From: Escherichia coli
GTDB lineage: Bacteria > Pseudomonadota > Gammaproteobacteria > Enterobacterales > Enterobacteriaceae
Length of the DNA stretch: 64,000 bases
Assembly: GCF_965641715.1 (NCBI RefSeq)
Contig: NZ_OZ282453.1
Reading direction: 5' to 3' (one strand)
Shown: in pieces, positions 1 to 64,000 of the stretch
Position numbering within the stretch: position 1 is the first letter of the stretch
How the letters are laid out: each line of letters starts with the position of its first letter
The notes under the pieces: generated by a model
Seen by the model: only the letters and a program-made list of their open reading frames with translations
Database searches by the model: none
What the model was told of the DNA's origin: nothing
Translations under genes and position numbers: made by a program

Positions 1-342
1 ACCGAGTTCCCGCACGCCGACGACATCACTATGCTGGGCGGTCACTCCTCTCATAGCTATCAGAACGGCACCAACATGTACTTCGTCTACGACTACAACG
101 TTGTCAACTGTAAGCCGGAAGAGGAAATCGACAAGTACCACAATCCGCTCAACAAAATCATTTGCGAAGAAACCATTCGCCTCGGTGGTTCGATGGTGCA
201 CCACCACGGTATCGGTAAACATCGCGTTCACTGGAGCAAGCTGGAACACGGCAGCGCGTGGGCGTTGCTGGAAGGGCTGAAAAAGCAGTTCGATCCTAAC
301 GGCATTATGAATACGGGTACTATCTATCCGATTGAAAAATAA
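1..342 (+). CDS. ygcU: FAD-linked oxidoreductase, C-terminal fragment (5' end lies outside window)
   Basis: Open frame runs from window edge to stop at 342 with no upstream stop in frame; name assigned from synteny immediately upstream of ygcS. Confidence 0.55.
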   Translation, partial: TEFPHADDITMLGGHSSHSYQNGTNMYFVYDYNVVNCKPEEEIDKYHNPLNKIICEETIRLGGSMVHHHGIGKHRVHWSKLEHGSAWALLEGLKKQFDPNGIMNTGTIYPIEK

Positions 343-435
343 TGTGTCAGGCAGCGTTCCGCGATGATGGGGCGTTGCCTTTTCGGCTTCTCAGGCGAGA
401 AGCCGTTCTTATTACCGGACAATGAAGGGGTAAAG

Positions 436-1773
436 ATGAACACTTCACCGGTGCGAATGGATGATTTACCGCTTAACCGTTTTCACTGTCGAATTGCTGC
501 GCTCACTTTCGGCGCGCACCTGACCGACGGTTATGTTCTCGGCGTCATTGGTTACGCCATTATTCAGCTTACGCCCGCCATGCAACTGACGCCGTTTATG
601 GCGGGAATGATCGGCGGCTCGGCGCTCCTTGGTTTGTTTCTTGGCAGCCTGGTTCTTGGGTGGATCTCCGACCATATTGGTCGGCAAAAAATCTTCACCT
701 TCAGCTTTTTGCTGATTACGCTCGCTTCGTTCTTGCAATTTTTTGCCACCACGCCAGAGCATCTTATTGGACTGCGCATTTTGATCGGCATTGGTCTGGG
801 AGGCGATTACTCAGTAGGTCACACCTTGCTGGCTGAATTTTCCCCGCGCCGCCATCGCGGTGTTTTGCTGGGCGCATTCAGCGTGGTGTGGACCGTAGGC
901 TATGTGTTGGCAAGTATTGCCGGACATCACTTTATTTCCGAAAACCCGGAGGCCTGGCGCTGGCTACTGGCATCGGCAGCTCTGCCCGCGTTGTTGATTA
1001 CGTTATTACGCTGGGGAACGCCAGAATCGCCACGCTGGCTACTGCGCCAGGGGCGTTTTGCAGAAGCTCACGCTATCGTGCATCGCTATTTTGGTCCCCA
1101 TGTTTTACTGGGCGATGAAGTGGCAACGGCGACCCATAAACACATCAAAACCTTGTTCTCTTCGCGCTACTGGCGGCGCACGGCGTTTAACAGCGTCTTC
1201 TTTGTCTGCCTCGTAATCCCATGGTTTGTGATTTATACCTGGCTGCCAACTATCGCCCAGACTATTGGACTGGAAGATGCGCTGACTGCCAGCCTGATGC
1301 TTAATGCGTTGTTAATTGTGGGCGCGCTGCTGGGATTAGTTCTGACGCACCTGCTGGCACATCGCAAGTTTTTGCTGGGAAGTTTTTTGCTGCTGGCGGC
1401 AACGCTGGTAGTGATGGCCTGTTTGCCTTCCGGCAGTTCATTAACGCTACTGCTTTTTGTTCTCTTCAGCACCACCATTTCGGCAGTCAGTAATCTGGTG
1501 GGCATTTTGCCTGCGGAAAGTTTTCCTACTGACATTCGCTCGCTGGGCGTCGGTTTTGCCACCGCCATGAGTCGGTTGGGGGCGGCGGTAAGTACTGGCC
1601 TGCTGCCGTGGGTGCTGGCGCAGTGGGGAATGCAAGTCACCTTATTGCTCCTGGCAGCAGTGTTGTTGGTTGGTTTTGTTGTAACCTGGCTATGGGCACC
1701 AGAAACCAAAGCACTCCCGCTGGTGGCGGCGGGAAATGTAGGAGGTGCGAATGAACATTCTGTTAGCGTTTAA
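436..1773 (+). CDS. ygcS: MFS-family transporter (445 aa)
   Basis: ORF 364..1773; internal ATG at 436 preceded by GAAGGGG RBS gives MNTSPVRMDD N-terminus; hydrophobic multi-helix protein. Confidence 0.85.
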   Translation: MNTSPVRMDDLPLNRFHCRIAALTFGAHLTDGYVLGVIGYAIIQLTPAMQLTPFMAGMIGGSALLGLFLGSLVLGWISDHIGRQKIFTFSFLLITLASFLQFFATTPEHLIGLRILIGIGLGGDYSVGHTLLAEFSPRRHRGVLLGAFSVVWTVGYVLASIAGHHFISENPEAWRWLLASAALPALLITLLRWGTPESPRWLLRQGRFAEAHAIVHRYFGPHVLLGDEVATATHKHIKTLFSSRYWRRTAFNSVFFVCLVIPWFVIYTWLPTIAQTIGLEDALTASLMLNALLIVGALLGLVLTHLLAHRKFLLGSFLLLAATLVVMACLPSGSSLTLLLFVLFSTTISAVSNLVGILPAESFPTDIRSLGVGFATAMSRLGAAVSTGLLPWVLAQWGMQVTLLLLAAVLLVGFVVTWLWAPETKALPLVAAGNVGGANEHSVSV

Positions 1774-2530
1774 AGCCGAACCGGATGCCGGAATGCTGGC
1801 GGAAAAAGAGTGGCAGGCGGCGGCTCAGGGTAATAGCGGACCGGATGTTTCGCTACTGCGAAGTTTACTCGGTGCTGATGAACAGGCTGCCGCCGCGCTG
1901 CTGTTGGCGCAGAGAAAAAACGGTACGTCGATGTCTTTAACCGCGTTGAGCATGGGGGATGAACGGGCGTTGCACTGGCTGCGCTATCTCATGGCTCTTG
2001 GGTTTGAGGAAGCTGTATTGTTGGAGACGGCGGCAGATCTGCGCTTTGCGCCGGAATTTGTCGCTCGCCATATTGCCGAATGGCAGCGTCAGAATCCGCT
2101 GGATCTGATAATTACCGGCTGCCAAAGCAGCGAAGGGCAGAATGGGCAAACGCCATTTTTGCTGGCGGAAATGCTGGGCTGGCCCTGCTTCACCCAGGTG
2201 GAGCGTTTCACTCTCGACGCGCCGTTTATCACCCTCGAACAGCGTACTGAACATGGGTTGCGTTGTTGCCGGGTTCGCTTGCCCGCGGTGATTGCCGTGC
2301 GTCAGTGCGGTGAAGTGGCCTTGCCAGTACCGGGAATGCGCCAGCGAATGGCTGCGGGGAAAGCAGAAATTATCCGTAAAACTGTTGCTGCCGAAATGCC
2401 AGCGATGCAGTGTCTGCAACTGGCAAGAGCAGAGCAACGACGTGGAGCGACGCTGATTGATGGGCAAACGGTAGCAGAAAAAGCGCAAAAGCTATGGCAG
2501 GACTATTTACGCCAAAGGATGCAGCCATGA
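1751..2530 (+). CDS. ygcR: Electron-transfer flavoprotein beta-subunit-like protein (259 aa)
   Basis: ATG at 1751 preceded by GGAGG; N-terminus MNILLAFK; followed with ATGA overlap by alpha-subunit-like gene. Confidence 0.85.
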   Translation: MNILLAFKAEPDAGMLAEKEWQAAAQGNSGPDVSLLRSLLGADEQAAAALLLAQRKNGTSMSLTALSMGDERALHWLRYLMALGFEEAVLLETAADLRFAPEFVARHIAEWQRQNPLDLIITGCQSSEGQNGQTPFLLAEMLGWPCFTQVERFTLDAPFITLEQRTEHGLRCCRVRLPAVIAVRQCGEVALPVPGMRQRMAAGKAEIIRKTVAAEMPAMQCLQLARAEQRRGATLIDGQTVAEKAQKLWQDYLRQRMQP

Positions 2531-3387
2531 ATATCGCAATTGTGACAATAAATCAGGAGAATGCCGCAATAGCAAGCTGGCTGGCGGCACAGGATTTCAG
2601 CGGTTGTACCCTGGCGCACTGGCAGATTGAACCTCAGCCTGTAGTGGCGGAACAGGTGCTGGATGCGTTGGTGGAACAGTGGCAGCGAACGCCTGCGGAC
2701 GTTGTTCTCTTTCCGCCGGGAACGTTTGGCGATGAACTGTCGACCCGGCTGGCTTGGCGTTTACATGGTGCAAGCATCTGCCAGGTGACTTCGTTAGATA
2801 TTCCAACCGTAAGCGTGCGCAAATCCCACTGGGGAAATGCGCTAACGGCGACGCTGCAAACAGAAAAACGCCCGCTATGCCTTTCCCTGGCGCGTCAGGC
2901 GGGAGCAGCGAAAAACGCCACGTTGCCCTCTGGAATGCAACAACTGAACATTGTCCCGGGTGCGCTTCCGGACTGGCTGGTTAGCACAGAGGATCTGAAA
3001 AATGTTACTCGCGACCCATTAGCTGAGGCCAGACGGGTGCTGGTGGTGGGGCAGGGCGGAGAGGCAGATAACCAGGAAATCGCTATGCTGGCAGAAAAGC
3101 TGGGAGCCGAAGTGGGCTACAGTCGGGCGCGAGTGATGAACGGTGGCGTTGATGCTGAAAAAGTGATTGGTATTTCCGGACATCTGCTGGCACCTGAGGT
3201 GTGTATTGTTGTTGGCGCTTCTGGCGCAGCAGCGTTAATGGCGGGCGTACGCAATAGCAAGTTTGTGGTGGCGATTAATCATGACGCCAGCGCAGCGGTA
3301 TTTTCACAGGCAGATGTTGGCGTGGTTGATGACTGGAAAGTGGTGCTGGAGGCACTGGTGACAAACATTGACGCAGAATGCCAATAA
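2527..3387 (+). CDS. ygcQ: Electron-transfer flavoprotein alpha-subunit-like protein (286 aa)
   Basis: ATG at 2527 overlapping ygcR stop; N-terminus MNIAIVT; C-terminal FAD-binding ETF-alpha-like motifs. Confidence 0.85.
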   Translation: MNIAIVTINQENAAIASWLAAQDFSGCTLAHWQIEPQPVVAEQVLDALVEQWQRTPADVVLFPPGTFGDELSTRLAWRLHGASICQVTSLDIPTVSVRKSHWGNALTATLQTEKRPLCLSLARQAGAAKNATLPSGMQQLNIVPGALPDWLVSTEDLKNVTRDPLAEARRVLVVGQGGEADNQEIAMLAEKLGAEVGYSRARVMNGGVDAEKVIGISGHLLAPEVCIVVGASGAAALMAGVRNSKFVVAINHDASAAVFSQADVGVVDDWKVVLEALVTNIDAECQ

Positions 3388-3393
3388 CGTGCT

Positions 3394-3500
3394 GCCGGAT
3401 GATCCTGCCTACGGTTCTGGACTGGGGACCTGTAGGCCTGATAAGACGTGTTAAGCGTCGCATCAGGCGCTGAATGTCGGATGTGGCGTGCGGCCTACAA
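3394..3500. repeat. REP (repetitive extragenic palindrome) element(s) between convergent ygcQ and ygcP
   Basis: Sequence tgtaggcctgataagacgtgttaagcgtcgcatcaggcg plus a second partial copy ending gcggcctacaa; imperfect palindromes typical of E. coli REP. Confidence 0.6.
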
Positions 3501-3534
3501 ATCAAACCAAATTCAATTGGTTACGATTATCCCG

Positions 3535-4110
3535 TCAAAGCAATTTTTTCGCTAACGTCCAGACTCCGGTATTCGTGGTGGAAAGCGCCACGACACCCGC
3601 GTTAATCGCATTACGCGCATCTTCTTCATCGCATACCAGCCCGCCAGCAATCAGCGGTTGGCGGATTTTTTCCGTCACCCAGCCCAGCACTTTGGGCATG
3701 CAGCCTGGCAGGATCTCAATACAATCCGGATTCGATTGCGCAACTTGCTTATCAATGTTGTGAAACGAAATCGAATCAACAATAAACAGGCGATGAATAC
3801 AGAAAAAACCTTCCGCTCTTGCCGCTTTTAGCATCGATGCTTTGGTGCTGATAATGCCGTCCGCCTCGGTCACCAGTTTCAAAAACTGAATCACGACTTC
3901 TTTATTTGACGCGCCTTCCAGCAAATCAACATGAATAAAAGCATATTTCCCGGCGTTCTTAATCTTTTTAACGATATTACTGATGGTGCAGATATTGCCG
4001 TACAACACGGAAATAAACTGGCATTCAGAGTCGATTGCCAGTTGCAGGCTGGCATTATCTTTTACGGCAGCAATCACCGGATTCTGGCGGAGCAGGTGTA
4101 AGAGGGGCAT
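3535..4110 (-). CDS. ygcP: GlpP-like glycerol-3-phosphate-responsive antiterminator family protein (191 aa)
   Basis: ORF 191 aa, N-terminus MPLLHLLRQNPVIAAVKD; synteny with ygcN/ygcO. Confidence 0.8.
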   Translation of the reverse strand: MPLLHLLRQNPVIAAVKDNASLQLAIDSECQFISVLYGNICTISNIVKKIKNAGKYAFIHVDLLEGASNKEVVIQFLKLVTEADGIISTKASMLKAARAEGFFCIHRLFIVDSISFHNIDKQVAQSNPDCIEILPGCMPKVLGWVTEKIRQPLIAGGLVCDEEDARNAINAGVVALSTTNTGVWTLAKKLL

Positions 4111-4126
4111 AAATTATCCTTATTAT

Positions 4127-4387
4127 TTATCCAAAGCGGTAGGTGATGCCGAATCCGGAAGGTGGATAGCGCCACTGTTGTAGTGTTGATTCGTCGCACA
4201 GCAAACGGCAGGTGCCGCACTCAAGGCAACCGCGATAATCAACACGCAAGTCGCCTTCCGGCGTGAGCGCAAAAAGACCTGCCGGGCAGGCGTTAATCAA
4301 CCGTTCTGCCGTCTGGCGCTCAACGGAGTCAGCCGGAACAATGTGCGGCGCATCAGCAACGCGCCAGAGATTACGGGCTACAGACAT
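4127..4387 (-). CDS. ygcO: Ferredoxin-like protein (FixX-like, 86 aa)
   Basis: ORF 4127..4423; internal start giving MSVARNLWRV; cysteine motif CLECGTCRLLC; overlaps ygcN stop. Confidence 0.75.
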   Translation of the reverse strand: MSVARNLWRVADAPHIVPADSVERQTAERLINACPAGLFALTPEGDLRVDYRGCLECGTCRLLCDESTLQQWRYPPSGFGITYRFG

Positions 4388-5649
4388 CGCAGACTCCTGA
4401 TAACATCGCCCGCCAGATGCCACAGGCCATGACGACGTAAATGACGCCAGAATAACTGGCGCAGCGGTGGAACAGGTTTATCACCCTGATCCCATAAATC
4501 GCGGGAAATATCCTGCATTAACGCAGGCCACGCCCGATACCAGCCAGGGCGTTGCAAAAGCGCCGGAACATGCTGATAACGTTGTAGAACATCCCACAGC
4601 AGGCTGCGCTCTACGTTGTGATGATAAAGCGGAAACAGATTTTGCGGCTCGCGGTGCTGGCAGGCGCTTATCAGTGTTTGTGCCGCCGCCTGCGCGCCAG
4701 TTAGCGCCGTATCCATGCCGCGCACGGAAATTCCGGTATTGACGCAACTGCGCAACGCATCGCCTACCAGCAGCCAGCCGTTACCGGCGTATTGCACTGG
4801 CATACTGTGCAAGCCACCTTCTGGCACCAGATGCGCACCATACTCCAGTGATTCCGTGTTTTTGATAAGCGGGCGCACTGCCGGATGCGCTTTAAAGCGA
4901 GTCAGCAGCTCGCTTGCCGGAACACGACTTTGCGTAAGGGAAGAGAGCGGGCAAACAATCCCTAACGAGAGCGTTTGTTGATTAGTATAAAGAAATGCGC
5001 CGCCGGGAAAGTCATCACAGATTCCGCCGCTGAACAGCAACGCTGCGCCTTCGTTATTCTCCAGATGAAAACGTTCTTCAATAGCGGATGTTTCCAGCGA
5101 CAGCACTTCTTTGATCCCCAACGCCATCGCTTCGCCAGCAGGACGAGTCACTAATCCGTGACGTTCAGCCAGGACGCTGTTGGCACCTTCTGCCAGCACC
5201 ACATAACGGGCGCGGAGAATATCGTCACCACAAATGACACCACACACCCTGCCGTCTTCTTCATACAGAGCATCCACCGTCGCACCAGGGATGCATTCGA
5301 CACCTTCTTTTTCGGCTTCGGCAACCAGCCACGGATCGAACCGTGCACGTAATACACTCCAGGATTCACCGCCGGGCTGTAAGCTGGAAAACGTCGTTGC
5401 GCCATCGGGCGTTAACAGGGAAAGGCTTTCGTGAGTGATGCGTCGTTCAAGAGGCGCGGTCAGATGAAATTGCGGGAGGAGTTCCGCGAGTGCATGGGTA
5501 TATAACCGCCCGCCGGAAAGATTTTTGCTGCCGGGGATTTCAGCGCGTTCCAGTAACAAAACGGATAAACCCGCTCGCGCGCAGCGTAACGCGCAAGCGG
5601 TGCCTGCAATACCGGCACCAATAATAATAATGTCGCAGTCGTCTTCCAT
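4378..5649 (-). CDS. ygcN: FAD-dependent oxidoreductase (FixC / ETF-quinone-oxidoreductase-like, 423 aa)
   Basis: Internal start giving MEDDCDIIIIGAGIAGTACA with GxGxxG dinucleotide-binding motif. Confidence 0.85.
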   Translation of the reverse strand: MEDDCDIIIIGAGIAGTACALRCARAGLSVLLLERAEIPGSKNLSGGRLYTHALAELLPQFHLTAPLERRITHESLSLLTPDGATTFSSLQPGGESWSVLRARFDPWLVAEAEKEGVECIPGATVDALYEEDGRVCGVICGDDILRARYVVLAEGANSVLAERHGLVTRPAGEAMALGIKEVLSLETSAIEERFHLENNEGAALLFSGGICDDFPGGAFLYTNQQTLSLGIVCPLSSLTQSRVPASELLTRFKAHPAVRPLIKNTESLEYGAHLVPEGGLHSMPVQYAGNGWLLVGDALRSCVNTGISVRGMDTALTGAQAAAQTLISACQHREPQNLFPLYHHNVERSLLWDVLQRYQHVPALLQRPGWYRAWPALMQDISRDLWDQGDKPVPPLRQLFWRHLRRHGLWHLAGDVIRSLRCL

Positions 5650-5726
5650 GTCATGCCCCAGATATCCTGAACACAACACCCTAACATAGCGTTACTTAAG
5701 GGAAATTGACCGCCGACACACTCTTA

Positions 5727-6092
5727 TCATTCGCCGCGATAGATACAACCAGCGGTGCAGGTTTCTTTTACCATCACCGCACTTAACAGCGGCACAACGG
5801 GTTTAACCTGATCCCAAATCCATTTTGCTAAAACTTCGCTGGTTGGGTTTTCCAGACCTGGAATATCATTGAGATAATGGTGATCGAGGCGCTCATAAGT
5901 TGGCTTAAACGCCGCTTTTAGTTCAGCGAAATCGATAATCCAGCCCGTATGCGGATCGACTTCCCCGGTAATTTCCAGTCGCACCATAAAGGAATGCCCG
6001 TGCAGGCGACCACATTTATGCCCTTCCGGGACGTGTGGTAAGCGGTGAGCGGCTTCGAAGGTGAAATCTTTAAATAACGTGGTGGACATCAT
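5727..6092 (-). CDS. queD: 6-carboxy-5,6,7,8-tetrahydropterin synthase (queuosine biosynthesis)
   Basis: ORF 5727..6176; internal start giving [33 protein letters not shown], the QueD/PTPS zinc-binding signature. Confidence 0.9.
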
Positions 6093-6407
6093 AATTTCTC
6101 TACAGGACGATAAAACCGCCGTAGAGTACCGGAAAGGCTGTTTTTTCGCATTATCTAAAACGACTTTGTTGCGCAAAATCGCTGATTTATCTTAATGATT
6201 GGCTAAATTCATTTGTTTTTCATTAGGTTGGTTAATCTATTTTGTTGTTAAAGACTATTGCTAAAACAGGTTAGTCGATTTGGTTATTAGTTATCGCTAT
6301 CCCGTCTTTAATCCACACCGTTCACCCCGTTAACCTTACCTTCTCTTCTGTTTTATGGGCGCTGACAGGGCGCAGAAACAGCTTTGCTTACTGGAACATA
6401 ACGACGC

Positions 6408-8207
6408 ATGACGACACAGGTCCCACCTTCCGCGTTGCTTCCGTTGAACCCGGAGCAACTGGCACGCCTTCAGGCGGCCACGACCGATTTAACTCCCACC
6501 CAGCTTGCCTGGGTTTCTGGCTATTTCTGGGGCGTACTCAATCAGCAGCCTGCTGCGCTTGCAGCGACGCCAGCGCCAGCCGCAGAAATGCCGGGTATAA
6601 CTATTATCTCCGCCTCGCAAACCGGCAATGCGCGCCGGGTTGCTGAAGCATTACGCGATGATTTATTAGCAGCAAAACTGAACGTTAAGCTGGTGAACGC
6701 GGGCGACTATAAATTCAAACAAATCGCCAGCGAAAAACTGCTCATCGTAGTGACGTCAACGCAAGGGGAAGGGGAACCGCCGGAAGAAGCCGTCGCGCTG
6801 CATAAGTTCCTGTTCTCCAAAAAAGCGCCGAAGCTGGAAAATACCGCTTTTGCCGTGTTTAGCCTCGGCGATAGTTCTTATGAATTTTTCTGCCAGTCCG
6901 GGAAAGATTTCGACAGCAAGCTGGCGGAACTGGGCGGTGAACGCCTGCTCGACCGTGTCGATGCCGACGTTGAATACCAGACCGCTGCCAGCGAGTGGCG
7001 CGCCCGCGTGGTTGATGCGCTTAAATCGCGTGCGCCTGTCGCGGCACCTTCGCAATCCGTCGCTACTGGCGCGGTAAATGAAATCCACACCAGCCCGTAC
7101 AGCAAAGACGCGCCGCTGGTGGCGAGCCTCTCTGTTAACCAGAAAATTACCGGGCGTAACTCTGAAAAAGACGTTCGCCATATCGAAATTGACTTAGGTG
7201 ACTCGGGCCTGCGTTACCAGCCGGGTGACGCGCTGGGTGTCTGGTATCAGAACGATCCGGCACTGGTAAAAGAACTTGTCGAACTGCTGTGGCTGAAAGG
7301 CGATGAACCTGTCACCGTCGAGGGCAAAACGTTGCTTCTGAACGAAGCGCTACAGTGGCACTTCGAACTGACCGTCAACACCGCCAACATTGTTGAGAAT
7401 TACGCCACGCTTACCCGCAGCGAAACACTGCTGCCGCTGGTGGGCGATAAAGCGAAGTTACAGCATTACGCCGCGACGACGCCGATTGTTGACATGGTGC
7501 GTTTCTCCCCGGCACAGCTTGATGCCGAAGCGCTAATTAATCTGCTGCGCCCGCTGACGCCGCGTCTCTATTCCATTGCCTCCTCGCAGGCGGAAGTGGA
7601 AAGTGAAGTGCACGTCACCGTTGGTGTCGTTCGTTATGACATTGAAGGCCGCGCCCGTGCGGGTGGTGCCTCCAGCTTCCTCGCGGACCGCGTGGAAGAA
7701 GAGGGTGAAGTCCGCGTCTTTATCGAACATAACGACAACTTCCGCCTGCCCGCTAACCCGGAAACCCCGGTGATTATGATTGGCCCAGGCACCGGCATCG
7801 CGCCGTTCCGCGCCTTTATGCAGCAACGCGCCGCCGACGAAGCGCCGGGCAAAAACTGGCTGTTCTTTGGCAACCCGCACTTTACGGAAGATTTCCTCTA
7901 CCAGGTGGAATGGCAGCGTTACGTCAAAGAGGGCGTGCTGACACGTATCGATCTCGCCTGGTCGCGCGATCAAAAAGAAAAAGTTTACGTACAAGACAAA
8001 CTGCGCGAACAGGGCGCGGAGCTGTGGCGCTGGATCAATGACGGTGCCCACATTTATGTCTGCGGCGACGCTAATCGCATGGCGAAAGACGTTGAGCAGG
8101 CACTTCTGGAAGTGATTGCCGAATTTGGTGGCATGGACACCGAAGCGGCGGATGAATTTTTAAGTGAGCTGCGCGTAGAGCGCCGTTATCAGCGAGATGT
8201 CTACTAA
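6408..8207 (+). CDS. cysJ: Sulfite reductase [NADPH] flavoprotein alpha subunit (599 aa)
   Basis: 599 aa ORF, N-terminus [21 protein letters not shown]; flavodoxin and FAD/NADPH domains; stop overlaps cysI start. Confidence 0.97.
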
Positions 8208-9919
8208 TGAGCGAAAAACATCCAGGGCCTTTAGTGGTCGAAGGAAAACTGACAGACGCCGAGCGCATGAAGCTTGAAAGCAACTACCTGCGCGGCACCA
8301 TTGCGGAAGATTTAAACGACGGTCTGACCGGCGGCTTTAAGGGCGACAACTTCCTGCTGATCCGCTTCCACGGCATGTATCAGCAGGATGACCGCGACAT
8401 CCGCGCCGAACGTGCTGAACAGAAGCTGGAGCCGCGCCATGCGATGCTGTTGCGCTGCCGTCTGCCGGGTGGCGTGATCACCACCAAACAGTGGCAGGCG
8501 ATAGACAAATTTGCCGGTGAAAACACCATCTATGGCAGCATTCGCCTGACCAACCGCCAGACGTTTCAGTTCCACGGCATTCTGAAAAAGAACGTCAAAC
8601 CGGTGCACCAGATGCTGCACTCAGTCGGTCTTGATGCGCTGGCGACCGCTAACGACATGAACCGTAACGTACTCTGCACCTCGAACCCTTACGAGTCGCA
8701 GCTGCACGCAGAAGCGTACGAGTGGGCGAAGAAAATCTCTGAACATCTGCTGCCTCGTACCCGCGCGTATGCGGAGATCTGGCTCGATCAGGAAAAAGTC
8801 GCCACCACCGATGAAGAACCGATCCTCGGTCAGACTTATTTGCCGCGTAAATTCAAAACCACGGTAGTGATCCCGCCACAGAACGATATCGATCTGCACG
8901 CCAACGACATGAACTTCGTGGCGATCGCCGAAAACGGCAAGCTGGTGGGCTTTAACCTGTTGGTGGGCGGTGGGCTTTCCATCGAACACGGCAACAAGAA
9001 AACCTACGCCCGCACGGCGAGCGAGTTTGGCTATCTGCCGCTGGAGCATACGCTGGCGGTGGCGGAAGCCGTCGTGACAACTCAGCGTGACTGGGGTAAC
9101 CGAACCGATCGTAAAAATGCCAAAACCAAATACACGCTGGAGCGCGTGGGGGTTGAGACGTTTAAAGCGGAAGTGGAGCGTCGCGCGGGGATCAAATTCG
9201 AGCCGATTCGCCCGTATGAGTTTACCGGACGCGGAGATCGTATTGGCTGGGTTAAGGGCATTGATGATAACTGGCACCTGACGCTGTTTATCGAAAATGG
9301 TCGCATCCTTGATTATCCGGGGCGTCCGCTGAAAACCGGCCTGCTGGAGATCGCGAAGATCCACAAAGGTGATTTCCGCATTACGGCGAACCAGAATCTG
9401 ATCATCGCCGGTGTGCCGGAAAGCGAGAAAGCGAAGATCGAGAAGATCGCCAAAGAGAGCGGGTTAATGAATGCCGTCACGCCGCAGCGTGAAAACTCAA
9501 TGGCCTGCGTCTCGTTCCCGACTTGCCCGCTGGCGATGGCGGAAGCGGAGCGTTTCCTGCCGTCTTTTATCGACAACATCGATAATTTAATGGCGAAACA
9601 TGGTGTCAGCGATGAGCATATCGTGATGCGTGTAACAGGCTGCCCGAACGGTTGTGGTCGCGCGATGCTGGCGGAAGTGGGCCTGGTGGGTAAAGCGCCG
9701 GGTCGCTACAACCTGCATCTTGGCGGCAACCGTATTGGGACACGTATCCCACGGATGTATAAAGAAAACATCACCGAGCCGGAAATCCTGGCGTCGCTTG
9801 ATGAACTGATAGGGCGCTGGGCGAAAGAGCGCGAAGCGGGTGAAGGCTTCGGCGACTTTACGGTGCGTGCGGGCATCATTCGCCCGGTGCTCGATCCGGC
9901 GCGCGATTTGTGGGATTAA
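8207..9919 (+). CDS. cysI: Sulfite reductase [NADPH] hemoprotein beta subunit (570 aa)
   Basis: 570 aa ORF, N-terminus [15 protein letters not shown]; C-terminal CPNGC siroheme/4Fe-4S motif. Confidence 0.97.
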
Positions 9920-9924
9920 CCATC

Positions 9925-9975
9925 AGCCCGGTCTTGTAGGCCTGATAAGACGTGTGAGCGTCGCATCAGGCAAGG
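9925..9975. repeat. REP element between cysI and cysH
   Basis: tgtaggcctgataagacgtgtgagcgtcgcatcaggc, near-identical to the REP copy at 3420..3460. Confidence 0.6.
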
Positions 9976-9992
9976 CAAACAGTGAGGAATCT

Positions 9993-10727
9993 ATGTCCAA
10001 ACTCGATCTAAACGCCCTGAACGAACTGCCGAAGGTGGATCGCATTCTGGCGCTGGCGGAAACTAACGCCCAACTGGAAAAACTGGATGCTGAAGGCCGC
10101 GTAGCCTGGGCGCTGGATAATCTGCCCGGTGAATATGTGCTTTCTTCCAGCTTCGGCATTCAGGCGGCGGTGAGCCTGCATCTGGTGAATCAGATTCGCC
10201 CGGATATTACAGTGATCCTCACCGATACCGGTTACTTGTTCCCGGAAACCTACCGCTTTATTGACGAGTTAACGGACAAACTGAAGCTCAACCTGAAAGT
10301 GTACCGTGCTACCGAAAGCGCAGCCTGGCAGGAAGCACGCTACGGAAAACTGTGGGAACAGGGCGTTGAAGGCATTGAAAAGTACAATGACATCAACAAA
10401 GTCGAACCGATGAACCGGGCGCTGAAAGAACTTAACGCGCAAACGTGGTTTGCTGGCCTGCGCCGCGAACAATCCGGCAGCCGCGCCAATTTACCGGTGC
10501 TGGCAATTCAGCGTGGCGTATTTAAAGTGCTGCCGATTATCGACTGGGATAACCGAACGATATATCAGTATCTGCAAAAGCATGGCCTGAAATATCACCC
10601 ATTATGGGACGAAGGATATTTATCGGTGGGCGATACCCATACAACCCGTAAATGGGAACCCGGCATGGCGGAAGAAGAAACGCGTTTCTTTGGCTTAAAA
10701 AGGGAATGTGGGTTACACGAAGGGTAA
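9993..10727 (+). CDS. cysH: Phosphoadenosine phosphosulfate (PAPS) reductase (244 aa)
   Basis: ORF 9840..10727 runs through the REP; true start ATG at 9993 after AGTGAGGAA RBS gives [21 protein letters not shown]; C-terminal ECGLH motif. Confidence 0.95.
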
Positions 10728-10744
10728 ATATTGCCGGATAAATT

Positions 10745-10784
10745 AAACGCCTCTGTCAGAAATGATGGGGGCGTTTTTATTTTG
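10745..10784 (+). terminator. Candidate rho-independent terminator after cysH
   Basis: aaacgcctc...ggggcgtt inverted repeat followed by tttatttt. Confidence 0.4.
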
Positions 10785-11085
10785 CGAGCAGTATTCCTGA
10801 TTTTAAACGTGAACGCCGCTGGAAGAATTATCAGGTATAGAATGGCGTCGGGTGCTTGAGGCTGTCTGGCGTTAAGCATTCGCGAGGTTCCAGATGGACA
10901 AAAGCCCCAGGCGATATTTCTATCAACCTGAGGCCAGCGTTCGAACCTAAGCAATTCGGATGTTAGTCTCTTCTTTGCAGGGAGGCAAGACATGTGTATA
11001 TCACTGTAATTCGATATTTATGAGCAGCATCGAAAAATAGCCCGCTGATATCATCGATAATACTAAAAAAACAGGGAGGCTATTA

Positions 11086-13752
11086 ATGGAACCTTTTAAA
11101 TATATATGCCATTACTGGGGAAAATCCTCAAAAAGCCTGACGAAAGGAAATGATATTCATCTGTTAATTTATCATTGCCTTGATGTTGCTGCTGTTGCAG
11201 ATTGCTGGTGGGATCAATCAGTCGTACTGCAAAATACTTTTTGCCGAAATGAAATGCTATCAAAACAGAGGGTGAAGGCCTGGCTGTTATTTTTCATTGC
11301 TCTTCATGATATTGGAAAGTTTGATATACGATTCCAATATAAATCAGCAGAAAGTTGGCTGAAATTAAATCCTGCAACGCCATCACTTAATGGTCCATCA
11401 ACACAAATGTGCCGTAAATTTAATCATGGTGCAGCCGGTCTGTATTGGTTTAACCAGGATTCACTTTCAGAGCAATCTCCCGGGGATTTTTTCAGTTTTT
11501 TTGATGCCGCTCCTCATCCTTATGAGTCCTGGTTTCCATGGGTAGAGGCCGTTACAGGACATCATGGTTTTATATTACATTCCCAGGATCAAGATAAGTC
11601 GCGTTGGGAAATGCCAGCTTCTCTGGCATCTTATGCTGCGCAAGATAAACAGGCTCGTGAGGAGTGGATATCTGTACTCGAAGCATTATTTTTAACGCCA
11701 GCCGGGTTATCTATAAACGATATACCACCTGATTGTTCATCACTGTTAGCAGGTTTTTGCTCGCTTGCTGACTGGTTAGGTTCCTGGACCACAACGGATA
11801 CCTTTCTTTTCAAAGAAGATGCACCTTCAGGAATACAAGCGCTAAGAACATATTTTCAGGATAGACAGCAGGATGCGTGTCGGGTACTGGCGCTGAGTGG
11901 CCTTGTATCAAATAAGCGTCGTTATGACGGTGTACATGCCTTACTGGACAATGGCTATCAACCAAGACAATTACAGGTGTTGGTCGATGCTCTTCCTACA
12001 GCTCCCGGGCTGACGGTGATTGAGGCACCTACGGGATCAGGTAAAACCGAAACAGCGCTGGCCTATGCCTGGAAACTTATTGACCAACAACTTGCGGAGA
12101 GTGTTATTTTTGCCCTCCCTACACAAGCTACTGCAAATGCAATGCTCAGCAGAATGGAAGCGAACGCGAGCCGTTTATTTACCTCCCCAAATCTTATTCT
12201 TGCTCATGGTAATTCACGTTTTAACCACCTTTTTCAATCAATAAAATCACGCGCATTTACTGAGCAGGGGCAAGAAGAAGCGTGGGTTCAGTGTTGTCAG
12301 TGGTTGTCACAAAGCAATAAGAAAGTGTTTCTTGGGCAAATCGGCGTTTGCACTATTGATCAGGTGTTGATATCGGTATTGCCAGTTAAACACCGCTTTA
12401 TCCGTGGTTTGGGAATTGGTCGAAGTGTTTTAATTGTTGATGAAGTTCATGCTTACGACACCTATATGAACGGCTTGCTGGAGGCAGTGCTCAAGGCTCA
12501 GGCTGATGTGGGAGGGAGTGTTATTCTTCTTTCCGCAACCCTACCAATGAAACAAAAACAGAAACTTCTGGATACTTATGGTCTGCATACAGATCCAGTG
12601 GAAAATAACTCCGCATATCCACTTATTAACTGGCGAGGTGTGAATGGTGCGCAACGTTTTGATCTGCCAGCTCATCCAGAACAACTCCCGCCCCGCTTTT
12701 CGATTCAGCCAGAACCTATTTATTTAGCTGACATGTTACCTGACCTTACGATGTTAGAGCGAATGATCGCAGCGGCAAACGCGGGTGCACAAGTCTGCCT
12801 CATTTGCAATTTGGTTGACGTTGCACAACTATGCTTCCAACGGCTAAAGGAACTAAATGACACGCAAGTAGATATAGATTTGTTTCATGCGCGCTTTACG
12901 CTGAACGATCGTCGTGAAAAAGAGAATCGTGTCATTAGCAATTTCGGAAAAAATGGGGAGCGAAATGTTGGACGAATACTTGTCGCCACCCAGGTCGTGG
13001 AACAATCACTCGATGTAGATTTTGATTGGTTAATTACCCAGCATTGTCCCGCTGATTTGCTTTTCCAACGATTAGGCCGTTTACATCGCCATCATCGTAA
13101 ATATCGTCCCGCCGGTTTTGAGATTCCTCTGGCAACCGTTTTGCTGCCTGATGGCGAAGGTTACGGACGACATGAGCATATTTATAGCAACGTTAGAGTC
13201 ATGTGGCGGACGCAGCAACATATTGAGGAACTTAATGGAGCATCCTTATTTTTCCCTGATGCCTACCGGCAATGGCTGGATAGCATTTACGATGATGCTG
13301 AAATGGATGAGCCAGAATGGGTCATCAAAGGCATGGATAAGTTTGAAAGCGCTGAGTGTGAAAAGAGGTTCAAGGCTCGCAAGGTTCTGCAGTGGGCTGA
13401 AGAATATAGTTTGCAGGATAACGATGAAACCATTCTTGCGGTAACGAGGGATGGGGAAATGAGCCTGCCATTATTGCCTTATGTACAAACGTCTTCAGGT
13501 AAACAACTGCTCGATGGCCAGGTCTACGAGGACCTAAGTCATGAACAGCAGTATGAGGCTTTAGCACTTAATCGCGTCAATGTGCCATTTACCTGGAAAC
13601 GTAGTTTTTCTGAAGTAGTCGATGAAGATGGGTTACTTTGGCTGGAAGGAAGGCAGAATCAGGATGGATGGATCTGGCAGGGTAACAGTATTGTTATTAC
13701 CTACACTCGGGATGAAGGGATGACCAGAGTCATCCCTGCAAATCCCAAATAA
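11086..13752 (+). CDS. cas3: Cas3 nuclease/helicase, type I-E (888 aa)
   Basis: 888 aa; N-terminal HD domain (LLIYHCLDVAAV...HDIGKF), helicase Walker A GSGKTE and DEVH box; RBS AGGGAGG before ATG at 11086. Confidence 0.97.
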   Translation: MEPFKYICHYWGKSSKSLTKGNDIHLLIYHCLDVAAVADCWWDQSVVLQNTFCRNEMLSKQRVKAWLLFFIALHDIGKFDIRFQYKSAESWLKLNPATPSLNGPSTQMCRKFNHGAAGLYWFNQDSLSEQSPGDFFSFFDAAPHPYESWFPWVEAVTGHHGFILHSQDQDKSRWEMPASLASYAAQDKQAREEWISVLEALFLTPAGLSINDIPPDCSSLLAGFCSLADWLGSWTTTDTFLFKEDAPSGIQALRTYFQDRQQDACRVLALSGLVSNKRRYDGVHALLDNGYQPRQLQVLVDALPTAPGLTVIEAPTGSGKTETALAYAWKLIDQQLAESVIFALPTQATANAMLSRMEANASRLFTSPNLILAHGNSRFNHLFQSIKSRAFTEQGQEEAWVQCCQWLSQSNKKVFLGQIGVCTIDQVLISVLPVKHRFIRGLGIGRSVLIVDEVHAYDTYMNGLLEAVLKAQADVGGSVILLSATLPMKQKQKLLDTYGLHTDPVENNSAYPLINWRGVNGAQRFDLPAHPEQLPPRFSIQPEPIYLADMLPDLTMLERMIAAANAGAQVCLICNLVDVAQLCFQRLKELNDTQVDIDLFHARFTLNDRREKENRVISNFGKNGERNVGRILVATQVVEQSLDVDFDWLITQHCPADLLFQRLGRLHRHHRKYRPAGFEIPLATVLLPDGEGYGRHEHIYSNVRVMWRTQQHIEELNGASLFFPDAYRQWLDSIYDDAEMDEPEWVIKGMDKFESAECEKRFKARKVLQWAEEYSLQDNDETILAVTRDGEMSLPLLPYVQTSSGKQLLDGQVYEDLSHEQQYEALALNRVNVPFTWKRSFSEVVDEDGLLWLEGRQNQDGWIWQGNSIVITYTRDEGMTRVIPANPK

Positions 13753-14166
13753 CTTCGGGAATGATTGGTATCAATGACGATAACAAGACCAATAACGGTT
13801 TATCCCTACTTAAGTAGGGAAGGTGCACAATGTACATCTTCTTTTAATTTCCCGGTATGAGATTTTATATTCGCAGTATGAATATTTTATGTAATAAAAT
13901 TTATGGTAATTATTATAACTAAAAGTTTCTTTGATAATAAAACGAATAACTTGCAGATTTGAAATGCATGCATTATTGTCTTTAAACAATTCAACACATC
14001 TTAATATATGTATAGGTTAATTGTATTAAACCAATGAATATATTTTTGCAGTGAATGTGATTATTGAATTAATTACGCCGTATTTTTTCTTTGTTTTTAC
14101 CGATAACGGAAGTGTGCCGACGTATAGAAATGCAGGAGAAATGTCGGAGCATATGAAGGAGAACAA
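13753..14166 (+). promoter_or_regulatory. AT-rich cas3-casA intergenic region; expected site of the casA operon promoter
   Basis: 414 bp strongly AT-rich non-coding stretch directly upstream of casA; in K-12 this region holds the H-NS-silenced, LeuO-activated Pcas promoter (established knowledge, exact elements not mapped here). Confidence 0.45.
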
Positions 14167-15675
14167 ATGAATTTGCTTATTGATAACTGGATCCCTGTAC
14201 GCCCGCGAAACGGGGGGAAAGTCCAAATCATAAATCTGCAATCGCTATACTGCAGTAGAGATCAGTGGCGATTAAGTTTGCCCCGTGACGATATGGAACT
14301 GGCCGCTTTAGCACTGCTGGTTTGCATTGGGCAAATTATCGACCCGGCAAAAGATGACGTTGAATTTCGACATCGCATAATGAATCCGTTCACTGAAGAT
14401 GAGTTTCAACAACTCATCGCGCCGTGGATAGATATGTTCTATCTTAATCACGCAGAACATCCCTTTATGCAGACCAAAGGTGTCAAAGCAAATGATGTGA
14501 CTCCAATGGAAAAACTGTTGGCAGGGGTAAGCGGCGCGACGAATTGTGCTTTTGTCAATCAACCGGGTCAGGGTGAAGCATTATGTGGTGGATGCACTGC
14601 GATTGCGTTATTCAACCAGGCGAATCAGGCACCTGGTTTTGGTGGTGGCTTTAAAAGTGGTTTACGTGGAGGAACACCTATAACCACCTTCGTACGTGGG
14701 ATCGATCTTCGCTCGACGGTGTTACTCAATGTCCTCACAATACCTCGTCTTCAAAAACAATTTCCCAATGAATCACATACGGAAAACCAACCTACCTGGG
14801 TTAAGCCTGTCAAACCCAATGAATCTGTGCCAGCTTCGTCAATTGGCTTTGTCCGCGGCTTATTCTGGCAACCAGCGCATATTGAATTATGCGACCCCAT
14901 TGGGATTGGAAAATGTTCTTGCTGTGGGCAGGAAAGCAATTTGCGTTATACCGGTTTTCTTAAGGAAAAATTTACCTTTACAGTTAATGGGCTATGGCCC
15001 CATCCGCATTCCCCTTGTCTGGTAACAGTCAAGAAAGGGGAGGTTGAGGAAAAATTTCTTGCTTTCACCACCTCCGCACCATCATGGACACAAATCAGCC
15101 GAGTTGTGGTAGATAAGATTATTCAAAATGAAAATGGAAATCGCGTGGCGGCGGTTGTGAATCAATTCAGAAATATTGCGCCGCAAAGTCCTCTTGAATT
15201 GATTATGGGGGGATATCGTAATAATCAAGCATCTATTCTTGAACGGCGTCATGATGTGCTGATGTTTAATCAGGGGTGGCAACAATACGGCAATGTGATA
15301 AACGAAATAGTGACTGTTGGTTTGGGATATAAAACAGCCTTACGCAAGGCGTTATATACCTTTGCAGAAGGGTTTAAAAATAAAGACTTCAAAGGGGCCG
15401 GAGTCTCTGTTCATGAGACTGCAGAAAGGCATTTCTATCGACAGAGTGAATTATTAATTCCCGATGTTCTGGCGAATGTTAATTTTTCCCAGGCTGATGA
15501 GGTCATAGCTGATTTACGAGACAAACTTCATCAATTGTGTGAAATGCTATTTAATCAATCTGTAGCTCCCTATGCACATCATCCTAAATTAATAAGCACA
15601 TTAGCGCTTGCCCGCGCCACGCTATACAAACATTTACGGGAGTTAAAACCGCAAGGAGGGCCATCAAATGGCTGA
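14167..15675 (+). CDS. casA: Cascade large subunit Cse1/CasA (502 aa)
   Basis: 502 aa, N-terminus MNLLIDNWIPVRPRNGG; RBS AAGGAG; first gene of Cascade operon. Confidence 0.95.
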   Translation: MNLLIDNWIPVRPRNGGKVQIINLQSLYCSRDQWRLSLPRDDMELAALALLVCIGQIIDPAKDDVEFRHRIMNPFTEDEFQQLIAPWIDMFYLNHAEHPFMQTKGVKANDVTPMEKLLAGVSGATNCAFVNQPGQGEALCGGCTAIALFNQANQAPGFGGGFKSGLRGGTPITTFVRGIDLRSTVLLNVLTIPRLQKQFPNESHTENQPTWVKPVKPNESVPASSIGFVRGLFWQPAHIELCDPIGIGKCSCCGQESNLRYTGFLKEKFTFTVNGLWPHPHSPCLVTVKKGEVEEKFLAFTTSAPSWTQISRVVVDKIIQNENGNRVAAVVNQFRNIAPQSPLELIMGGYRNNQASILERRHDVLMFNQGWQQYGNVINEIVTVGLGYKTALRKALYTFAEGFKNKDFKGAGVSVHETAERHFYRQSELLIPDVLANVNFSQADEVIADLRDKLHQLCEMLFNQSVAPYAHHPKLISTLALARATLYKHLRELKPQGGPSNG

Positions 15676-16150
15676 TGAAATTGATGCAATGGCTTTATAT
15701 CGAGCCTGGCAACAACTGGATAATGGAGCATGTGCGCAAATTAGACGTGTTTCAGAACCTGATGAATTACGCGATATCCCTGCGTTTTATAGGCTGGTGC
15801 AACCTTTTGGTTGGGAGAACCCACGTCACCAGCAGGCTCTTTTGCGCATGGTGTTTTGCCTGAGCGCAGGAAAGAATGTCATCCGACATCAGGACAAAAA
15901 ACCGGAGCAAACAACAGGTATCTCGTTGGGAAGAGCTTTAGCCAATAGTGGAAGAATTAACGAGCGCCGTATCTTTCAATTAATTCGGGCTGACAGAACA
16001 GCCGATATGGTCCAGTTACGTCGATTACTTACTCACGCCGAACCCGTACTTGACTGGCCATTAATGGCCAGGATGTTGACCTGGTGGGGAAAGCGCGAAC
16101 GCCAGCAACTTCTGGAAGATTTTGTATTGACCACAAACAAAAATGCGTAA
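15668..16150 (+). CDS. casB: Cascade small subunit Cse2/CasB (160 aa)
   Basis: 160 aa, N-terminus MADEIDAMALYRAWQQLDNGA; start overlaps casA stop. Confidence 0.95.
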   Translation: MADEIDAMALYRAWQQLDNGACAQIRRVSEPDELRDIPAFYRLVQPFGWENPRHQQALLRMVFCLSAGKNVIRHQDKKPEQTTGISLGRALANSGRINERRIFQLIRADRTADMVQLRRLLTHAEPVLDWPLMARMLTWWGKRERQQLLEDFVLTTNKNA

Positions 16151-16162
16151 GGAAACCTTTCT

Positions 16163-17254
16163 ATGTCTAACTTTATCAATATTCATGTTCTGATCTCTCA
16201 CAGCCCTTCATGTCTGAACCGCGACGATATGAACATGCAGAAAGACGCTATTTTCGGCGGGAAAAGACGAGTAAGAATTTCAAGTCAAAGCCTTAAACGT
16301 GCGATGCGTAAAAGTGATTATTACGCACAAAATATTGGTGAATCCAGTCTCAGAACAATTCATCTTGCACAATTACGTGATGTTCTTCGGCAAAAACTTG
16401 GTGAACGTTTTGACCAAAAAATCATCGATAAGACATTAGCGCTGCTCTCCGGTAAATTAGTTGATGAAGCCGAAAAGATTTCTGCCGATGCGGTTACTCC
16501 CTGGGTTGTGGGAGAAATAGCCTGGTTCTGTGAGCAGGTTGCAAAAGCAGAGGCTGATAATCTGGATGATAAAAAGCTGCTCAAAGTTCTTAAGGAAGAT
16601 ATTGCCGCCATACGTGTGAATTTACAGCAGGGTGTTGATATTGCGCTTAGTGGAAGAATGGCAACCAGCGGCATGATGAGTGAGTTGGGAAAAGTTGATG
16701 GTGCAATGTCCATTGCGCATGCGATCACTACTCATCAGGTTGATTCTGATATTGACTGGTTCACCGCTGTAGATGATTTACAGGAACAAGGTTCTGCACA
16801 TCTGGGAACTCAGGAATTTTCATCGGGTGTTTTTTATCGTTATGCCAACATTAACCTCGCTCAACTTCAGGAAAATTTAGGTGGTGCCTCCAGGGAGCAG
16901 GCTCTGGAAATTGCAACCCATGTTGTTCATATGCTGGCAACAGAGGTCCCTGGAGCAAAACAGCGTACTTATGCCGCTTTTAACCCTGCGGATATGGTAA
17001 TGGTTAATTTCTCCGATATGCCACTTTCTATGGCAAATGCTTTTGAAAAAGCGGTTAAAGCGAAAGATGGCTTTTTGCAACCGTCTATACAGGCGTTTAA
17101 TCAATATTGGGATCGCGTTGCCAATGGATATGGTCTGAACGGAGCTGCTGCGCAATTCAGCTTATCTGATGTAGACCCAATTACTGCTCAAGTTAAACAA
17201 ATGCCTACTTTAGAACAGTTAAAATCCTGGGTTCGTAATAATGGCGAGGCGTGA
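16163..17254 (+). CDS. casC: Cascade backbone subunit Cas7e/CasC (363 aa)
   Basis: 363 aa, N-terminus [22 protein letters not shown]. Confidence 0.95.
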
Positions 17255-17256
17255 AC

Positions 17257-17931
17257 ATGAGATCTTATTTGATCTTGCGGCTTGCTGGGCCAATGCAAGC
17301 CTGGGGGCAGCCGACCTTTGAAGGAACGCGACCTACCGGAAGATTTCCGACCCGAAGCGGGTTATTAGGGCTACTCGGGGCTTGTCTTGGGATCCAACGT
17401 GATGATACTTCTTCATTACAGGCGTTATCAGAGAGTGTGCAATTTGCAGTGCGCTGCGATGAACTCATTCTTGACGATCGTCGTGTGTCTGTAACGGGGT
17501 TGCGTGATTACCATACAGTCCTTGGAGCGCGAGAAGATTACCGTGGTTTGAAAAGTCATGAAACGATTCAAACATGGCGCGAATATTTATGTGATGCCTC
17601 CTTTACCGTCGCTCTCTGGTTAACACCCCATGCAACGATGGTTATCTCAGAACTTGAAAAAGCAGTATTAAAGCCTCGGTATACACCCTACCTGGGGCGG
17701 AGAAGTTGCCCACTAACACACCCGCTTTTTTTGGGGACATGTCAGGCATCGGATCCTCAGAAGGCGCTATTAAATTATGAGCCCGTTGGCGGCGATATAT
17801 ATAGTGAGGAATCAGTTACAGGGCATCATTTAAAATTTACGGCGCGCGACGAACCGATGATCACCTTACCTCGACAATTTGCTTCCCGAGAATGGTATGT
17901 GATTAAAGGAGGTATGGATGTATCTCAGTAA
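17257..17931 (+). CDS. casD: Cascade subunit Cas5e/CasD (224 aa)
   Basis: ATG at 17257 just after casC stop; N-terminus MRSYLILRLAGPMQAWGQ. Confidence 0.93.
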   Translation: MRSYLILRLAGPMQAWGQPTFEGTRPTGRFPTRSGLLGLLGACLGIQRDDTSSLQALSESVQFAVRCDELILDDRRVSVTGLRDYHTVLGAREDYRGLKSHETIQTWREYLCDASFTVALWLTPHATMVISELEKAVLKPRYTPYLGRRSCPLTHPLFLGTCQASDPQKALLNYEPVGGDIYSEESVTGHHLKFTARDEPMITLPRQFASREWYVIKGGMDVSQ

Positions 17932-18517
17932 AGTCATCATTGCCAGGGCCTGGAGCAGGGATCTTTACCAACTTCACCAGGGATTATGGCATTTATTTCC
18001 AAACAGACCGGATGCTGCTCGTGATTTTCTTTTTCATGTTGAGAAGCGAAACACACCAGAAGGCTGTCATGTTTTATTGCAGTCAGCGCAAATGCCTGTT
18101 TCAACTGCCGTTGCGACAGTCATTAAAACTAAACAGGTTGAATTTCAACTTCAGGTTGGTGTTCCACTCTATTTTCGGCTTCGGGCAAATCCGATCAAAA
18201 CTATTCTCGACAATCAAAAGCGCCTGGACAGTAAAGGGAATATTAAACGCTGTCGGGTTCCGTTAATAAAAGAAGCAGAACAAATCGCGTGGTTGCAACG
18301 TAAATTGGGCAATGCGGCGCGCGTTGAAGATGTGCATCCCATATCGGAACGGCCACAGTATTTTTCTGGGGAAGGTAAAAATGGAAAAATCCAAACGGTT
18401 TGCTTTGAAGGTGTGCTCACCATTAACGATGCGCCAGCGTTAATAGATCTTTTACAGCAAGGTATTGGGCCAGCCAAATCGATGGGATGTGGTTTGCTAT
18501 CTTTGGCTCCACTATGA
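17918..18517 (+). CDS. casE: CRISPR RNA endoribonuclease Cas6e/CasE (199 aa)
   Basis: 199 aa, N-terminus MYLSKVIIARAWSRDLYQLHQGLWHLFPNRPDAARDFLFHVE; overlaps casD end. Confidence 0.95.
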   Translation: MYLSKVIIARAWSRDLYQLHQGLWHLFPNRPDAARDFLFHVEKRNTPEGCHVLLQSAQMPVSTAVATVIKTKQVEFQLQVGVPLYFRLRANPIKTILDNQKRLDSKGNIKRCRVPLIKEAEQIAWLQRKLGNAARVEDVHPISERPQYFSGEGKNGKIQTVCFEGVLTINDAPALIDLLQQGIGPAKSMGCGLLSLAPL

Positions 18518-18532
18518 TTGAGGTGTAATAAA

Positions 18533-19736
<1,204 letters not shown>

Positions 19737-19841
19737 AAACAAGGAATTAGCTGATCTTTAATAATAAGGAAATGTTACATCAAGGTTGGTGGGTTGTTTT
19801 TATGGGAAAAAATGCTTTAAGAACAAATGTATACTTTTAGA
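19737..19841 (+). promoter_or_regulatory. CRISPR leader (AT-rich; array promoter and integration signals expected)
   Basis: 105 bp AT-rich non-coding stretch between cas2 stop and first repeat; repeat strand orientation matches crRNA sense on + strand. Confidence 0.7.
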
Positions 19842-20481
19842 GAGTTCCCCGCGCCAGCGGGGATAAACCGTGTCCGAATTACTACACCGCCGAACAAAAC
19901 GCGAGTTCCCCGCGCCAGCGGGGATAAACCATGATCGCCGCCATGATTACTTGCCTTTTTTGTGAGTTCCCCGCGCCAGCGGGGATAAACCGGTCAGCAC
20001 CGCGTGCTCTGCCTGCAGGCTGTCGAGTTCCCCGCGCCAGCGGGGATAAACCGTCTATATCGGTGCATATATCCCCGACGAAAAAGAGTTCCCCGCGCCA
20101 GCGGGGATAAACCGTATTCATATAAATCCTTATTTTAGATACAGCGGAGTTCCCCGCGCCAGCGGGGATAAACCGCCAGCTTCATAGATCTGGCTCACGT
20201 AGAGCGCGAGTTCCCCGCGCCAGCGGGGATAAACCAGCGGCGCATAACTGATAAACAATAAATGCCGCGAGTTCCCCGCGCCAGCGGGGATAAACCGGGC
20301 CATCACGGTTTTATTCAGGTTACTGCAGACGAGTTCCCCGCGCCAGCGGGGATAAACCGCTGCGCGATCCAGCGCTCGACTTTGATCGTGAGAGTTCCCC
20401 GCGCCAGCGGGGATAAACCGGGCGCACTGGATGCGATGATGGATATCACTTAGAATTCCCCGCCCCTGCGGTAGAACACCC
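19842..20481 (+). CRISPR. Type I-E CRISPR array: 10 full 29-bp repeats, 10 spacers (nine of 32 bp, one of 33 bp), plus one degenerate terminal repeat
   Basis: Repeat GAGTTCCCCGCGCCAGCGGGGATAAACCG at 19842, 19903, 19964, 20025, 20086, 20147, 20208, 20269, 20331, 20392 (period 61, once 62); repeats 2 and 7 end in A rather than G; degenerate repeat GAATTCCCCGCCCCTGCGGTAGAACACCC at 20453..20481. Confidence 0.97.
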
Positions 20482-20501
20482 AGCTCCCATTTTCCAACCC
20501 A

Positions 20502-21539
20502 TCAAGACGCCTTCGCCAACTCCTTCACCAGCGGTAGCATTATCCGCATAACGTCACGGCAGCGACGTTCTATTCTTCCAGGAAGTGCTTTATCAATATG
20601 TTGCTGATTATCCAGTCTTACGTCATGCCAGCTATTTCCCGCAGGGAATGCGGCTGTTTTTGCGCGTTGCTGATAACCATCTTTATTCCCAAGATTCCAG
20701 TTTGTCGCTTCCACCGAAAGTACAGCAATGCCCGCTTTGTCGAATATTTCTGCGTCATTACAACATCCAGTGCCTTTCGGATAATTTTTATTCAAACCCG
20801 GATTGGTCGTTGCGGCAATTCCATGACTACGCGCAATTGCCAGCGCCCTGTCGCGCGTTAATTTCCTTACTGCTTCAGGGGTTTTTACACCGCTGTTGAA
20901 ATACAATTTATCGCCAACAATTAAGTTATCGAGATTAATCACCAGCAGCGTATTTTTCTTTTCGGTGTCACTCATCCGCTTGAGTAAATTCTCAGCGCCT
21001 AATTTCCCTTCCTCTTCTCCACTGGTCGCCACAAATCGAATACCATACTCGGTAGGCGTATTTTTCAGGCGTTCTGCCAGTTCCAGCATGACACCTAAAC
21101 CTGCGGCGTTATCATCCATTCCTTGTAACGTCAGCCCGCCGAGATTGGCATCGGCGTCAGCATCGCTCAGCGGGGCGTAAGTATCCAGATGCGCCATAAT
21201 GATGATCTGCTGCGGCGCTTTGCCTTCATGAGCGGCAATCACCGTACTTCCCGTCACGTTATGCCAGCTCTTACGATTATCGCGGGCGGTATAAATATAC
21301 CGACTATTAAATGTCCGAATATCACTGCGATAACCCATTTGCTGAAACTGTTGGCGAATATAATCGGCAGATAACATTTCTGCAGGAGTTCCGGTCATGC
21401 GTCCCGGAAAGAAAGTAGCAATATGTCGTGCCTGAGTATTAGCAAAATCGCCAGGTTTAGGTGACGAGGCGTGTACGGGGAGAATAAAGCATACGCCGAG
21501 CGCCAGGGCAGCGGTACGGTGGCGCAATGCGGAAAACAT
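20502..21539 (-). CDS. iap: Alkaline phosphatase isozyme conversion aminopeptidase (345 aa)
   Basis: 345 aa with N-terminal signal peptide MFSALRHRTAALALGVCFILPVHA; M28-peptidase-like. Confidence 0.9.
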   Translation of the reverse strand: MFSALRHRTAALALGVCFILPVHASSPKPGDFANTQARHIATFFPGRMTGTPAEMLSADYIRQQFQQMGYRSDIRTFNSRYIYTARDNRKSWHNVTGSTVIAAHEGKAPQQIIIMAHLDTYAPLSDADADANLGGLTLQGMDDNAAGLGVMLELAERLKNTPTEYGIRFVATSGEEEGKLGAENLLKRMSDTEKKNTLLVINLDNLIVGDKLYFNSGVKTPEAVRKLTRDRALAIARSHGIAATTNPGLNKNYPKGTGCCNDAEIFDKAGIAVLSVEATNWNLGNKDGYQQRAKTAAFPAGNSWHDVRLDNQQHIDKALPGRIERRCRDVMRIMLPLVKELAKAS

Positions 21540-21790
21540 AGTGAGTCCTTAAATACCATGCAAATTTTTTTACCGCCATAGTATGAAACTGCCGCTGCGC
21601 TAAAACAATTTCAAATCTTCCTAAACGCCCGAAATCCGGTGCCTTAAGCACTTTTTGATATTAGCTTTGCCAAATCGTTATTCCGTTAAGGAACTACTCA
21701 TTCTAATTGGTAATTTCATTCGTTCTCTTACGCTCCCTATAGTCGAAACATCTGATGGCAAGAAAATAGCGGTATTGCAAAGGAACGGTT

Positions 21791-22699
21791 ATGGATCAAA
21801 AACGACTTACTCACCTGCGGCAACTGGAGGCGGAAAGCATCCACATTATTCGCGAGGTGGCGGCAGAATTCTCAAATCCGGTGATGCTCTACTCTATCGG
21901 TAAAGATTCCAGCGTCATGCTGCATCTGGCGCGCAAGGCGTTTTATCCAGGTACGCTACCTTTCCCGTTGCTGCATGTCGATACCGGCTGGAAATTCCGC
22001 GAGATGTATGAGTTCCGCGATCGTACGGCGAAAGCCTACGGCTGCGAGCTGCTGGTGCATAAAAACCCGGAAGGCGTGGCGATGGGGATTAATCCATTCG
22101 TGCACGGCAGCGCGAAACATACCGATATTATGAAAACTGAAGGCCTGAAACAGGCACTGAACAAATACGGTTTTGATGCCGCCTTCGGTGGTGCGCGCCG
22201 TGACGAAGAGAAATCCCGTGCTAAAGAGCGAATCTACTCTTTCCGTGACCGCTTCCATCGCTGGGATCCGAAAAATCAGCGCCCGGAGCTGTGGCACAAC
22301 TACAACGGGCAAATTAACAAAGGCGAAAGCATCCGCGTCTTCCCGCTCTCTAACTGGACCGAGCAGGATATCTGGCAATACATCTGGCTGGAAAATATCG
22401 ACATTGTGCCGCTGTATCTCGCTGCGGAACGTCCGGTTCTGGAACGCGACGGTATGTTGATGATGATTGATGACAACCGTATCGACCTGCAACCGGGCGA
22501 AGTGATCAAAAAACGGATGGTGCGTTTCCGTACGCTGGGCTGCTGGCCGCTGACCGGTGCGGTGGAGTCAAATGCACAAACACTGCCGGAGATCATCGAA
22601 GAGATGCTGGTTTCCACCACCAGTGAACGTCAGGGCCGCGTGATTGACCGCGACCAGGCGGGGTCTATGGAGCTGAAAAAACGTCAGGGGTATTTTTAA
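21791..22699 (+). CDS. cysD: Sulfate adenylyltransferase subunit 2 (302 aa)
   Basis: 302 aa, N-terminus [27 protein letters not shown]; PAPS-reductase-like fold. Confidence 0.97.
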
Positions 22700-22700
22700 G

Positions 22701-24128
22701 ATGAACACCGCACTTGCACAACAAATCGCCAATGAAGGCGGCGTCGAAGCCTGGATGATTGCGCAACAACATAAAAGCCTGCTGCGTTTTCTGACCTGTG
22801 GTAGCGTCGATGACGGCAAAAGTACCCTGATTGGTCGCCTGCTGCACGATACCCGCCAAATCTACGAAGATCAGCTCTCATCGCTGCATAACGACAGTAA
22901 GCGTCACGGCACCCAGGGCGAAAAGCTGGATCTGGCACTGCTAGTGGACGGCCTGCAAGCTGAGCGCGAACAGGGCATCACCATTGACGTGGCTTACCGT
23001 TATTTCTCTACCGAGAAGCGTAAATTTATTATCGCCGACACCCCAGGGCACGAGCAGTACACCCGCAATATGGCGACTGGCGCATCGACATGCGAACTAG
23101 CGATCTTACTGATCGATGCCCGTAAAGGCGTACTCGATCAAACCCGTCGTCACAGTTTTATCTCCACACTGTTGGGGATCAAACATCTGGTCGTGGCGAT
23201 CAACAAAATGGATCTGGTGGATTACAGTGAAGAGACGTTCACCCGTATTCGTGAAGATTATCTGACCTTTGCCGGGCAGCTGCCGGGTAATCTGGATATC
23301 CGCTTTGTGCCGCTCTCCGCACTGGAAGGTGACAACGTGGCTTCGCAAAGTGAAAGTATGCCGTGGTACAGCGGTCCGACACTGCTCGAAGTGCTGGAAA
23401 CCGTGGAGATCCAGCGAGTGGTGGATGCCCAGCCAATGCGCTTCCCGGTGCAGTACGTTAACCGCCCAAATCTCGATTTTCGTGGCTACGCCGGAACGCT
23501 GGCATCCGGTCGCGTGGAAGTCGGGCAACGTGTAAAAGTGCTGCCCTCTGGTGTGGAATCAAACGTCGCGCGGATCGTGACTTTTGATGGTGATCGCGAA
23601 GAAGCCTTTGCCGGAGAAGCGATCACCCTGGTGCTGACGGATGAGATCGACATCAGCCGTGGCGATCTGCTGCTGGCGGCAGACGAAGCGTTACCAGCTG
23701 TGCAGAGCGCGTCGGTGGATGTGGTATGGATGGCGGAACAGCCGCTTTCCCCGGGCCAGAGTTATGACATCAAAATTGCCGGTAAGAAGACGCGTGCTCG
23801 TGTTGATGGCATTCGTTATCAGGTTGATATTAATAACCTTACCCAACGCGAAGTTGAAAACCTGCCGCTGAACGGCATCGGCCTGGTGGATCTCACTTTT
23901 GACGAGCCACTGGTGTTAGATCGTTATCAGCAAAACCCGGTTACCGGTGGGCTGATTTTTATCGATCGCCTGAGCAATGTGACCGTAGGTGCCGGTATGG
24001 TGCAGGAGCCAGTTAGCCAGGCAACTGCTGCGCCATCTGAATTTAGTGCATTCGAACTGGAATTGAATGCCCTGGTTCGCCGCCACTTTCCACACTGGGG
24101 CGCGCGCGATTTGCTGGGGGATAAATAA
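22701..24128 (+). CDS. cysN: Sulfate adenylyltransferase subunit 1, GTPase (475 aa)
   Basis: 475 aa; GTP-binding motifs GSVDDGKST and DTPGH; begins 1 bp after cysD stop. Confidence 0.97.
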
Positions 24129-24733
24129 TGGCGCTGCATGACGAAAACGTCGTCTGGCATAGCCATCCGGTCACTGTGCAACAACGCGAGCTACACCACG
24201 GTCATCGTGGTGTAGTGCTGTGGTTTACCGGCCTCTCCGGGTCCGGTAAATCAACGGTTGCCGGGGCGCTGGAGGAGGCGTTACATAAACTCGGCGTCAG
24301 TACGTATCTGCTGGATGGCGATAATGTTCGCCACGGATTATGCAGCGATCTCGGTTTTAGCGATGCCGATCGTAAAGAGAATATCCGTCGCGTCGGTGAA
24401 GTGGCGAATTTGATGGTTGAAGCCGGACTGGTGGTGCTGACCGCATTTATCTCGCCACACCGCGCCGAACGCCAGATGGTTCGCGAACGCGTAGGAGAAG
24501 GGCGCTTTATCGAAGTGTTTGTCGATACGCCGCTGGCGATTTGCGAAGCCCGCGATCCCAAAGGCTTATATAAGAAAGCGCGTGCCGGTGAACTGCGCAA
24601 CTTTACGGGAATAGATTCCGTTTACGAAGCGCCTGAATCGGCAGAAATTCATCTCAATGGTGAACAATTAGTAACAAATTTGGTACAGCAATTATTAGAT
24701 CTGTTGAGACAGAACGATATTATCAGATCCTGA
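24128..24733 (+). CDS. cysC: Adenylylsulfate (APS) kinase (201 aa)
   Basis: 201 aa; P-loop GLSGSGKST; start overlaps cysN stop. Confidence 0.97.
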
Positions 24734-24782
24734 GACACCACCGGGTTTCCATGCCCGGTTCGTCAAAGTAACAGGATCAAAT

Positions 24783-25106
24783 ATGCGTAATAGCCATAAC
24801 ATTACACTAACAAATAACGACAGCCTTACTGAGGATGAAGAAACCACATGGTCACTGCCTGGTGCCGTGGTCGGTTTTATCTCTTGGTTATTTGCGCTGG
24901 CGATGCCGATGTTGATTTATGGCTCTAACACGCTGTTCTTCTTTATCTACACCTGGCCTTTCTTTCTGGCACTGATGCCTGTCGCGGTAGTGGTGGGGAT
25001 TGCGCTGCATTCATTGATGGACGGAAAGCTACGCTACAGTATTGTTTTCACCCTGATGACAGTAGGCATTATGTTTGGCGCACTGTTTATGTGGCTACTG
25101 GGCTAA
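24783..25106 (+). CDS. ygbE: Small inner-membrane protein of unknown function (107 aa)
   Basis: 107 aa with three hydrophobic segments; conserved position after cysC. Confidence 0.8.
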   Translation: MRNSHNITLTNNDSLTEDEETTWSLPGAVVGFISWLFALAMPMLIYGSNTLFFFIYTWPFFLALMPVAVVVGIALHSLMDGKLRYSIVFTLMTVGIMFGALFMWLLG

Positions 25107-25299
25107 TTTGTACTTTCTTGTCTCCTCTGTTCATAATTCAAACCGTAACTAATAATGAGATTATGTTCTGCACGCCCTGGGTATACGTAACAATGGACAA
25201 ATGTGGTACATTTGCCCGCGTTGTCGCGGTATCCCCAACAGAGGATGTAGAGTCGTCTTCGGATGCATGGGATGATGATGCCGTTTTTCAGGGGGCAGG

Positions 25300-25611
25300 A
25301 TGGGTAAACTAACGCTGCTGTTGCTGGCTATTCTGGTCTGGCTACAGTATTCGCTGTGGTTCGGTAAGAACGGTATACATGACTATACCCGCGTCAATGA
25401 TGATGTGGCGGCACAGCAAGCTACAAACGCGAAACTTAAAGCGCGAAACGATCAACTTTTTGCCGAAATTGACGATCTCAATGGCGGCCAGGAGGCGCTC
25501 GAAGAGCGTGCGCGTAATGAACTCAGCATGACCAGGCCGGGCGAAACTTTTTATCGTCTGGTGCCTGACGCGTCGAAGCGCGCACAGTCTGCGGGGCAAA
25601 ACAATCGATAA
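25300..25611 (+). CDS. ftsB: Cell division protein FtsB (103 aa)
   Basis: 103 aa, N-terminus [22 protein letters not shown] followed by coiled-coil region. Confidence 0.93.
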
Positions 25612-25629
25612 ATCAGCCCAGGAATTAAC

Positions 25630-26340
25630 ATGGCAACCACTCATTTGGATGTTTGCGCCGTGGTTCCGGCGGCCGGATTTGGCCGTCGAATGCAAACGGA
25701 ATGTCCTAAGCAATATCTCTCAATCGGTAATCAAACCATTCTTGAACACTCGGTGCATGCGCTGCTGGCGCATCCCCGGGTGAAACGTGTCGTCATTGCC
25801 ATAAGTCCTGGCGATAGCCGTTTTGCACAACTTCCTCTGGCGAATCATCCGCAAATCACCGTTGTAGATGGCGGTGATGAGCGTGCCGATTCCGTGCTGG
25901 CAGGTCTGAAAGCCGCTGGCGACGCGCAGTGGGTATTGGTGCATGACGCCGCTCGTCCTTGTCTGCATCAGGATGACCTCGCGCGATTGTTGGCGTTGAG
26001 CGAAACCAGCCGCACGGGAGGGATCCTCGCCGCACCAGTGCGCGATACTATGAAACGTGCCGAACCGGGCAAAAATGCCATTGCTCATACCGTTGATCGC
26101 AACGGCTTATGGCACGCGCTGACGCCGCAATTTTTCCCTCGTGAGCTGTTACATGACTGTCTGACGCGCGCTCTAAATGAAGGCGCTACCATTACCGACG
26201 AAGCCTCGGCGCTGGAATATTGCGGATTCCATCCACAGTTGGTCGAAGGCCGCGCGGATAACATTAAAGTCACGCGCCCGGAAGATTTGGCACTGGCCGA
26301 TTTTTACCTCACCCGAACCATCCATCAGGAGAATACATAA
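25630..26340 (+). CDS. ispD: 2-C-methyl-D-erythritol 4-phosphate cytidylyltransferase (236 aa)
   Basis: 236 aa, N-terminus [21 protein letters not shown]. Confidence 0.95.
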
Positions 26341-26819
26341 TGCGAATTGGACACGGTTTTGACGTACACGCCTTTGGCGGTGAAGGCCCAATTATCATTG
26401 GTGGCGTACGCATTCCTTACGAAAAAGGATTGCTGGCGCATTCTGATGGCGACGTGGCGCTCCATGCGTTGACCGATGCATTGCTTGGCGCGGCGGCGCT
26501 GGGGGATATCGGCAAACTGTTCCCGGATACCGATCCGGCATTTAAAGGTGCCGATAGCCGCGAGCTGCTACGCGAAGCCTGGCGTCGTATTCAGGCGAAG
26601 GGTTATACCCTTGGCAACGTCGATGTCACTATCATCGCTCAGGCACCGAAGATGTTGCCGCACATTCCACAAATGCGCGTGTTTATTGCCGAAGATCTCG
26701 GCTGCCATATGGATGATGTTAACGTGAAAGCCACTACTACGGAAAAACTTGGATTTACCGGACGTGGGGAAGGGATAGCCTGTGAAGCGGTGGCGCTACT
26801 CATTAAGGCAACAAAATGA
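26340..26819 (+). CDS. ispF: 2-C-methyl-D-erythritol 2,4-cyclodiphosphate synthase (159 aa)
   Basis: 159 aa, N-terminus [14 protein letters not shown]; ATGA overlap with ispD. Confidence 0.95.
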
Positions 26820-27845
26820 TTGAGTTTGATAATCTCACTTACCTCCACGGTAAACCGCAAGGCACCGGGCTGCTGAAAGCCAATCCGGAAGACTTTGTGG
26901 TGGTGGAAGATTTGGGCTTTGAGCCTGATGGTGAAGGTGAGCATATTCTGGTTAGAATCCTCAAAAACGGCTGCAATACCCGTTTTGTGGCGGATGCACT
27001 GGCGAAATTCCTGAAAATTCATGCCCGTGAAGTCAGCTTCGCTGGGCAAAAAGACAAACATGCTGTAACGGAACAGTGGTTATGTGCTCGCGTGCCGGGC
27101 AAGGAAATGCCCGATCTGAGCGCCTTTCAACTGGAAGGCTGCCAGGTGCTGGAGTATGCGCGGCACAAGCGCAAGCTGCGTTTAGGGGCGCTGAAAGGTA
27201 ACGCCTTTACCCTGGTTCTGCGCGAAGTGAGCAATCGCGATGACGTTGAACAACGTCTGATCGATATTTGCGTAAAAGGTGTACCGAACTACTTCGGTGC
27301 CCAACGTTTTGGGATTGGCGGTAGCAACTTGCAGGGCGCGCTGCGCTGGGCGCAAACCAATACTCCGGTGCGCGATCGCAATAAACGGAGTTTTTGGTTG
27401 TCGGCAGCCCGCAGTGCGTTGTTTAATCAGATTGTTGCTGAGCGCCTCAAAAAAGCAGACGTTAATCAAGTTGTTGACGGCGATGCGCTACAATTAGCCG
27501 GACGTGGTAGCTGGTTTGTAGCAACCACCGAAGAACTGGCGGAATTACAGCGTCGCGTCAACGATAAAGAGCTGATGATAACCGCCGCATTGCCGGGCAG
27601 TGGCGAATGGGGAACTCAGCGTGAAGCGCTGGCATTCGAACAAGCAGCTGTCGCCGCAGAAACTGAATTACAAGCTTTACTGGTGCGCGAAAAAGTTGAA
27701 GCCGCGCGCAGAGCGATGCTGCTGTATCCGCAACAATTAAGCTGGAATTGGTGGGATGACGTCACCGTAGAGATCCGTTTCTGGCTTCCGGCGGGTAGTT
27801 TTGCAACCAGCGTTGTCAGGGAACTTATCAACACAACAGGTGATT

Positions 27846-27865
<20 letters not shown>
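26816..27865 (+). CDS. truD: tRNA pseudouridine(13) synthase (349 aa)
   Basis: 349 aa, N-terminus [16 protein letters not shown]; overlaps ispF stop. Confidence 0.93.
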
Positions 27866-29227
<1,362 letters not shown>

Positions 29228-29366
29228 AACGTGAGGAAATACCTGGATTTTTCCTGGTTATTTTGCCGCAGGTCAGCGTATCGTGAACATCTTTTCCAGT
29301 GTTCAGTATGGTGCCTTGCACGGTAATTATGTCACTGGTTATTAACCAATTTTTCCTGGGGGATAA

Positions 29367-30506
29367 ATGAGCGCGGGAAGCCCAAAATTCACCGTTCGCC
29401 GCATTGCGGCTTTGTCACTGGTTTCGCTATGGCTGGCAGGCTGTTCTGACACTTCAAATCCACCGGCACCGGTCAGCTCCGTTAATGGCAATGCGCCTGC
29501 AAATACCAATTCTGGTATGTTGATTACGCCGCCGCCGAAAATGGGGACGACGTCTACAGCGCAGCAACCGCAAATTCAGCCGGTACAGCAGCCACAAATT
29601 CAGGCTACTCAACAACCGCAAATCCAGCCAGTGCAGCCAGTAGCTCAGCAGCCGGTACAGATGGAAAACGGACGCATCGTCTATAACCGTCAGTATGGGA
29701 ACATTCCGAAAGGCAGTTATAGCGGCAGTACCTATACCGTGAAAAAAGGCGACACACTTTTCTATATCGCCTGGATTACTGGCAACGATTTCCGTGACCT
29801 TGCTCAGCGCAACAATATTCAGGCACCATACGCGCTGAACGTTGGTCAGACCTTACAGGTGGGGAATGCTTCCGGTACGCCAATCACTGGCGGAAATGCC
29901 ATTACCCAGGCCGACGCAGCAGAGCAAGGAGTTGTGATCAAGCCTGCACAAAATTCCACCGTTGCTGTTGCGTCGCAACCGACAATTACGTATTCTGAGT
30001 CTTCGGGTGAACAGAGTGCTAACAAAATGTTGCCGAACAACAAGCCAACTGCGACCACGGTCACAGCGCCTGTAACGGTACCAACAGCAAGCACAACCGA
30101 GCCGACTGTCAGCAGTACATCAACCAGTACGCCTATCTCCACCTGGCGCTGGCCGACTGAGGGCAAAGTGATCGAAACCTTTGGCGCTTCTGAGGGGGGC
30201 AACAAGGGGATTGATATCGCAGGCAGCAAAGGACAGGCAATTATCGCGACCGCAGATGGCCGCGTTGTTTATGCCGGTAACGCGCTGCGCGGCTACGGTA
30301 ATCTGATTATCATCAAACATAATGATGATTACCTGAGTGCCTACGCCCATAACGACACAATGCTGGTCCGGGAACAACAAGAAGTGAAGGCGGGGCAAAA
30401 AATAGCAACCATGGGTAGCACCGGAACCAGTTCAACACGCTTGCATTTTGAAATTCGTTACAAGGGGAAATCCGTAAACCCGCTGCGTTATTTGCCGCAG
30501 CGATAA
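29367..30506 (+). CDS. nlpD: Murein hydrolase activator lipoprotein NlpD (LysM + M23 peptidase domains, 379 aa)
   Basis: 379 aa; lipobox LAGCS; Q/P-rich repeats; C-terminal M23 motifs; rpoS promoter is known to lie within this gene (established knowledge, not mapped). Confidence 0.95.
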
Positions 30507-30568
30507 ATCGGCGGAACCAGGCTTTTGCTTGAATGTTCCGTCAAGGGATCACGGGTAGGAGCCACCTT

Positions 30569-31561
30569 ATGAGTCAGAATACGCTGAAAGTTCATGATTT
30601 AAATGAAGATGCGGAATTTGATGAGAACGGAGTTGAGGTTTTTGACGAAAAGGCCTTAGTAGAAGAGGAACCCAGTGATAACGATTTGGCCGAAGAGGAA
30701 CTGTTATCGCAGGGAGCCACACAGCGTGTGTTGGACGCGACTCAGCTTTACCTTGGTGAGATTGGTTATTCACCACTGTTAACGGCCGAAGAAGAAGTTT
30801 ATTTTGCGCGTCGCGCACTGCGTGGAGATGTCGCCTCTCGCCGCCGGATGATCGAGAGTAACTTGCGTCTGGTGGTAAAAATTGCCCGCCGTTATGGCAA
30901 TCGTGGTCTGGCGTTGCTGGACCTTATCGAAGAGGGCAACCTGGGGCTGATCCGCGCGGTAGAGAAGTTTGACCCGGAACGTGGTTTCCGCTTCTCAACA
31001 TACGCAACCTGGTGGATTCGCCAGACGATTGAACGGGCGATTATGAACCAAACCCGTACTATTCGTTTGCCGATTCACATCGTAAAGGAGCTGAACGTTT
31101 ACCTGCGAACCGCACGTGAGTTGTCCCATAAGCTGGACCATGAACCAAGTGCGGAAGAGATCGCAGAGCAACTGGATAAGCCAGTTGATGACGTCAGCCG
31201 TATGCTTCGTCTTAACGAGCGCATTACCTCGGTAGACACCCCGCTGGGTGGTGATTCCGAAAAAGCGTTGCTGGACATCCTGGCCGATGAAAAAGAGAAC
31301 GGTCCGGAAGATACCACGCAAGATGACGATATGAAGCAGAGCATCGTCAAATGGCTGTTCGAGCTGAACGCCAAACAGCGTGAAGTACTGGCACGTCGAT
31401 TCGGTTTGCTGGGGTACGAAGCGGCAACACTGGAAGATGTAGGTCGTGAAATTGGCCTCACCCGTGAACGTGTTCGCCAGATTCAGGTTGAAGGCCTGCG
31501 CCGTTTGCGCGAAATCCTGCAAACGCAGGGGCTGAATATCGAAGCGCTGTTCCGCGAATAA
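30569..31561 (+). CDS. rpoS: RNA polymerase sigma factor RpoS (sigma-38), full length 330 aa
   Basis: ORF 30533..31561; ATG at 30569 gives [25 protein letters not shown]; no premature stop. Confidence 0.97.
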
Positions 31562-31577
31562 GTAAGCATCTGTCAGA

Positions 31578-31609
31578 AAGGCCAGTCTCAAGCGAGGCTG
31601 GCCTTTTTC
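31578..31609 (+). terminator. rho-independent terminator downstream of rpoS
   Basis: aaaggccagtctcaagcgaggctggcctttttctttt: GC stem then T-run. Confidence 0.7.
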
Positions 31610-31680
31610 TTTTGTTTGGGAAGCTTGTGTTTTTGTCGCCTGGATAAGACACGTCAGCGTCCTACCCGGCAATTTGCATC

Positions 31681-32088
31681 CTATGTGTTCATCATCTTGC
31701 GCACCAGCTGCACAAACAGCTCCTGCTCTTCTGCACTCAAACGCCCCAAAAATTCCTCATCCACGCTGTCACCAATCGGTATCGCCGCAGCAAGTATCTT
31801 TTCTCCTTCGGCAGTCAGCCAGACAAAGCGACGCCGCTTGTCAGCGGCATCATGTTCACGTCTGACTAAGCCACGATTCTCCATTCTTGCCAACATTTCT
31901 GCCAACGTTGCTTTGGTGCTGACTGCTGCTTCTATCAGTGCCACCTGTTCGATACCAGGCTTATCAGCAATGGCGCGCATCACCGCATACTGTGGTTTGG
32001 TCAGGTCAGGTAACTCGTGCTGCCAGCGAGCCGTGTGCTGCTGAAAAAGCTGTCGTAACTGATGGAACGCTTTATTTCGTAACGCCAT
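31681..32088 (-). CDS. MarR/SlyA-family transcriptional regulator (135 aa)
   Basis: 135 aa with winged-helix region (KPQYAVMRAIADKPGIEQVALIEAAVSTKATLAEMLARMENRGLVRR); divergent from decarboxylase genes. Confidence 0.8.
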   Translation of the reverse strand: MALRNKAFHQLRQLFQQHTARWQHELPDLTKPQYAVMRAIADKPGIEQVALIEAAVSTKATLAEMLARMENRGLVRREHDAADKRRRFVWLTAEGEKILAAAIPIGDSVDEEFLGRLSAEEQELFVQLVRKMMNT

Positions 32089-32234
32089 GTAAACTCCGGG
32101 CTAATTCTCTGTCGCTATCATAGCGGTTTTTTAGTGACGAAGAAGATGTTGTTACTTTTCAATCCTTGTCGCTGTGGAAATGAAGGAGTATGTTAATAAT
32201 AATGTTCGTATACGAACAATTAAGAGAATAAGCA

Positions 32235-32828
32235 ATGAAACTGATCGTCGGGATGACAGGGGCTACCGGTGCGCCTCTTGGTGTGGCATTACTGCAAGCG
32301 CTGCGGGAGATGCCGAATGTCGAGACTCATCTGGTGATGTCGAAGTGGGCGAAAACCACCATTGAACTGGAAACGCCTTACAGCGCCCGCGATGTTGCTG
32401 CCCTCGCTGACTTCAGCCATAACCCGGCGGATCAGGCGGCGACCATCTCCTCAGGTTCCTTTCGTACCGACGGCATGATCGTTATTCCGTGCAGTATGAA
32501 AACGCTCGCCGGTATCCGCGCTGGTTACGCTGATGGCCTGGTAGGGCGCGCGGCGGACGTCGTGCTCAAAGAAGGCCGCAAACTGGTGCTGGTGCCGCGT
32601 GAAATGCCGCTTAGCACCATCCATCTCGAAAATATGCTCGCACTTTCACGCATGGGCGTGGCGATGGTGCCGCCGATGCCTGCCTTTTATAACCATCCCG
32701 AAACGGTAGATGACATTGTCCACCATGTGGTAGCCCGCGTGCTGGATCAATTTGGCCTCGAACATCCCCACGCCAGGCGCTGGCAAGGATTGCCGCAGGC
32801 CCGGAATTTTTCTCAGGAGAATGAATAA
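32235..32828 (+). CDS. UbiX/Pad1-family flavin prenyltransferase (prenyl-FMN synthase; BsdB/EcdB-like, 197 aa)
   Basis: 197 aa, N-terminus MKLIVGMTGATGAPLGVALLQAL, typical of UbiX flavoprotein family. Confidence 0.85.
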   Translation: MKLIVGMTGATGAPLGVALLQALREMPNVETHLVMSKWAKTTIELETPYSARDVAALADFSHNPADQAATISSGSFRTDGMIVIPCSMKTLAGIRAGYADGLVGRAADVVLKEGRKLVLVPREMPLSTIHLENMLALSRMGVAMVPPMPAFYNHPETVDDIVHHVVARVLDQFGLEHPHARRWQGLPQARNFSQENE

Positions 32829-34255
32829 TGGCATTTGATGATTTACGCAGCTTTTTACAGGCGCTTGATGACCACGGCCAGTTACTGAAAATCAGCGAAG
32901 AGGTGAACGCGGAACCGGATCTGGCTGCCGCTGCCAACGCCACCGGGCGTATCGGCGATGGTGCACCGGCGCTGTGGTTTGATAATATTCGCGGTTTTAC
33001 CGATGCCCGCGTGGCGATGAATACCATCGGTTCCTGGCAGAACCACGCGATTTCCTTGGGCCTGCCGCCAAACACCCCGGTTAAAAAACAGATTGATGAG
33101 TTTATCCGCCGCTGGGATAACTTCCCGATCGCCCCGGAGCGCCGCGCCAATCCAGCCTGGGCGCAGAACACCGTCGATGGTGACGAGATTAATCTGTTCG
33201 ATATCCTGCCGCTGTTTCGTTTAAACGACGGTGATGGCGGTTTCTATCTCGACAAAGCGTGCGTGGTTTCCCGCGATCCGCTCGACCCGGATAACTTCGG
33301 CAAGCAGAACGTCGGCATCTACCGCATGGAAGTGAAGGGCAAGCGTAAGCTCGGCCTGCAACCGGTGCCGATGCACGATATCGCCCTGCATCTGCATAAA
33401 GCAGAAGAGCGCGGTGAAGATCTGCCGATTGCCATCACCCTGGGTAACGATCCGATCATCACGCTGATGGGCGCAACGCCACTGAAATACGATCAATCTG
33501 AGTACGAAATGGCAGGCGCGCTGCGTGAAAGCTCGTACCCGATCGCCACCGCCCCGCTGACCGGTTTTGATGTGCCGTGGGGTTCAGAAGTGATCCTCGA
33601 AGGGGTCATCGAAAGCCGTAAACGCGAAATCGAGGGGCCGTTCGGTGAGTTTACCGGACACTACTCCGGCGGGCGTAACATGACCGTGGTGCGCATCGAT
33701 AAAGTCTCTTACCGCACCAGGCCGATTTTCGAATCGCTGTACCTCGGCATGCCGTGGACCGAAATCGACTACCTGATGGGGCCAGCCACCTGTGTGCCGC
33801 TGTATCAGCAACTTAAAGCCGAGTTCCCGGAAGTACAGGCGGTGAACGCCATGTACACCCACGGCCTGCTGGCGATTATCTCCACCAAAAAACGCTACGG
33901 CGGCTTTGCCCGCGCGGTGGGCCTGCGTGCGATGACCACGCCGCACGGTCTGGGCTACGTAAAGATGGTGATTATGGTCGATGAAGACGTTGACCCGTTC
34001 AACCTGCCGCAGGTGATGTGGGCGCTCTCCTCGAAAGTAAATCCGGCAGGGGATTTGGTGCAGTTGCCGAATATGTCCGTGCTGGAACTCGACCCTGGCT
34101 CAAGCCCGGCGGGGATCACCGACAAGCTGATTATCGACGCCACCACGCCTGTCGCCCCGGACAACCGTGGTCACTACAGCCAGCCGGTGGTGGATTTGCC
34201 GGAAACCAAAGCCTGGGCTGAAAAACTGACCGCTATGCTGGCCACACGTAAATAA
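32828..34255 (+). CDS. UbiD-family (prFMN-dependent) aromatic acid decarboxylase (BsdC/EcdC-like, 475 aa)
   Basis: 475 aa, UbiD-like length and composition; ATGA overlap with upstream UbiX-like gene. Confidence 0.85.
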   Translation: MAFDDLRSFLQALDDHGQLLKISEEVNAEPDLAAAANATGRIGDGAPALWFDNIRGFTDARVAMNTIGSWQNHAISLGLPPNTPVKKQIDEFIRRWDNFPIAPERRANPAWAQNTVDGDEINLFDILPLFRLNDGDGGFYLDKACVVSRDPLDPDNFGKQNVGIYRMEVKGKRKLGLQPVPMHDIALHLHKAEERGEDLPIAITLGNDPIITLMGATPLKYDQSEYEMAGALRESSYPIATAPLTGFDVPWGSEVILEGVIESRKREIEGPFGEFTGHYSGGRNMTVVRIDKVSYRTRPIFESLYLGMPWTEIDYLMGPATCVPLYQQLKAEFPEVQAVNAMYTHGLLAIISTKKRYGGFARAVGLRAMTTPHGLGYVKMVIMVDEDVDPFNLPQVMWALSSKVNPAGDLVQLPNMSVLELDPGSSPAGITDKLIIDATTPVAPDNRGHYSQPVVDLPETKAWAEKLTAMLATRK

Positions 34256-34265
34256 GGAGAACAAG

Positions 34266-34502
34266 ATGATTTGTCCACGTTGTGCCGATGAACAGATTGA
34301 AGTGATGGCGAAATCGCCGGTGAAAGATGTCTGGACGGTATATCAGTGCCAGCATTGCCTTTATACCTGGCGCGATACCGAACCGCTGCGCCGTACCAGC
34401 CGCGAACATTATCCCGAAGCGTTCCGCATGACGCAGAAAGATATTGATGACGCGCCAATGGTGCCGAGCATTCCGCCGCTGCTGGCGGAAGGTAAGCGCT
34501 AA
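34266..34502 (+). CDS. Small zinc-ribbon subunit of phenolic acid decarboxylase (BsdD/EcdD-like, 78 aa)
   Basis: 78 aa with CPRC...CQHC motif; immediately downstream of UbiD-like gene. Confidence 0.7.
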   Translation: MICPRCADEQIEVMAKSPVKDVWTVYQCQHCLYTWRDTEPLRRTSREHYPEAFRMTQKDIDDAPMVPSIPPLLAEGKR

Positions 34503-34542
34503 TAAAAAGTGCCGGGTAGTGGCTTTGCTTTACCCGGCCTCA

Positions 34543-35199
34543 TTACTTTATTTTATAAAATGACAGCCGCCCGCTTTTCGGCGATCCGGTATCAATATAA
34601 ATCTGGTTAGCGAACGTCTGAATGTTATCAAACATCATATGTCCAAATATAAAATAATCAGCGCCGTTTATTTGTTGTAACTCGCCATTAAGCGATTTCT
34701 GCACACGATCAACAGGCCAGAGTAATTCGCTCTCCGCTATTTCTTTACCAAAGAGATATTCACTCCCCGGATAATCTGCATGTACGATGACATATTTTAT
34801 GTTGTCGTTAGTGATTTCAATAATATGTGGAAGGTGATGGAATTTCAGCAACAGATCTGTAGCTTCTTTTTGCTCTGAATCATTTAAATCGAAAAACCAG
34901 TCACCACCGCTGGCAAGCCACATATTGCCATCGCCGGTCGCGAACGCATCCAGCGCCATTGCTTCGTGGTTGCCTTTAACGGAGATAAACCAGGGCTGGT
35001 TTAGCAGGCGCAGGACGTTAAGACTCTCCGGCCCACGATCAATATTATCGCCGACAGAAATAAGTAAGTCGGTTTCGGGGAAAAAAGAGAGTTGATGTAA
35101 GCGGGATTGTAATAACTGATATTCACCATGAATATCACCAACGACCCATATATGGCGATAGTGATGGGCATTGATTTTTTGATAGCGTGTAGATGGCAT
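34543..35199 (-). CDS. pphB: Serine/threonine protein phosphatase 2 (218 aa)
   Basis: 218 aa; metallophosphatase motifs GDIHG, GDNIDRG, GNHE. Confidence 0.9.
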   Translation of the reverse strand: MPSTRYQKINAHHYRHIWVVGDIHGEYQLLQSRLHQLSFFPETDLLISVGDNIDRGPESLNVLRLLNQPWFISVKGNHEAMALDAFATGDGNMWLASGGDWFFDLNDSEQKEATDLLLKFHHLPHIIEITNDNIKYVIVHADYPGSEYLFGKEIAESELLWPVDRVQKSLNGELQQINGADYFIFGHMMFDNIQTFANQIYIDTGSPKSGRLSFYKIK

Positions 35200-35304
35200 G
35201 GTTTTACCCTGTAAAATAAGCTTTCCTATTATACAGGGTATTTTTATTTGATTCGTCAGCTGTAGATAATATTCCCGATAGTATTTTTCTACCGGGAATT
35301 ATAA

Positions 35305-37866
35305 TTACACCAGACTCTTCAAGCGATAAATCCACTCCAGCGCCTGACGCGGGGTGAGTGAATCCGGATCGAGGTTTTCCAGTGCCTCGACCGCAGGCGA
35401 GGTTTCTTCCGGTACGGACAGCAAAGACATTTGCGTACCATCCACTTGCGTAGCGGCGGCGTTCGGCGAAATGCTTTCCAGCTCACGCAGTTTTTGCCGT
35501 GCGCGCTTAATAACCTCTTTTGGCACGCCGGCCAGAGCTGCAACCGCCAGGCCGTAGCTTTTGCTCGCCGCGCCATCCTGCACGCTATGCATAAAGGCAA
35601 TGGTGTCGCCGTGCTCCAGTGCATCGAGATGCACGTTGGCGACGCCTTCCATTTTCTCCGGTAACTGGGTCAGCTCGAAATAGTGGGTGGCAAACAGCGT
35701 CAACGCCTTAATCTTATTCGCCAGATTTTCCGCGCACGCCCATGCCAGTGACAGACCATCGTAAGTGGACGTTCCACGCCCGATCTCATCCATCAATACC
35801 AGACTATATTCGGTGGCGTTATGTAAAATATTGGCGGTTTCAGTCATCTCCACCATAAAGGTTGAGCGCCCGGAAGCCAGGTCATCTGCCGCGCCTACGC
35901 GGGTAAAGATGCGATCGATAGGTCCAATCTCGACTTTTTGTGCCGGTACATAGCTGCCGATGTAGGCCATCAGCGCAATCAGTGCGGTCTGGCGCATATA
36001 GGTACTTTTACCGCCCATGTTCGGGCCGGTAATAATCAACATCCGGCGCTGCGGTGACAGATTCAGCGGGTTGGCGATAAATGGCTCGTTCAGCACCTGT
36101 TCAACCACCGGATGGCGGCCTTCGGTAATGCGAATGCCCGGTTTATCAATAAAGGTCGGGCAGGTGTAGTTCAGGGTATAGGCCCGTTCCGCCAGGTTCA
36201 CCAGCACGTCGAGTTCCGCCAGCGCGCTCGCGCTCTGTTGCAACGCTTCCAGATGCGGCAACAGCAGGTCGAACAGCTCTTCATAAAGCTGTTTTTCCAG
36301 AGCCAGTGCTTTGCCTTTTGAAGTGAGGACTTTATCTTCGTACTCTTTTAGCTCTGGAATGATGTAGCGCTCGGCGTTTTTCAGCGTCTGGCGACGCATA
36401 TAGTTGATAGGTGCCAGATGGCTTTGCCCACGGCTGATTTGAATGTAGTAGCCGTGCACCGCATTAAAGCCAACTTTTAGCGTGTCCAGGCCGGTACGTT
36501 CACGCTCGCGGACTTCCAGACGCTCCAGATAATCGGTCGCGCCGTCAGCCAGCGCGCGCCACTCATCCAGCTCTTCGTTATAGCCCGATGCGATAACACC
36601 ACCGTCGCGTACCAGCACCGGCGGTGTGTCGATGATTGCTCGCTCCAGCAGATCGCGCAGCTCGGCAAACTCGCCCATCTTCTCACGTAGCGCCTGTACC
36701 GGTGCACTATCGACAGTTTCTAACTGCGCACGCAGCTCCGGCAGTTGCTGGAAAGCGTGGCGCATACGGGCCAGATCGCGTGGGCGAGCAGTTCGTAAAG
36801 CCAGACGTGCCAGAATACGTTCCAGGTCGCCGACCTGACGCAGTACCGGCTGTAGCCCGGCGGTGAAATCCTGCAATGCGCCAATAGTTTGCTGGCGCTC
36901 AAGCAACACGCGGGTATCGCGCACTGGCATATGCAGCCAGCGTTTCAGCATACGGCTGCCCATCGGCGTGACGGTGCAGTCGAGCACAGAAGCCAGCGTA
37001 TTTTCCGCACCACCCGCCAGGTTCTGGGTGATTTCCAGATTACGACGCGTCGCGGCATCCATAATGATGCTGTCCTGCTCACGTTCCATGGTGATGGAAC
37101 GAATATGCGGCAGAGTCGTACGTTGGGTATCTTTCGCATACTGCAACAGACAACCGGCAGCACAAAGTCCGCGCGGCGCGTTCTCGACGCCAAAACCGAC
37201 CAGATCGCGAGTGCCAAATTGCAGATTCAACTGCTGGCGCGCGGTGTCGATTTCAAACTCCCACAGCGGGCGACGGCGCAGGCCGCGACGGCCTTCAATT
37301 AACGACATTTCAGCAAAATCTTCTGCATACAGCAATTCCGCAGGATTAGTGCGTTGCAGTTCTGCCGCCATCGTTTCCCGGTCAGCCGGTTCGCTCAGGC
37401 GAAAACGCCCGGAACTGATATCCAGCGTCGCGTAGCCGAAACCTTTGCTGTCCTGCCAGATAGCCGCCAACAGGTTGTCCTGACGCTCCTGCAACAGGGC
37501 TTCATCGCTGATGGTGCCTGGCGTAACGATACGCACAACTTTGCGCTCAACCGGACCTTTGCTGGTCGCCGGATCGCCAATTTGTTCGCAGATGGCAACG
37601 GACTCTCCCTGATTCACCAGTTTGGCGAGGTAGTTTTCCACCGCATGGTAGGGAATCCCCGCCATCGGGATCGGCTCTCCCGCTGAAGCGCCGCGTTTGG
37701 TCAGTGAGATATCCAGCAGTTGCGACGCACGTTTTGCGTCGTCATAAAACAGTTCGTAAAAGTCACCCATCCGATAAAACAGCAGGATCTCGGGATGCTG
37801 GGCTTTCAGCTTGAGATACTGCTGCATCATTGGCGTATGGGCGTCGAAATTTTCTATTGCACTCAT
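35305..37866 (-). CDS. mutS: DNA mismatch repair protein MutS (853 aa)
   Basis: 853 aa, N-terminus [40 protein letters not shown]; Walker [10 protein letters not shown]. Confidence 0.98.
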
Positions 37867-38111
37867 GGGGTTATGTCCGGTTCCCTGATATTAAATGGGG
37901 TGTGATGGTTTTTATTTTCGTTGTAATCACATAAGGCGCACATGATACCGGAGTTAATCATTTCAGGGGAAGAAGCGAACGGCGAGTTCTTGATGCTGGT
38001 TCCGGGAAAGATGCTGTTTTGCAGCTTTTGCGTGATGCTTATGAAGCAAGTACGCAAAATTGCGTCGGTTGAATAAACCTCCTCCTTCAGAGCCATAGTC
38101 CCCTTTCAAAT

Positions 38112-38134
38112 TAAGTTGTAGTATAAATACACCT
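38112..38134 (+). promoter_or_regulatory. Candidate NsrR-type operator upstream of ygbA
   Basis: aagttgtagtataaatacacctt resembles the NsrR inverted-repeat consensus (AAGATGCATTT...AAATGCATCTT), right arm 9/11; about 20 bp upstream of ygbA ATG. Confidence 0.3.
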
Positions 38135-38152
38135 TAAGAGTATGGAGGCAGC

Positions 38153-38497
38153 ATGTCCGGCAAGCGTATCTCTCGTGAAAAACTGACGATTAAAAAAATG
38201 ATCGATCTTTATCAAGCGAAATGCCCGCAGGCGTCAGCGGAGCCGGAGCATTACGACGCGCTGTTTGCCTACGCGCAAAAGCGGCTGGATAAATGTGTGT
38301 TCGGCGAAGAGAAACCAGCCTGTAAGCAGTGTCCGGTGCACTGTTACCAGCCTGCAAAGCGTGAAGAGATGAAACAGATTATGCGTTGGGCCGGGCCGAG
38401 AATGCTGTGGCGTCATCCAATCTTAACCGTGCGTCATCTCATCGATGACAAGCGTCCGGTGCCGGAGTTGCCAGAAAAATATCGTCCAAAGAAATAA
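38153..38497 (+). CDS. ygbA: Nitrous-oxide-stimulated-promoter family protein YgbA (114 aa, cysteine-rich)
   Basis: 114 aa, N-terminus MSGKRISREKLTIKKMIDLYQAKCPQ; CxxC motifs; divergent from mutS. Confidence 0.88.
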   Translation: MSGKRISREKLTIKKMIDLYQAKCPQASAEPEHYDALFAYAQKRLDKCVFGEEKPACKQCPVHCYQPAKREEMKQIMRWAGPRMLWRHPILTVRHLIDDKRPVPELPEKYRPKK

Positions 38498-38535
38498 ATC
38501 TGCCGGAGAGCCATACTCTCCGGCAAATAAGGCGT

Positions 38536-38964
38536 TTACGCTTTGGTGGCAATCAGGATGGCTGATGCTTTGATCAATGCAATAACGCGTGAGCCAGTGG
38601 TGAGTTTCATTTCATCCTGACTTTCATTTGTTACCACTGCCACAATTTCAAAACCCGCATCCGTTTTGATATGGACAGTGGCGTTCACTGCGCCTTCGGT
38701 GATTGTCGACACGCTGCCAGCAAACTGGTTGCGAGCAGAGAATTTCAGTCCACAGTCTTCCGTTGCCAGCGTTACCCACGGGGCTTTAATCAGGGCAATC
38801 GCTTCTTTCCCTTTCGCCAGACCCAGAGCCTGCTGGCTGCTGTGAGTCACAATTGCCACCAGCTTTGCACCACCTGCCAGCGTCAGTTCTACTTCGTCAT
38901 TCACCGCACCCATTGCTACTGCGCTAACTGTTCCGGTTAATTGATTTCTTGCTGAAACTGCCAT
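38536..38964 (-). CDS. Standalone tandem-Mop (TOBE-domain) molbindin-like protein (142 aa)
   Basis: ORF 38536..39003; likely start at 38964 (GGAGG RBS 5 nt upstream) giving MAVSARNQLTGTVSAV; two internal repeats each beginning SARNQ(L/F)(T/A)G(T/S)VS and ending ALIKA, the Mop/TOBE molybdate-binding fold. Confidence 0.7.
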   Translation of the reverse strand: MAVSARNQLTGTVSAVAMGAVNDEVELTLAGGAKLVAIVTHSSQQALGLAKGKEAIALIKAPWVTLATEDCGLKFSARNQFAGSVSTITEGAVNATVHIKTDAGFEIVAVVTNESQDEMKLTTGSRVIALIKASAILIATKA

Positions 38965-39008
38965 ACTGCCTCCTTTCATTGAATGTTGATCGAGTATAAC
39001 CACATCTG

Positions 39009-41087
39009 TTAAATCAATGCCGATTTATCAATTCCCAGCCGCTTCATCCGTGACAGCAGGGTCGTGCGTTTCAGCCCCAGACGTTGCGCAGCGCCTTTAG
39101 GCCCGGCAACCACGCCGTTAGTTTCTTTCAGCACGCGAACAATCAACTGATATTCATCTTCGCCCTCCTGAGCGACAACCGTTGCGGCAGGCGGCGTTTC
39201 AGGCTCCGGTAAAGCAATATCTGGCAATGACAGCTGCAGCACGTTGCCGCGTGTTAGCAATACCGCGCGCTCAATGACGTTTTCCAGTTCGCGTACGTTA
39301 CCCGGCCACTCCATATTGCTCAAGGTGCGCAACGTCTCGGCAGGAATGCTGTCGATATTGCGCCCCAGACGACGGGCAATTTTGAAGGTAAAGGCTTTCG
39401 CCAGCAGCGGAATATCTTCTGGACGCTCGCGTAGTGGCGGAAGGTGAATCGGGAATACGTTCAGGCGGTAATAGAGATCGCTACGGAACTCACGGTCGGC
39501 GACCATTTTTTTCAGATCGCGGTTAGTCGCGGCGATTAGACGCACGTCCGTCTGAATGATTTTGTTGCTGCCGAGGCGTTCAAACTCCTGTTCCTGCAAT
39601 ACACGCAGCAACTTCGGCTGTAACTCCAGTGGCATATCGCCCACTTCGTCGAGGAACAGGGAGCTTTTATCCGCCAGTTCAAAACGACCGATACGCTGGG
39701 CGCTGGCACCGGTAAAAGCCCCACGCTCATGACCAAACAGATCGCTCTCCAGCAATCCGGCAGGCATCGCCGCGCAGTTCATTTTGACCATGCGGCGATT
39801 ATTACGCCCACTGAGATTATGGATAGCACGGGCAATCAGCTCTTTACCCGTGCCAGTTTCACCGAGGATCAGCACGGTACTGTCACTTTGCGCCACCATT
39901 TCAACTTGTTTAAGCACGCTGTACATGGCTTCGCTGCGGCCAATAATCTCGCCAAATTCACTATCAACATTGTTGAGCTGCTCGGTCAGGGCGAGGTTTT
40001 CATCAACCAGCCGTTCTTTCAGACGATGGATTTCCTGATAGGCGAGGGCGTTATCGACAGCGATTGCCACACGTTCGGCAATCTGGCGCAGTAAATTCAG
40101 ATTGGTAGTGGTAAACACTTTCTCTTCACATTGCGCCAGTTTCAGCACGCCCAGCATGGTGTCGCCAGACATCAGCGGTAACAGGCACAAAGTTTGAATC
40201 TGGTTGCCCCAGGTATCGAACAACATGCGTTCATAGGGGGCTAAATCATCCCGCTCGTGGAGATTAATCAGCAGCATCTCTTTACTTTTGAACACGCGTT
40301 CGGTGAGGGTTCCGGCTTCATCGACTTCGCTCTGTTCGTGGGCGGGATGCTGTTTATCAAGATAGTGAGTGGAGTAGATGTTGAGTTTGTTTTTACGGTG
40401 GCTGCGTAAGACGATACTGATATCGTCAATATCGAAATAGTAATGGATTTCTTTGGCGACTTCGCTGACCAGTTCGTCCATATCCAGGCGGGAAAGCACC
40501 GCGTTGGTGATGGCGACCAGGATGCGGAAGTTATCGCGTTCCCGGCATAACAACTCATAGTCGACATTGTTAACGACGCGACTCTGGATTTGTTCGGTGA
40601 CGACAGAAACGATCTGCGTAAATGTTTGCAGACGATTGAACTCTTTTTCGCTCCAGGGGCGATCGTCATAACGAATAAATTCACAGCCACCAAAAATATG
40701 CCCTTCCGCCGCCAGTGGCATCAGGCAATAGTGACCAAATTTTGGGTATAGCCCACCTGCGGCCAGCTGCGGCCAGGTTTCACAAAATTCTTCGTAACTG
40801 CAATGCAGCGTATCAGGGCGCGACAAAATGCTGCGTACCGGACCGTGTGCCAGAACAGTTTCGTCTTCATATTTAATGGGGGTGTCTTTTTCACGCGATG
40901 CGTAATAAGACGCACGTTGAGTCTGCGCTTGCCACAACACAATAGCCGCGTTGTCGGCGAGCGCAGAACGCTTTACCAGTTGCGAAAGAGCCTCACACAG
41001 CGAGGCCAGATCGGGCTGCTGCAATAGTGTCCGAGTGATGTCGAACAACCCTTGCTGTCCGAGATCACTCATCGGTGTATATGACAT
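39009..41087 (-). CDS. fhlA: Formate hydrogenlyase transcriptional activator FhlA (sigma-54 dependent, 692 aa)
   Basis: ORF 39009..41123; likely start giving MSYTPMSDLGQQGLFDITRTLLQQ; AAA+ sigma-54 activator motifs GETGTGKE and GAFTGA; C-terminal HTH. Confidence 0.95.
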   Translation of the reverse strand: MSYTPMSDLGQQGLFDITRTLLQQPDLASLCEALSQLVKRSALADNAAIVLWQAQTQRASYYASREKDTPIKYEDETVLAHGPVRSILSRPDTLHCSYEEFCETWPQLAAGGLYPKFGHYCLMPLAAEGHIFGGCEFIRYDDRPWSEKEFNRLQTFTQIVSVVTEQIQSRVVNNVDYELLCRERDNFRILVAITNAVLSRLDMDELVSEVAKEIHYYFDIDDISIVLRSHRKNKLNIYSTHYLDKQHPAHEQSEVDEAGTLTERVFKSKEMLLINLHERDDLAPYERMLFDTWGNQIQTLCLLPLMSGDTMLGVLKLAQCEEKVFTTTNLNLLRQIAERVAIAVDNALAYQEIHRLKERLVDENLALTEQLNNVDSEFGEIIGRSEAMYSVLKQVEMVAQSDSTVLILGETGTGKELIARAIHNLSGRNNRRMVKMNCAAMPAGLLESDLFGHERGAFTGASAQRIGRFELADKSSLFLDEVGDMPLELQPKLLRVLQEQEFERLGSNKIIQTDVRLIAATNRDLKKMVADREFRSDLYYRLNVFPIHLPPLRERPEDIPLLAKAFTFKIARRLGRNIDSIPAETLRTLSNMEWPGNVRELENVIERAVLLTRGNVLQLSLPDIALPEPETPPAATVVAQEGEDEYQLIVRVLKETNGVVAGPKGAAQRLGLKRTTLLSRMKRLGIDKSALI

Positions 41088-41160
41088 TTTGTTCTTCCAG
41101 GAAAGCACCGCAAAGCGGTGCAAAAGGTCATTGACTAACTATAGGAGATTTAGAATTTTA

Positions 41161-42171
41161 TTAGCATATACGCGGAAGCGGTTCGGCGTGTGGTAAATCG
41201 AGGGTTCGTTTCACGCCATACAGACCGGCAAGACGAACACCTTTACGTTCCACCACTTCACCAATCAGCGCCGCGTCTTTCCCCAGTGGATGGGAATGTA
41301 ACGCTGCCAGCACTTGCTCTGCCGCGTTGCGTTCAACGGCGATCACCAGTTTGCCTTCGTTGGCAAAGTTCAGGGCGTCCAGTCCCAGCAACTCGCAAAC
41401 GCCGCGCACGGCAGGTTTAACCGGCAGCGCTGATTCAGAAATTTCAATACCGCAACCGCAGGCTGCCGCGAACTCATGAACCACCGCATTTACACCACCA
41501 CGGGTGGCATCACGCAGCGCTTTCACGCCGGGAATGTCACGCAGCGTCTGAATAAGCGGCGTCAGCACCGCGCAGTCGCTGACCAGTTCGCCATCCAGCC
41601 CCAGCTGCTCACGCAGGTTAAGGATAGTCGCCCCGTGGTCGCCGAGTGTACCGCTAACCAGCAATACATCGCCTGCGGTTAGCGTCTGTGCGCCCCAGTG
41701 AATATTCGCCGGAATTGCGCCCATGCCCGCGGTGTTGATAAACAGTTTATCTGCCGCGCCGCGCTGCACCACTTTAGTATCGCCAGTAACGATGGCAATG
41801 CCTGCCGTGCGGGCGGTTTCTGCCATGCTGGTCACTACGGCTTTCAGTGTCTCCATCGGCAATCCTTCTTCGAGGATAAAGCCACAGGAGAGATAGCGCG
41901 GAATAGCGCCACTGACCGCAACGTCATTCGCGGTGCCGCAAATCGCCAGCTTGCCGATATTACCGCCAGGGAAGAACAGCGGGTCAATAACGTAACTGTC
42001 GGTGGAGAACGCCAGACGGTCGCCTTCCGCTACCAGCTGCGCCAGATCAAGACGTGCCTGGTCTTCCTGTTCTGCCAGCCACGGGTTGGCAAAGGCTTCC
42101 ATAAACAGGCTGTTGATTAATTGCTGCATCGCCTGGCCGCCGCTGCCGTGGGCGAGTTGGATATTATTCAC
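41161..42171 (-). CDS. hypE: Hydrogenase maturation protein HypE (336 aa)
   Basis: 336 aa, N-terminus MNNIQLAHGSGGQAMQQLINSLF; ends in PRIC. Confidence 0.95.
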   Translation of the reverse strand: MNNIQLAHGSGGQAMQQLINSLFMEAFANPWLAEQEDQARLDLAQLVAEGDRLAFSTDSYVIDPLFFPGGNIGKLAICGTANDVAVSGAIPRYLSCGFILEEGLPMETLKAVVTSMAETARTAGIAIVTGDTKVVQRGAADKLFINTAGMGAIPANIHWGAQTLTAGDVLLVSGTLGDHGATILNLREQLGLDGELVSDCAVLTPLIQTLRDIPGVKALRDATRGGVNAVVHEFAAACGCGIEISESALPVKPAVRGVCELLGLDALNFANEGKLVIAVERNAAEQVLAALHSHPLGKDAALIGEVVERKGVRLAGLYGVKRTLDLPHAEPLPRIC

Positions 42172-43289
42172 GCTTCACTCTCCTGCTGACGATACTGATA
42201 CCACGCGGCGCACGCTCCTTCGGAGGAAACCATCAGCGCACCAAACGCGGTTTGAGGATTACAGGTGTTACCAAACAGCGGGCATTGATGCGGCTTACAT
42301 TTGCCCGTCAAGACTTCGCCACAACGCGCGCGCGGGTCATCGCAGACCTGCTGCGGTGCCGGGCGGAAATGTGCTTCGGCATCGAATCGTTGATAATCCG
42401 GCGTCAGGTGCACGCCAGAAGATTCAATCACGCCTAAGCCGCGCCATTCGCTGTCGCCGTTGACACAGAACACATCGGCAATCGCCTGTTGCGCCAGCAG
42501 GTTACCGGCATCCGGTACCACCCGACGATACTGATTCTCTACCTTGCTGTGGGCCGCTATTTTCTGCTCCACCAGCATCACCACGCCTTGCAGTAGATCA
42601 AGGGGTTCGAAACCAGCGACCACCAGCGGACGATGAAAATCGCTGGCGATAAAATTATAGGCATCAGTGCCGATAACCATACTAACGTGGCCCGGCGCGA
42701 GGAACGCGTCGATACCGTTATCCGGCTGTTCCAGCAAACTGCGAAGCGTCGGGATAAGCGTAATGTGCTGGCAGAAGAAGTAAAAATTCTGCACATCACG
42801 CGCTTTCGCCTGTTGCAGAGTGATAGCGGTGGTTGGCATGGTGGTTTCAAAACCTAAGCCGAAGAACACCACTTTGCGGGTTGGATTCTCCTGCGCCAGT
42901 TTCAACGCATCCATCGGCGAGTAAACGATGCGCACATCGGCACCGCGTGCTTTTGCCTGCAACAGCGATCCCTGTTTCCCCGGCACGCGCATGGCGTCGC
43001 CAAAGGTACAGAAGATGACTTCCGGATGGCTGGCAATCTCCACGCAGGTGTCGATTCTGCCCATCGGCAGTACGCACACCGGGCAACCCGGACCGTGGAT
43101 AAACTCAACGTTTTCAGGCAGTAACTGGTCGAGGCCGAATTTAAAAATGGCGTGGGTATGACCACCGCACACTTCCATAATCCGCAGAGGGCGTTCGGCG
43201 GTGTAAGAGAGATGTGAAGCACGTTCGCGCAGATGCTCAATTAACTGCATCACCTGTTCCGGCGCGCGATATTCATCAACAAAACGCAT
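42168..43289 (-). CDS. hypD: Hydrogenase maturation protein HypD (373 aa)
   Basis: 373 aa, N-terminus [20 protein letters not shown]; CGxH and CPVC motifs. Confidence 0.95.
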   Translation of the reverse strand: MRFVDEYRAPEQVMQLIEHLRERASHLSYTAERPLRIMEVCGGHTHAIFKFGLDQLLPENVEFIHGPGCPVCVLPMGRIDTCVEIASHPEVIFCTFGDAMRVPGKQGSLLQAKARGADVRIVYSPMDALKLAQENPTRKVVFFGLGFETTMPTTAITLQQAKARDVQNFYFFCQHITLIPTLRSLLEQPDNGIDAFLAPGHVSMVIGTDAYNFIASDFHRPLVVAGFEPLDLLQGVVMLVEQKIAAHSKVENQYRRVVPDAGNLLAQQAIADVFCVNGDSEWRGLGVIESSGVHLTPDYQRFDAEAHFRPAPQQVCDDPRARCGEVLTGKCKPHQCPLFGNTCNPQTAFGALMVSSEGACAAWYQYRQQESEA

Positions 43290-43561
43290 TATTTTTCCTC
43301 GCCATACAACAGCGCGCCGACATCCGGCTCAACGTCAAACATGTTTTGTAAGGCGTCGAGAGTGTCGCGTGCTTCGGCTTCATTAATTACGCTCATGGCA
43401 AAGCCAACGTGTACCAGTACCCACTGGCCCACGCGCGGCTGACCGTTTTCATCGCAGCTGCCGACTAACGTTAAATCGACATCACGCTGAATGCCGCAGA
43501 CGTCGACTTTCGCCTGGTTGCCGTCAATGGTGCGGATCTGGCCGGGAACGCCTATGCACAT
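43289..43561 (-). CDS. hypC: Hydrogenase maturation chaperone HypC (90 aa)
   Basis: Internal start gives [14 protein letters not shown] (conserved Cys2); ORF track extends 9 codons upstream. Confidence 0.9.
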
Positions 43562-44424
43562 CGCTGTGTCTCCAGCCAGTTCAGCCACTGGTCCATCCCT
43601 TCGCCGCTGGTGGCGGAAATAAGGATGATTTCAATTTCTGGATTGACTTCGCGGGCGCAGGCGATGCACTTCTCAACGTCAAAGTTGAGATACGGCAACA
43701 GGTCAACTTTGTTGAGCAGCATCAGCGAGGCGGCGGCAAACATATGCGGATATTTCAGCGGTTTGTCTTCACCTTCGGTAACGGAAAGCACCGCCACTTT
43801 GTGTTTTTCACCGAGATCGAAGCTGGCCGGGCATACGAGGTTGCCAACGTTTTCGATAAACAGAATACCGTTATCGTCCAGTGGCAGACGCGGTGCGGCG
43901 TCGGCAATCATCTGTGCGTCAAGATGGCAGCCTTTACCGGTGTTCACCTGAATCGCTGGTGTGCCGGTAGCGCGAATGCGTGCGGCATCGTTCACGGTTT
44001 GCTGGTCACCTTCAATAACCGCGCACGGAACGCTGTCTTTCAGGCGCATTAAGGTTTCCGTCAGCAGGGTGGTTTTACCGGAACCAGGGCTGGAAACCAG
44101 GTTGAGCACCAGTTGCTTGCGGGCAGCAAAGCGCGCGCGGTTGCGTTCAGCCAGACGGTTGTTTTTGTCCAGCACGTCAATTTCGACTTCCAGCATCCGG
44201 CGCTGGCTCATGCCCGGCGCGTGAGTGCCCGCTTCGCCATGACCGTAATGCAGGTCGCCTTCTTCAGTCTGGCTGGGGGTAAATTCAGGCGTTTTAATGC
44301 CGGTGATTTTCATCTTCGGGCGTGCCGCCGGGGCAAATGGCGCGCTACGAAACGCGGAATGAGGGTTATGTTCATCACCCTCGATATACAGGTTGCCTTC
44401 ACCGCAACCGCATGTTGTACACAT
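43552..44424 (-). CDS. hypB: Hydrogenase nickel incorporation GTPase HypB (290 aa)
   Basis: 290 aa, N-terminus [10 protein letters not shown]; His-rich region; GTPase motif GSGKTT. Confidence 0.95.
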
Positions 44425-44427
44425 CGC

Positions 44428-44778
44428 TCACTCCTGGTCTATTTCTATCCGCCGAATCTGTAAACCGTCGTCTGCCACAATCTGTAGCATGTCACCATGA
44501 CACTGTGGACAGCGGCGGACGCGCTGGGTCAGTAGCGTCACATACTGTTGGCATGTTTCACACCAGCATTCGGCCTCTTGTTCTTCGAGGTGCAGTTTAC
44601 AACCTTCCGCCACGCTGCCGCGGCAAACCAGATCAAAACAAAAGGCAAGAGAGCTGGTTTCGACACAAGAAAATGCGCCAATTTTGAGCCAGACCCCAGT
44701 TACGCGTTTTGCGCCGTGTTTTGCGGCCTGCTGTTCGATCAATTCCAGTGCCCGTTGGCAGAGGGTTATTTCGTGCAT
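44428..44778 (-). CDS. hypA: Hydrogenase nickel insertion protein HypA (116 aa)
   Basis: Start giving MHEITLCQRALELIEQ; zinc motif CxxC...CxxC. Confidence 0.93.
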   Translation of the reverse strand: MHEITLCQRALELIEQQAAKHGAKRVTGVWLKIGAFSCVETSSLAFCFDLVCRGSVAEGCKLHLEEQEAECWCETCQQYVTLLTQRVRRCPQCHGDMLQIVADDGLQIRRIEIDQE

Positions 44779-44809
44779 ATCGCCTCCCATTAACTATGGC
44801 CAGCTACAA

Positions 44810-44825
44810 GCAATAATTGTGCCAG
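44810..44825 (-). promoter_or_regulatory. sigma-54 (-24/-12) promoter for hyp operon
   Basis: Minus strand reads CTGGCACAATTATTGC (TGGCAC-N5-TTGC), about 30 bp upstream of hypA start. Confidence 0.7.
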
Positions 44826-44850
44826 TATTGATTATCCCTGCGGTGAATAA

Positions 44851-44890
44851 TGTCGATGATGTCGAAATGACACGTCGACACGGCGACGAA
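44851..44890. promoter_or_regulatory. Candidate FhlA upstream activating sequence in hyp/hyc intergenic region
   Basis: tgtcgatgatgtcgaaatgacacgtcgacacggcgacg with repeated TGTCGA / GTCGACA half-sites; related copies at 45502..45557 and 58817..58854. Confidence 0.5.
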
Positions 44891-44936
44891 ATTCATCTTT
44901 AGCTTAAAAATCGTTTTAATAACAATGAATTAAAAG

Positions 44937-44952
44937 TTGGCACAGAAAATGC
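44937..44952 (+). promoter_or_regulatory. sigma-54 (-24/-12) promoter for hyc operon
   Basis: TTGGCACAGAAAATGC (TGGCAC-N7-TGC with GG and GC spaced 10 nt), about 38 bp upstream of hycA ATG. Confidence 0.7.
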
Positions 44953-44989
44953 TTAAAGCTGGCATCTCTGTTAAACGGGTAACCTGACA

Positions 44990-45451
44990 ATGACTATTTG
45001 GGAAATAAGCGAGAAAGCCGATTACATCGCACAGCGGCATCGTCGCCTACAGGACCAGTGGCACATCTACTGCAATTCGCTGGTTCAGGGGATCACGTTA
45101 TCGAAAGCGCGCCTGCATCACGCCATGAGCTGCGCGCCGGACAAAGAACTCTGTTTCGTCCTTTTTGAACATTTTCGTATTTACGTCACCCTGGCGGATG
45201 GCTTTAACAGCCACACCATCGAGTATTACGTCGAAACAAAAGATGGCGAAGACAAACAGCGGATTGCGCAGGCACAACTGAGCATTGACGGCATGATTGA
45301 TGGCAAGGTCAACATCCGCGATCGCGAACAGGTTCTGGAACACTATCTCGAAAAAATCGCTGGCGTTTACGACAGCTTATACACCGCCATTGAAAACAAT
45401 GTGCCGGTGAATTTAAGCCAACTGGTAAAGGGACAAAGCCCGGCAGCATGA
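44990..45451 (+). CDS. hycA: Formate hydrogenlyase regulatory protein HycA (153 aa)
   Basis: 153 aa, N-terminus MTIWEISEKADYIAQRHRRLQDQW. Confidence 0.93.
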   Translation: MTIWEISEKADYIAQRHRRLQDQWHIYCNSLVQGITLSKARLHHAMSCAPDKELCFVLFEHFRIYVTLADGFNSHTIEYYVETKDGEDKQRIAQAQLSIDGMIDGKVNIRDREQVLEHYLEKIAGVYDSLYTAIENNVPVNLSQLVKGQSPAA

Positions 45452-45501
45452 GCTGAGGCTTTGCCCGTTTTGCAGGCGTTACGCCTGTTTGGGGATGGGC
45501 G

Positions 45502-45557
45502 TGTCGATGAGTGTCGAAAATGACATTTCATCGGCATGTTTTCGTCAAAAATGACAA
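45502..45557. promoter_or_regulatory. Candidate FhlA upstream activating sequence in hycA-hycB intergenic region
   Basis: tgtcgatgagtgtcgaaaatgacatttcatcggcatgttttcgtcaaaaatgaca; first 25 bp nearly identical to the element at 44851. Confidence 0.5.
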
Positions 45558-45575
45558 TCACCTGAGGAATGCCTG

Positions 45576-46187
45576 GTGAATCGTTTTGTAATTGCTGACT
45601 CCACGCTCTGTATCGGCTGCCACACTTGTGAGGCCGCCTGTTCAGAGACGCATCGCCAGCACGGCCTGCAATCAATGCCGCGCCTGAGAGTGATGCTGAA
45701 TGAAAAAGAATCTGCGCCGCAGCTCTGTCACCACTGTGAAGATGCACCCTGCGCGGTGGTCTGCCCGGTTAACGCCATCACCCGCGTTGATGGGGCCGTG
45801 CAGTTGAATGAAAGCCTGTGCGTAAGCTGCAAGCTGTGCGGCATCGCCTGCCCGTTTGGCGCAATTGAATTTTCCGGCAGCCGTCCGCTGGATATTCCGG
45901 CAAATGCCAATACCCCGAAAGCGCCACCGGCACCGCCTGCTCCGGCGCGTATCAGTACGCTGCTTGACTGGGTGCCGGGTATTCGCGCGATCGCCGTCAA
46001 ATGTGACCTTTGCAGTTTTGATGAACAAGGTCCGGCCTGCGTGCGGATGTGCCCGACTAAAGCCCTGCATCTGGTGGATAACACCGATATCGCCCGCGTC
46101 AGCAAACGTAAGCGTGAGCTGACCTTTAACACGGACTTTGGCGATCTCACCTTGTTTCAGCAGGCTCAAAGTGGAGAGGCTAAATGA
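45576..46187 (+). CDS. hycB: Formate hydrogenlyase subunit 2, 4Fe-4S ferredoxin (203 aa)
   Basis: 203 aa, N-terminus MNRFVIADSTLCIGCHTCEAAC; four CxxCxxCxxxCP clusters. Confidence 0.95.
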   Translation: MNRFVIADSTLCIGCHTCEAACSETHRQHGLQSMPRLRVMLNEKESAPQLCHHCEDAPCAVVCPVNAITRVDGAVQLNESLCVSCKLCGIACPFGAIEFSGSRPLDIPANANTPKAPPAPPAPARISTLLDWVPGIRAIAVKCDLCSFDEQGPACVRMCPTKALHLVDNTDIARVSKRKRELTFNTDFGDLTLFQQAQSGEAK

Positions 46188-48010
46188 GCGCAATTTCCCT
46201 GATCAATAGCGGCGTGGCGTGGTTTGTCGCCGCCGCTGTTCTGGCATTTCTCTTTTCTTTTCAAAAGGCGCTAAGCGGCTGGATAGCCGGAATTGGCGGC
46301 GCGGTTGGTAGTCTGTATACGGCAGCCGCGGGCTTCACTGTACTGACTGGCGCGGTTGGCGTGAGCGGTGCGCTGTCGCTGGTAAGCTACGATGTGCAAA
46401 TCTCTCCGCTTAACGCGATTTGGCTGATTACGCTCGGTCTGTGCGGTCTGTTTGTCAGCCTCTACAACATTGACTGGCATCGCCACGCGCAGGTGAAGTG
46501 CAACGGCTTGCAGATCAATATGTTGATGGCTGCCGCCGTCTGCGCCGTCATTGCCAGCAACCTCGGCATGTTCGTGGTAATGGCCGAAGTCATGGCCTTG
46601 TGTGCGGTGTTCCTCACCAGCAACAGCAAAGAGGGCAAACTGTGGTTTGCGCTGGGGCGTCTTGGCACTCTGCTGCTGGTGATTGCTTGCTGGCTGCTGT
46701 GGCAGCGTTATGGCACGCTGGATCTGCGCCTGCTGGATATGCGTATGCAACAGCTGCCGCTCGGTTCCGATATCTGGCTGCTCGGTGTGATTGGCTTTGG
46801 CCTGCTGGCCGGGATTATTCCGCTGCACGGCTGGGTGCCGCAGGCACATGCTAACGCCTCTGCGCCAGCTGCCGCGTTGTTTTCTACGGTAGTCATGAAA
46901 ATTGGCCTGCTGGGCATTTTAACCCTGTCACTGCTGGGCGGTAATGCACCGCTGTGGTGGGGGATCGCGCTGCTGGTGCTCGGCATGATCACCGCGTTTG
47001 TCGGTGGTCTGTATGCGCTGATGGAGCACAACATCCAGCGCCTGCTGGCTTACCACACCCTGGAAAATATCGGCATTATCCTGCTGGGGCTGGGCGCTGG
47101 CGTAACGGGTATCGCGCTCGAACAACCGGCGCTGATTGCTCTTGGCCTGGTCGGTGGTCTGTACCATCTGCTTAACCATAGCCTGTTCAAAAGCGTACTG
47201 TTCCTCGGGGCGGGGAGCGTCTGGTTCCGTACCGGTCATCGCGATATCGAAAAACTCGGTGGTATTGGCAAGAAAATGCCGGTTATCTCCATCGCTATGT
47301 TAGTCGGGCTGATGGCAATGGCTGCACTGCCGCCGCTGAACGGTTTTGCCGGGGAATGGGTTATCTATCAATCCTTCTTCAAACTGAGCAATAGTGGCGC
47401 GTTTGTTGCACGTCTGCTGGGGCCGCTGCTCGCTGTGGGGCTGGCAATTACCGGTGCGCTGGCGGTTATGTGTATGGCGAAAGTCTATGGCGTCACGTTC
47501 CTCGGCGCGCCGCGTACCAAAGAAGCCGAAAACGCCACCTGTGCGCCGCTCCTGATGAGCGTAAGCGTAGTGGCACTGGCGATTTGCTGCGTAATTGGCG
47601 GTGTTGCTGCGCCGTGGCTGCTGCCGATGCTGTCTGCTGCTGTACCTCTGCCGCTGGAGCCTGCTAACACCACCGTTTCTCAACCGATGATCACGTTGCT
47701 GCTGATTGCCTGCCCGCTGCTGCCATTCATCATTATGGCGATTTGCAAAGGCGATCGTTTGCCATCGCGTTCCCGCGGCGCGGCCTGGGTGTGCGGCTAC
47801 GACCACGAAAAATCAATGGTGATTACCGCTCACGGTTTTGCCATGCCGGTGAAACAGGCGTTTGCGCCGGTGCTGAAACTGCGCAAATGGCTGAATCCGG
47901 TGTCGCTGGTGCCGGGCTGGCAGTGCGAGGGGAGTGCGTTGCTGTTCCGCCGGATGGCGCTGGTTGAACTGGCGGTACTGGTGGTGATTATTGTTTCACG
48001 AGGAGCCTGA
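46184..48010 (+). CDS. hycC: Formate hydrogenlyase subunit 3, membrane antiporter-like (608 aa)
   Basis: 608 aa polytopic membrane protein; overlaps hycB stop. Confidence 0.95.
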   Translation: MSAISLINSGVAWFVAAAVLAFLFSFQKALSGWIAGIGGAVGSLYTAAAGFTVLTGAVGVSGALSLVSYDVQISPLNAIWLITLGLCGLFVSLYNIDWHRHAQVKCNGLQINMLMAAAVCAVIASNLGMFVVMAEVMALCAVFLTSNSKEGKLWFALGRLGTLLLVIACWLLWQRYGTLDLRLLDMRMQQLPLGSDIWLLGVIGFGLLAGIIPLHGWVPQAHANASAPAAALFSTVVMKIGLLGILTLSLLGGNAPLWWGIALLVLGMITAFVGGLYALMEHNIQRLLAYHTLENIGIILLGLGAGVTGIALEQPALIALGLVGGLYHLLNHSLFKSVLFLGAGSVWFRTGHRDIEKLGGIGKKMPVISIAMLVGLMAMAALPPLNGFAGEWVIYQSFFKLSNSGAFVARLLGPLLAVGLAITGALAVMCMAKVYGVTFLGAPRTKEAENATCAPLLMSVSVVALAICCVIGGVAAPWLLPMLSAAVPLPLEPANTTVSQPMITLLLIACPLLPFIIMAICKGDRLPSRSRGAAWVCGYDHEKSMVITAHGFAMPVKQAFAPVLKLRKWLNPVSLVPGWQCEGSALLFRRMALVELAVLVVIIVSRGA

Positions 48011-48012
48011 GA

Positions 48013-48936
48013 ATGAGTGTTTTATATCCGTTAATTCAGGCGCTGGTGTTATTTGCCGTTGCGCCGCTGCTCTCCGGTATAACCCGCGTGGCGCGCGCCC
48101 GCTTGCATAACCGTCGCGGGCCGGGCGTGTTGCAGGAGTATCGCGACATTATCAAACTGCTGGGGCGTCAGAGCGTTGGCCCGGATGCCTCCGGCTGGGT
48201 TTTCCGCCTGACGCCGTATGTGATGGTGGGCGTCATGCTGACTATCGCTACTGCGCTGCCGGTGGTGACCGTTGGTTCTCCGCTGCCGCAGCTGGGTGAT
48301 TTGATCACCTTACTGTATCTCTTTGCCATAGCGCGTTTCTTCTTTGCCATTTCTGGTCTGGATACCGGTAGCCCGTTTACCGCTATCGGCGCGAGCCGTG
48401 AAGCGATGCTGGGTGTGCTGGTCGAACCGATGCTGCTGCTTGGTCTGTGGGTTGCCGCACAGGTTGCCGGTTCCACCAACATCAGCAACATCACCGACAC
48501 CGTTTATCACTGGCCGCTGAGCCAGAGCATCCCGCTGGTGCTGGCGCTTTGTGCCTGTGCGTTCGCCACTTTTATCGAAATGGGCAAACTGCCGTTCGAC
48601 CTGGCGGAAGCCGAGCAGGAGTTGCAGGAAGGTCCGCTCTCTGAGTACAGCGGCAGCGGCTTTGGCGTCATGAAATGGGGTATCAGCCTGAAACAGTTGG
48701 TGGTGCTGCAGATGTTCGTCGGGGTGTTTATTCCGTGGGGACAAATGGAAACCTTCACCGTCGGTGGGCTGCTGCTGGCGTTGGTGATTGCCATCGTCAA
48801 ACTGGTGGTCGGCGTCCTGGTTATCGCGCTGTTCGAAAACAGCATGGCCCGTCTGCGTCTTGATATTACTCCGCGCATTACCTGGGCTGGGTTTGGCTTT
48901 GCATTTTTAGCGTTCGTCTCCTTGCTGGCGGCGTGA
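48013..48936 (+). CDS. hycD: Formate hydrogenlyase subunit 4, membrane (307 aa)
   Basis: 307 aa membrane protein (NuoH-like), N-terminus MSVLYPLIQALVLFAVAPLLSG. Confidence 0.95.
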   Translation: MSVLYPLIQALVLFAVAPLLSGITRVARARLHNRRGPGVLQEYRDIIKLLGRQSVGPDASGWVFRLTPYVMVGVMLTIATALPVVTVGSPLPQLGDLITLLYLFAIARFFFAISGLDTGSPFTAIGASREAMLGVLVEPMLLLGLWVAAQVAGSTNISNITDTVYHWPLSQSIPLVLALCACAFATFIEMGKLPFDLAEAEQELQEGPLSEYSGSGFGVMKWGISLKQLVVLQMFVGVFIPWGQMETFTVGGLLLALVIAIVKLVVGVLVIALFENSMARLRLDITPRITWAGFGFAFLAFVSLLAA

Positions 48937-48953
48937 TTAAAGAGAGTTTGAGC

Positions 48954-50663
48954 ATGTCTGAAGAAAAATTAGGTCAACATTATCTCGCCGCGCTGAATGA
49001 GGCATTTCCGGGCGTCGTGCTGGACCACGCCTGGCAGACCAAAGATCAGCTGACTGTCACCGTAAAGGTGAACTACCTGCCGGAAGTGGTGGAGTTTCTT
49101 TACTACAAACAGGGTGGCTGGCTGTCGGTGCTGTTTGGTAACGACGAACGCAAACTGAATGGTCATTACGCCGTTTATTACGTGCTGTCGATGGAGAAGG
49201 GCACCAAGTGTTGGGTAACGGTTCGCGTCGAAGTTGATGCCAACAAACCGGAGTATCCGTCCGTGACGCCGCGCGTTCCGGCGGCGGTGTGGGGCGAGCG
49301 CGAAGTGCGCGATATGTACGGTTTGATTCCGGTAGGGCTGCCGGATGAACGCCGTCTGGTGCTGCCGGATGACTGGCCGGATGAACTTTATCCGCTGCGT
49401 AAAGACAGCATGGATTATCGTCAGCGTCCGGCACCGACCACCGATGCTGAAACCTACGAGTTCATCAACGAACTGGGCGACAAGAAAAACAACGTCGTGC
49501 CGATTGGTCCGTTGCACGTCACTTCCGACGAACCGGGTCACTTCCGTCTGTTCGTCGATGGCGAAAACATTATCGACGCCGACTACCGTCTGTTCTACGT
49601 CCATCGCGGCATGGAAAAACTGGCGGAAACCCGCATGGGTTATAACGAAGTGACCTTCCTCTCTGACCGTGTGTGCGGGATCTGCGGCTTTGCTCACAGC
49701 ACCGCCTACACCACGTCGGTGGAAAACGCGATGGGTATTCAGGTGCCAGAACGTGCGCAGATGATCCGCGCCATTCTGCTGGAGGTGGAACGCCTGCACT
49801 CGCATCTGCTCAACCTCGGTCTTGCCTGCCACTTTACCGGCTTTGACTCCGGCTTTATGCAGTTCTTCCGCGTGCGTGAAACCTCCATGAAAATGGCGGA
49901 GATCCTTACTGGTGCGCGTAAAACCTACGGCCTGAACCTGATCGGCGGGATTCGTCGCGATCTGCTGAAAGATGACATGATCCAGACCCGTCAACTGGCG
50001 CAACAGATGCGTCGTGAAGTGCAGGAGCTGGTGGATGTGCTGCTGAGTACGCCGAACATGGAACAGCGCACTGTCGGCATTGGTCGTCTGGACCCGGAAA
50101 TCGCTCGCGACTTCAGTAACGTCGGCCCGATGGTCCGTGCCAGCGGTCACGCCCGCGATACTCGCGCCGATCACCCGTTTGTTGGTTATGGCCTGCTGCC
50201 AATGGAAGTCCACAGCGAGCAGGGCTGCGACGTTATTTCCCGTCTGAAAGTGCGTATCAACGAAGTCTATACCGCGCTGAACATGATCGACTACGGTCTG
50301 GATAACCTGCCGGGTGGCCCACTGATGGTGGAAGGCTTTACCTACATTCCGCACCGCTTTGCGCTGGGCTTTGCCGAAGCGCCGCGCGGCGATGATATCC
50401 ACTGGAGCATGACCGGCGACAACCAGAAGCTGTACCGCTGGCGCTGCCGTGCCGCGACCTACGCGAACTGGCCGACCCTGCGCTACATGCTGCGCGGCAA
50501 CACCGTTTCCGATGCGCCGCTGATTATCGGTAGCCTGGACCCTTGCTACTCCTGTACCGACCGCATGACCGTAGTCGATGTGCGTAAGAAGAAGAGCAAA
50601 GTGGTGCCGTACAAAGAACTCGAGCGCTACAGCATTGAGCGTAAAAACTCGCCGCTGAAATAA
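48954..50663 (+). CDS. hycE: Hydrogenase 3 large subunit [NiFe] (569 aa)
   Basis: ORF 48933..50663; start at 48954 giving MSEEKLGQHYL; N-terminal RVCGICGFAHS and C-terminal DPCYSCTDR nickel-binding motifs. Confidence 0.95.
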   Translation: MSEEKLGQHYLAALNEAFPGVVLDHAWQTKDQLTVTVKVNYLPEVVEFLYYKQGGWLSVLFGNDERKLNGHYAVYYVLSMEKGTKCWVTVRVEVDANKPEYPSVTPRVPAAVWGEREVRDMYGLIPVGLPDERRLVLPDDWPDELYPLRKDSMDYRQRPAPTTDAETYEFINELGDKKNNVVPIGPLHVTSDEPGHFRLFVDGENIIDADYRLFYVHRGMEKLAETRMGYNEVTFLSDRVCGICGFAHSTAYTTSVENAMGIQVPERAQMIRAILLEVERLHSHLLNLGLACHFTGFDSGFMQFFRVRETSMKMAEILTGARKTYGLNLIGGIRRDLLKDDMIQTRQLAQQMRREVQELVDVLLSTPNMEQRTVGIGRLDPEIARDFSNVGPMVRASGHARDTRADHPFVGYGLLPMEVHSEQGCDVISRLKVRINEVYTALNMIDYGLDNLPGGPLMVEGFTYIPHRFALGFAEAPRGDDIHWSMTGDNQKLYRWRCRAATYANWPTLRYMLRGNTVSDAPLIIGSLDPCYSCTDRMTVVDVRKKKSKVVPYKELERYSIERKNSPLK

Positions 50664-50672
50664 GGAATCGCC

Positions 50673-51215
50673 ATGTTTACCTTTATCAAAAAAGTCATCA
50701 AAACCGGCACGGCGACCTCGTCTTATCCGCTGGAGCCGATTGCGGTTGATAAAAACTTCCGTGGTAAGCCAGAGCAGAACCCGCAGCAGTGCATCGGCTG
50801 CGCGGCCTGCGTCAATGCCTGCCCGTCAAACGCCTTAACGGTTGAAACTGACCTCGCCACAGGAGAGCTTGCGTGGGAGTTTAATCTCGGGCGTTGCATC
50901 TTCTGTGGACGCTGCGAAGAAGTTTGCCCGACGGCGGCGATCAAACTGTCGCAAGAGTACGAACTGGCGGTGTGGAAGAAAGAAGACTTCCTGCAACAGT
51001 CCCGCTTCGCGCTGTGTAACTGCCGCGTCTGCAATCGTCCTTTCGCCGTTCAGAAAGAGATCGACTACGCCATTGCGCTGCTTAAGCACAACGGCGACAG
51101 CCGCGCGGAAAACCACCGCGAAAGCTTTGAGACTTGCCCGGAATGTAAGCGCCAGAAATGCCTGGTGCCGTCCGACCGTATTGAACTGACTCGCCATATG
51201 AAAGAGGCCATCTGA
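50673..51215 (+). CDS. hycF: Formate hydrogenlyase subunit 6, 4Fe-4S ferredoxin (180 aa)
   Basis: 180 aa; [12 protein letters not shown] and [12 protein letters not shown] motifs. Confidence 0.95.
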
Positions 51216-51982
51216 TGAGCAATTTATTAGGCCCCCGTGACGCCAACGGCATTCCGGTCCCGATGACGGTGGATGAATCCATCGCCAGTATGAAGGCGTC
51301 GTTACTGAAAAAAATCAAACGCTCTGCCTACGTTTACCGCGTGGACTGCGGCGGCTGCAACGGCTGCGAAATCGAAATTTTCGCCACGCTTTCGCCGCTG
51401 TTTGATGCAGAACGCTTCGGCATTAAAGTCGTTCCTTCACCGCGTCATGCGGATATTTTACTGTTTACCGGCGCGGTCACCCGTGCAATGCGATCCCCTG
51501 CGCTGCGTGCGTGGCAGTCCGCGCCGGACCCGAAAATTTGTATCTCCTACGGTGCCTGCGGTAACAGCGGCGGGATCTTCCACGATCTCTACTGCGTGTG
51601 GGGCGGTACGGATAAAATCGTCCCGGTGGATGTTTATATCCCTGGCTGCCCGCCAACGCCTGCCGCCACGCTGTACGGCTTTGCAATGGCGCTCGGCCTG
51701 CTGGAGCAGAAAATTCACGCCCGTGGGCCGGGTGAGCAGGATGAACAACCGGCGGAGATCCTGCATGGCGATATGGTGCAGTCGCTGCGTGTGAAAGTGG
51801 ATCGCGAAGCACGTCGACTGGCGGGTTATCGTTACGGTCGTCAGATTGCCGATGATTACCTTACACAGTTAGGGCAGGGCGAAGAACAGGTTGCACGCTG
51901 GCTGGAAGCGGAAAACGATCCGCGTCTGAACGAGATTGTCAGCCATCTGAATCATGTTGTTGAAGAGGCGCGTATCCGATGA
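51215..51982 (+). CDS. hycG: Hydrogenase 3 small subunit (255 aa)
   Basis: 255 aa; NuoB-like cysteine motifs ([14 protein letters not shown]). Confidence 0.95.
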
Positions 51983-52389
51983 GTGAAAAGGTGGTGTTCA
52001 GTCAACTGAGCCGTAAATTTATTGATGAGAACGATGCCACGCCCGCCGAGGCGCAGCAGGTGGTCTATTACAGCCTGGCGATTGGTCACCACCTTGGGGT
52101 TATCGATTGCCTGGAAGCGGCGCTCACCTGCCCGTGGGATGAATATCTGGCATGGATTGCCACTCTGGAGGCGGGCAGCGAAGCCCGCCGCAAAATGGAA
52201 GGTGTGCCGAAATATGGTGAGATCGTCATCGACATTAACCATGTGCCGATGCTGGCCAATGCATTCGATAAAGCCCGGGCAGCGCAAACTTCGCAGCAGC
52301 AGGAATGGAGTACAATGCTGTTAAGTATGCTGCATGATATTCATCAGGAAAACGCCATCTATTTGATGGTGAGGAGACTGCGTGACTGA
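51979..52389 (+). CDS. hycH: Formate hydrogenlyase maturation protein HycH (136 aa)
   Basis: 136 aa, N-terminus [19 protein letters not shown]; overlaps hycG stop. Confidence 0.93.
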
Positions 52390-52852
52390 CGTTTTACTCT
52401 GTGTTGGCAATAGCATGATGGGCGATGATGGCGCAGGTCCGCTGCTGGCGGAAAAGTGCGCCGCCGCGCCGAAAGGTAACTGGGTGGTGATTGACGGCGG
52501 TAGTGCACCGGAAAACGACATCGTCGCCATCCGTGAACTGCGCCCTACGCGACTGCTGATTGTCGACGCCACGGATATGGGGCTAAACCCCGGCGAGATC
52601 CGCATCATCGACCCGGATGACATCGCCGAGATGTTTATGATGACTACCCATAACATGCCGTTGAACTACCTTATCGATCAGTTGAAAGAAGATATTGGCG
52701 AAGTGATTTTCCTCGGCATCCAGCCGGATATCGTCGGCTTTTACTACCCGATGACCCAGCCGATTAAAGATGCGGTAGAAACCGTTTATCAACGACTGGA
52801 AGGCTGGGAAGGGAACGGCGGATTTGCGCAGTTAGCGGTGGAAGAAGAATAA
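52382..52852 (+). CDS. hycI: Hydrogenase 3 maturation endopeptidase HycI (156 aa)
   Basis: 156 aa, N-terminus [22 protein letters not shown]; overlaps hycH stop. Confidence 0.95.
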   Translation: MTDVLLCVGNSMMGDDGAGPLLAEKCAAAPKGNWVVIDGGSAPENDIVAIRELRPTRLLIVDATDMGLNPGEIRIIDPDDIAEMFMMTTHNMPLNYLIDQLKEDIGEVIFLGIQPDIVGFYYPMTQPIKDAVETVYQRLEGWEGNGGFAQLAVEEE

Positions 52853-52894
52853 TTCTTCATCAGGGAATTCAGGGAATTGAACATCAGAACAGGG

Positions 52895-53650
52895 ATGTGC
52901 GCTTTTTTATTGAGCTTAGTGCAGCCTGCACAGGCCACCAGCTTTACCGAATATCTGCCAATGAGTGGCAGCGAATATGCGCAAAAGCGGGCGCTGAAAC
53001 CTCTCCTGACCATGCCTTATTATACCGAGCAAACTTGGCATTTTAGAAAAATCGGCGTTGCTGGCGTGACGCTTGAGAAGATGCCAAATGAGGAGGATTA
53101 CTGGCAATTAACCGCTAAAGACCGCGCCGGTAAATCCTGGACGGTGCCAGTGGGGTTGCTGGCAAATATGGCGGGCAAAGGGCAGCTCTATCGCGCCGAT
53201 CTGGATCGTAACGGCATTCAGGATCTGGTTATCTGGTTGCCAAGTGCCGCTAATGGTCTGGCGCCCTATGCACATTTAATCCTCATGACGTTCACGCGCG
53301 AAGGCCGTCCCTGTGTCTTTGAACCCTGGGGATTCTACACCGCAAACAAAACTGGCGTAGATGATTTGCTGGATTTGCAAGGCAATGGTCACACGCAATT
53401 GCTGGATATGCAGTTTAATTCTGGTTACTGGATAACCAGTCTGTATCAGGTAAAAGACGCCAAATGGCAGCGTGTTCACGGCTGGTTTGGCAAGTTAAGC
53501 TATCCCGCGCTCACGCGATTTACTTATACCCCCAACCGTAAACTCGTCCTCAAACCCATCGCCGGACGCGACCCGCAAACGGAAGATCTGGCGCTGACGC
53601 AGCGTTGCTTGATAAAGGGGGATGTGCTTGATGGGGTGAACCAGAACTGA
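52895..53650 (+). CDS. Hypothetical exported protein (about 251 aa, predicted signal peptide)
   Basis: ORF 52877..53650 with TTG start; more likely ATG at 52895 giving MCAFLLSLVQPAQA|TSF (signal-peptide-like, AQA cleavage motif); two D-x-D/Q-x-N-G repeats (DLDRNGIQDLV, DLQGNGHTQLLD); no family recognised. Confidence 0.65.
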   Translation: MCAFLLSLVQPAQATSFTEYLPMSGSEYAQKRALKPLLTMPYYTEQTWHFRKIGVAGVTLEKMPNEEDYWQLTAKDRAGKSWTVPVGLLANMAGKGQLYRADLDRNGIQDLVIWLPSAANGLAPYAHLILMTFTREGRPCVFEPWGFYTANKTGVDDLLDLQGNGHTQLLDMQFNSGYWITSLYQVKDAKWQRVHGWFGKLSYPALTRFTYTPNRKLVLKPIAGRDPQTEDLALTQRCLIKGDVLDGVNQN

Positions 53651-53703
53651 CTTTTTGCAGAGTGGCTATGTGGATTTTGGGGGTAATTATATAGCGCACA
53701 AGT

Positions 53704-53741
53704 GTTTACATATTGTGAACTTGGATTTGATGAGCTATAGT
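53704..53741 (+). promoter_or_regulatory. Candidate promoter with overlapping operator palindrome upstream of higB-like gene
   Basis: Imperfect inverted repeat GTTTACA-tat-TGTGAAC (53704..53720) overlapping a TTGTGA -35-like hexamer, 17-bp spacer, then TATAGT (53736..53741); about 70 bp upstream of toxin ATG. Confidence 0.35.
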
Positions 53742-53811
53742 TTCCGAACACATAAGGATAGAACTCGCAGATGTGGCTGTTTACTTACTATAAGGAAGTT
53801 AAAACTTAAAA

Positions 53812-54123
53812 ATGCACATCATTTCTAAAGCGCCATTTGAAGAGTGTGCGCGCAAATATCCTAACGACGCTCTGGCTCTACACTCATTGTATCGGGTTAT
53901 TAAGGAAACGGATTTTTCTACACCAGAAGAAATGCGAACGGCGTTTCCCAACCTCGACAATTTTAGATATCGCAACAAATGGTACGTTCTGGATGTCGGC
54001 GGGAACAATCTTAGGGTTATTGCCTACATAAACTTTGTTAATAAGCGGTTCTTTGTGAAGCACATAACGAATCACGCAGAGTATGACAAACTGACACGTT
54101 ACTACAGAGAGAACAAAGAATGA
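53812..54123 (+). CDS. HigB-like type II toxin (RelE/ParE superfamily mRNA interferase, 103 aa)
   Basis: 103 aa; shares the HigB pattern FPNLDNF.Y....YVLDVGGNNLRVIAY...........KHITNHAEYD with K-12 HigB as recalled; stop overlaps downstream ATG (ATGA). Confidence 0.8.
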   Translation: MHIISKAPFEECARKYPNDALALHSLYRVIKETDFSTPEEMRTAFPNLDNFRYRNKWYVLDVGGNNLRVIAYINFVNKRFFVKHITNHAEYDKLTRYYRENKE

Positions 54124-54539
54124 CTGCTAATGCTGCACGCGCTGTTAAAGCAACAAGAGAACTGGTCAATGCAGTCCCCTTTCTGGGAGGCAGTGACTCA
54201 GAAGATGATTATCGTGAAGCACTGGAACTGGTCGAATATTTGATTGAAGAAGATGACACCAATCCACTTATCGACTTTCTGGCGAGCCGCATTGCAGAGT
54301 ATGAAAACAACAACGAAAAGTTTGCAGAGTTCGACAAAGCCGTTGCGGCAATGCCGGTTGGCGTGGCGTTACTTCGCACGTTGATTGATCAACATAATCT
54401 GACCTATGCGGATTTGAAGAACGAAATCGGCTCTAAATCCCTGGTCAGTCAGATTTTGTCTGGACAACGATCCCTGACAATATCCCACATTAAGGCACTT
54501 TCAGCCCGATTTGGCGTTAAGCCGGAATGGTTTCTTTGA
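54120..54539 (+). CDS. HigA-like antitoxin (HTH XRE-family, 139 aa)
   Basis: 139 aa; VPFLGGSDSEDDYREALELVEYLIEED...NPLIDFLASRIAEYE...EFAEFDKAVAAMPVGVALLRTLIDQHNLTYADL...IGSKSLVSQILSGQRSLT parallels HigA; translationally coupled to toxin. Confidence 0.8.
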   Translation: MTANAARAVKATRELVNAVPFLGGSDSEDDYREALELVEYLIEEDDTNPLIDFLASRIAEYENNNEKFAEFDKAVAAMPVGVALLRTLIDQHNLTYADLKNEIGSKSLVSQILSGQRSLTISHIKALSARFGVKPEWFL

Positions 54540-54574
54540 TTTTGACTGATGCCAAACCCCAGATAGCCCGATGC

Positions 54575-54650
54575 GCAGTGCTTATCGGGCCTGCATAGTT
54601 CGTGCGACATGTAAGCCGGATAAGGCGTTCACGCCGCATCCGGCACGGTT
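54575..54650. repeat. REP/BIME element pair between higA-like gene and ascB
   Basis: gcccgatgcgcagtgcttatcgggcctgc and gccggataaggcgttcacgccgcatccggcac palindromes. Confidence 0.6.
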
Positions 54651-54652
54651 AC

Positions 54653-57543
<2,891 letters not shown>

Positions 57544-57611
57544 CGGATTTTATCCTGTTATCAGTAGGGTAGATGTAGTTGTTATCAGTCGACGTGACGG
57601 AAAAATGCCGA

Positions 57612-57717
57612 TGCTGAAACGGAATTAAGAAACCGGTTTCACAAAATCATGAATAGTTGTCACCAAATAAGCAAGAGAGTTAATTGTTCATTTTTTATAT
57701 TTGTGAAACCGGTCACC
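57612..57717. promoter_or_regulatory. ascF promoter region with two LacI/GalR-type operator-like palindromes (candidate AscG sites)
   Basis: GAAACCGGTTTC perfect 12-bp palindrome at 57629..57640 and GTGAAACCGGTCAC at 57704..57717; also GCTGAAACGG at 57613. Confidence 0.45.
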
Positions 57718-57802
57718 TGAATATTTTTCCCGCCGATTGCGCAAGGACAATCGGCAAACGGTGCAGTACACTGCGTTGATTGCGTGTAAAGGGATGAAAA
57801 TG

Positions 57803-58813
57803 ATGACGACGATGCTGGAAGTGGCGAAGCGCGCCGGGGTTTCAAAAGCGACCGTTTCCCGCGTGCTTTCAGGTAATGGCTACGTCAGCCAGGAGACTAA
57901 AGATCGCGTGTTTCAGGCGGTAGAAGAGAGCGGTTACCGCCCAAATTTGCTGGCCCGCAATCTGTCGGCGAAAAGTACCCAGACGCTGGGGCTGGTAGTG
58001 ACTAACACGCTTTACCACGGCATTTATTTTAGTGAATTACTGTTTCATGCCGCGCGAATGGCGGAAGAGAAAGGGCGGCAGTTGCTATTGGCAGATGGTA
58101 AACACAGCGCCGAAGAAGAGCGCCAGGCGATTCAGTATCTGCTGGATTTGCGCTGCGACGCCATTATGATTTACCCGCGTTTTTTAAGTGTGGATGAGAT
58201 CGATGACATCATTGACGCGCACAGTCAGCCGATAATGGTGCTTAATCGCCGCCTGCGCAAAAATAGCAGCCATAGCGTCTGGTGCGATCATAAACAGACC
58301 AGCTTTAACGCCGTGGCAGAGTTGATAAACGCCGGGCATCAGGAGATTGCTTTCCTTACTGGCTCGATGGATTCCCCCACCAGCATTGAACGTCTTGCCG
58401 GGTATAAAGACGCGCTGGCGCAGCATGGTATTGCTCTCAATGAAAAACTTATCGCTAACGGTAAATGGACGCCCGCCAGCGGGGCCGAAGGTGTAGAAAT
58501 GTTGCTCGAACGTGGGGCTAAATTTAGCGCGTTAGTTGCCAGTAACGACGATATGGCGATAGGTGCGATGAAAGCGTTACACGAGCGCGGCGTAGCGGTG
58601 CCAGAGCAGGTGTCAGTTATCGGATTCGATGATATCGCAATTGCCCCCTACATCGTTCCGGCGCTCTCCAGCGTAAAAATTCCGGTGACTGAGATGATTC
58701 AGGAAATTATTGGACGGCTGATTTTTATGCTCGATGGCGGGGATTTCTCACCGCCGAAAACCTTCAGCGGAAAACTGATCCGCCGCGACTCACTCATTGC
58801 TCTTTCGCGATAA
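57803..58813 (+). CDS. ascG: LacI-family repressor of asc operon
   Basis: ORF 57737..58813; likely start near 57794-57803 giving MTTMLEVAKRAGVSKATVSRVLSG (HTH); periplasmic-binding-protein-like effector domain. Confidence 0.93.
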   Translation: MTTMLEVAKRAGVSKATVSRVLSGNGYVSQETKDRVFQAVEESGYRPNLLARNLSAKSTQTLGLVVTNTLYHGIYFSELLFHAARMAEEKGRQLLLADGKHSAEEERQAIQYLLDLRCDAIMIYPRFLSVDEIDDIIDAHSQPIMVLNRRLRKNSSHSVWCDHKQTSFNAVAELINAGHQEIAFLTGSMDSPTSIERLAGYKDALAQHGIALNEKLIANGKWTPASGAEGVEMLLERGAKFSALVASNDDMAIGAMKALHERGVAVPEQVSVIGFDDIAIAPYIVPALSSVKIPVTEMIQEIIGRLIFMLDGGDFSPPKTFSGKLIRRDSLIALSR

Positions 58814-58826
58814 ACATTGTCATCAC

Positions 58827-58860
58827 ATGTCATCGTCACTAGTGTCGATGACATCTTTTT
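58827..58860 (+). terminator. Inverted repeat followed by T-run after ascG: candidate terminator and/or FhlA-type site for hydN
   Basis: TGTCATCG-N10-CGATGACA followed by TCTTTTTT; contains TGTCGATGACA, which resembles the hyc/hyp UAS motif. Confidence 0.45.
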
Positions 58861-58961
58861 TCCTGCATTACAGAAATTAATTTCCTTAAATAACAGCAAA
58901 TTAAAAACTGGCATGATTTGTGAATGTATCGGCGCATTAACTGTCATTGCTGGAGAATTTG

Positions 58962-59489
58962 ATGAACCGTTTCATCATTGCTGACGCGAGTAAATGTATT
59001 GGTTGCCGTACCTGTGAAGTGGCGTGCGTGGTTTCTCATCAGGAAAATCAGGACTGTGCATCGCTGACCCCGGAAACATTTTTACCGCGTATCCATGTCA
59101 TTAAAGGTGTGAACATTTCCACGGCGACAGTTTGCCGTCAGTGTGAAGATGCACCGTGCGCTAACGTCTGCCCGAATGGTGCTATCAGCCGTGATAAAGG
59201 GTTTGTTCATGTGATGCAGGAACGTTGCATTGGTTGCAAAACCTGCGTTGTGGCTTGCCCGTATGGCGCGATGGAAGTGGTGGTACGTCCGGTGATTCGC
59301 AACAGCGGCGCAGGGCTGAATGTACGGGCTGACAAAGCCGAAGCCAATAAATGCGACCTGTGCAACCATCGTGAAGATGGTCCGGCGTGTATGGCGGCTT
59401 GCCCGACTCATGCGCTGATTTGTGTCGATCGTAATAAACTTGAACAACTGAGCGCAGAAAAACGTCGCCGTACGGCGCTGATGTTCTAA
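58962..59489 (+). CDS. hydN: Electron transport protein HydN, 4Fe-4S ferredoxin (175 aa)
   Basis: ORF 58947..59489; start giving [22 protein letters not shown]; multiple CxxCxxCxxxCP motifs. Confidence 0.93.
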
Positions 59490-59641
59490 AAATCTTACAG
59501 AACTGTTCTGGCATCAAAGGAATTCCCGGAAATATTCGTAGAATACGAAGCGGGCAGTATCGCCGACCTGTGACTGCCGGATGCGACGCTGTCGTGTCCG
59601 GCAGGGCGGGTTACGCAATTCATGATGGCGGGAATAACTCA

Positions 59642-61894
59642 ATGGCAAAAAACACATCTTGCGGTGTCCAACTGCGTATTCGTGGCAAAGTGCAGGGCGT
59701 CGGTTTTCGTCCGTTTGTCTGGCAACTGGCACAGCAATTAAATCTTCACGGCGATGTCTGTAATGACGGCGATGGAGTAGAAGTCCGGCTGCTGGAAGAC
59801 CCGGAAACGTTTCTTGTTCAATTGCATCAGCACTGCCCGCCGCTGGCGCGTATTGATAGCGTCGAGCGTGAGCCGTTTATCTGGTCACAGCCGCCCATCG
59901 AGTTCACCATCCGCCAGAGCACAGGCGGCACCATGAATACGCAAATTGTTCCCGATGCCGCCACTTGCCCTGCCTGTCTTGCCGAAATGAATACCCCAGG
60001 CGAGCGGCGTTATCGTTATCCGTTTATCAACTGTACTCACTGTGGTCCGCGTTTCACCATTATTCGCGCCATGCCTTACGACCGCCCGTTTACCGTAATG
60101 GCGGCGTTTCCGCTGTGTCCAGCCTGTGATAAAGAATACCGCGACCCGCTCGATCGCCGCTTCCACGCCCAGCCGGTGGCCTGCCCGGAGTGTGGTCCGC
60201 ATCTTGAATGGGTAAGTCATGGTGAACATGCAGAACAAGAGGCGGCATTACAGGCAGCTATCGCACAGTTAAAAATGGGCAACATTGTCGCCATCAAAGG
60301 AATTGGCGGATTTCATCTCGCCTGCGATGCGCGCAACCGTAACGCTGTGGCGACACTGCGGGCGCGCAAACATCGCCCAGCGAAACCGCTGGCGGTCATG
60401 TTGCCAGTGGCAGAAGGCTTACCTGACGCTGCGCGCCAGTTGCTTACCACGCCCGCCGCGCCGATTGTGCTGGTGGATAAAAAATACGTTCCTGAACTTT
60501 GTGACGATATCGCCCCTGGCCTTAACGAAGTCGGGGTGATGTTGCCTGCGAATCCGCTTCAGCATTTGCTGTTACAGGAACTGCAATGCCCGCTGGTGAT
60601 GACCTCTGGCAACCTGAGCGGTAAACCACCGGCTATCAGCAACGAACAGGCGCTGGCGGATTTGCAGGGCATTGCCGACGGATTCTTGATACATAACCGC
60701 GACATCGTACAGCGGATGGATGATTCGGTGGTGCGCGAAAGCGGCGAAATGCTGCGCCGTTCGCGGGGGTATGTGCCGGACGCGCTGTCTTTGCCTCCGG
60801 GCTTTAAAAATGTTCCGCCTGTGCTGTGTCTCGGCGCGGATCTGAAAAATACCTTCTGCCTGGTGCGCGGTGAACAAGCGGTGTTGAGCCAGCATCTGGG
60901 CGATTTAAGTGACGATGGCATCCAGATGCAGTGGCGCGAAGCGTTACGCCTGATGCAAAACATCTACGATTTCACCCCGCAATACGTTGTGCATGACGCA
61001 CATCCTGGCTATGTCTCCAGCCAGTGGGCGCGCGAAATGAATCTGCCGACGCAAACGGTACTGCATCATCATGCCCATGCAGCGGCGTGTCTGGCAGAAC
61101 ATCACTGGCCGCTGGATGGCGGTGATGTCATTGCTTTGACGCTCGACGGTATCGGTATGGGGGAGAACGGCGCTTTGTGGGGCGGCGAGTGCCTGCGGGT
61201 GAACTATCGCGAATGTGAGCACCTGGGCGGCTTGCCTGCAGTGGCGCTTCCGGGTGGCGATTTGGCGGCGAAGCAGCCGTGGCGTAACCTGCTGGCGCAG
61301 TGCCTGCGCTTTGTGCCGGAGTGGCAGAATTACCCTGAAACGGCAAGTGTGCAACAGCAAAACTGGAGCGTACTGGCGCGGGCCATTGAGCGTGGAATTA
61401 ACGCGCCGCTGGCGTCATCGTGTGGGCGGGTGTTCGATGCAGTGGCGGCGGCACTGGGCTGTGCGCCAGCCACATTAAGTTATGAAGGTGAAGCGGCTTG
61501 TGCTCTGGAGGCGCTCGCAGATTCGTGCGACGGAGTGACGCATCCGGTGACGATGCCGCGGGTGGACAATCAACTGGATCTCGCCACTTTCTGGCAGCAG
61601 TGGCTGAACTGGCAGGCACCGGTTAATCAACGCGCGTGGGCGTTTCATGATGCGCTGGCGCAGGGTTTTGCCGCGTTGATGCGTGAGCAGGCCACGATGC
61701 GTGGTATCACTACGCTGGTATTTAGCGGCGGGGTTATTCATAACCGTTTGCTGCGTGCACGTCTGGCGCATTATCTCGCTGATTTCACATTGCTCATTCC
61801 ACAGAGTTTACCGGCGGGTGATGGCGGTTTGTCTCTGGGGCAGGGGGTTATTGCTGCGGCGCGTTGGTTAGCGGGTGAAGTCCAGAACGGATAA
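59642..61894 (+). CDS. hypF: Carbamoyltransferase HypF, [NiFe]-hydrogenase maturation (750 aa)
   Basis: ORF 59570..61894; start giving [30 protein letters not shown] (acylphosphatase domain); two CxxC-x18-CxxC zinc fingers; YrdC and Kae1-like domains. Confidence 0.95.
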
Positions 61895-61904
61895 AACGTG
61901 TTGC

Positions 61905-62310
<406 letters not shown>

Positions 62311-62313
62311 CAC

Positions 62314-63447
62314 CTACACCGGCAACGTTTTCAACAATCCAAATGCCTCTTTCATCCGATCCTCACTTACCACAAAGGCGCGAAGCTGGTCAGCATCGTC
62401 AACGCCGCGCGCCACCATTCCCTGGCGTTCGGTATTAATCTGCCAACGTAAATCCTGACGCTGGGTTTCGCCTGCCAGATGCAGCGGTAATTCCGGCGTT
62501 TTGATTTTCACCAGCATCGCCGGTAGTTTCAGCGGCGTGTTATTGCCGAGAAGATTTTTTGCCAGCACCATCGCGCTAAGTTGAATCGGCTGCAGGAACG
62601 GCAGTACCTGACCGTTAATTTCCGCGCAATCGCCCAGCGCGTAAATATCGGCATTACTGGTTTGCAGATAACTATCGACGCAAACGCCGCGATTAATCGT
62701 CAGCCCGGCGCGTCGTGCCAGGGCGGTTTCCGGGCGCAGTCCGGTGGCGGCAATTACCGCATCCACTTCGATACTGCGCTGGCGGTCCAGCGTTGCCAGA
62801 ATGCCAGAATCCGTTTTTTCCAGCCCATGCAACTGAGATTTCAACAGCAGATGAACGCCCATCTCCGTCAACCGATGCTGCAAGCGGCTGCTTACTTCCG
62901 GTGGCATTAACGACGCCAGAATACTGGTAGCGTTGTCGATTAGCGTAACCATTTTGCCTGCACGACAAAAATCCATCGCCAGTTCGCTACCAATCAAACC
63001 ACCGCCAACAATCAACACGCGTCGGGCATCCCGCAGTTGCGTTTCACAGGCGCGATACTCTTGCTGACTATTTAACGTCAGCATTAACTCACGCCCAGGC
63101 ACAGGCGGGACAAAGGCACTGGCACCGGTTGCCAGTACTAGCTTGTCGTATTGCCACTGATTATTCTGGCTTTTCACCACACGGGCTTCGGCATCGATAT
63201 CCGTCACCCAGGTGTGCGGAAACAGGTGCAGATTAAACTGCTCGGCAAATTCACCCGCCGTCTGGCGGGTAAGGTCATCGGCACGTTGCCCCTGACTGAT
63301 AACATGGCTGAGGTCAGGTTTGTTGTACTCATCCATGCTGTCGGCGGCAATCAGGGTTAATGGAATAGTGGCGTCCTGTTTGCGAATATTTTTCACCAGT
63401 TGGCGGGCGGCGAAGCCCGAACCAATGATCACAATGCCGTTACTCAT
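62314..63447 (-). CDS. norW: Nitric oxide reductase FlRd-NAD(+) reductase (377 aa)
   Basis: 377 aa, N-terminus [23 protein letters not shown]; FAD/NAD Rossmann motifs. Confidence 0.95.
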
Positions 63448-64000
63448 TTTGCCTCCGATGCCAGTTCTTCAAAGACGTCTTTGCCGAGGGAGCATTCCGG
63501 GCAGAGGAAGTTATCCGGGACTTCACTCCACGGCGTTCCTGGCGCAACGTCCTGCATTGGCTCGCCTTTTGCCGGATCGTAAATCCACTGGCAGACGCTG
63601 CACTGCATCCGTGGGCCGAGGTCAGCCGTCGTGGTGGCAGAGGTTTCTTCTTTAACTACCGTATTCACCGTGCTCTGCGGCAGCGGCGCGAGCGCCCACT
63701 GACGGGCGATTTCGCGACCGTGTTCACGGCATAACTCCAGAGCGTCCTGGTCTGGTCGCCATTTCGCTTTCAGGCTAAGCGACATTTCGAAACCCGCATC
63801 CTGCAGGCGCGTGGAAAGACGATCCACCGCACCGCCGCTCCAGCCGTGAGAGCCGAAAGCACTGGCGCGTTTGTTACGGAAGCGTAATCCGGTCATCTCC
63901 TCCACCAGCCCGGCGATTTTCGGCATCATCACGTTATTCATCGTCGAAGTGCCGACCAGCACGCCTTTTGAGCGGAAGACATTGGTCAGGATTTCGTTTT
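63444..64000 (-). CDS. norV: Anaerobic nitric oxide reductase flavorubredoxin, C-terminal part (5' end outside window)
   Basis: Frame open to window edge; C-terminal rubredoxin motif [10 protein letters not shown]...CPEC; stop overlaps norW start. Confidence 0.9.

Follow-up and report, generated by a model that had tools for sequence, protein, structure and literature searches.

Genes and limits of the hypA-hycA spacer

The window, a 64,000-nucleotide stretch of Escherichia coli DNA, carries the hyp and hyc genes in divergent orientation, and the short spacer between hypA and hycA raises the question of which promoters drive the two operons and which activator acts on them. By annotation transfer, the gene order is mutS, ygbA, fhlA and hypEDCBA (minus strand), followed by hycABCDEFGHI, asc, hydN-hypF and norWV. 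The locus is nearly universal in the species, with a match of at least 95% identity to a 1.1-kb query around the spacer in 5,425 of the 5,426 complete E. coli genomes. Three genes are central to the question:

39009 to 41087, minus strand: fhlA, sigma-54 enhancer-binding activator (NCBIfam equivalog NF011958, full length, 1548.6 bits against a cut-off of 830)
44428 to 44778, minus strand: hypA, first gene of hypABCDE-fhlA (RefSeq annotation transfer; NCBIfam HypA, 241.8 bits against a cut-off of 121)
44990 to 45451, plus strand: hycA, formate hydrogenlyase regulator and FhlA anti-activator (NCBIfam HycA equivalog, 301 bits against a cut-off of 180), first gene of hycABCDEFGHI by annotation transfer

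The operons are given as hycABCDEFGHI and hypABCDE-fhlA (Shimada et al. 2021, PMC8743547). The gene order and the equivalog models place FHL and maturation genes downstream of the spacer and fhlA in the same locus, as membership in the formate regulon demands. An initial annotation of this DNA had fhlA located "next door" to the spacer; the gene does belong to the same hyp operon, as its final gene, but it lies 3.7 kb away. RefSeq and NCBIfam label the gene and its product "flhA" and "FlhA" (NZ_CP146250.1, 14610-16688), a name that is easily confused with that of the flagellar export gene flhA.

The spacer spans positions 44779-44989 and is 211 bp long, because hypA starts at 44778. This start is the one in the RefSeq annotation, agrees with a full-length NCBIfam HypA match, is shared by all 80 orthologues and has a conserved GGAGGC Shine-Dalgarno sequence directly upstream. 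The previously proposed length of 199 bp was too short by 12 bp, having been counted from the ATG of a longer open reading frame at 44790. No RNA family of Rfam matched between 38500 and 46500.

Two divergent sigma-54 promoters

Both −24/−12 motifs that had been proposed for the spacer are exactly where they were placed, CTGGCACAATTATTGC on the minus strand at 44825..44810, facing hypA, and TTGGCACAGAAAATGC on the plus strand at 44937..44952, facing hycA. In their full extent, the promoters are as follows:

44809 to 44825, minus strand: PhypA, sigma-54 promoter CTGGCACAATTATTGCT, with GG at 44823-44822 and GC at 44811-44810
44937 to 44953, plus strand: PhycA, sigma-54 promoter TTGGCACAGAAAATGCT, with GG at 44939-44940 and GC at 44951-44952

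In both motifs, exactly 10 bases separate GG from GC (GG-N10-GC), as in the sigma-54 consensus TGGCAC-N5-TTGCW, and the −12 element of PhycA reads ATGC instead of TTGC. A start is predicted for PhypA at about 44798, with 20 nt of leader before the hypA ATG (44778), and for PhycA at about 44964, with 26 nt of leader before the hycA ATG (44990). The two predicted starts are about 166 bp apart.

A search of the whole window with the consensus TGGCAC-N5-TTGC and at most one mismatch yielded 8 matches against 7.25 expected, which is the chance level. Because a consensus search is thus uninformative, we used position weight matrices (PWMs) instead. One was built independently from 19 E. coli sigma-54 sites that Bonocora et al. 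2015 (PMC4591121) list in their Table 1 and that lie outside the window; the other was the published matrix of Barrios 1999, derived from 186 promoters, in the form reproduced in PMC7658346. Across the roughly 128,000 positions scanned, the top score with the independent matrix is that of the hypA motif (19.9 bits), followed by that of the hycA motif (14.9 bits), and first-order Markov nulls give 0.02 and 1.18 sites per 64 kb at these respective scores. The Barrios matrix ranks them in the same order (18.8 and 15.4 bits), with null expectations of 0.05 and 0.89 per 64 kb. The RpoN matrix scan that had been suggested as a check therefore returns both motifs as the top two of the window under two matrices. 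A score like that of the hycA motif is expected about once per 64 kb and, therefore, is not significant window-wide by itself; given the correct strand within the 211-bp divergent spacer, the expectation falls to about 0.001.

A 26-nt imperfect inverted repeat (77% complementary; 44799-44824 and 44938-44963) spans both promoters. Past the −12 elements it continues into AGCTGGC, close to the predicted start on each side, and this extension is unconserved outside Escherichia.

FhlA-type enhancers between the promoters and downstream of hycA

A cluster of TGTCGA and GTCGACA repeats had been noted between the two motifs, and it is present as described, with TGTCGA at 44851 and 44860 and GTCGACA at 44874-44880. 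A second array of this kind, absent from the initial annotation, lies beyond hycA:

44851 to 44892: UAS-1, FhlA-type enhancer, TGTCGAtgaTGTCGAAATGACAcGTCGACA plus the weaker GGCGACGAAATT, with the core at 44851-44880 and GGCGACGAAATT reaching 44892
45502 to 45556: UAS-2, FhlA-type enhancer in the hycA-hycB spacer, TGTCGATGAGTGTCGAAAATGACA...TTTTCGTCAAAAATGACA

The arrays were scored with an FhlA matrix of 13 characterised sites, whose consensus is TGWC-RAWRAT-GWCA (PMC7658346). The maximum of the window, 16.65 bits, falls in UAS-2 at 45512-45525 (TGTCGAAAATGACA), the second-best score, 15.25 bits, falls in UAS-1 at 44851-44864 (TGTCGATGATGTCG), and UAS-2 contains a further site at 45543-45556 (CGTCAAAAATGACA) with a score of 12.4; about 2.3 sites of at least 12 bits are expected per 64 kb under the null. 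Both arrays thus carry sites of the FhlA type, in a comparison that is partly circular, as the 13-site matrix probably includes both. Because the matrix was probably built partly on UAS-1 and UAS-2, it is the conservation of the arrays in the other 80 species of our comparison that provides independent support.

The two enhancers are near-duplicates: aligned with positions 44851-44872 of UAS-1, positions 45502-45525 of UAS-2 agree at 22 of 22 bases once two single-base gaps are allowed. Local alignment of the pair scores 36, and the highest score among about 3,000 random comparisons is 29. Pairwise local alignment was chosen because a MAFFT alignment of three sequences, the two enhancers and the hydN upstream region, was uninformative.

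Both arrays are within looping distance of the promoters. Relative to the predicted starts, the center of the UAS-1 core (44865.5) is at about −98 for hycA and about −67 for hypA. UAS-2, in the hycA-hycB spacer, follows the hycA start by about 565 bp and is about 731 bp upstream as seen from the hypA start. At about −67, UAS-1 is nearer to the hypA start than is usual for an enhancer, and any assignment of an enhancer to PhypA is tentative. The Boeck laboratory reportedly assigned the hyp enhancer, serving PhypA, to the position of UAS-2, and UAS-2 is probably this published enhancer. A phrase search of the searchable literature, outside which the primary Boeck-laboratory papers lie, found no mention of an enhancer between hycA and hycB.

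Simpler descriptions of the FhlA site were less informative. With up to 3 mismatches allowed, the whole window contains no copy of the idealised FhlA palindrome CATTTCGTACGAAATG (Leonhartsberger 2000, as relayed in PMC4987338), and nothing beyond the half-site-like CGAAATG and CGAAATT was seen. Because this 16-mer is an idealised consensus, its absence does not argue against membership in the FhlA regulon. The pattern TGTCG-N(1-25)-CGACA occurs 3 times in the window against 1.56 expected, which is not significant. In the scan of TGTC-type pentamer density that pointed to UAS-2, UAS-1 ranked third with 5 per 45 bp, a density inside the null.

Conservation and spacing across Enterobacteriaceae

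A scan of one genome per species retrieved 80 loci with HycA, which together with the window represent 81 species; Escherichia, Salmonella, Citrobacter, Enterobacter, Klebsiella, Raoultella, Kluyvera and Kosakonia are among the genera of the 80. In all 80 loci, hypA is divergent from hycA, and the spacer measures 188-223 bp. The aligned spacers are strongly diverged except for discrete conserved blocks. In order from hypA to hycA, the blocks comprise the ribosome-binding site of hypA, the −12 and −24 elements of PhypA, TGTCGA...GACA...GTCGAC, an A+T-rich stretch with AATCAAnnnnTTAAAA at its end, both elements of PhycA (−24 and −12) and a portion of the hycA leader. None of the 81 species departs from T-G-G-C-A and T-G-C on either strand, and the start codon follows the motif at a nearly constant distance, 34-37 nt in the case of hycA and mostly 28-31 nt in that of hypA. 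The UAS-1 block (44850-44882) is conserved across the 81 species. Likewise, the UAS-2 block, GTGTCGA...GTGTCGAAA...TTTCGTCAAAAATGAC, is kept in all 81, within a hycA-hycB spacer whose remainder measures 67-146 bp. Taken together, the comparison gives a clean 81-species phylogenetic footprint of both promoters, the two enhancers and an IHF-like site described below. The assignment of the repeat cluster to the FhlA regulon, made in the initial annotation, is thus borne out by the second-best match to the FhlA matrix and by a block conserved in Enterobacteriaceae.

We also compared distances in the 69 species in which all three landmarks could be placed unambiguously. The hypA TGGCA is either 43-45 or 54-56 bp from the UAS-1 core, and the core is 47, 58-61 or 69-70 bp from the hycA TGGCA, with no intermediates in either case. 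Among species, the two promoter motifs are 111-113, 99-100, 89 or 109 bp apart. The distances from UAS-1 to the promoters and between the promoters hence change in steps of about 10-12 bp, or about one helical turn. Such stepwise spacing would be expected if face-of-helix geometry matters, but the helical-phase signal is suggestive rather than proven, because probably just four or five independent indel events underlie it. One could extend this idea to a UAS-1 that is a phase-locked enhancer common to both promoters and cooperates with UAS-2 through an FhlA-bridged loop of about 660 bp enclosing hycA, an arrangement that we regard as rather unlikely. The literature searched contained no description of either the quantised spacing or the FhlA-bridged loop.

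A putative IHF site next to the hycA promoter

An A+T-rich tract separates UAS-1 from PhycA, and it is likewise absent from the initial annotation:

44900 to 44936, plus strand: A+T-rich tract with the IHF-like core TAACAATGAATTA at 44920-44932, one mismatch to WATCAR-N4-TTR

The core ends 5 nt upstream of the hycA TGGCA, and a match with at most one mismatch recurs at the same offset (4-6 nt) in 63 of the 81 species (exact in 32). The hypA side has no comparable IHF-like site, and the A+T content is 76% on the hycA side vs 52% on the hypA side. IHF may thus act at TAACAATGAATTA, as far as the sequence can tell. An IHF footprint between the enhancer and the hyc promoter was reportedly obtained by Hopper et al. 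1994. IHF is counted among the activators of hyc and hyp (PMC2636881).

With an enhancer located at about −100 and a putative IHF-type, A+T-rich bend site separating it from the promoter, the arrangement would resemble that of IHF-assisted sigma-54 promoters. Promoters of this class include nifH and glnHp2. The arrangement here differs from the class in that the predicted IHF core abuts the −24 element, only 5 nt away.

Relation to published promoters

The divergent promoter architecture is already known and has been described since 1990, when Lutz et al. published a paper whose title, as cited in PMC3844500 (ref 35), begins "Characterization of divergent NtrA-dependent promoters" (Mol Microbiol 4:13). 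Because the architecture has been published since then, our finding is an ordinary one, the re-discovery of a textbook element. In K-12, ChIP-seq detected sigma-54 peaks OS27 (hycA) and OS28 (hypA), both marked "C" for experimentally confirmed in EcoCyc (Bonocora et al. 2015, PMC4591121). The OS27 motif is TTGGCACAAAAAATGCT, with a fold above peak threshold (FAT) of 91 and a distance of 26, and the OS28 motif is CTGGCACAATTATTGCT, with an FAT of 201 and a distance of 20 (PMC4591121). The leaders of 26 and 20 nt predicted here are the same as those in Table 1 of that study, which also describes hypA as transcribed by RNAP-sigma-54 and activated by FhlA (PMC4591121). Genomic SELEX likewise placed a peak of the sigma-54 holoenzyme in the hycA/hypA spacer (Shimada et al. 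2021, PMC8743547). In Salmonella, sigma-54 binding was seen by ChIP-chip, and sigma-54-dependent expression amounted to 26-fold for hyc and 5.6-fold for hyp (Samuels et al. 2013, PMC3844500). The two sigma-54 promoters originally proposed for this spacer agree with all three data sets, the same motifs being bound in the K-12 ChIP-seq.

The K-12 locus has the same gene order, the same leader lengths and an identical hypA motif. The strain examined here is not K-12, however, and its 211-bp spacer differs by 6 changes, one an A-to-G within the hycA motif, at a position of its non-critical spacer, and the five others outside the core elements. Salmonella Typhimurium also has divergent TGGCAT...TGCTT motifs, and its orthologous spacer aligns in the same block order, but the spacer sequence has diverged and the sixth base of both −24 elements is changed from C to T. 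At the Salmonella enterica subsp. diarizonae locus, the spacer is 208 bp long vs 211 bp here.

Further relatives are the promoters of fdhF (in K-12) and hydN-hypF, where arrays of the TGTC/GACA and TTTCGTC types likewise precede a −24/−12 element by about 60-140 bp. The hydN promoter is the third FhlA-regulon promoter of the window:

58908 to 58924: hydN promoter CTGGCATGATTTGTGAA, with TGTCA/TGTCG/GACA arrays at 58814-58852 (region 58806-58924)

As at hycA, an AATAACA-N3-AATTAAAA module abuts the −24 element of hydN. However, fdhF and hydN-hypF have single promoters instead of a divergent pair, the arrangement and spacing of their half-sites are unlike those found here, and the −12 element of hydN lacks the GC (TGTGAA).

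Regulation of the divergent operons

Given these observations, we conclude that the spacer is almost certainly a regulatory region of the formate regulon, composed of divergent sigma-54 promoters and an FhlA enhancer. The motif positions, their statistical rank, conservation and spacing and the gene identities were obtained here; the sigma-54 occupancy (on orthologous or identical sequence), the rpoN and FhlA dependence and the role of formate as ligand are taken from the literature.

We propose that PhycA would drive hycABCDEFGHI rightwards and PhypA would drive hypABCDE-fhlA leftwards, with sigma-54 RNA polymerase sitting on both promoters as closed complexes, whose opening would need ATP hydrolysis by formate-activated FhlA. 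FhlA would occupy the TGTC/GACA half-site arrays, both UAS-1 between the promoters and its near-duplicate UAS-2 in the hycA-hycB spacer, and an IHF-type bend between UAS-1 and PhycA may carry the enhancer-bound FhlA to the polymerase. With fhlA as the last gene of the hyp transcript and the anti-activator gene hycA as the first of the hyc transcript, the arrangement would create positive and negative feedback loops. Self-regulation of FhlA via hypABCDE-fhlA has been described (PMC7658346), and HycA is known from the literature as a repressor of FhlA action.

Could the spacer instead be served by ordinary sigma-70 promoters, possibly assisted by FNR, with the −24/−12 look-alikes being incidental? 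The hyp genes do have an FNR-dependent internal promoter besides, and one weak sigma-70-like match (9 of 12 positions) is present on the plus strand at 44790-44817. Yet a single such match is what chance provides (1 found vs 1.1 expected), and no FNR box within 2 mismatches was found in 44300-44800; a terminator scan was also at the chance level. Moreover, the −24/−12 cores do not vary among the 81 species, in contrast to the drifting spacer around them, and ChIP data place sigma-54 on both motifs (PMC4591121, PMC3844500), which makes a sigma-70 origin of the two transcripts exceedingly improbable. It is also conceivable that sigma-54 occupies both sites while only one is productive, the other being poised, non-transcribing or insulating. 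In any one condition, the majority of sigma-54 sites are reported to be transcriptionally inactive (Bonocora et al., PMC4591121), and PhypA, with UAS-1 unusually near at about −67, would be a candidate. However, both operons are up-regulated in a sigma-54-dependent manner in Salmonella (26-fold and 5.6-fold; PMC3844500), hypA is published as transcribed by RNAP-sigma-54 and activated by FhlA (PMC4591121), and both motifs keep a fixed distance from their start codons in the 81 species. We therefore consider a single productive promoter to be very improbable.

The identity of the activator deserves the same scrutiny, since TGTC/GACA half-sites are common to the GlrR consensus (PMC4987338) and ModE is named as a secondary activator of hyc (PMC2636881). 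A regulator other than FhlA, such as ModE or a GlrR-like binder of TGTC-N10-GACA, might thus bind the TGTCGA/GTCGACA cluster. The spacer sequence, however, does not contain the TGTC-N10-GACA spacing, and the UAS-1 block fits the FhlA matrix. TGTC/GACA arrays are also found upstream of the FhlA-dependent hydN and fdhF promoters, the array between hycA and hycB is kept in 81 of 81 species, and fhlA sits in the same hyp operon. These observations make a different regulator highly unlikely and favor FhlA as the activator that acts on the cluster.

With divergent sigma-54 promoters under FhlA control, the region would be a switch for the production of hydrogen from formate in fermenting enterobacteria, and as such it is relevant to their physiology and to bio-hydrogen engineering. 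The analysis also illustrates that real sigma-54 promoters are recognisable from raw sequence. Its only addition to the known biology is the suggestive helical-phase constraint on enhancer spacing.

Other sigma-54-like motifs in the window

Several further motifs with high sigma-54 scores are located within coding sequences. Inside hycA, TGGCACATCTACTGCA (45059-45074, plus strand) ranks third in the window with 15.0 bits, has the same orientation as PhycA and scores nearly the same. We considered it as a selected promoter and rejected it. The motif arises from the conserved W-[H/R]-x-Y-C-N codons, its Cys codon is TGC in 76% of species vs 73% for the other Cys codons of hycA, and the codon bias at its Tyr (TAC) opposes the sigma-54 preference. 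Judged by this codon usage, the motif looks like a by-product of the coding sequence.

Inside an 888-aa open reading frame (11086-13752), whose size and position are those of cas3, CTGGCAACCGTTTTGCT (13129-13145, plus strand) scores 13.4-13.7 bits and ranks third to fifth. The text of Bonocora et al. 2015 contains no mention of it; a cas operon of Salmonella has been reported to be sigma-54-dependent (PMC3844500). Inside hycC, GTGGCGCGTTTGTTGCA (47394-47410, plus strand; 14.7 bits) is the counterpart of IS31, an intragenic ChIP-seq site in Bonocora et al. 2015 whose K-12 sequence ends in C where the window has A.

Follow-up and report, generated by a model that had tools for sequence, protein, structure and literature searches.

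The enhancers (UAS) through which FhlA, a formate-sensing activator, switches on the hydrogen-producing hyc and hyp operons have been known in Escherichia coli K-12 since mapping work of the early 1990s; the literature on FhlA UASs comprises Birkmann & Boeck (1989), Lutz et al. (1990), Schlensog, Lutz & Boeck (1994), Hopper et al. (1994), and Leonhartsberger et al. (2000). In the two papers of 1994, both in J Biol Chem, FhlA is said to bind one site between hyc and hyp and another between hycA and hycB (here UAS1 and UAS2, respectively), the first reportedly taken to serve hyc and the second hyp. Direct FhlA binding and a requirement of the sites for formate-dependent activation were reportedly described for these fragments by the same authors, and in vitro work of that year is said to have found that hyp required UAS2 and hyc required UAS1. 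UAS1 and UAS2 of the present locus, which we take to be these published FhlA sites of the E. coli formate regulon, have the locus, the sequence (K-12), the promoters, and the motif family in common with the described formate-regulon UASs (fdhF, hyc, hyp, and hydN-hypF), and no difference in substance was seen from the published E. coli FhlA sites. The two elements are genuine and functional, show strong conservation, and are the FhlA enhancer pair already characterised in E. coli.

Several other sigma-54 systems are comparable. At zraP/zraSR, the ZraR sites likewise form one intergenic enhancer between divergent sigma-54 promoters; we know of no second cluster inside either zra operon. The NtrC enhancer of glnAp2 likewise consists of clustered dyad sites for an AAA+ activator, acts by looping, and remains active when moved far away (PMC3844500), whereas the protein and the motif (TGCACC-N5-GGTGCA) differ, and the glnA sites lie at approximately −110 to −140, compared with a distance of ∼730 bp, in the neighbouring operon, for UAS2. 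NifA (TGT-N10-ACA) and GlrR (TGTC-N10-GACA) also use TGT(C)/(G)ACA inverted half-sites (PMC6615313, PMC4987338), but with a different spacing, the UAS inner dyad being TGTC-N5/6-GACA and accompanied by direct TGTCGA repeats 10 bp apart. FhlA itself activates the fdhF, hyc, hyp, and hydN-hypF operons from sigma-54 promoters (PMC3844500, PMC4987338) and binds upstream of fdhF and hyc, contacting one side of the DNA (PMC11291172). Its enhancers are described as TGT/ACA inverted repeats in PMC6615313, citing Schlensog 1994, and IHF is listed as an activator of both hyc and hyp (PMC2636881). A literature search, with the primary 1994 papers and the relevant reviews outside its reach, returned no statement on the position of the hyp enhancer, and searching with the site sequences themselves returned unrelated papers only.

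The window, that is, the whole stretch of 64,000 nucleotides that was analysed, contains the divergent hyp and hyc operons, and the features discussed are collected in Table 1. Of 5426 complete E. coli genomes, 5425 matched the region, with identities of 95–99.6%. Positions 44760–45600 were 98% identical to K-12 MG1655, in which both elements are base-for-base the same. The genes had been called correctly as hypA, hycA, and hycB in the earlier note; hycC is also among the genes called at the locus. The coordinates of fhlA are those of the longest open reading frame, the true start probably being internal. As the domain search placed fhlA, with its HTH domain, inside the window, the cognate activator is encoded in this genome.

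Both divergent promoters are of the sigma-54 type (−24/−12), and the hycA and hypA promoters pair as an inverted repeat. Starts were predicted by counting from the GG and GC dinucleotides of these promoters, resulting in positions near 44798 for hyp (20 nt ahead of the hypA ATG) and near 44964 for hyc (26 nt ahead of the hycA ATG); these predicted distances of 20 and 26 nt agree with published ones. According to PMC4591121, the hypA promoter corresponds to sigma-54 ChIP-seq peak OS28 of E. coli K-12, with the same sequence, and the hycA promoter to peak OS27. Sigma-54 ChIP-seq peaks were found at both promoters in Salmonella as well (PMC3844500). The K-12 RefSeq annotation contained no binding-site features at the hyp/hyc region.

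Table 1. Genes, promoters, and putative regulatory sites in the window.
Feature	Position	Strand	Description or basis
hypA	ATG at 44778	−	
hycA	44990..45451	+	FhlA antagonist, between the two site clusters; Pfam HycA_repressor, E = 1.3e-90
hycB	GTG at 45576	+	
fhlA	39009..41123	−	Closes the hyp operon; encodes the cognate sigma-54 enhancer-binding protein; domains GAF, Sigma54_activat (1.2e-72), HTH_8
Sigma-54 (−24/−12) promoter of hypABCDE-fhlA, TGGCACAATTATTGCT	44809..44824	−	1 mismatch to TGGCAC-N5-TTGCA; conserved in 81 sequences
Sigma-54 promoter of hycABCDEFGHI, TGGCACAGAAAATGCT	44938..44953	+	Sigma-54 motif scan; conserved in 81 sequences
UAS1, TGTCGATGA TGTCGAAATGACA CGTCGACA	44851..44880	.	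Alignment, conserved block, hexamer clustering
IHF-like site, TAACAATGAATTA	44920..44932	+	Differs from WATCAANNNNTTR at one position; flanked by UAS1 and the hycA promoter
UAS2a, TGTCGATGAG TGTCGAAAATGACA tt TCATCGGCATG	45502..45538	.	Alignment, conservation, hexamer spacing
UAS2b, TTTCGTCAAAAATGAC(A)	45540..45556	.	Most conserved non-coding block; repeat match, cross-genus alignment
hydN-hypF enhancer (predicted), palindrome ATGTCATCGTCAC-TAG-TGTCGATGACAT	58827..58854	.	Approximately −94 from the predicted hydN start
Sigma-54 promoter of hydN, TGGCATGATTTGTGAA	58909–58924		ChIP-seq peak OS26 (PMC4591121)

UAS1 is flanked by the divergent sigma-54 promoters, with 27 bp to the −24 element of hypA and 58 bp to that of hycA, and is centred at approximately −98 from the predicted hycA start and approximately −68 from the predicted hypA start. 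Within it, two TGTCGA hexamers are spaced by 9 bp; TGTC-N5-GACA forms an inner dyad and TGTCGA...TCGACA an outer one. UAS2 (45502–45556) occupies the 3′ part of the hycA-hycB spacer, at approximately −705 to −760 relative to the predicted hyp start and +538 to +592 relative to that of hyc, with ∼680 bp between it and the hypA −24 element. UAS2a has the layout of UAS1 (two hexamers followed by GACA), its right arm being partly conserved, and UAS2b follows 31 bp after the UAS2a core, 20 nt ahead of the GTG start of hycB. Like TGTCGA, GTCAAAAATGAC is one of the conserved blocks of the elements. The sole terminator-like match recorded was just the GC-rich UAS1 dyad on the minus strand.

The similarity between the two spacers had been described in the earlier note by means of three quoted strings, all of which were recovered by sequence look-up exactly where it had placed them. 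Near-identity over 25 bp, as claimed there, holds if two indels are allowed and fails for an ungapped comparison: when UAS1 is aligned with the hycA-hycB copy (TGTCGATGA-TGTCG-AAATGACA over TGTCGATGAGTGTCGAAAATGACA), 22 of 22 aligned bases agree, and two 1-nt gaps are needed. In local alignment, the hypA-hycA and hycA-hycB spacers scored 36, compared with 18.3 ± 2.6 for dinucleotide shuffles, and one in 3000 shuffles reached 36. When the first site was compared with every 124-nt tile of the 64-kb window, the hycA-hycB spacer scored highest after the site itself (36; next best 24). The further copy proposed for the second region is indeed present at 45544–45556, where 12 of 13 positions equal those of 45513–45525, 31 bp upstream. 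With up to two mismatches, TGTCGAAAATGACA occurs in the window at these two places only (0.53 expected). Three of the four occurrences of GTCR-A(2-4)-N-TGAC in the 64 kb fall within the two hyc/hyp spacers, and nowhere else in the window are TGTCGA/TCGACA-type hexamers as densely clustered as at UAS1 and UAS2.

For analysis of conservation, HycA was scanned using one genome per species, resulting in 80 loci ranging from Escherichia, Salmonella, and Citrobacter to Klebsiella, Enterobacter, Kluyvera, and Kosakonia, with HycA identities from 100% down to 63%; the alignments cover 81 distinct Enterobacteriaceae sequences. The gene order hypA, hycA, hycB was kept in all scanned loci. The length of the hycA-hycB spacer ranged from 67 to 146 nt across species, the variable part being the 5′ stretch past the hycA stop codon; correspondingly, the first ∼47–50 nt of the E. 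coli spacer are unconserved and are absent in many genera. The 3′ part carried, in all of them, GTGTCGA, 3–4 nt, GTGTCGA, 2–4 nt, GACA, and finally TTTCGTCAAAAATGAC. In the 81 sequences, the UAS2 blocks and the Shine-Dalgarno region of hycB were conserved at 95% or more, and TTTCGTCAAAAATGAC was nearly invariant; in 68 of the 81 species, a fixed 33 nt separate it from the hycB start. The conserved islands of the hypA-hycA spacer in the same sequences were the two promoters, UAS1, and an AT-rich block beside the hyc promoter. The conserved unit consists of two TGTCGA hexamers 10 bp apart, then GACA, plus TTTCGTCAAAAATGAC.

Within E. coli, 5362 of 5426 records matched the window at 99% identity or more over a 64-mer covering UAS2, and 4865 of 5426 did so over a 64-mer covering UAS1, whereas a 64-mer from the adjoining AT-rich spacer reached at least 99% identity in just 379 E. 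coli records. Judged by these comparisons, the UAS sites are under purifying selection relative to the flanking non-coding DNA. A recent duplication was considered as the source of the likeness between UAS1 and UAS2a and was found unlikely, because in other genera the two resemble each other far less, although both retain the half-site pattern. The near-identity in E. coli is best read as convergence on one binding pattern.

Spacing was conserved in units of approximately one helical turn. The TGTCGA hexamers of UAS2a are ∼10 bp apart in nearly all 81 sequences, and the distance from the inner hexamer of UAS2a to CGTCAAAAATGAC of UAS2b is 30 or 31 bp in 60 sequences and mostly 18–22 bp (∼20 bp) in the other 21. 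Across species, UAS1 lies 42–44 or 54–55 bp from the −24 element of hypA and 48, 59–62, or 70–71 bp from that of hycA, so for both promoters the distance classes differ by 10–11 bp. Length changes by whole helical turns are expected of a protein array on one face of the DNA. In 56 of the 81 species, an IHF-like site with at most one mismatch was found 17–19 nt upstream of the hycA −24 element.

Related sites were found at other FhlA targets. The earlier note had named absence of the motif at fdhF and other targets as refuting its reading, and this check did not refute it. Upstream of K-12 fdhF, CGTCAAAACTGAC matches UAS2b, the third copy, at 12 of 13 positions and is centred at approximately −105 from the sigma-54 promoter TGGCATAAAAGATGCAT (0.07 expected at up to two mismatches); a second TTTCGTCA lies near CGTCAAAACTGAC. 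The hydN enhancer and UAS1 have TGTCGATGAC in common (TGTCGATGACATC at hydN, TGTCGATGATGTCG in UAS1; 0.06 expected), and the IHF-like site of hydN is located exactly 18 nt before the −24 element. Approximately 100 bp upstream of the hyfA promoter, GACACGGGTGTCGAA was found. UAS2b and fdhF use CGTCA...TGAC(A/G), and hydN uses the same half-sites in another arrangement. The core TGTCG-N3/4-TGACA put forward in the earlier note is a partial description, fitting UAS1 and UAS2a but not UAS2b or the sites of fdhF and hydN.

PMC4987338 attributes the FhlA consensus CATTTCGTACGAAATG to Leonhartsberger 2000. Among the sites, its best match was 11 of 16 positions at 45538–45553 (UAS2b plus its 5′ flank), while three unrelated places in the window reached 12 of 16. 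The half-site CGAAATG occurs exactly at 44863, and the scan returned no 16-mer with 10 or more of 16 matches in fdhF, hydN, or UAS1. As it did not separate real sites from background, CATTTCGTACGAAATG was rejected as a scanning tool; this commonly copied consensus fits the natural sites poorly.

Taking these data together, both elements would be FhlA enhancers, and UAS2 would most likely be a remote enhancer of the divergent hypA promoter (probability approximately 0.85). The FhlA-site reading for hyc and hyp, already proposed in the earlier note, is supported by the divergent sigma-54 promoters, the presence of fhlA in the window, the footprints in 81 sequences, and the helical spacing. The sequences, promoters, conservation, phasing, related sites at fdhF and hydN, and presence of FhlA were observed here; we infer, or take from the literature, the binding of FhlA at UAS1 and UAS2 and the assignment of UAS2 to hyp. 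ModE or another regulator was also considered as the binding protein and was set aside; inspection by eye revealed no ModE-type TATAT repeat in either element.

The mechanism would be as follows. Each cluster would present TGTC/GACA-type half-sites approximately one helical turn apart, and with this spacing FhlA oligomers would assemble on one face of the DNA. FhlA bound at UAS1, ∼100 bp upstream of the hycA promoter, would loop onto the RNA polymerase-sigma-54 complex with the aid of an IHF bend in the intervening DNA, after which ATP hydrolysis would open the promoter. At hydN, an array ∼100 bp upstream combined with an IHF bend site would provide the same standard looping geometry as at hyc. 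UAS2, located within the hyc transcription unit, would act at a distance on the hypA promoter. Because just 27 bp, containing no bend site, separate UAS1 from the hypA −24 element, UAS2, ∼730 bp off, would be the natural partner of hyp, and DNA of that length would probably loop unaided.

Sequence alone does not tell which promoter UAS2 serves, and UAS2 could instead be an FhlA site whose target is, entirely or in part, the hycA promoter, reached from downstream (+538 to +592); it would cooperate with UAS1 via an FhlA-bridged loop around hycA rather than serve as a private hyp enhancer. A sigma-54 activator can use an enhancer on either side of the promoter, even kilobases away (PMC3844500), UAS1 and UAS2a have nearly the same sequence, UAS1 keeps its helical phase with both promoters, and no sequence feature ties UAS2 specifically to hyp. 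However, UAS1 and the IHF-like site already form a complete canonical unit for hycA, in the same layout as at hydN. The in vitro work of 1994, in which UAS2 was reportedly needed for hyp and UAS1 for hyc, also speaks against it. We regard an action of UAS2 on hycA as unlikely, though deserving some weight. A more speculative variant, in which FhlA at UAS1 and UAS2 would bridge 650 bp and loop out hycA, co-regulating the divergent operons by topology, and/or a UAS2a RNA hairpin would set the ratio of hycA to hycB-I, is doubtful. If true, the invariance of TTTCGTCAAAAATGAC would reflect two overlapping constraints.

It is still less probable that the hycA-hycB palindrome is mainly an RNA hairpin in the hyc mRNA, that is, a processing, stability, or translation signal uncoupling hycA from hycB-I, its likeness to the first site being secondary. 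The predicted folding energy of the spacer RNA (−54 kcal/mol, compared with −36.9 ± 3.7 for shuffles; z = −4.6) and the 15-bp hairpin formed by UAS2a are in line with such a role, and some positions of the outer arms change on both sides, with a covariation score of 0.140 compared with 0.113, reached by one in 500 shuffles. In the comparison for compensatory change, 78.5% of cells were paired compared with 77.3% in shuffles, and five of 15 pairs had changed on both sides. Yet no variation at all is seen in the inner pairs, ∼70% of the sequences leave the two middle pairs unpaired, and a register slid by −1 scores nearly as high (0.131). The 21 short-spacing sequences without the right arm keep both left hexamers, UAS1 has the same layout while lying upstream of both promoters and being untranscribed, and UAS2b is invariant without a stable stem.

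It is highly improbable that UAS2 serves as enhancer to a sigma-54 promoter inside the operon that drives hycB-I independently of hycA. UAS2 does lie directly upstream of hycB, and PMC4591121 gives a weak sigma-54 ChIP-seq peak (IS31) inside hycC, at 47395–47410 of the window. That site is 1.85 kb away, however, with the lowest peak score among the rows listed, and UAS2b ends just 20 nt from the hycB start. On the + strand, no TGGCAC-N5-TTGCA-like motif with up to two mismatches was found between 45075 and 46699, and UAS2 is not a conventional upstream site for hycB. The sole sigma-70-like match in 44700–45700 lies in the hypA leader, at chance level, and an internal hycB promoter was rejected. 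Finally, the notion that the likeness arose by chance, or is a functionless remnant of a local duplication, has in its favour the short length of the elements and nothing else, and is practically negligible given that one in 3000 shuffles reached the alignment score, that the blocks but not the flanking spacer DNA are conserved in 81 species, and that related motifs occur at other FhlA-dependent promoters.

To the published description of UAS2 as the putative distal hyp enhancer and UAS1 as its hyc counterpart, the present analysis adds the cross-genus footprint, the length classes of one helical turn, the near-invariant TTTCGTCAAAAATGAC, and the weak performance of the textbook consensus. The comparative data offer a better working description of the FhlA site than the consensus copied into reviews, and the unusually rigid 16-nt block suggests itself as the target where formate-responsive expression or hydrogen production is to be engineered. 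For the family as a whole, they describe an enhancer, as UAS2 is read here, that lies inside a neighbouring operon and has been kept in place across the Enterobacteriaceae.

The region spanning 44400-46200 was missing from only one of 5426 complete E. coli genomes, and its top identity to any genome of this set was 99.6%, so that the exact strain is absent from the set. A plasmid-borne copy of the same region was found in one E. coli record. The control region of hydN-hypF (58816-58924), located upstream of hydN, has the same layout as that of hyc. The features are listed in the table below.

Features in and around the hyc and hydN-hypF regions (positions in window coordinates).
Feature	Position	Strand	Remarks
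Motif look-alike GTCGAAATTGAC	44176	-	Coding DNA, hypB
Sigma-54 -24/-12 motif TGGCACATCTACTGCA	45059-45074	+	Within hycA; near-perfect, 1 mismatch
GC-rich hairpin CCCGUUUUGCAGGCG...CGCCUGUUUGGGGAUGGG	45463-45500		Directly 3' of the hycA stop; found in Escherichia
Motif look-alike CGTCAAATGTGAC	45995-46007	+	Coding DNA, hycB
TGGCGCGTTTGTTGCA	47395-47410	+	Within hycC; matches IS31 of PMC4591121, a weak sigma-54 ChIP-seq peak of the intragenic type
hydN palindromic enhancer	58827-58854
IHF-like site TAACAGCAAATTA	58891-58903		Exactly 18 nt before TGGCAT of hydN
hydN promoter	58909-58924

The sigma-54-like motif TGGCACATCTACTGCA in hycA is oriented towards hycB. It originates from the conserved codons QW[H/R]xYCNSL and was retained in 37 of the 81 orthologues compared; no counterpart was present among the sigma-54 ChIP-seq peaks in the available rows of PMC4591121. 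Probably, this hycA-internal motif is a by-product of the coding sequence. Chance or coding constraints probably also account for the look-alikes in hypB and hycB. The sequence CATTTCGTACGAAATG is given as the FhlA 'consensus enhancer' in Table 1 of PMC4987338 and is repeated across reviews; following a scan with this sequence, the natural fdhF, hyc, hyp and hydN sites were not separated from background.

At the place equivalent to the Escherichia hairpin downstream of hycA, other hairpin-forming sequences are found in Salmonella and Citrobacter. In Klebsiella, Enterobacter and Kluyvera, this place holds no sequence at all, and the hycA-hycB spacer measures only 67-83 nt. Located between hycA and hycB, the Escherichia hairpin could serve as an attenuator or as a stability element.

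Further downstream, in the region 45540-45575, 68 of 81 species have the first base of TTTCGTCAAAAATGAC exactly 33 nt upstream of the hycB start. It is followed by CACCTGAGGA, the Shine-Dalgarno region of hycB, which is likewise conserved across the 81 species. In the fold predicted for E. coli, CACC from this region pairs with the GTG start of hycB and the preceding G. The enhancer in this region and the translation-initiation region of hycB may constrain each other.

What the first reader, a model, noticed from the sequence alone, without database searches (positions are those of the whole stretch)
53651..53811. Autoregulation-style promoter architecture upstream of the HigB-like toxin
An imperfect inverted repeat GTTTACA-tat-TGTGAAC overlaps a -35-like TTGTGA that sits 17 bp before TATAGT. 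Type II toxin-antitoxin operons are typically repressed by the antitoxin binding a palindrome overlapping the promoter, so this geometry supports the pair being a functional, self-regulated module rather than a decayed remnant.
Basis: inference. Interest (0 to 1): 0.3.

Follow-up and report, generated by a model that had tools for sequence, protein, structure and literature searches.

The report
HigA operator over the higBA promoter
The small inverted repeat is real and is the deeply conserved binding site (operator) through which the HigA antitoxin most likely shuts off its own toxin-antitoxin operon: an ordinary self-regulated module, except that Escherichia has lost the second operator its relatives keep.

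Summary
The sequence is as described: GTTTACA-tat-TGTGAAC (53704-53720) overlaps TTGTGA (53713-18), 17 bp before TATAGT (53736-41), 70 nt upstream of a PF09907 HigB / HTH_3 HigA pair. In the window alone this is not beyond chance (3 such repeats versus 2.4 expected).

Comparison settles it. The same 17-mer lies upstream of higB in all 25 loci examined, from Escherichia to Photorhabdus, Xenorhabdus and a Desulfuromonadales MAG. Conservation is 0.95 against 0.41-0.50 in the flanks, although synonymous sites are saturated. A -10 hexamer always starts 32 nt after the site.

A second E. coli haplotype has an otherwise unalignable upstream region but keeps the 19-nt block exactly.

Across paralogues the form GTT-NN-CA-N3-TG-NN-AAC is kept, and the central NN changes with the HigA recognition helix. 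K-12 higBA, known to be autorepressed, has the same form.

New here: relatives carry two operators, O1 over -35 and O2 abutting -10. Escherichia has lost O2 and gained a leader insertion. In 5,426 complete E. coli genomes, 1,091 hold higB and 2,508 hold higA, so about 1,417 keep higA without the toxin; in the one such allele examined the deletion also removed O1 and the promoter.

This is an ordinary kind of element and of low interest.

The parts
53704..53720 (.). Operator O1: GTTTACA-tat-TGTGAAC, a 7-3-7 inverted repeat and the inferred HigA dimer binding site. The exactly conserved block in the second E. coli haplotype is 53702-53720.
   Evidence: It matches the consensus arms at 13-14 of 14 positions in 23 of the 25 loci (12/14 in L035; an imperfect 10/14 O2 is extra in L016). 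The majority-base fraction is 0.95, against 0.41 and 0.50 in the flanks.
53713..53718 (+). -35-like hexamer TTGTGA, made of the last spacer base plus the right arm of O1.
   Evidence: The homologous positions read TTGTAA, TTGTCA, TTGGCA or TTGAAA in relatives.
53736..53741 (+). -10 hexamer TATAGT, 17 nt after the -35 and starting 32 nt after the O1 start.
   Evidence: The hexamer sits at the same offset in 18 of the 19 anchored loci (in L035 it lies 2 nt closer), with the pattern T-A-x-x-x-T kept (0.88). It reads TATAAT in Klebsiella plasmid L041.
53747..53749 (+). Predicted transcription start, about 6-8 nt after the -10. This would give a leader of about 64 nt.
   Evidence: Inference from sigma-70 promoter geometry only. 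It has not been mapped.
53742..53758 (.). The position where relatives carry operator O2 (GTTYACA-TAA-TGTAAAC, abutting the -10). Here it reads TTCCGAACACATAAGGA, which is degenerate, and the right arm is missing.
   Evidence: O2 is 38 nt after the O1 start in all two-site loci except L035 (36 nt) and is absent in both E. coli haplotypes. One allele (GW-AmxH19) still reads TATAGTGTTC.
53779..53795 (.). Weak operator-like 17-mer GTTTACTTACTATAAGG: 10 of 14 arm matches but only 3/7 self-complementary. It is either a remnant or a chance match and overlaps the ribosome-binding site.
   Evidence: (direct repeat D2). It is not conserved in the M21170-type haplotype.
53771..53809 (+). A 12-codon upstream ORF (MWLFTYYKEVKT*). 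Its ATG sits at the position of the ancestral higB ATG, and it ends 2 nt before the present higB ATG.
   Evidence: It is present in all 6 window-type E. coli sequences and absent (GTT for ATG) in the M21170 type. Its function is untested.
53792..53798 (+). Shine-Dalgarno-like AAGGAAG, 13 nt before the ATG. The M21170 type has only 5 nt there; the window type carries 8 extra nt within 53799-53811.
53812..54123 (+). higB, a 103-aa toxin of Pfam family PF09907 (HigB_toxin).
   Evidence: E = 9.4e-23; 38% identity to K-12 HigB. Purifying selection is shown.
54120..54539 (+). higA, a 139-aa antitoxin with a C-terminal HTH_3 domain. Its start overlaps the higB stop (ATGA). The recognition-helix segment is GSKSLVSQILSG (residues 104-115).
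   Evidence: 46% identity to K-12 HigA; 5ifg_B, E = 2.5e-35.

Best explanation
The inverted repeat at 53704-53720 is operator O1 of this higBA operon. A HigA dimer, alone or carrying HigB, most likely binds its two half-sites through the C-terminal HTH_3 domains. The half-site centres are 10 bp apart, which is one helical turn. The right half-site is fused to the -35 hexamer (T-TGTGA), so a bound dimer would keep RNA polymerase off the TTGTGA-17-TATAGT promoter and repress higB-higA transcription. When HigA is depleted, the promoter would fire.

Shown here: the site, its position relative to the -10, and its covariation with the HigA recognition helix are conserved. Inferred: binding, repression and the transcription start.

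The ancestral layout is O1 over -35, 15 nt, the -10, then O2 abutting the -10 and covering the start site. The Escherichia copy keeps only O1, so repression here probably rests on one operator.
For: The gene pair is a YgjN/YgjM-type HigBA: PF09907 toxin, HTH_3 antitoxin, toxin-first order with an ATGA overlap. HigA is 46% identical to K-12 HigA and matches solved HigA chains at E = 2.5e-35.

In all 25 related loci a 17-mer matching GTTTACA-N3-TGTAAAC lies upstream of higB. In 23 of the 25 it matches at 13-14 of 14 arm positions, and the best site in L035 matches at 12. In two-site loci O2 follows O1 by exactly 38 nt, except L035 at 36.

In alignment A3, 14 of 17 O1 positions are invariant and no flank or spacer position is. 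Conservation is 0.95 for O1 and 0.88 for the -10, against 0.41 and 0.50 for the flanks. Meanwhile pS is 0.8-1.0 and pN 0.13-0.16 in the two genes.

The M21170-type E. coli haplotype has a diverged upstream region but keeps GTGTTTACATATTGTGAAC exactly, with a -10-like TACTAT at the same spacing.

In E. coli complete genomes, the count with higB (1,091) equals the sum of the two O1-bearing upstream types (747 + 344).

Covariation between recognition helix and half-site:
- SKSLVSQILSG goes with GTTTACA, including a 48%-identical Desulfuromonadales HigA.
- SKSMVSRVLSG/NG and SRSYVSRILKG go with GTTGCCA/GTTGACA.
- KKSLVSRILSG goes with GTTTCCA.
- SKSNVSNILNG goes with GTTTTCA.

The K-12 higBA promoter was mapped and shown to be repressed by HigA (PMC2814082). 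[quoted passage not shown]
Against: There is no binding, reporter or transcription-start data for this locus or for any member of its orthologue group.

The repeat is imperfect (6/7), and in the window alone it is statistically unremarkable.

O2 is destroyed in Escherichia, so the strength of repression is unknown.

The -35 (4/6) and -10 (5/6) are only moderate matches. No terminator separates the operon from the upstream gene, so read-through transcription could bypass the operator.

The covariation table rests on five helix classes and about a dozen independent loci.
Confidence: 0.85

Rival explanations
1. A working operator in a module that is decaying in Escherichia. O1 still binds HigA, but control is weakened or no longer matters, and the locus is on its way to the orphan-higA state.
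For: O2 is lost in both E. coli haplotypes, while 18 of 22 non-Escherichia loci keep two sites. The window type has a 13-nt gap between the Shine-Dalgarno sequence and the ATG, plus an upstream ORF. higA is present in 2,508 genomes but higB in only 1,091 of 5,426. The O157 EC10 allele has a deletion running from the O1 start to about codon 95 of higB.
Against: higB and higA are full length, with pN far below pS against relatives, and HigA is identical between the two E. coli haplotypes despite pS of 0.10. O1 is unchanged in 7 of the 8 sampled E. coli alleles, including the most divergent of each type; the eighth has one substitution at the last base. Pantoea and Mixta also run on a single operator.
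Confidence: 0.1
2. The block is conserved only as promoter DNA (the -35 plus an upstream element) and is not a protein-binding operator.
For: The right arm contains the -35. The block is AT-rich and sits at about -45 to -29 relative to the predicted start.
Against: A -35 or UP element does not need dyad symmetry. The left arm is as conserved as the right. The same 17-mer recurs downstream of the -10 as O2, where it has no promoter role. Both arms change together with the HigA recognition helix in paralogues.
Confidence: 0.03
3. A chance inverted repeat and a chance promoter-like match.
For: Within the window alone neither is beyond expectation.
Against: Cross-genus conservation, the fixed geometry and the covariation argue against chance. 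The motif occurs exactly once in 64 kb.
Confidence: 0.01
4. An RNA or DNA hairpin, or the binding site of an unrelated regulator such as CRP.
For: A 7-bp stem can be drawn, and TGTGA is a CRP half-site.
Against: The fold is not better than shuffles (z = -1.22, 22 of 200 shuffles fold as well), and the repeat lies upstream of the predicted start with no T-run. No TCACA partner lies 6 nt after TGTGA. The site travels with higBA into unrelated genomic and plasmid contexts.
Confidence: 0.01

Closest known systems
E. coli K-12 higBA (ygjNM) promoter-operator region
   Same: It belongs to the same protein families (HigB 38% and HigA 46% identical) and has the same toxin-first order. Its operators have the same 7-3-7 form: GTTGCCA-atc-TGGCAAC and ATTGCCA-att-TGTCAAC. 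One overlaps the -35 and the other abuts the -10 (TATCAT). A single promoter was mapped and shown to be repressed by HigA (PMC2814082).
   Different: The central dinucleotide of the half-site differs (GC in K-12, TA here), matching a different recognition helix (SMVSRVL versus SLVSQIL). The O1-O2 start distance is 29 nt in K-12 and 38 nt in this subfamily, so the -35 is the left arm in K-12 and the right arm here. That is my reading of the sequence, because the paper's Figure 1B is not held. The window copy has no O2.
Orthologous higBA of other Enterobacterales and of Klebsiella IncF plasmids (uncharacterised)
   Same: HigA is 65-82% identical with an identical recognition helix. O1 is identical or differs at 1 of 14 arm positions, and the -10 offset is the same.
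   Different: They keep O2 and a short leader (O2 ends about 18 nt before the ATG). Escherichia lost O2 and has 33-41 extra leader nucleotides carrying a new Shine-Dalgarno sequence.
Salmonella SehAB / SehB antitoxin
   Same: SehB is a HigA-type antitoxin with an N-terminal dimerisation domain and a C-terminal HTH, 46% identical to K-12 HigA. It is reported to bind two palindromes over the -35 and -10 (PMC7160566).
   Different: The primary operator description comes from a retracted paper (PMC3868539), so it is used only as a lead.
Proteus vulgaris Rts1 HigBA with operators O1 and O2
   Same: It has two inverted-repeat operators over the -35 and -10 that are bound by HigA dimers, and HigB only modestly affects binding (PMC8138530).
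   Different: According to PMC7160566, its HigA has the opposite domain order, with the DNA-binding domain N-terminal. From my own knowledge, not tested here, its toxin belongs to a different Pfam family. The resemblance is in mechanism, not in family membership.

Membership tests
Type II toxin-antitoxin HigBA, YgjN/YgjM subfamily | The toxin belongs to Pfam PF09907 (HigB_toxin, RelE-like). | tested here: met
   E = 9.4e-23, 80.7 bits against a cut-off of 27; 38% identity to K-12 HigB over 99 aa.
Type II toxin-antitoxin HigBA, YgjN/YgjM subfamily | The antitoxin has an N-terminal toxin-binding/dimerisation domain and a C-terminal HTH_3 DNA-binding domain. | tested here: met
   HTH_3 at residues 85-138; 46% identity to K-12 HigA over 134 aa; 5ifg_B at E = 2.5e-35, covering residues 9-138.
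Type II toxin-antitoxin HigBA, YgjN/YgjM subfamily | Toxin gene first, with the antitoxin immediately downstream in one operon. | tested here: met
   higB 53812-54123 and higA 54120-54539, overlapping by the 4 nt ATGA.
Type II toxin-antitoxin HigBA, YgjN/YgjM subfamily | Inverted-repeat operator(s) overlapping the operon promoter. | tested here: met
   O1 at 53704-53720 overlaps the -35 and is conserved across genera. The family-typical second operator at the -10 is absent here.
Type II toxin-antitoxin HigBA, YgjN/YgjM subfamily | Transcriptional autorepression by the antitoxin binding the operator. | not testable with these tools
   Shown for K-12 only (PMC2814082). Here it is inferred from conservation and from helix-operator covariation.
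Type II toxin-antitoxin HigBA, YgjN/YgjM subfamily | The toxin inhibits growth by ribosome-dependent mRNA cleavage and is neutralised by the antitoxin. | not testable with these tools
   Only an intact ORF and purifying selection could be shown (pN 0.13-0.16 against saturated pS).
Two-operator (O1 + O2) HigA promoter layout | A second 17-mer operator starts 38 nt after O1 and directly abuts the -10. | tested here: not met
   Window 53742-53758 does not match. The best other candidate (53779-53795) has 10 of 14 arm matches and is only 3/7 self-complementary.

The most novel reading that the evidence does not exclude
The Escherichia hycI-ascB higBA may have been rewired. The start-site-proximal operator O2, kept in most other genera examined, was destroyed. 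A 33-41-nt leader insertion supplies a new ribosome-binding site. In the window type it also creates a 12-codon upstream ORF that begins at the ancestral higB ATG and stops 2 nt before the present one. On this reading, toxin output now depends on a single -35 operator plus translational coupling.

Family-wide, the central dinucleotide of the half-site (GTT-NN-CA) appears to be set largely by one recognition-helix position (Gln111 here; Arg or Asn in paralogues). That would give a simple specificity switch that insulates HigA paralogues living in the same cell.
Probability: 0.3. Interest if true: 0.4.

Novelty: new member of a known kind. Interest (0 to 1): 0.25.

Why it matters
The result turns a guess from raw sequence into a well-supported annotation. 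It gives the operator and promoter of a higBA module carried by about 20% of complete E. coli genomes, by many Enterobacterales and by Klebsiella IncF plasmids: about 500 of the 2,517 matching plasmid records fall in the 60-80% identity band.

It provides an explicit operator motif, GTTYACA-N3-TGTRAAC, and a family template, GTT-NN-CA-N3-TG-NN-AAC. With these one can annotate YgjM-type HigA regulons, predict cross-talk or insulation between paralogues, and design specificity-swap experiments.

It also documents natural single-operator and operator-less (orphan higA) states of one locus. These are convenient material for asking how much each operator contributes.

None of this changes the accepted picture of type II toxin-antitoxin autoregulation.

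Tried and rejected
- **Chance.** I tested this by shuffling the intergenic region. The repeat alone is not significant, so the case rests on comparison.
- **Second intact operator in the window.** Neither the expected O2 position (53742-53758) nor the GTTTAC-containing 17-mer at 53779-53795 qualifies. The direct repeat D2 is not conserved in the other haplotype.
- **Alternative -35.** TTTACA (53705-53710, 5/6) has no -10 partner at a 16-18 nt spacing.
- **RNA hairpin or terminator.** z = -1.22 with no T-run.
- **CRP-type site.** There is no second half-site.
- **Other copies of the motif in the 64-kb window (a wider HigA regulon).** Only one match with 2 mismatches, at 2759, which is within chance: 10 of 100 shuffles give at least 2 matches.
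- **Literature.** No paper in the library contains the operator strings. The K-12 structural papers (Yang 2016, Xu 2019, Jadhav 2020) are not held, so their operator fragments could not be compared. The Salmonella sehAB operator paper is retracted and was used only as a lead.
- **A strict residue-to-base code** (Gln-A, Arg-G, Asn-A). The Klebsiella plasmid paralogue with an Arg helix has TGGAAAC, so only class-level covariation is claimed.
- **Origin of the leader insertion.** Whether it is a tandem duplication of the -10/O2 segment remains unresolved; the ATAAGGA repeat 38 nt apart is weak evidence.

Full report
**What is in the window.** The interval 53651-53811 is exactly the intergenic region between a 257-aa hypothetical gene (52877-53650, no Pfam match) and a two-gene operon.
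- The first gene (53812-54123, 103 aa) is a PF09907 HigB_toxin (E = 9.4e-23).
- The second (54120-54539, 139 aa) has a C-terminal HTH_3 domain. Its start overlaps the toxin's stop by ATGA.
- The proteins are 38% and 46% identical to E. coli K-12 HigB and HigA. The antitoxin matches solved HigA chains at E = 2.5e-35.
- The surroundings are hycG-hycH-hycI upstream and ascB-ascF downstream, so this is an Escherichia chromosome. The best match is 98.2% identical to an environmental E. coli.

**Checking the observation.**
- GTTTACA lies at 53704-53710, tat at 53711-53713 and TGTGAAC at 53714-53720, with 6 of 7 arm positions complementary.
- TTGTGA lies at 53713-53718, followed by 17 nt and TATAGT at 53736-53741.
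- The consensus scan finds this pair and no other + strand site in 1.5 kb.
- On its own this is not beyond chance. The intergenic region holds 3 such repeats against 2.4 expected, and 40% of shuffles do as well. Promoter-like matches number 3 against 1.9 expected.

**Comparison within E. coli.** Complete E. coli genomes hold this locus in several states.
- higB occurs in 1,091 of 5,426 genomes.
- 747 genomes have the window-type upstream region. 344 have a second type, as in strain M21170, where higBA follows hycI directly without the hypothetical gene. The two counts add up to exactly 1,091.
- The two upstream regions are so different that megablast homology starts only at the higB ATG. Yet GTGTTTACATATTGTGAAC is identical in both, and a -10-like TACTAT sits at the same 17-nt spacing.
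- I sampled eight alleles, including the most divergent of each type. The 17-mer is unchanged in seven and has one substitution, at the last base, in the eighth.

**Comparison across genera.** A search of one genome per species with a HigA alignment returned 30 loci. They come from Leclercia, Mangrovibacter, Kluyvera, Citrobacter, Phytobacter, Pluralibacter, Yokenella, Mixta, Pantoea, Photorhabdus, Xenorhabdus and a Desulfuromonadales MAG.
- In every locus with an identifiable higB (25 including the window and two E. coli alleles), a 17-mer matching GTTTACA-N3-TGTAAAC lies upstream. In 23 of the 25 the match is 13-14 of 14 arm positions, and the best site in L035 matches at 12.
- Eighteen loci have two copies, O1 and O2. 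Their starts are exactly 38 nt apart, or 36 in the MAG.
- The layout is O1, 15 nt, a -10 hexamer (TATAGT, TATCAT, TAGAGT and similar), O2 directly abutting it, then about 18 nt and the ATG.
- The -10 starts 32 nt after the O1 start in 18 of the 19 anchored loci (L035 is 2 nt closer), and the window matches this offset: 53704 + 32 = 53736.
- In alignment A3, 14 of 17 O1 positions are invariant. None of the 14 preceding or 15 following positions is.
- Across 19 anchored loci the majority-base fraction is 0.95 for O1 and 0.88 for the -10, against 0.41 and 0.50 for the flank and the spacer.
- This conservation is not due to short divergence times. Between the window and other genera, synonymous sites of higB and higA are saturated (pS 0.8-1.0) while pN is 0.13-0.16. 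The same figures show that both genes are under purifying selection.
- In a Klebsiella IncFIB plasmid orthologue the same positions read TTGTAA-17-TATAAT, 10 of 12 matches with an extended TG.

**Who reads the repeat.** The recognition-helix segment GSKSLVSQILSG is invariant in 14 of the 15 orthologues aligned. It is also identical in the 48%-identical Desulfuromonadales HigA, whose operators keep GTTYAC...GTAAAC. Paralogues with other helices keep the frame GTT-NN-CA-N3-TG-NN-AAC and the O1 / -10 / O2 layout, but change the central dinucleotide.

| Locus | Recognition helix | Operators seen |
|---|---|---|
| Window group and Desulfuromonadales MAG | SKSLVSQILSG | GTTYACA / TGTRAAC |
| K-12 | SKSMVSRVLSG | GTTGCCA-atc-TGGCAAC and ATTGCCA-att-TGTCAAC |
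| Two viral-collection contigs | SKSMVSRVLNG | GTTGACA-cat-TGGCAAC |
| Providencia plasmid | SRSYVSRILKG | GTTGCCA-tat-TGGCAAC |
| Klebsiella plasmid | KKSLVSRILSG | GTTTCCA-taa-TGGAAAC |
| Serratia plasmid | SKSNVSNILNG | GTTTTCA-act-TGAAAAC, twice |

- Both arms change together with the protein. That is what direct readout by an HTH dimer predicts. It is not what a bare promoter element or an unrelated factor predicts.
- I claim only class-level covariation, not a strict residue-to-base code.

**Mechanism.** The half-site centres are 10 bp apart, and the right half-site is fused to the -35 (T + TGTGA).
- A HigA dimer on O1 would occlude the -35. In relatives a second dimer on O2 would cover the start site.
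- For the K-12 paralogue a single promoter was mapped. It was active only without the locus and was repressed by HigA supplied in trans (PMC2814082).
- HigA and the HigBA complex are reported to bind that operator with similar nanomolar affinity (Jadhav 2020, as cited in PMC8138530).
- For this locus, binding, repression and the start (predicted at about 53747-53749) remain inferences.

**What differs in Escherichia.** Neither E. coli haplotype has O2.
- At the expected place the window reads TTCCGAACACATAAGGA. One allele still reads TATAGTGTTC, the first four bases of O2, and the right arm is gone.
- Downstream, GGATAGAACTCGCAGATG aligns with the relatives' GGATGGAACGAACGCAAGATG, which ends at their higB start codon.
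- Escherichia therefore carries 33-41 extra nucleotides between the ancestral ATG position and the present ATG, including a strong AAGGAAG.
- In the window type the ancestral ATG (53771) now opens a 12-codon ORF ending at 53809, 2 nt before higB. Eight further nucleotides stretch the gap between the Shine-Dalgarno sequence and the ATG to 13 nt.
- Pantoea and Mixta show the converse single-operator state, with O2 only. One operator is evidently viable.

**How far 'functional, not decayed' holds.** The ORFs are intact and constrained, and O1 is maintained.
- However, higA is present in 2,508 genomes and higB in 1,091, so about 1,417 carry an orphan higA.
- In the O157:H7 EC10 allele the deletion runs from the start of O1 to about codon 95 of higB. 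It removes the operator, the promoter and the toxin together.
- The module in the window is a complete copy of a locus that is frequently reduced in the species.

**Verdict.** The element is a new, uncharacterised member of a well-known kind.
- I found no paper in the held library containing this operator sequence.
- The additional findings are the family-wide operator template, the helix-operator covariation and the loss of O2 in Escherichia. They are useful but unsurprising.
- Interest is low, at 0.25.

Noticed in passing
window 54120-54539; L002 (O157:H7 EC10) 2352-2841; L004: higA is found in 2,508 of 5,426 complete E. coli genomes but higB in only 1,091, so about 1,417 genomes keep a full-length orphan antitoxin. 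In EC10 the deletion runs from the first base of O1 to about codon 95 of higB, leaving higA 70 nt after the hypothetical gene with no promoter of its own.
   Followed up: partly
window 53771-53811: A 12-codon upstream ORF (MWLFTYYKEVKT*) starts at the position of the ancestral higB ATG and stops 2 nt before the present ATG. There are also 8 extra nucleotides that put the AAGGAAG Shine-Dalgarno sequence 13 nt from the ATG. Both are conserved in the six window-type E. coli alleles sampled and absent from the M21170 type. This could mean translational coupling or reduced toxin translation.
   Followed up: partly
window 52877-53650: A 257-aa hypothetical protein with no Pfam match and a hydrophobic N-terminus lies between hycI and higBA. 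It is present in window-type genomes, absent in the M21170 type (where higBA directly follows hycI), and reduced to a 61-aa ORF in strain S1-IND-01-B (L004).
   Followed up: no
window 54540-54650: REP/BIME-like repeats (GCCGGATAAGGCGTTCACGCCGCATCCGGC and a GCCCGATGCGCAGTGCTTATCGGGCC stem) fill the gap between higA and the convergent ascB. They probably account for the many short megablast places per genome (median 9).
   Followed up: no
L006 (MAG labelled Collinsella sp.), L021 (MAG labelled Citrobacter sp.): These short MAG contigs carry a HigA match 99% identical to the window's HigA, and L006 also encodes the adjacent hypothetical protein. They are probably E. coli sequence mis-binned into those MAGs.
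   Followed up: no
L044 (Klebsiella plasmid p49210-107.8) 100-1102; L042 (Pantoea plasmid): Some plasmid HigA paralogues (about 50% identity) have no HigB upstream. In L044 the gene follows a RelE/ParE toxin and a second HTH gene. In L042 it follows what looks like an IS remnant. Tblastn matched 2,517 plasmid records, 2,061 of them from Klebsiella.
   Followed up: no
L034 (Geobacteraceae MAG) about 1900-2456: A 5'-truncated higB plus higA lies immediately downstream of two near-identical tRNA-like sequences. This suggests an integration site next to tRNA genes.
   Followed up: no
L013 2120-2193; L007 about 2100-2125: In L013 a single operator sits where O2 normally is, preceded by TTGTGAAATGCAAA. 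That sequence lies upstream of O1 in Leclercia L007, which looks like a deletion fusing O1 and O2. It is another natural single-operator variant.
   Followed up: no

Follow-up and report, generated by a model that had tools for sequence, protein, structure and literature searches.

The ascF-ascG control region of an Escherichia coli genome: an AscG operator and a CRP box with an AscG-like centre

The asc locus and its distribution

The window, by which we denote the entire 64-kb stretch of Escherichia coli DNA that was analysed, contains the asc genes, with a 259-bp intergenic region (57544..57802) separating the divergently oriented ascF (minus strand) and ascG (plus strand). The whole interval corresponds to a known and characterised control region, that of the cryptic asc operon (arbutin/salicin/cellobiose; beta-glucoside), and ascF is the target gene under AscG repression. 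The following genes are encoded at the locus:

54653..56077, minus strand: ascB, 6-phospho-beta-glucosidase, 474 aa from the K-12-equivalent start (NCBIfam NF007356, 1090.6 bits, profile positions 1-474 of 474)
56086..57543, minus strand: ascF, PTS cellobiose/arbutin/salicin EIIBC, 485 aa (NCBIfam NF007311 equivalog, 1026.9 bits against a cut-off of 722, full length)
57803..58813, plus strand: ascG, intact LacI/GalR-family repressor, 336 aa, with GalR, GalS and LacI as top family matches

The name of ascB agrees with the RefSeq annotation of K-12, and its mechanically called open reading frame runs on to 56089. The ascG product is identical to K-12 AscG at 334 of 336 residues, with no difference in residues 1-60, the DNA-binding domain, and the intergenic region shows three base differences from that of K-12 MG1655, none of them inside either of the two sites described below. 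Thousands of RefSeq-annotated E. coli genomes carry the same gene names at this place. Relative to the K-12 ascG-ascFB control region (AscG regulon; AscG entries of RegulonDB and RegPrecise), the window contains the same locus and nothing of substance differs; it represents a strain variant, which over this stretch is nearest to E. coli 88-3493 and strain C. The first-pass annotation had described the interval as the ascG-ascF divergent region with an intact ascG and had presumed the operon to be repressed. Gene matches and RefSeq names bear out the location, the 336-aa product with its K-12-identical DNA-binding domain bears out the integrity of ascG, and the presumption is supported, since with ascG intact repression is the expected state. 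The further statement that some lineages have a disrupted K-12 ascG was garbled, as reference K-12 ascG is an intact coding sequence; it is through insertion of IS186 into ascG that transcription of the operon becomes activated (PMC3505978, Table 1). In RegPrecise-based work, AscG has been treated as a regulator of Enterobacterales with an effector specificity for cellobiose-6P.

The control region was matched in 4,698 of 5,426 complete E. coli genomes. The lack of a match in the other 728 (~13%) agrees with ascG being an accessory gene, as described in published reports, which found it to be rarer in extra-intestinal pathogenic (ExPEC) strains. In E. coli WL164 (NZ_CP128642.1), only the final 70 query bases are matched, and beside ascG there is an annotated IS110-like IS621 transposase; in this strain, the control region together with the ascF side seems to have been replaced or interrupted.

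Two palindromic elements with different patterns of conservation

The intergenic region contains two palindromic elements, neither of which was assigned a strand:

57628..57641, no strand: site 1, primary AscG operator, AGAAACCGGTTTCA, which reads TGAAACCGGTTTCT in the ascF direction; centre 57634.5, at about +5.5 of the predicted ascF start
57702..57717, no strand: site 2, CRP box, TGTGAAACCGGTCACC; centre 57709.5, at about -70.5 from the predicted ascF start; TGTGA-N6-TCACA matched at 9 of 10 positions

Site 1 agrees with the 14-bp dyad-symmetric AscG consensus TGAAACCGGTTTCA, which has a central CG, at 13 of 14 positions. Its core, GAAACCGGTTTC, is a perfect 12-bp palindrome at exactly 57629..57640, as the first-pass annotation had stated. 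In the ascF direction, the site follows a conserved -10 candidate at 5 nt and precedes the ascF ATG by 91.5 bp. Its reverse complement, TGAAACCGGTTTCT, has been published as the 'AscG binding sequence from PascF' (PMC8667592, Table S3), which confirms the earlier designation of this palindrome as a probable AscG operator. When placed at +1 of a synthetic promoter, this site conferred strong repression by AscG, and at -61 AscG had almost no effect (PMC8667592).

A scan of species-representative genomes yielded 80 loci with relatives of AscG (66-99% identity) and 79 usable intergenic regions; the set used for the footprint and the weight matrix comprised 80 sequences, including the window. The loci are from Escherichia, Citrobacter, Enterobacter, Klebsiella, Raoultella, Kluyvera, Lelliottia, Leclercia, Phytobacter, Pseudocitrobacter, Aeromonas, Sodalis and others, and the divergent ascG/ascFB layout is kept in all of them. 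With <=3 mismatches to the consensus allowed, site 1 was found in 79/79 usable intergenic regions, representing more than 15 genera. Across the orthologues, 10 of its 14 columns do not vary, and this near-invariance fits the AscG helix-turn-helix AGVSKATVSRVL, which is itself invariant in 80 orthologues. Among six diverse E. coli strains, site 1 varies at its first base only, which is A or G. At K-12 prpR-prpB, the reported second AscG target, no 14-mer within three mismatches of TGAAACCGGTTTCA was found; the stretch examined contains four direct TGAAAC(G/A) half-sites spaced 10-12 bp apart (at 2006, 2016, 2028 and 2040, within 2006..2046). To judge from these sequences, AscG would have to recognize prp either in a mode other than the palindromic one or through a more degenerate site, and prp provides no yardstick for the degeneracy of site 2.

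Site 2 combines two motifs. An AscG-like 14-mer, TGAAACCGGTCACC (57704..57717, centre 57710.5), matches the AscG consensus at 11 of 14 positions and is almost concentric with the CRP box, from which it is offset by 1 bp. The string reported for this element by the first-pass annotation, GTGAAACCGGTCAC, had been placed at 57704..57717 and is located one base earlier, at 57703..57716. In Escherichia, the six-base spacer of the CRP box is AACCGG, which provides one perfect AscG half-site (TGAAACC) and a poor one (GGTCACC), the latter being the right half with two core mismatches. According to PMC3505978, which cites Ishida, Kori and Ishihama (2009, J Bacteriol 191:6136), there are two sites for AscG at ascFB, and an AscG site adjoining a CRP site has been noted upstream of another operon in RegPrecise-based work.

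The reverse complement of 57702..57717, GGTGACCGGTTTCACA, is included among the high-confidence CRP ChIP-seq sites of ETEC H10407 and assigned there to ascG/ascF (PMC4287617, Table 1). This 16-mer is present as a single, intergenic copy in the 2-kb ascG-ascF stretch of H10407, where ascG is intact. ascF is a known target of CRP, which was also recovered by genomic SELEX (PMC3105977). The reported centre of the ChIP peak (3132920; PMC4287617) is ~210 bp away from the motif, which RefSeq places at 3133124..3133139, and would be located within ascG. The same study nonetheless classes the peak as intergenic, and the mismatch is likely a coordinate or version offset.

A CRP-type box, yGTGA-N6-TCAC/TCGC, occupies the position of site 2 in all 80 sequences. 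Its arms are nearly invariant (78-80 of 80 sequences have G, G and A of GTGA as well as T, C, A and C of TCAC), and its four central columns are variable. Among the 79 orthologous regions, an AscG-like site 2 (<=3 mismatches) was absent outside Escherichia and Kluyvera-type loci (TGAAACCGATCACA), the latter of which have the spacer AACCGA and an AscG that is 75-76% identical. At the CRP position, the AscG weight matrix scores Escherichia at 11.0 bits and the Kluyvera group at 4.4 bits, with no other sequence above -2.9 bits; only the Escherichia (four, including the window) and Kluyvera-type (six) sequences score above the background tail, with ~68 of 80 below it. Conservation thus extends to the arms but not to the AscG-like centre, and marks site 2 as primarily a CRP site, on which the resemblance to an AscG operator has been overlaid in particular lineages. 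The first-pass annotation had taken this second palindrome for a probable AscG operator; the near-complete consensus match, the ChIP-seq listing and conservation of the arms only identify it first of all as a CRP box.

Within the species, site 2 is identical in the six diverse E. coli strains, with polymorphism concentrated between the sites, and both sites are kept in these strains as well as in three further Escherichia loci. The first-pass annotation had named a lack of conservation across strains as an argument against its reading. Both sites are kept in the Escherichia loci sampled; the AscG-like character of site 2 does not extend beyond Escherichia and Kluyvera.

The weight matrix was built from 80 orthologous site-1 sequences, the window's own site 1 among them. 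Of the 63,987 positions scored in the window, site 1 ranks first (20.7 bits) and site 2 second (11.0 bits). The third-best match, TGGCACCGGTTGCC (63120..63133, 9.3 bits), is probably due to chance and lies inside an ORF of 377 aa (62314..63447, minus strand). By its position, this ORF is probably norW.

Predicted promoter geometry and the proposed control of ascF

The following promoter elements are predicted for the intergenic region:

57669..57674, minus strand: putative ascF -35, TTGCTT, 17 nt upstream of the -10; its TTG (57674..57672) is invariant in 80 of 80 sequences
57646..57651, minus strand: putative ascF -10, CATGAT, from the phylogenetic footprint; A at position 2 in 80 of 80 sequences, T at position 6 in 71 of 80
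57744..57774, plus strand: candidate ascG promoter, -35 AGGACA (57744..57749) and -10 TACACT (57767..57772), 17 nt apart

In the ascF direction, the footprint consists of the CRP box, an A-rich tract, TTG, a 17-nt spacer and cAtgAT, with site 1 following five bases on. From this order, the start of ascF is predicted near 57639, which would make site 1 span about -2 to +12 and would centre the CRP box at about -70.5. A scan of 57450..57900 for consensus promoters and terminators returned no sites, for which reason the promoter was derived from conservation and geometry; the ascF hexamers are too weak for such a scan, as expected of a CRP-dependent promoter. The distance from the start of site 1 to the start of the CRP box is 73-74 nt in 75 of 80 sequences and 64 nt in four of 80. 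In the latter four loci the CRP box is 10 bp closer, which would move its centre to about -60.5, and the unit of -35, -10 and operator is otherwise unchanged. Given the predicted start, the CRP box stands at a helical-phase-correct distance from the ascF promoter, and its displacement by one helical turn in the four loci would be precisely what class I activation permits.

The candidate -10 of ascG is contained in a block, GTGCAGTACACTGC (57761..57774, about 30-40 nt upstream of the ascG ATG), that recurs in 77 of 79 orthologous loci, those of Aeromonas included, with <=2 mismatches and about 24-25 nt ahead of the ATG. This block is near-palindromic (GCAGT-AC-ACTGC), and its conservation exceeds what a -10 element alone would need. 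The CRP box is ~69.5 bp from the candidate ascG promoter, a distance that is variable among genera. An Rfam scan of 57300..58000 for RNA elements gave only a chance match to Oskar OES (20.5 bits against a gathering threshold of 46, E = 0.78), which was rejected.

We consider it probable that the region combines one strong AscG operator with one CRP activator site, as opposed to two equivalent operators, and that ascF is controlled by occlusion at site 1, activation by CRP and weak competition by AscG. An AscG dimer bound to site 1 would block RNA polymerase at ascF initiation; that this would be the main step of repression is supported by the published repression from +1 (PMC8667592). Once AscG is removed, cAMP-CRP at site 2 would act in a class-I-type manner to make the weak ascF promoter work. 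In Escherichia, AscG can probably also occupy site 2 weakly and compete with CRP there, which would add a second, minor layer of repression. Weak binding is plausible because one half-site is perfect, and the two proteins would compete because their footprints are almost concentric. The occupancy of site 2 by CRP in vivo with ascG intact indicates that AscG does not fully exclude CRP, and is not tightly bound there, under those conditions. The sequence identities, the pattern of conservation, the integrity of ascG, and the published action of AscG on the site-1 sequence and occupancy of site 2 by CRP are established; for this scheme we infer the promoter hexamers, the start site, the mutual exclusion of CRP and AscG and the extent of AscG occupancy at site 2.

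It is conceivable, if on balance doubtful, that Escherichia and, independently, Kluyvera had the spacer of their CRP box rewritten to AACCGG and AACCGA, respectively, which would turn the 16-bp element into a combined activator and auxiliary repressor site and provide AscG with an anti-activation mode. If so, anti-activation by AscG, which the other genera would lack, may be part of the reason for the 'cryptic' state of asc in E. coli particularly. As a by-product, the rewritten spacer would yield a 14-nt inverted repeat with the primary operator, which can flip a 54-bp promoter cassette and would thereby redirect the ascF promoter toward ascG. The two arms of this repeat were read from the sequence:

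57632..57645, minus strand: left arm of the inverted repeat TTTGTGAAACCGGT, perfect, 14 nt
57700..57713, plus strand: right arm of the inverted repeat TTTGTGAAACCGGT, perfect, 14 nt

In E. coli TUM1226 (NZ_CP135719.1), at 1490..1590 of the stretch examined (corresponding to 57632..57713 of the window), the ~54-bp segment between the sites has the opposite orientation to that in the window and K-12. This arrangement was seen in one of 4,698 genomes, with break points located within the 14-nt repeat. Both sites are intact in TUM1226, and the predicted ascF -35/-10 faces ascG. The inversion may stem from genuine recombination between the operator-like repeats or from an error of assembly.

Alternative readings and relation to known systems

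Site 2 might be bound by CRP only, with its AscG likeness being incidental or the result of short-patch conversion from site 1, and with repression exerted by site 1 alone. This would account for the absence of the AscG-like centre from the majority of genera in which AscG, site 1 and the CRP box are retained, for the two core mismatches in the right half-site and for the occupancy of site 2 by CRP in vivo despite an intact ascG, and it agrees with the near lack of effect of AscG at -61 of the synthetic promoter (PMC8667592). However, a random spacer would read AACCGG in only ~1/4096 of cases, and the occurrence of the near-identical AACCGA in Kluyvera, with its considerably diverged AscG, together with this rarity points to selection. 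Site 2 is furthermore invariant in all sampled Escherichia, whereas the sequence between the sites is polymorphic, and a CRP-only site would not agree with the two AscG sites given for ascFB in PMC3505978. We regard a site 2 devoted to CRP as rather unlikely.

The first-pass annotation had proposed that both palindromes are AscG operators positioned to allow looping, with two bridging AscG dimers enclosing the ascF promoter in a loop, as LacI O1-O3 and GalR OE-OI do. The two sites are indeed the top two AscG-matrix matches in the window, share the perfect 14-nt inverted repeat and flank the predicted promoter, and PMC3505978 gives two AscG sites for ascFB. The centres of their 14-mers (57634.5 and 57710.5) are 76 bp apart, which is within the phase of 75.5-77.5 bp; LacI loops are stable in vivo at spacings of 75.5 and 77.5 bp. 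The distance is thus compatible in phase with a loop, whereas the ability to form a dimer of dimers and selection on both operators were not found. AscG aligns to positions 6-332 of the 358-position LacI profile and then ends, without a C-terminal tetramerisation tail, and the published LLhA/Q55A chimera (LacI-DBD/AscG-core) showed a <2-fold dependence on operator spacing, which its authors set in contrast to the two natural AscG sites. In addition, a spacing of 75-76 bp is kept in ~65 loci that lack a second AscG-like site, so that the geometry of CRP and promoter suffices to explain it, and site 2 itself has a poor second half-site and is occupied by CRP in vivo. The proposal that the sites are positioned for looping is thus unsupported, and we consider a loop bridged by AscG improbable; a GalR-style, HU-assisted contact is possible.

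That both motifs are chance palindromes without a regulatory role has practically no likelihood: perfect 12-bp palindromes are about as common in the 64-kb window as expected (17 versus ~15.6) and near-consensus matches show no excess over shuffles, but the pair is far beyond chance, with the two top-ranking positions side by side in one intergenic region beside the cognate repressor gene, and such a reading is ruled out by the conservation of site 1 across all usable loci and genera, the matrix ranks and the published functional data for both sites.

The asc control region, the AscG consensus, the statement of two sites and the control of ascF by CRP are already present in the literature and in regulatory databases, and the present analysis carries little weight as a discovery. 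Its useful result is a correction, namely that the second 'operator' is primarily a CRP site and that the spacing reflects the geometry of activator and promoter and not a repressor loop. What the comparison of genera newly adds is modest: only in Escherichia and Kluyvera does the CRP box carry the AscG-like overlay, which forms a perfect 14-nt inverted repeat with site 1. This confinement bears on the silence of the operon in E. coli.

The AscG consensus TGAAACCGGTTTCA is also what we take to be the operator of PtxS, a LacI-family regulator of Pseudomonas. Should this assignment be correct, two distantly related members of the family use the same operator sequence. PtxS and AscG differ in regulator, effector and target genes, and the shared sequence is a likeness in DNA recognition at the level of the family, not a sign of a shared system. 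This palindrome occurs in four papers on how Pseudomonas regulates gluconate and 2-ketogluconate metabolism, one of which deals with PtxS-PtxR.

At class I CRP promoters, CRP is centred near -61.5, -71.5 and so on. The asc region resembles these promoters in having its CRP box at ~-70.5, as counted from the predicted start, in its weak hexamers and in natural variants in which the box is exactly 10 bp closer. It also resembles lac O1/O3 with the lac CRP site, as both have a strong operator for a LacI-family protein over the start and a weaker, operator-like site upstream in the region of the CRP site. In contrast to LacI, which is a tetramer and for which O3 acts by looping, AscG is without a tetramerisation tail and the chimera with the AscG core is without spacing dependence. 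Furthermore, lac O3 is adjacent to its CRP site, whereas the weak site of asc is nearly concentric with the CRP box, at an offset of 1 bp.

Follow-up and report, generated by a model that had tools for sequence, protein, structure and literature searches.

A conserved palindrome between ascG and hydN as a predicted FhlA enhancer of the sigma-54-dependent hydN-hypF promoter in Escherichia coli

HypF is needed for the maturation of all [NiFe] hydrogenases, and the control region of the hydN-hypF operon therefore matters for hydrogen metabolism and for biohydrogen engineering. The two genes are co-transcribed, depend on FhlA and formate and belong to the formate regulon, for which reviews cite Maier, Binder and Böck 1996 (PMC11841067, PMC4987338); their dependence on FhlA is also listed in PMC3844500. 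Sigma-54 occupancy has likewise been reported. The 17-mer CTGGCATGATTTGTGAA ahead of hydN is letter-identical to the sigma-54 ChIP-seq site OS26, which was assigned to hydN (Bonocora et al. 2015, PMC4591121), and a gSELEX peak of the sigma-54 holoenzyme lies in the ascG-hydN spacer (PMC8743547). In Salmonella, a ChIP-chip sigma-54 site, TGGCACGATTCGTGTATA, has been described for hydN, and a promiscuous activator induces hydN-hypF 13-fold (PMC3844500). We take both the occupancy by sigma-54 and the dependence on FhlA and formate from the literature; the sigma-54 motif and the membership of hydN in the formate regulon are established knowledge and no discovery of this work. For FhlA, an idealised consensus, CATTTCGTACGAAATG, is available (Leonhartsberger 2000, quoted in PMC4987338).

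Here, we analysed a 64-kb stretch of E. coli DNA (64,000 nucleotides, referred to as “the window”) with the gene order fhlA, hypEDCBA, hycABCDEFGHI (on the opposite strand), ascB, ascF, ascG, hydN, hypF and norW. An earlier note on this DNA had proposed that a single element behind ascG might both terminate that gene and serve as the activator site for hydN-hypF. Our analysis leads us to predict, with good though not complete confidence, that a palindrome in the ascG-hydN spacer, together with an additional half-site, is the UAS (enhancer) at which FhlA acts on the known sigma-54 promoter of hydN-hypF.

The ascG-hydN spacer and its palindrome

The spacer between ascG and hydN is 148 bp long and contains both the palindrome and the sigma-54 motif (Table 1). 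When 401 bases around the element were compared with 5426 complete E. coli genomes, 5425 of them gave a match, with 100% identity to several O157-type genomes; in about 700 of the 5426, the BLAST match stops short of the 3' end of ascG. As the spacer is single-copy in these 5425 genomes, its identity as a repeated element (REP or IS end) was rejected. Searching Rfam with a 1-kb region returned no family at E <= 1, and a full-text literature search with the palindrome arm sequences returned unrelated primer matches only.

Elsewhere in the window, the distance from the hycI stop to the ascB stop is about 1.8 kb (52853-54652), compared with 124 bp in the O157 strain FDAARGOS_293. This segment carries ORFs for a 257-aa protein without a Pfam match (52877-53650) and for a 139-aa HTH_3 protein (54120-54539), and it looks like a strain-variable islet. 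In an asc-less E. coli, an HTH gene sits between hycI and hydN.

The inverted repeat TGTCATCG-N10-CGATGACA, noticed earlier just after the ascG stop, was located at 58828-58853; it is the sole match in the window, even when three mismatches are allowed. The palindrome extends beyond this repeat by one position on either side, its two halves, ATGTCATCGTCACT|AGTGTCGATGACAT, being complementary at 13 of 14 positions (58827-58854); a C and six T residues come next. In front of it lies a third half-site, absent from the earlier note, which contains a further direct copy, TGTCATC (58818-58824), and appears in other genera as CGTCGTCA or CGACA. The sequence GTC[A/G][T/A]CA of this half-site is conserved (alignment columns 3-9), pairs beyond column 9 are not complementary, and no complementary partner was found downstream of it. 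An unpaired half-site of this sort agrees with an array of protein sites and not with a hairpin.

Table 1. Coordinates, within the window, of the features of the ascG-hydN spacer and of the related hyc/hyp control regions
Feature	Position	Strand	Remarks
ascG	57803-58813 (stop codon TAA, 58811..58813)	+	stop codon 14 nt 5' of palindrome and 4 nt 5' of third half-site
Third half-site, TGTCATCA	58818..58825	+	direct repeat of left arm, 10 bp upstream
Near-perfect palindrome of 28 bp, ATGTCATCGTCA-CTAG-TGTCGATGACAT	58827..58854		proposed FhlA enhancer (UAS)
Palindrome parts	left arm 58828-58838, spacer 58839-58842, right arm 58843-58853		11 + 11 bp with 4-bp spacer
Inner core, TCGTCA-CTAG-TGTCGA	58833..58848		fits TCGWCA-N4-TGWCGA
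T6 run	58856..58861	+	3' of palindrome, after C; K-12 has GTTTTT
IHF-like site (putative), TAACAGCAAATTA	58891..58903	+	within conserved AT-rich block (58885-58907)
Sigma-54 promoter, CTGGCATGATTTGTGAA	58908..58924	+	-24 GG at 58910-58911; -12 element TGAA instead of TGCA
hydN coding sequence	58962..59489	+	first gene of hydN-hypF; ribosome-binding site GGAG 58952-58955; ATG 58962
hypA-hycA intergenic enhancer region, ATGTCGATGATGTCGAAATGACACGTCGACACGGCGACGAAA	44849..44893		TGTCGATGA and TCATCGACA common to it and the hydN palindrome
hycA-hycB intergenic blocks, GTGTCGATGAGTGTCGAAAATGACA and TTTCGTCAAAAATGACA	45500..45557		conserved across 7 genera

Conservation, promoter spacing and shared motifs

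For comparison, one genome per species was scanned, which yielded 80 hydN loci from about 20 enterobacterial genera; pair statistics refer to 71 distinct sequences. In 75 of the 80 loci, and across about 20 genera, the arms of the palindrome hardly vary; this is the strongest evidence against chance. Every arm position is conserved to at least 90%, the 4-bp spacer to 60-70% and the T-run to 30-50%. The consensus of the 71 sequences reads TGTCATCG[T/A]CA-N4-TG[A/T]CGATGACA, with the loop and the T-run unconserved, and seven of the 14 symmetric pairs never vary.

This conservation is independent of the neighbouring gene. The palindrome is present without ascG in Salmonella arizonae and diarizonae, E. 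albertii, Intestinirhabdus and Cedecea, the last with a symmetric variant; the ascG-less loci that carry it are L007, L010, L012, L015, L057 and L066 of our set. In the asc-less E. coli AVS0467 (L085, 2520-2548), one of the genomes in which the BLAST match does not reach into the 3' end of ascG, the left arm has an A instead of a T, which renders the palindrome perfect (TGTCATCGACA-CTAG-TGTCGATGACA), and the T-run is kept. As the upstream gene is divergent in this strain, nothing there needs termination, and yet the palindrome has been retained.

The sigma-54-like motif TGGCAT-N5-GTGAA, which had been called weak and placed about 50 bp before hydN, lies at 58909-58924 (TGGCAT at 58909-58914), 53 bp 5' of the hydN ATG, and corresponds to the published site OS26. 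A TGG[CA] element occupies the -24 position of the hydN promoter in all 80 loci scanned. The -12 element is correctly spaced from it, and in E. coli it reads GTGAA, with GA in place of the canonical GC. Of the 80 loci, 41 have TGAA as the -12 element, 10 have TGTA and 29 have the canonical TGCA. The non-canonical forms occur in Escherichia, Salmonella, Citrobacter and Enterobacter, the canonical one in Klebsiella, Raoultella, Kluyvera and others. Directly upstream, the conserved AT-rich block may be an IHF site: TAACAGCAAATTA deviates from the consensus WATCAANNNNTTR at two positions here and matches it exactly in Trabulsiella and Superficieibacter, and the hyc and hydN promoters have the IHF-like arrangement ATCAA-N4-TTAAAAA-N-TGGCA in common. 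The transcription start site of hydN is predicted at about position 58935.

The centre of the palindrome is 68 bp before the -24 TGG, which places it at about -95 relative to the predicted start. An FhlA enhancer would be expected some 70-150 bp 5' of a sigma-54 promoter and on a constant face of the helix, and the palindrome agrees with this. Its distance from the -24 TGG, taken from the centre, falls into two classes, 57-60 bp (30 loci) and 67-70 bp (50 loci); none of the 80 has a distance of 61-66 bp. The two spacing classes are one helical turn apart, as a face-of-helix constraint would predict, and this is the signature of an activator that has to bind on one particular side of the helix.

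The likeness to the hyc/hyp UAS, which had been remarked upon earlier, is borne out by two words. The first, TGTCGATGACA, occupies 58843-58853; the second, TGTCGATGA...TGACA, is present in two intergenic regions, that of hypA-hycA (44851-44873) and that of hycA-hycB (45502-45525). The hyc/hyp blocks are conserved in Salmonella, Citrobacter, Klebsiella, Enterobacter, Pseudocitrobacter and Lelliottia. Between hycA and hycB, TGTCGA-N3-GTGTCGAAAATGACA is near-invariant, and TTTCGTCAAAAATGAC is invariant save for one A/G position. When at most one mismatch was allowed, the core motif TCGWCA-N4-TGWCGA had three matches in the window as opposed to 0.35 expected, namely the hydN palindrome (an exact match), the hycA-hycB region and one site inside the fhlA coding sequence. 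A single match was also present 5' of fdhF and another 5' of hyfA (0 expected in either region), so that the hydN element is related to control regions of operons reported to be FhlA-dependent (hycA-hycB, fdhF and hyfA). The 9-mer TCATCGWCA occurs six times in the window (0.85 expected), with four of the six copies in the control regions of hydN, hypA-hycA and hycA-hycB.

Upstream of hyfA in K-12 (L086, 185-200), the sequence GCGACAC-GG-GTGTCGA shares its inner architecture, CGWCAC-NN-GTGWCG, with the hydN palindrome, and it is situated about 102 bp before the hyf sigma-54 TGG. Additional copies of TCATCGACA are found at 36627, inside an 853-aa ORF (35305-37866) that we take to be mutS from its position beside fhlA, and at 52226, inside hycH. 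These copies, as well as the fhlA-internal copy of the core motif (40561, one mismatch), are probably due to chance. Among the 80 loci, the other matches to the core motif comprise two to three orthologous positions inside ascG plus one unplaced match in locus L075. An adjacent sigma-54 site is absent from them, save for two of the ascG-internal matches, which were flagged with one downstream; these extra matches were treated as chance and not as real sites.

The published consensus CATTTCGTACGAAATG does not describe the hydN site: no match with three or fewer mismatches exists anywhere in the window, and the best half-site match in the hydN region is 6 of 8 positions. As the hyc and hyp regions also fail on it, with 9-11 of 16 positions at best, the consensus is not diagnostic and was rejected as a test.

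Terminator-like features and alternative readings

The earlier note had further regarded the repeat as resembling a rho-independent terminator. With 14 bp between the end of ascG and the palindrome, the repeat forms part of ascG transcripts as their 3' hairpin, and in Escherichia the element could have a dual use, acting as the FhlA enhancer in the form of DNA and, in the form of RNA, as an efficient Rho-independent terminator that ends ascG and insulates hydN-hypF from read-through. Such dual use is compatible with the enhancer reading and, if true, would mean that one sequence serves at two levels, as DNA and as RNA; we hold it to be possible, though rather doubtful. In its favor, the RNA of the palindrome folds with -13.1 kcal/mol (z = -3.8), a stability reached by none of 200 shuffles, and a U6 run begins 1 nt after the stem (CUUUUUU, compared with CGUUUUU, a G-interrupted U5, in K-12). 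By an approximate form of the d'Aubenton-Carafa discriminant, the site ranks 43rd among 1478 T-rich candidates in the window (top 3%). Hairpins at ascG-linked loci have longer stems and are more stable than those at ascG-less loci (means of -18.3 and -13.0 kcal/mol, respectively), although this difference is confounded by phylogeny, and covarying flanks (see below) preserve the pairing of the stem. However, the discriminant itself is below zero (d = -14.8), whereas nine canonical terminators, the only sites of the window to do so, score above zero, and a terminator scan did not call the palindrome with its T-run. The stem (9 bp plus 2 bp) is rich in AU and is interrupted by a U-U mismatch. At least six T residues in the 8 nt after the palindrome are found in only 7 of 64 ascG-linked loci as opposed to 6 of 10 ascG-less ones; a tie of the T-run to the presence of ascG is unsupported by these counts, and the run is unconserved outside Escherichia, Salmonella and a few other loci. 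Moreover, both T-run and palindrome are kept in an E. coli strain having no co-directional upstream gene, and the searchable Term-seq and 3'-end supplements (PMC7815308, PMC12207403) contain no entry for ascG, for hydN or for K-12 coordinates 28382xx.

These results suggest that: any terminator role is at most weak and lineage-specific; and the notion of one element doing both, if it applies, would be limited to Escherichia-like lineages. We conclude that termination of ascG at the palindrome is weak if it takes place at all, is limited to such lineages, and is not the reason for the conservation of the element. Thus, of the two roles proposed earlier, the activator site has gained comparative evidence, while the hairpin followed by U6 looks like a terminator whose function is at most a possibility.

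The FhlA-type repeats between hycA and hycB (45500-45546) form a 39-nt hairpin (-20.3 kcal/mol) with TTTTCGTC behind it, and their discriminant, d = -6.4, ranks 15th among the 1478 candidates. Here, for a second time, an enhancer-type inverted repeat with a terminator-like appearance lies directly 3' of a co-directional stop codon.

The positions flanking the core (58825-58826 and 58855-58856; columns 10-11 and 38-39 of alignment A2) covary and stay complementary, the pair being GC/GC, TC/GA, CC/GG, GG/CC or GA/TC in different genera. The covariation score is 0.092 compared with 0.034 in shuffles, and none of 500 shuffles reaches it, although such a control is known to over-call on related sequences; slid controls do not exceed 0.041. 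In addition, three loci and asc-less E. coli have a compensatory A-T pair in place of the internal T-T mismatch found in E. coli. A protein site alone would not predict this covariation, which is a hint that the palindrome is also shaped by the formation of a hairpin or by mutation templated from one arm to the other. Two explanations may apply: selection for a hairpin, be it an RNA 3' end or a cruciform; or quasi-palindrome mutation in which one arm templates the other. An extended form of the first explanation, which we regard as unlikely, would make the enhancer a functional nucleic-acid hairpin as well. FhlA would then read the invariant core as double-stranded DNA, and the covarying flanks would be kept for folding, whether into an ascG mRNA 3' hairpin (for termination or stabilisation) or into a DNA cruciform, so that ascG transcription and FhlA occupancy would interfere mutually. 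If this were true, expression of a beta-glucoside repressor gene would be coupled to the formate regulon, and the enhancer hairpin with its T-run behind the stop codon between hycA and hycB would be a second instance.

Other readings replace FhlA, or replace the enhancer altogether. The palindrome might be bound by a different activator, such as the paralogue HyfR or another regulator, its likeness to FhlA sites reflecting a shared site family. The best architectural twin of the inner core is indeed found upstream of hyfA, in the operon that encodes HyfR, and the palindrome misfits the published FhlA consensus; but hydN-hypF is listed as FhlA-dependent in both E. coli and Salmonella, and the core also matches the classical FhlA targets fdhF and hycA-hycB, making another activator improbable. 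That the palindrome is only a terminator or 3' stabilising hairpin of ascG, with a coincidental likeness to the hyc/hyp enhancers, would account for a hairpin 14 nt after the ascG stop followed by a T-run. We give this very little credence, as an RNA hairpin would tolerate compensatory drift whereas the arms are invariant in sequence in about 20 genera, and as the element is kept where ascG is absent, is phased relative to the sigma-54 promoter, comes with an unpaired third half-site and is followed by a T-run that is unconserved. Finally, the palindrome adjoins ascG and could be conceived of as an operator at which AscG, a LacI/GalR-type repressor, acts behind the gene that encodes it. The ascF-ascG control region has a LacI/GalR-type palindrome, TGTGAAACCGGTCAC (57697-57724), that is unrelated to the hydN sequence TGTCATCGTCA, and genomes without ascG retain the hydN palindrome; this reading was rejected as next to impossible.

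The predicted FhlA enhancer and known systems

The anatomy of the element, its conservation, its phasing and the motifs that it has in common with other reported FhlA targets are direct observations, and FhlA is expected to bind the palindrome. From the sequence comparisons, the enhancer reading is strongly supported, with arms that are invariant with or without ascG, helical phasing and a core common to fdhF, hyfA and hycA-hycB. Counted against it are the poor fit to CATTTCGTACGAAATG, the flank covariation and the lack of the canonical GC in the E. coli -12 element. According to the proposed mechanism, formate-activated FhlA would oligomerise on the repeats, which are centred some 95 bp 5' of the start, and the AT-rich, IHF-like block would bend the DNA, perhaps with the involvement of IHF. 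FhlA would contact the sigma-54 RNA polymerase in the closed complex on CTGGCATGATTTGTGAA and hydrolyse ATP, the promoter would open, and hydN-hypF would be transcribed. In Escherichia, the T-run beside the hairpin may constitute a weak intrinsic-terminator-like signal, a lineage-specific by-product or add-on and not the purpose of the element.

As the hydN promoter and its dependence on FhlA are textbook knowledge, the finding adds little, and an enhancer belonging to a promoter already described is nothing new in kind. The contribution is twofold: a sharply defined candidate enhancer, consisting of a palindrome of 11 + 11 bp and a third half-site with a spacing quantised by one helical turn; and a working motif, TCGWCA-N4-TGWCGA, that is cleaner than the idealised consensus in reviews.

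With E. coli Rho-independent terminators, the hydN element has in common a stem-loop just 3' of a stop codon and a U-run directly after it. It differs from them in its AU-rich stem with a U-U mismatch, in a discriminant below the threshold and in a U-run that is not conserved with ascG; unlike terminators, its arms are invariant in sequence. An architectural parallel is found in the adjacent locus, where the NorR enhancer of norVW, three GT-N7-AC sites for a GAF-domain activator, serves a sigma-54 promoter. The hydN site likewise has repeated units, two inverted half-sites and a third, direct copy, but motif and regulator differ, and only for NorR have all three units been shown to be required.

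Like the FhlA enhancers of fdhF, hypA-hycA, hycA-hycB and hyfA, the hydN palindrome lies about 80-105 bp upstream of the start, and its centre (about -95) is comparable in position to that of fdhF (about -103). The hydN palindrome and these enhancers all have repeats containing GTC/GAC. The hydN site departs from the published FhlA consensus, and the TT(T) found between TGTCAT and CGACAC in the hyc sites is missing from it. It adjoins the stop of an upstream gene that is unrelated, and its palindrome is much cleaner and longer than the described enhancers. It shares the inner core, with one mismatch at most, with fdhF, hyfA and hycA-hycB, the word TGTCGATGA with both hyc sites and, with hyc, the IHF-like ATCAA-N4-TTAAAAA block directly 5' of TGGCA.
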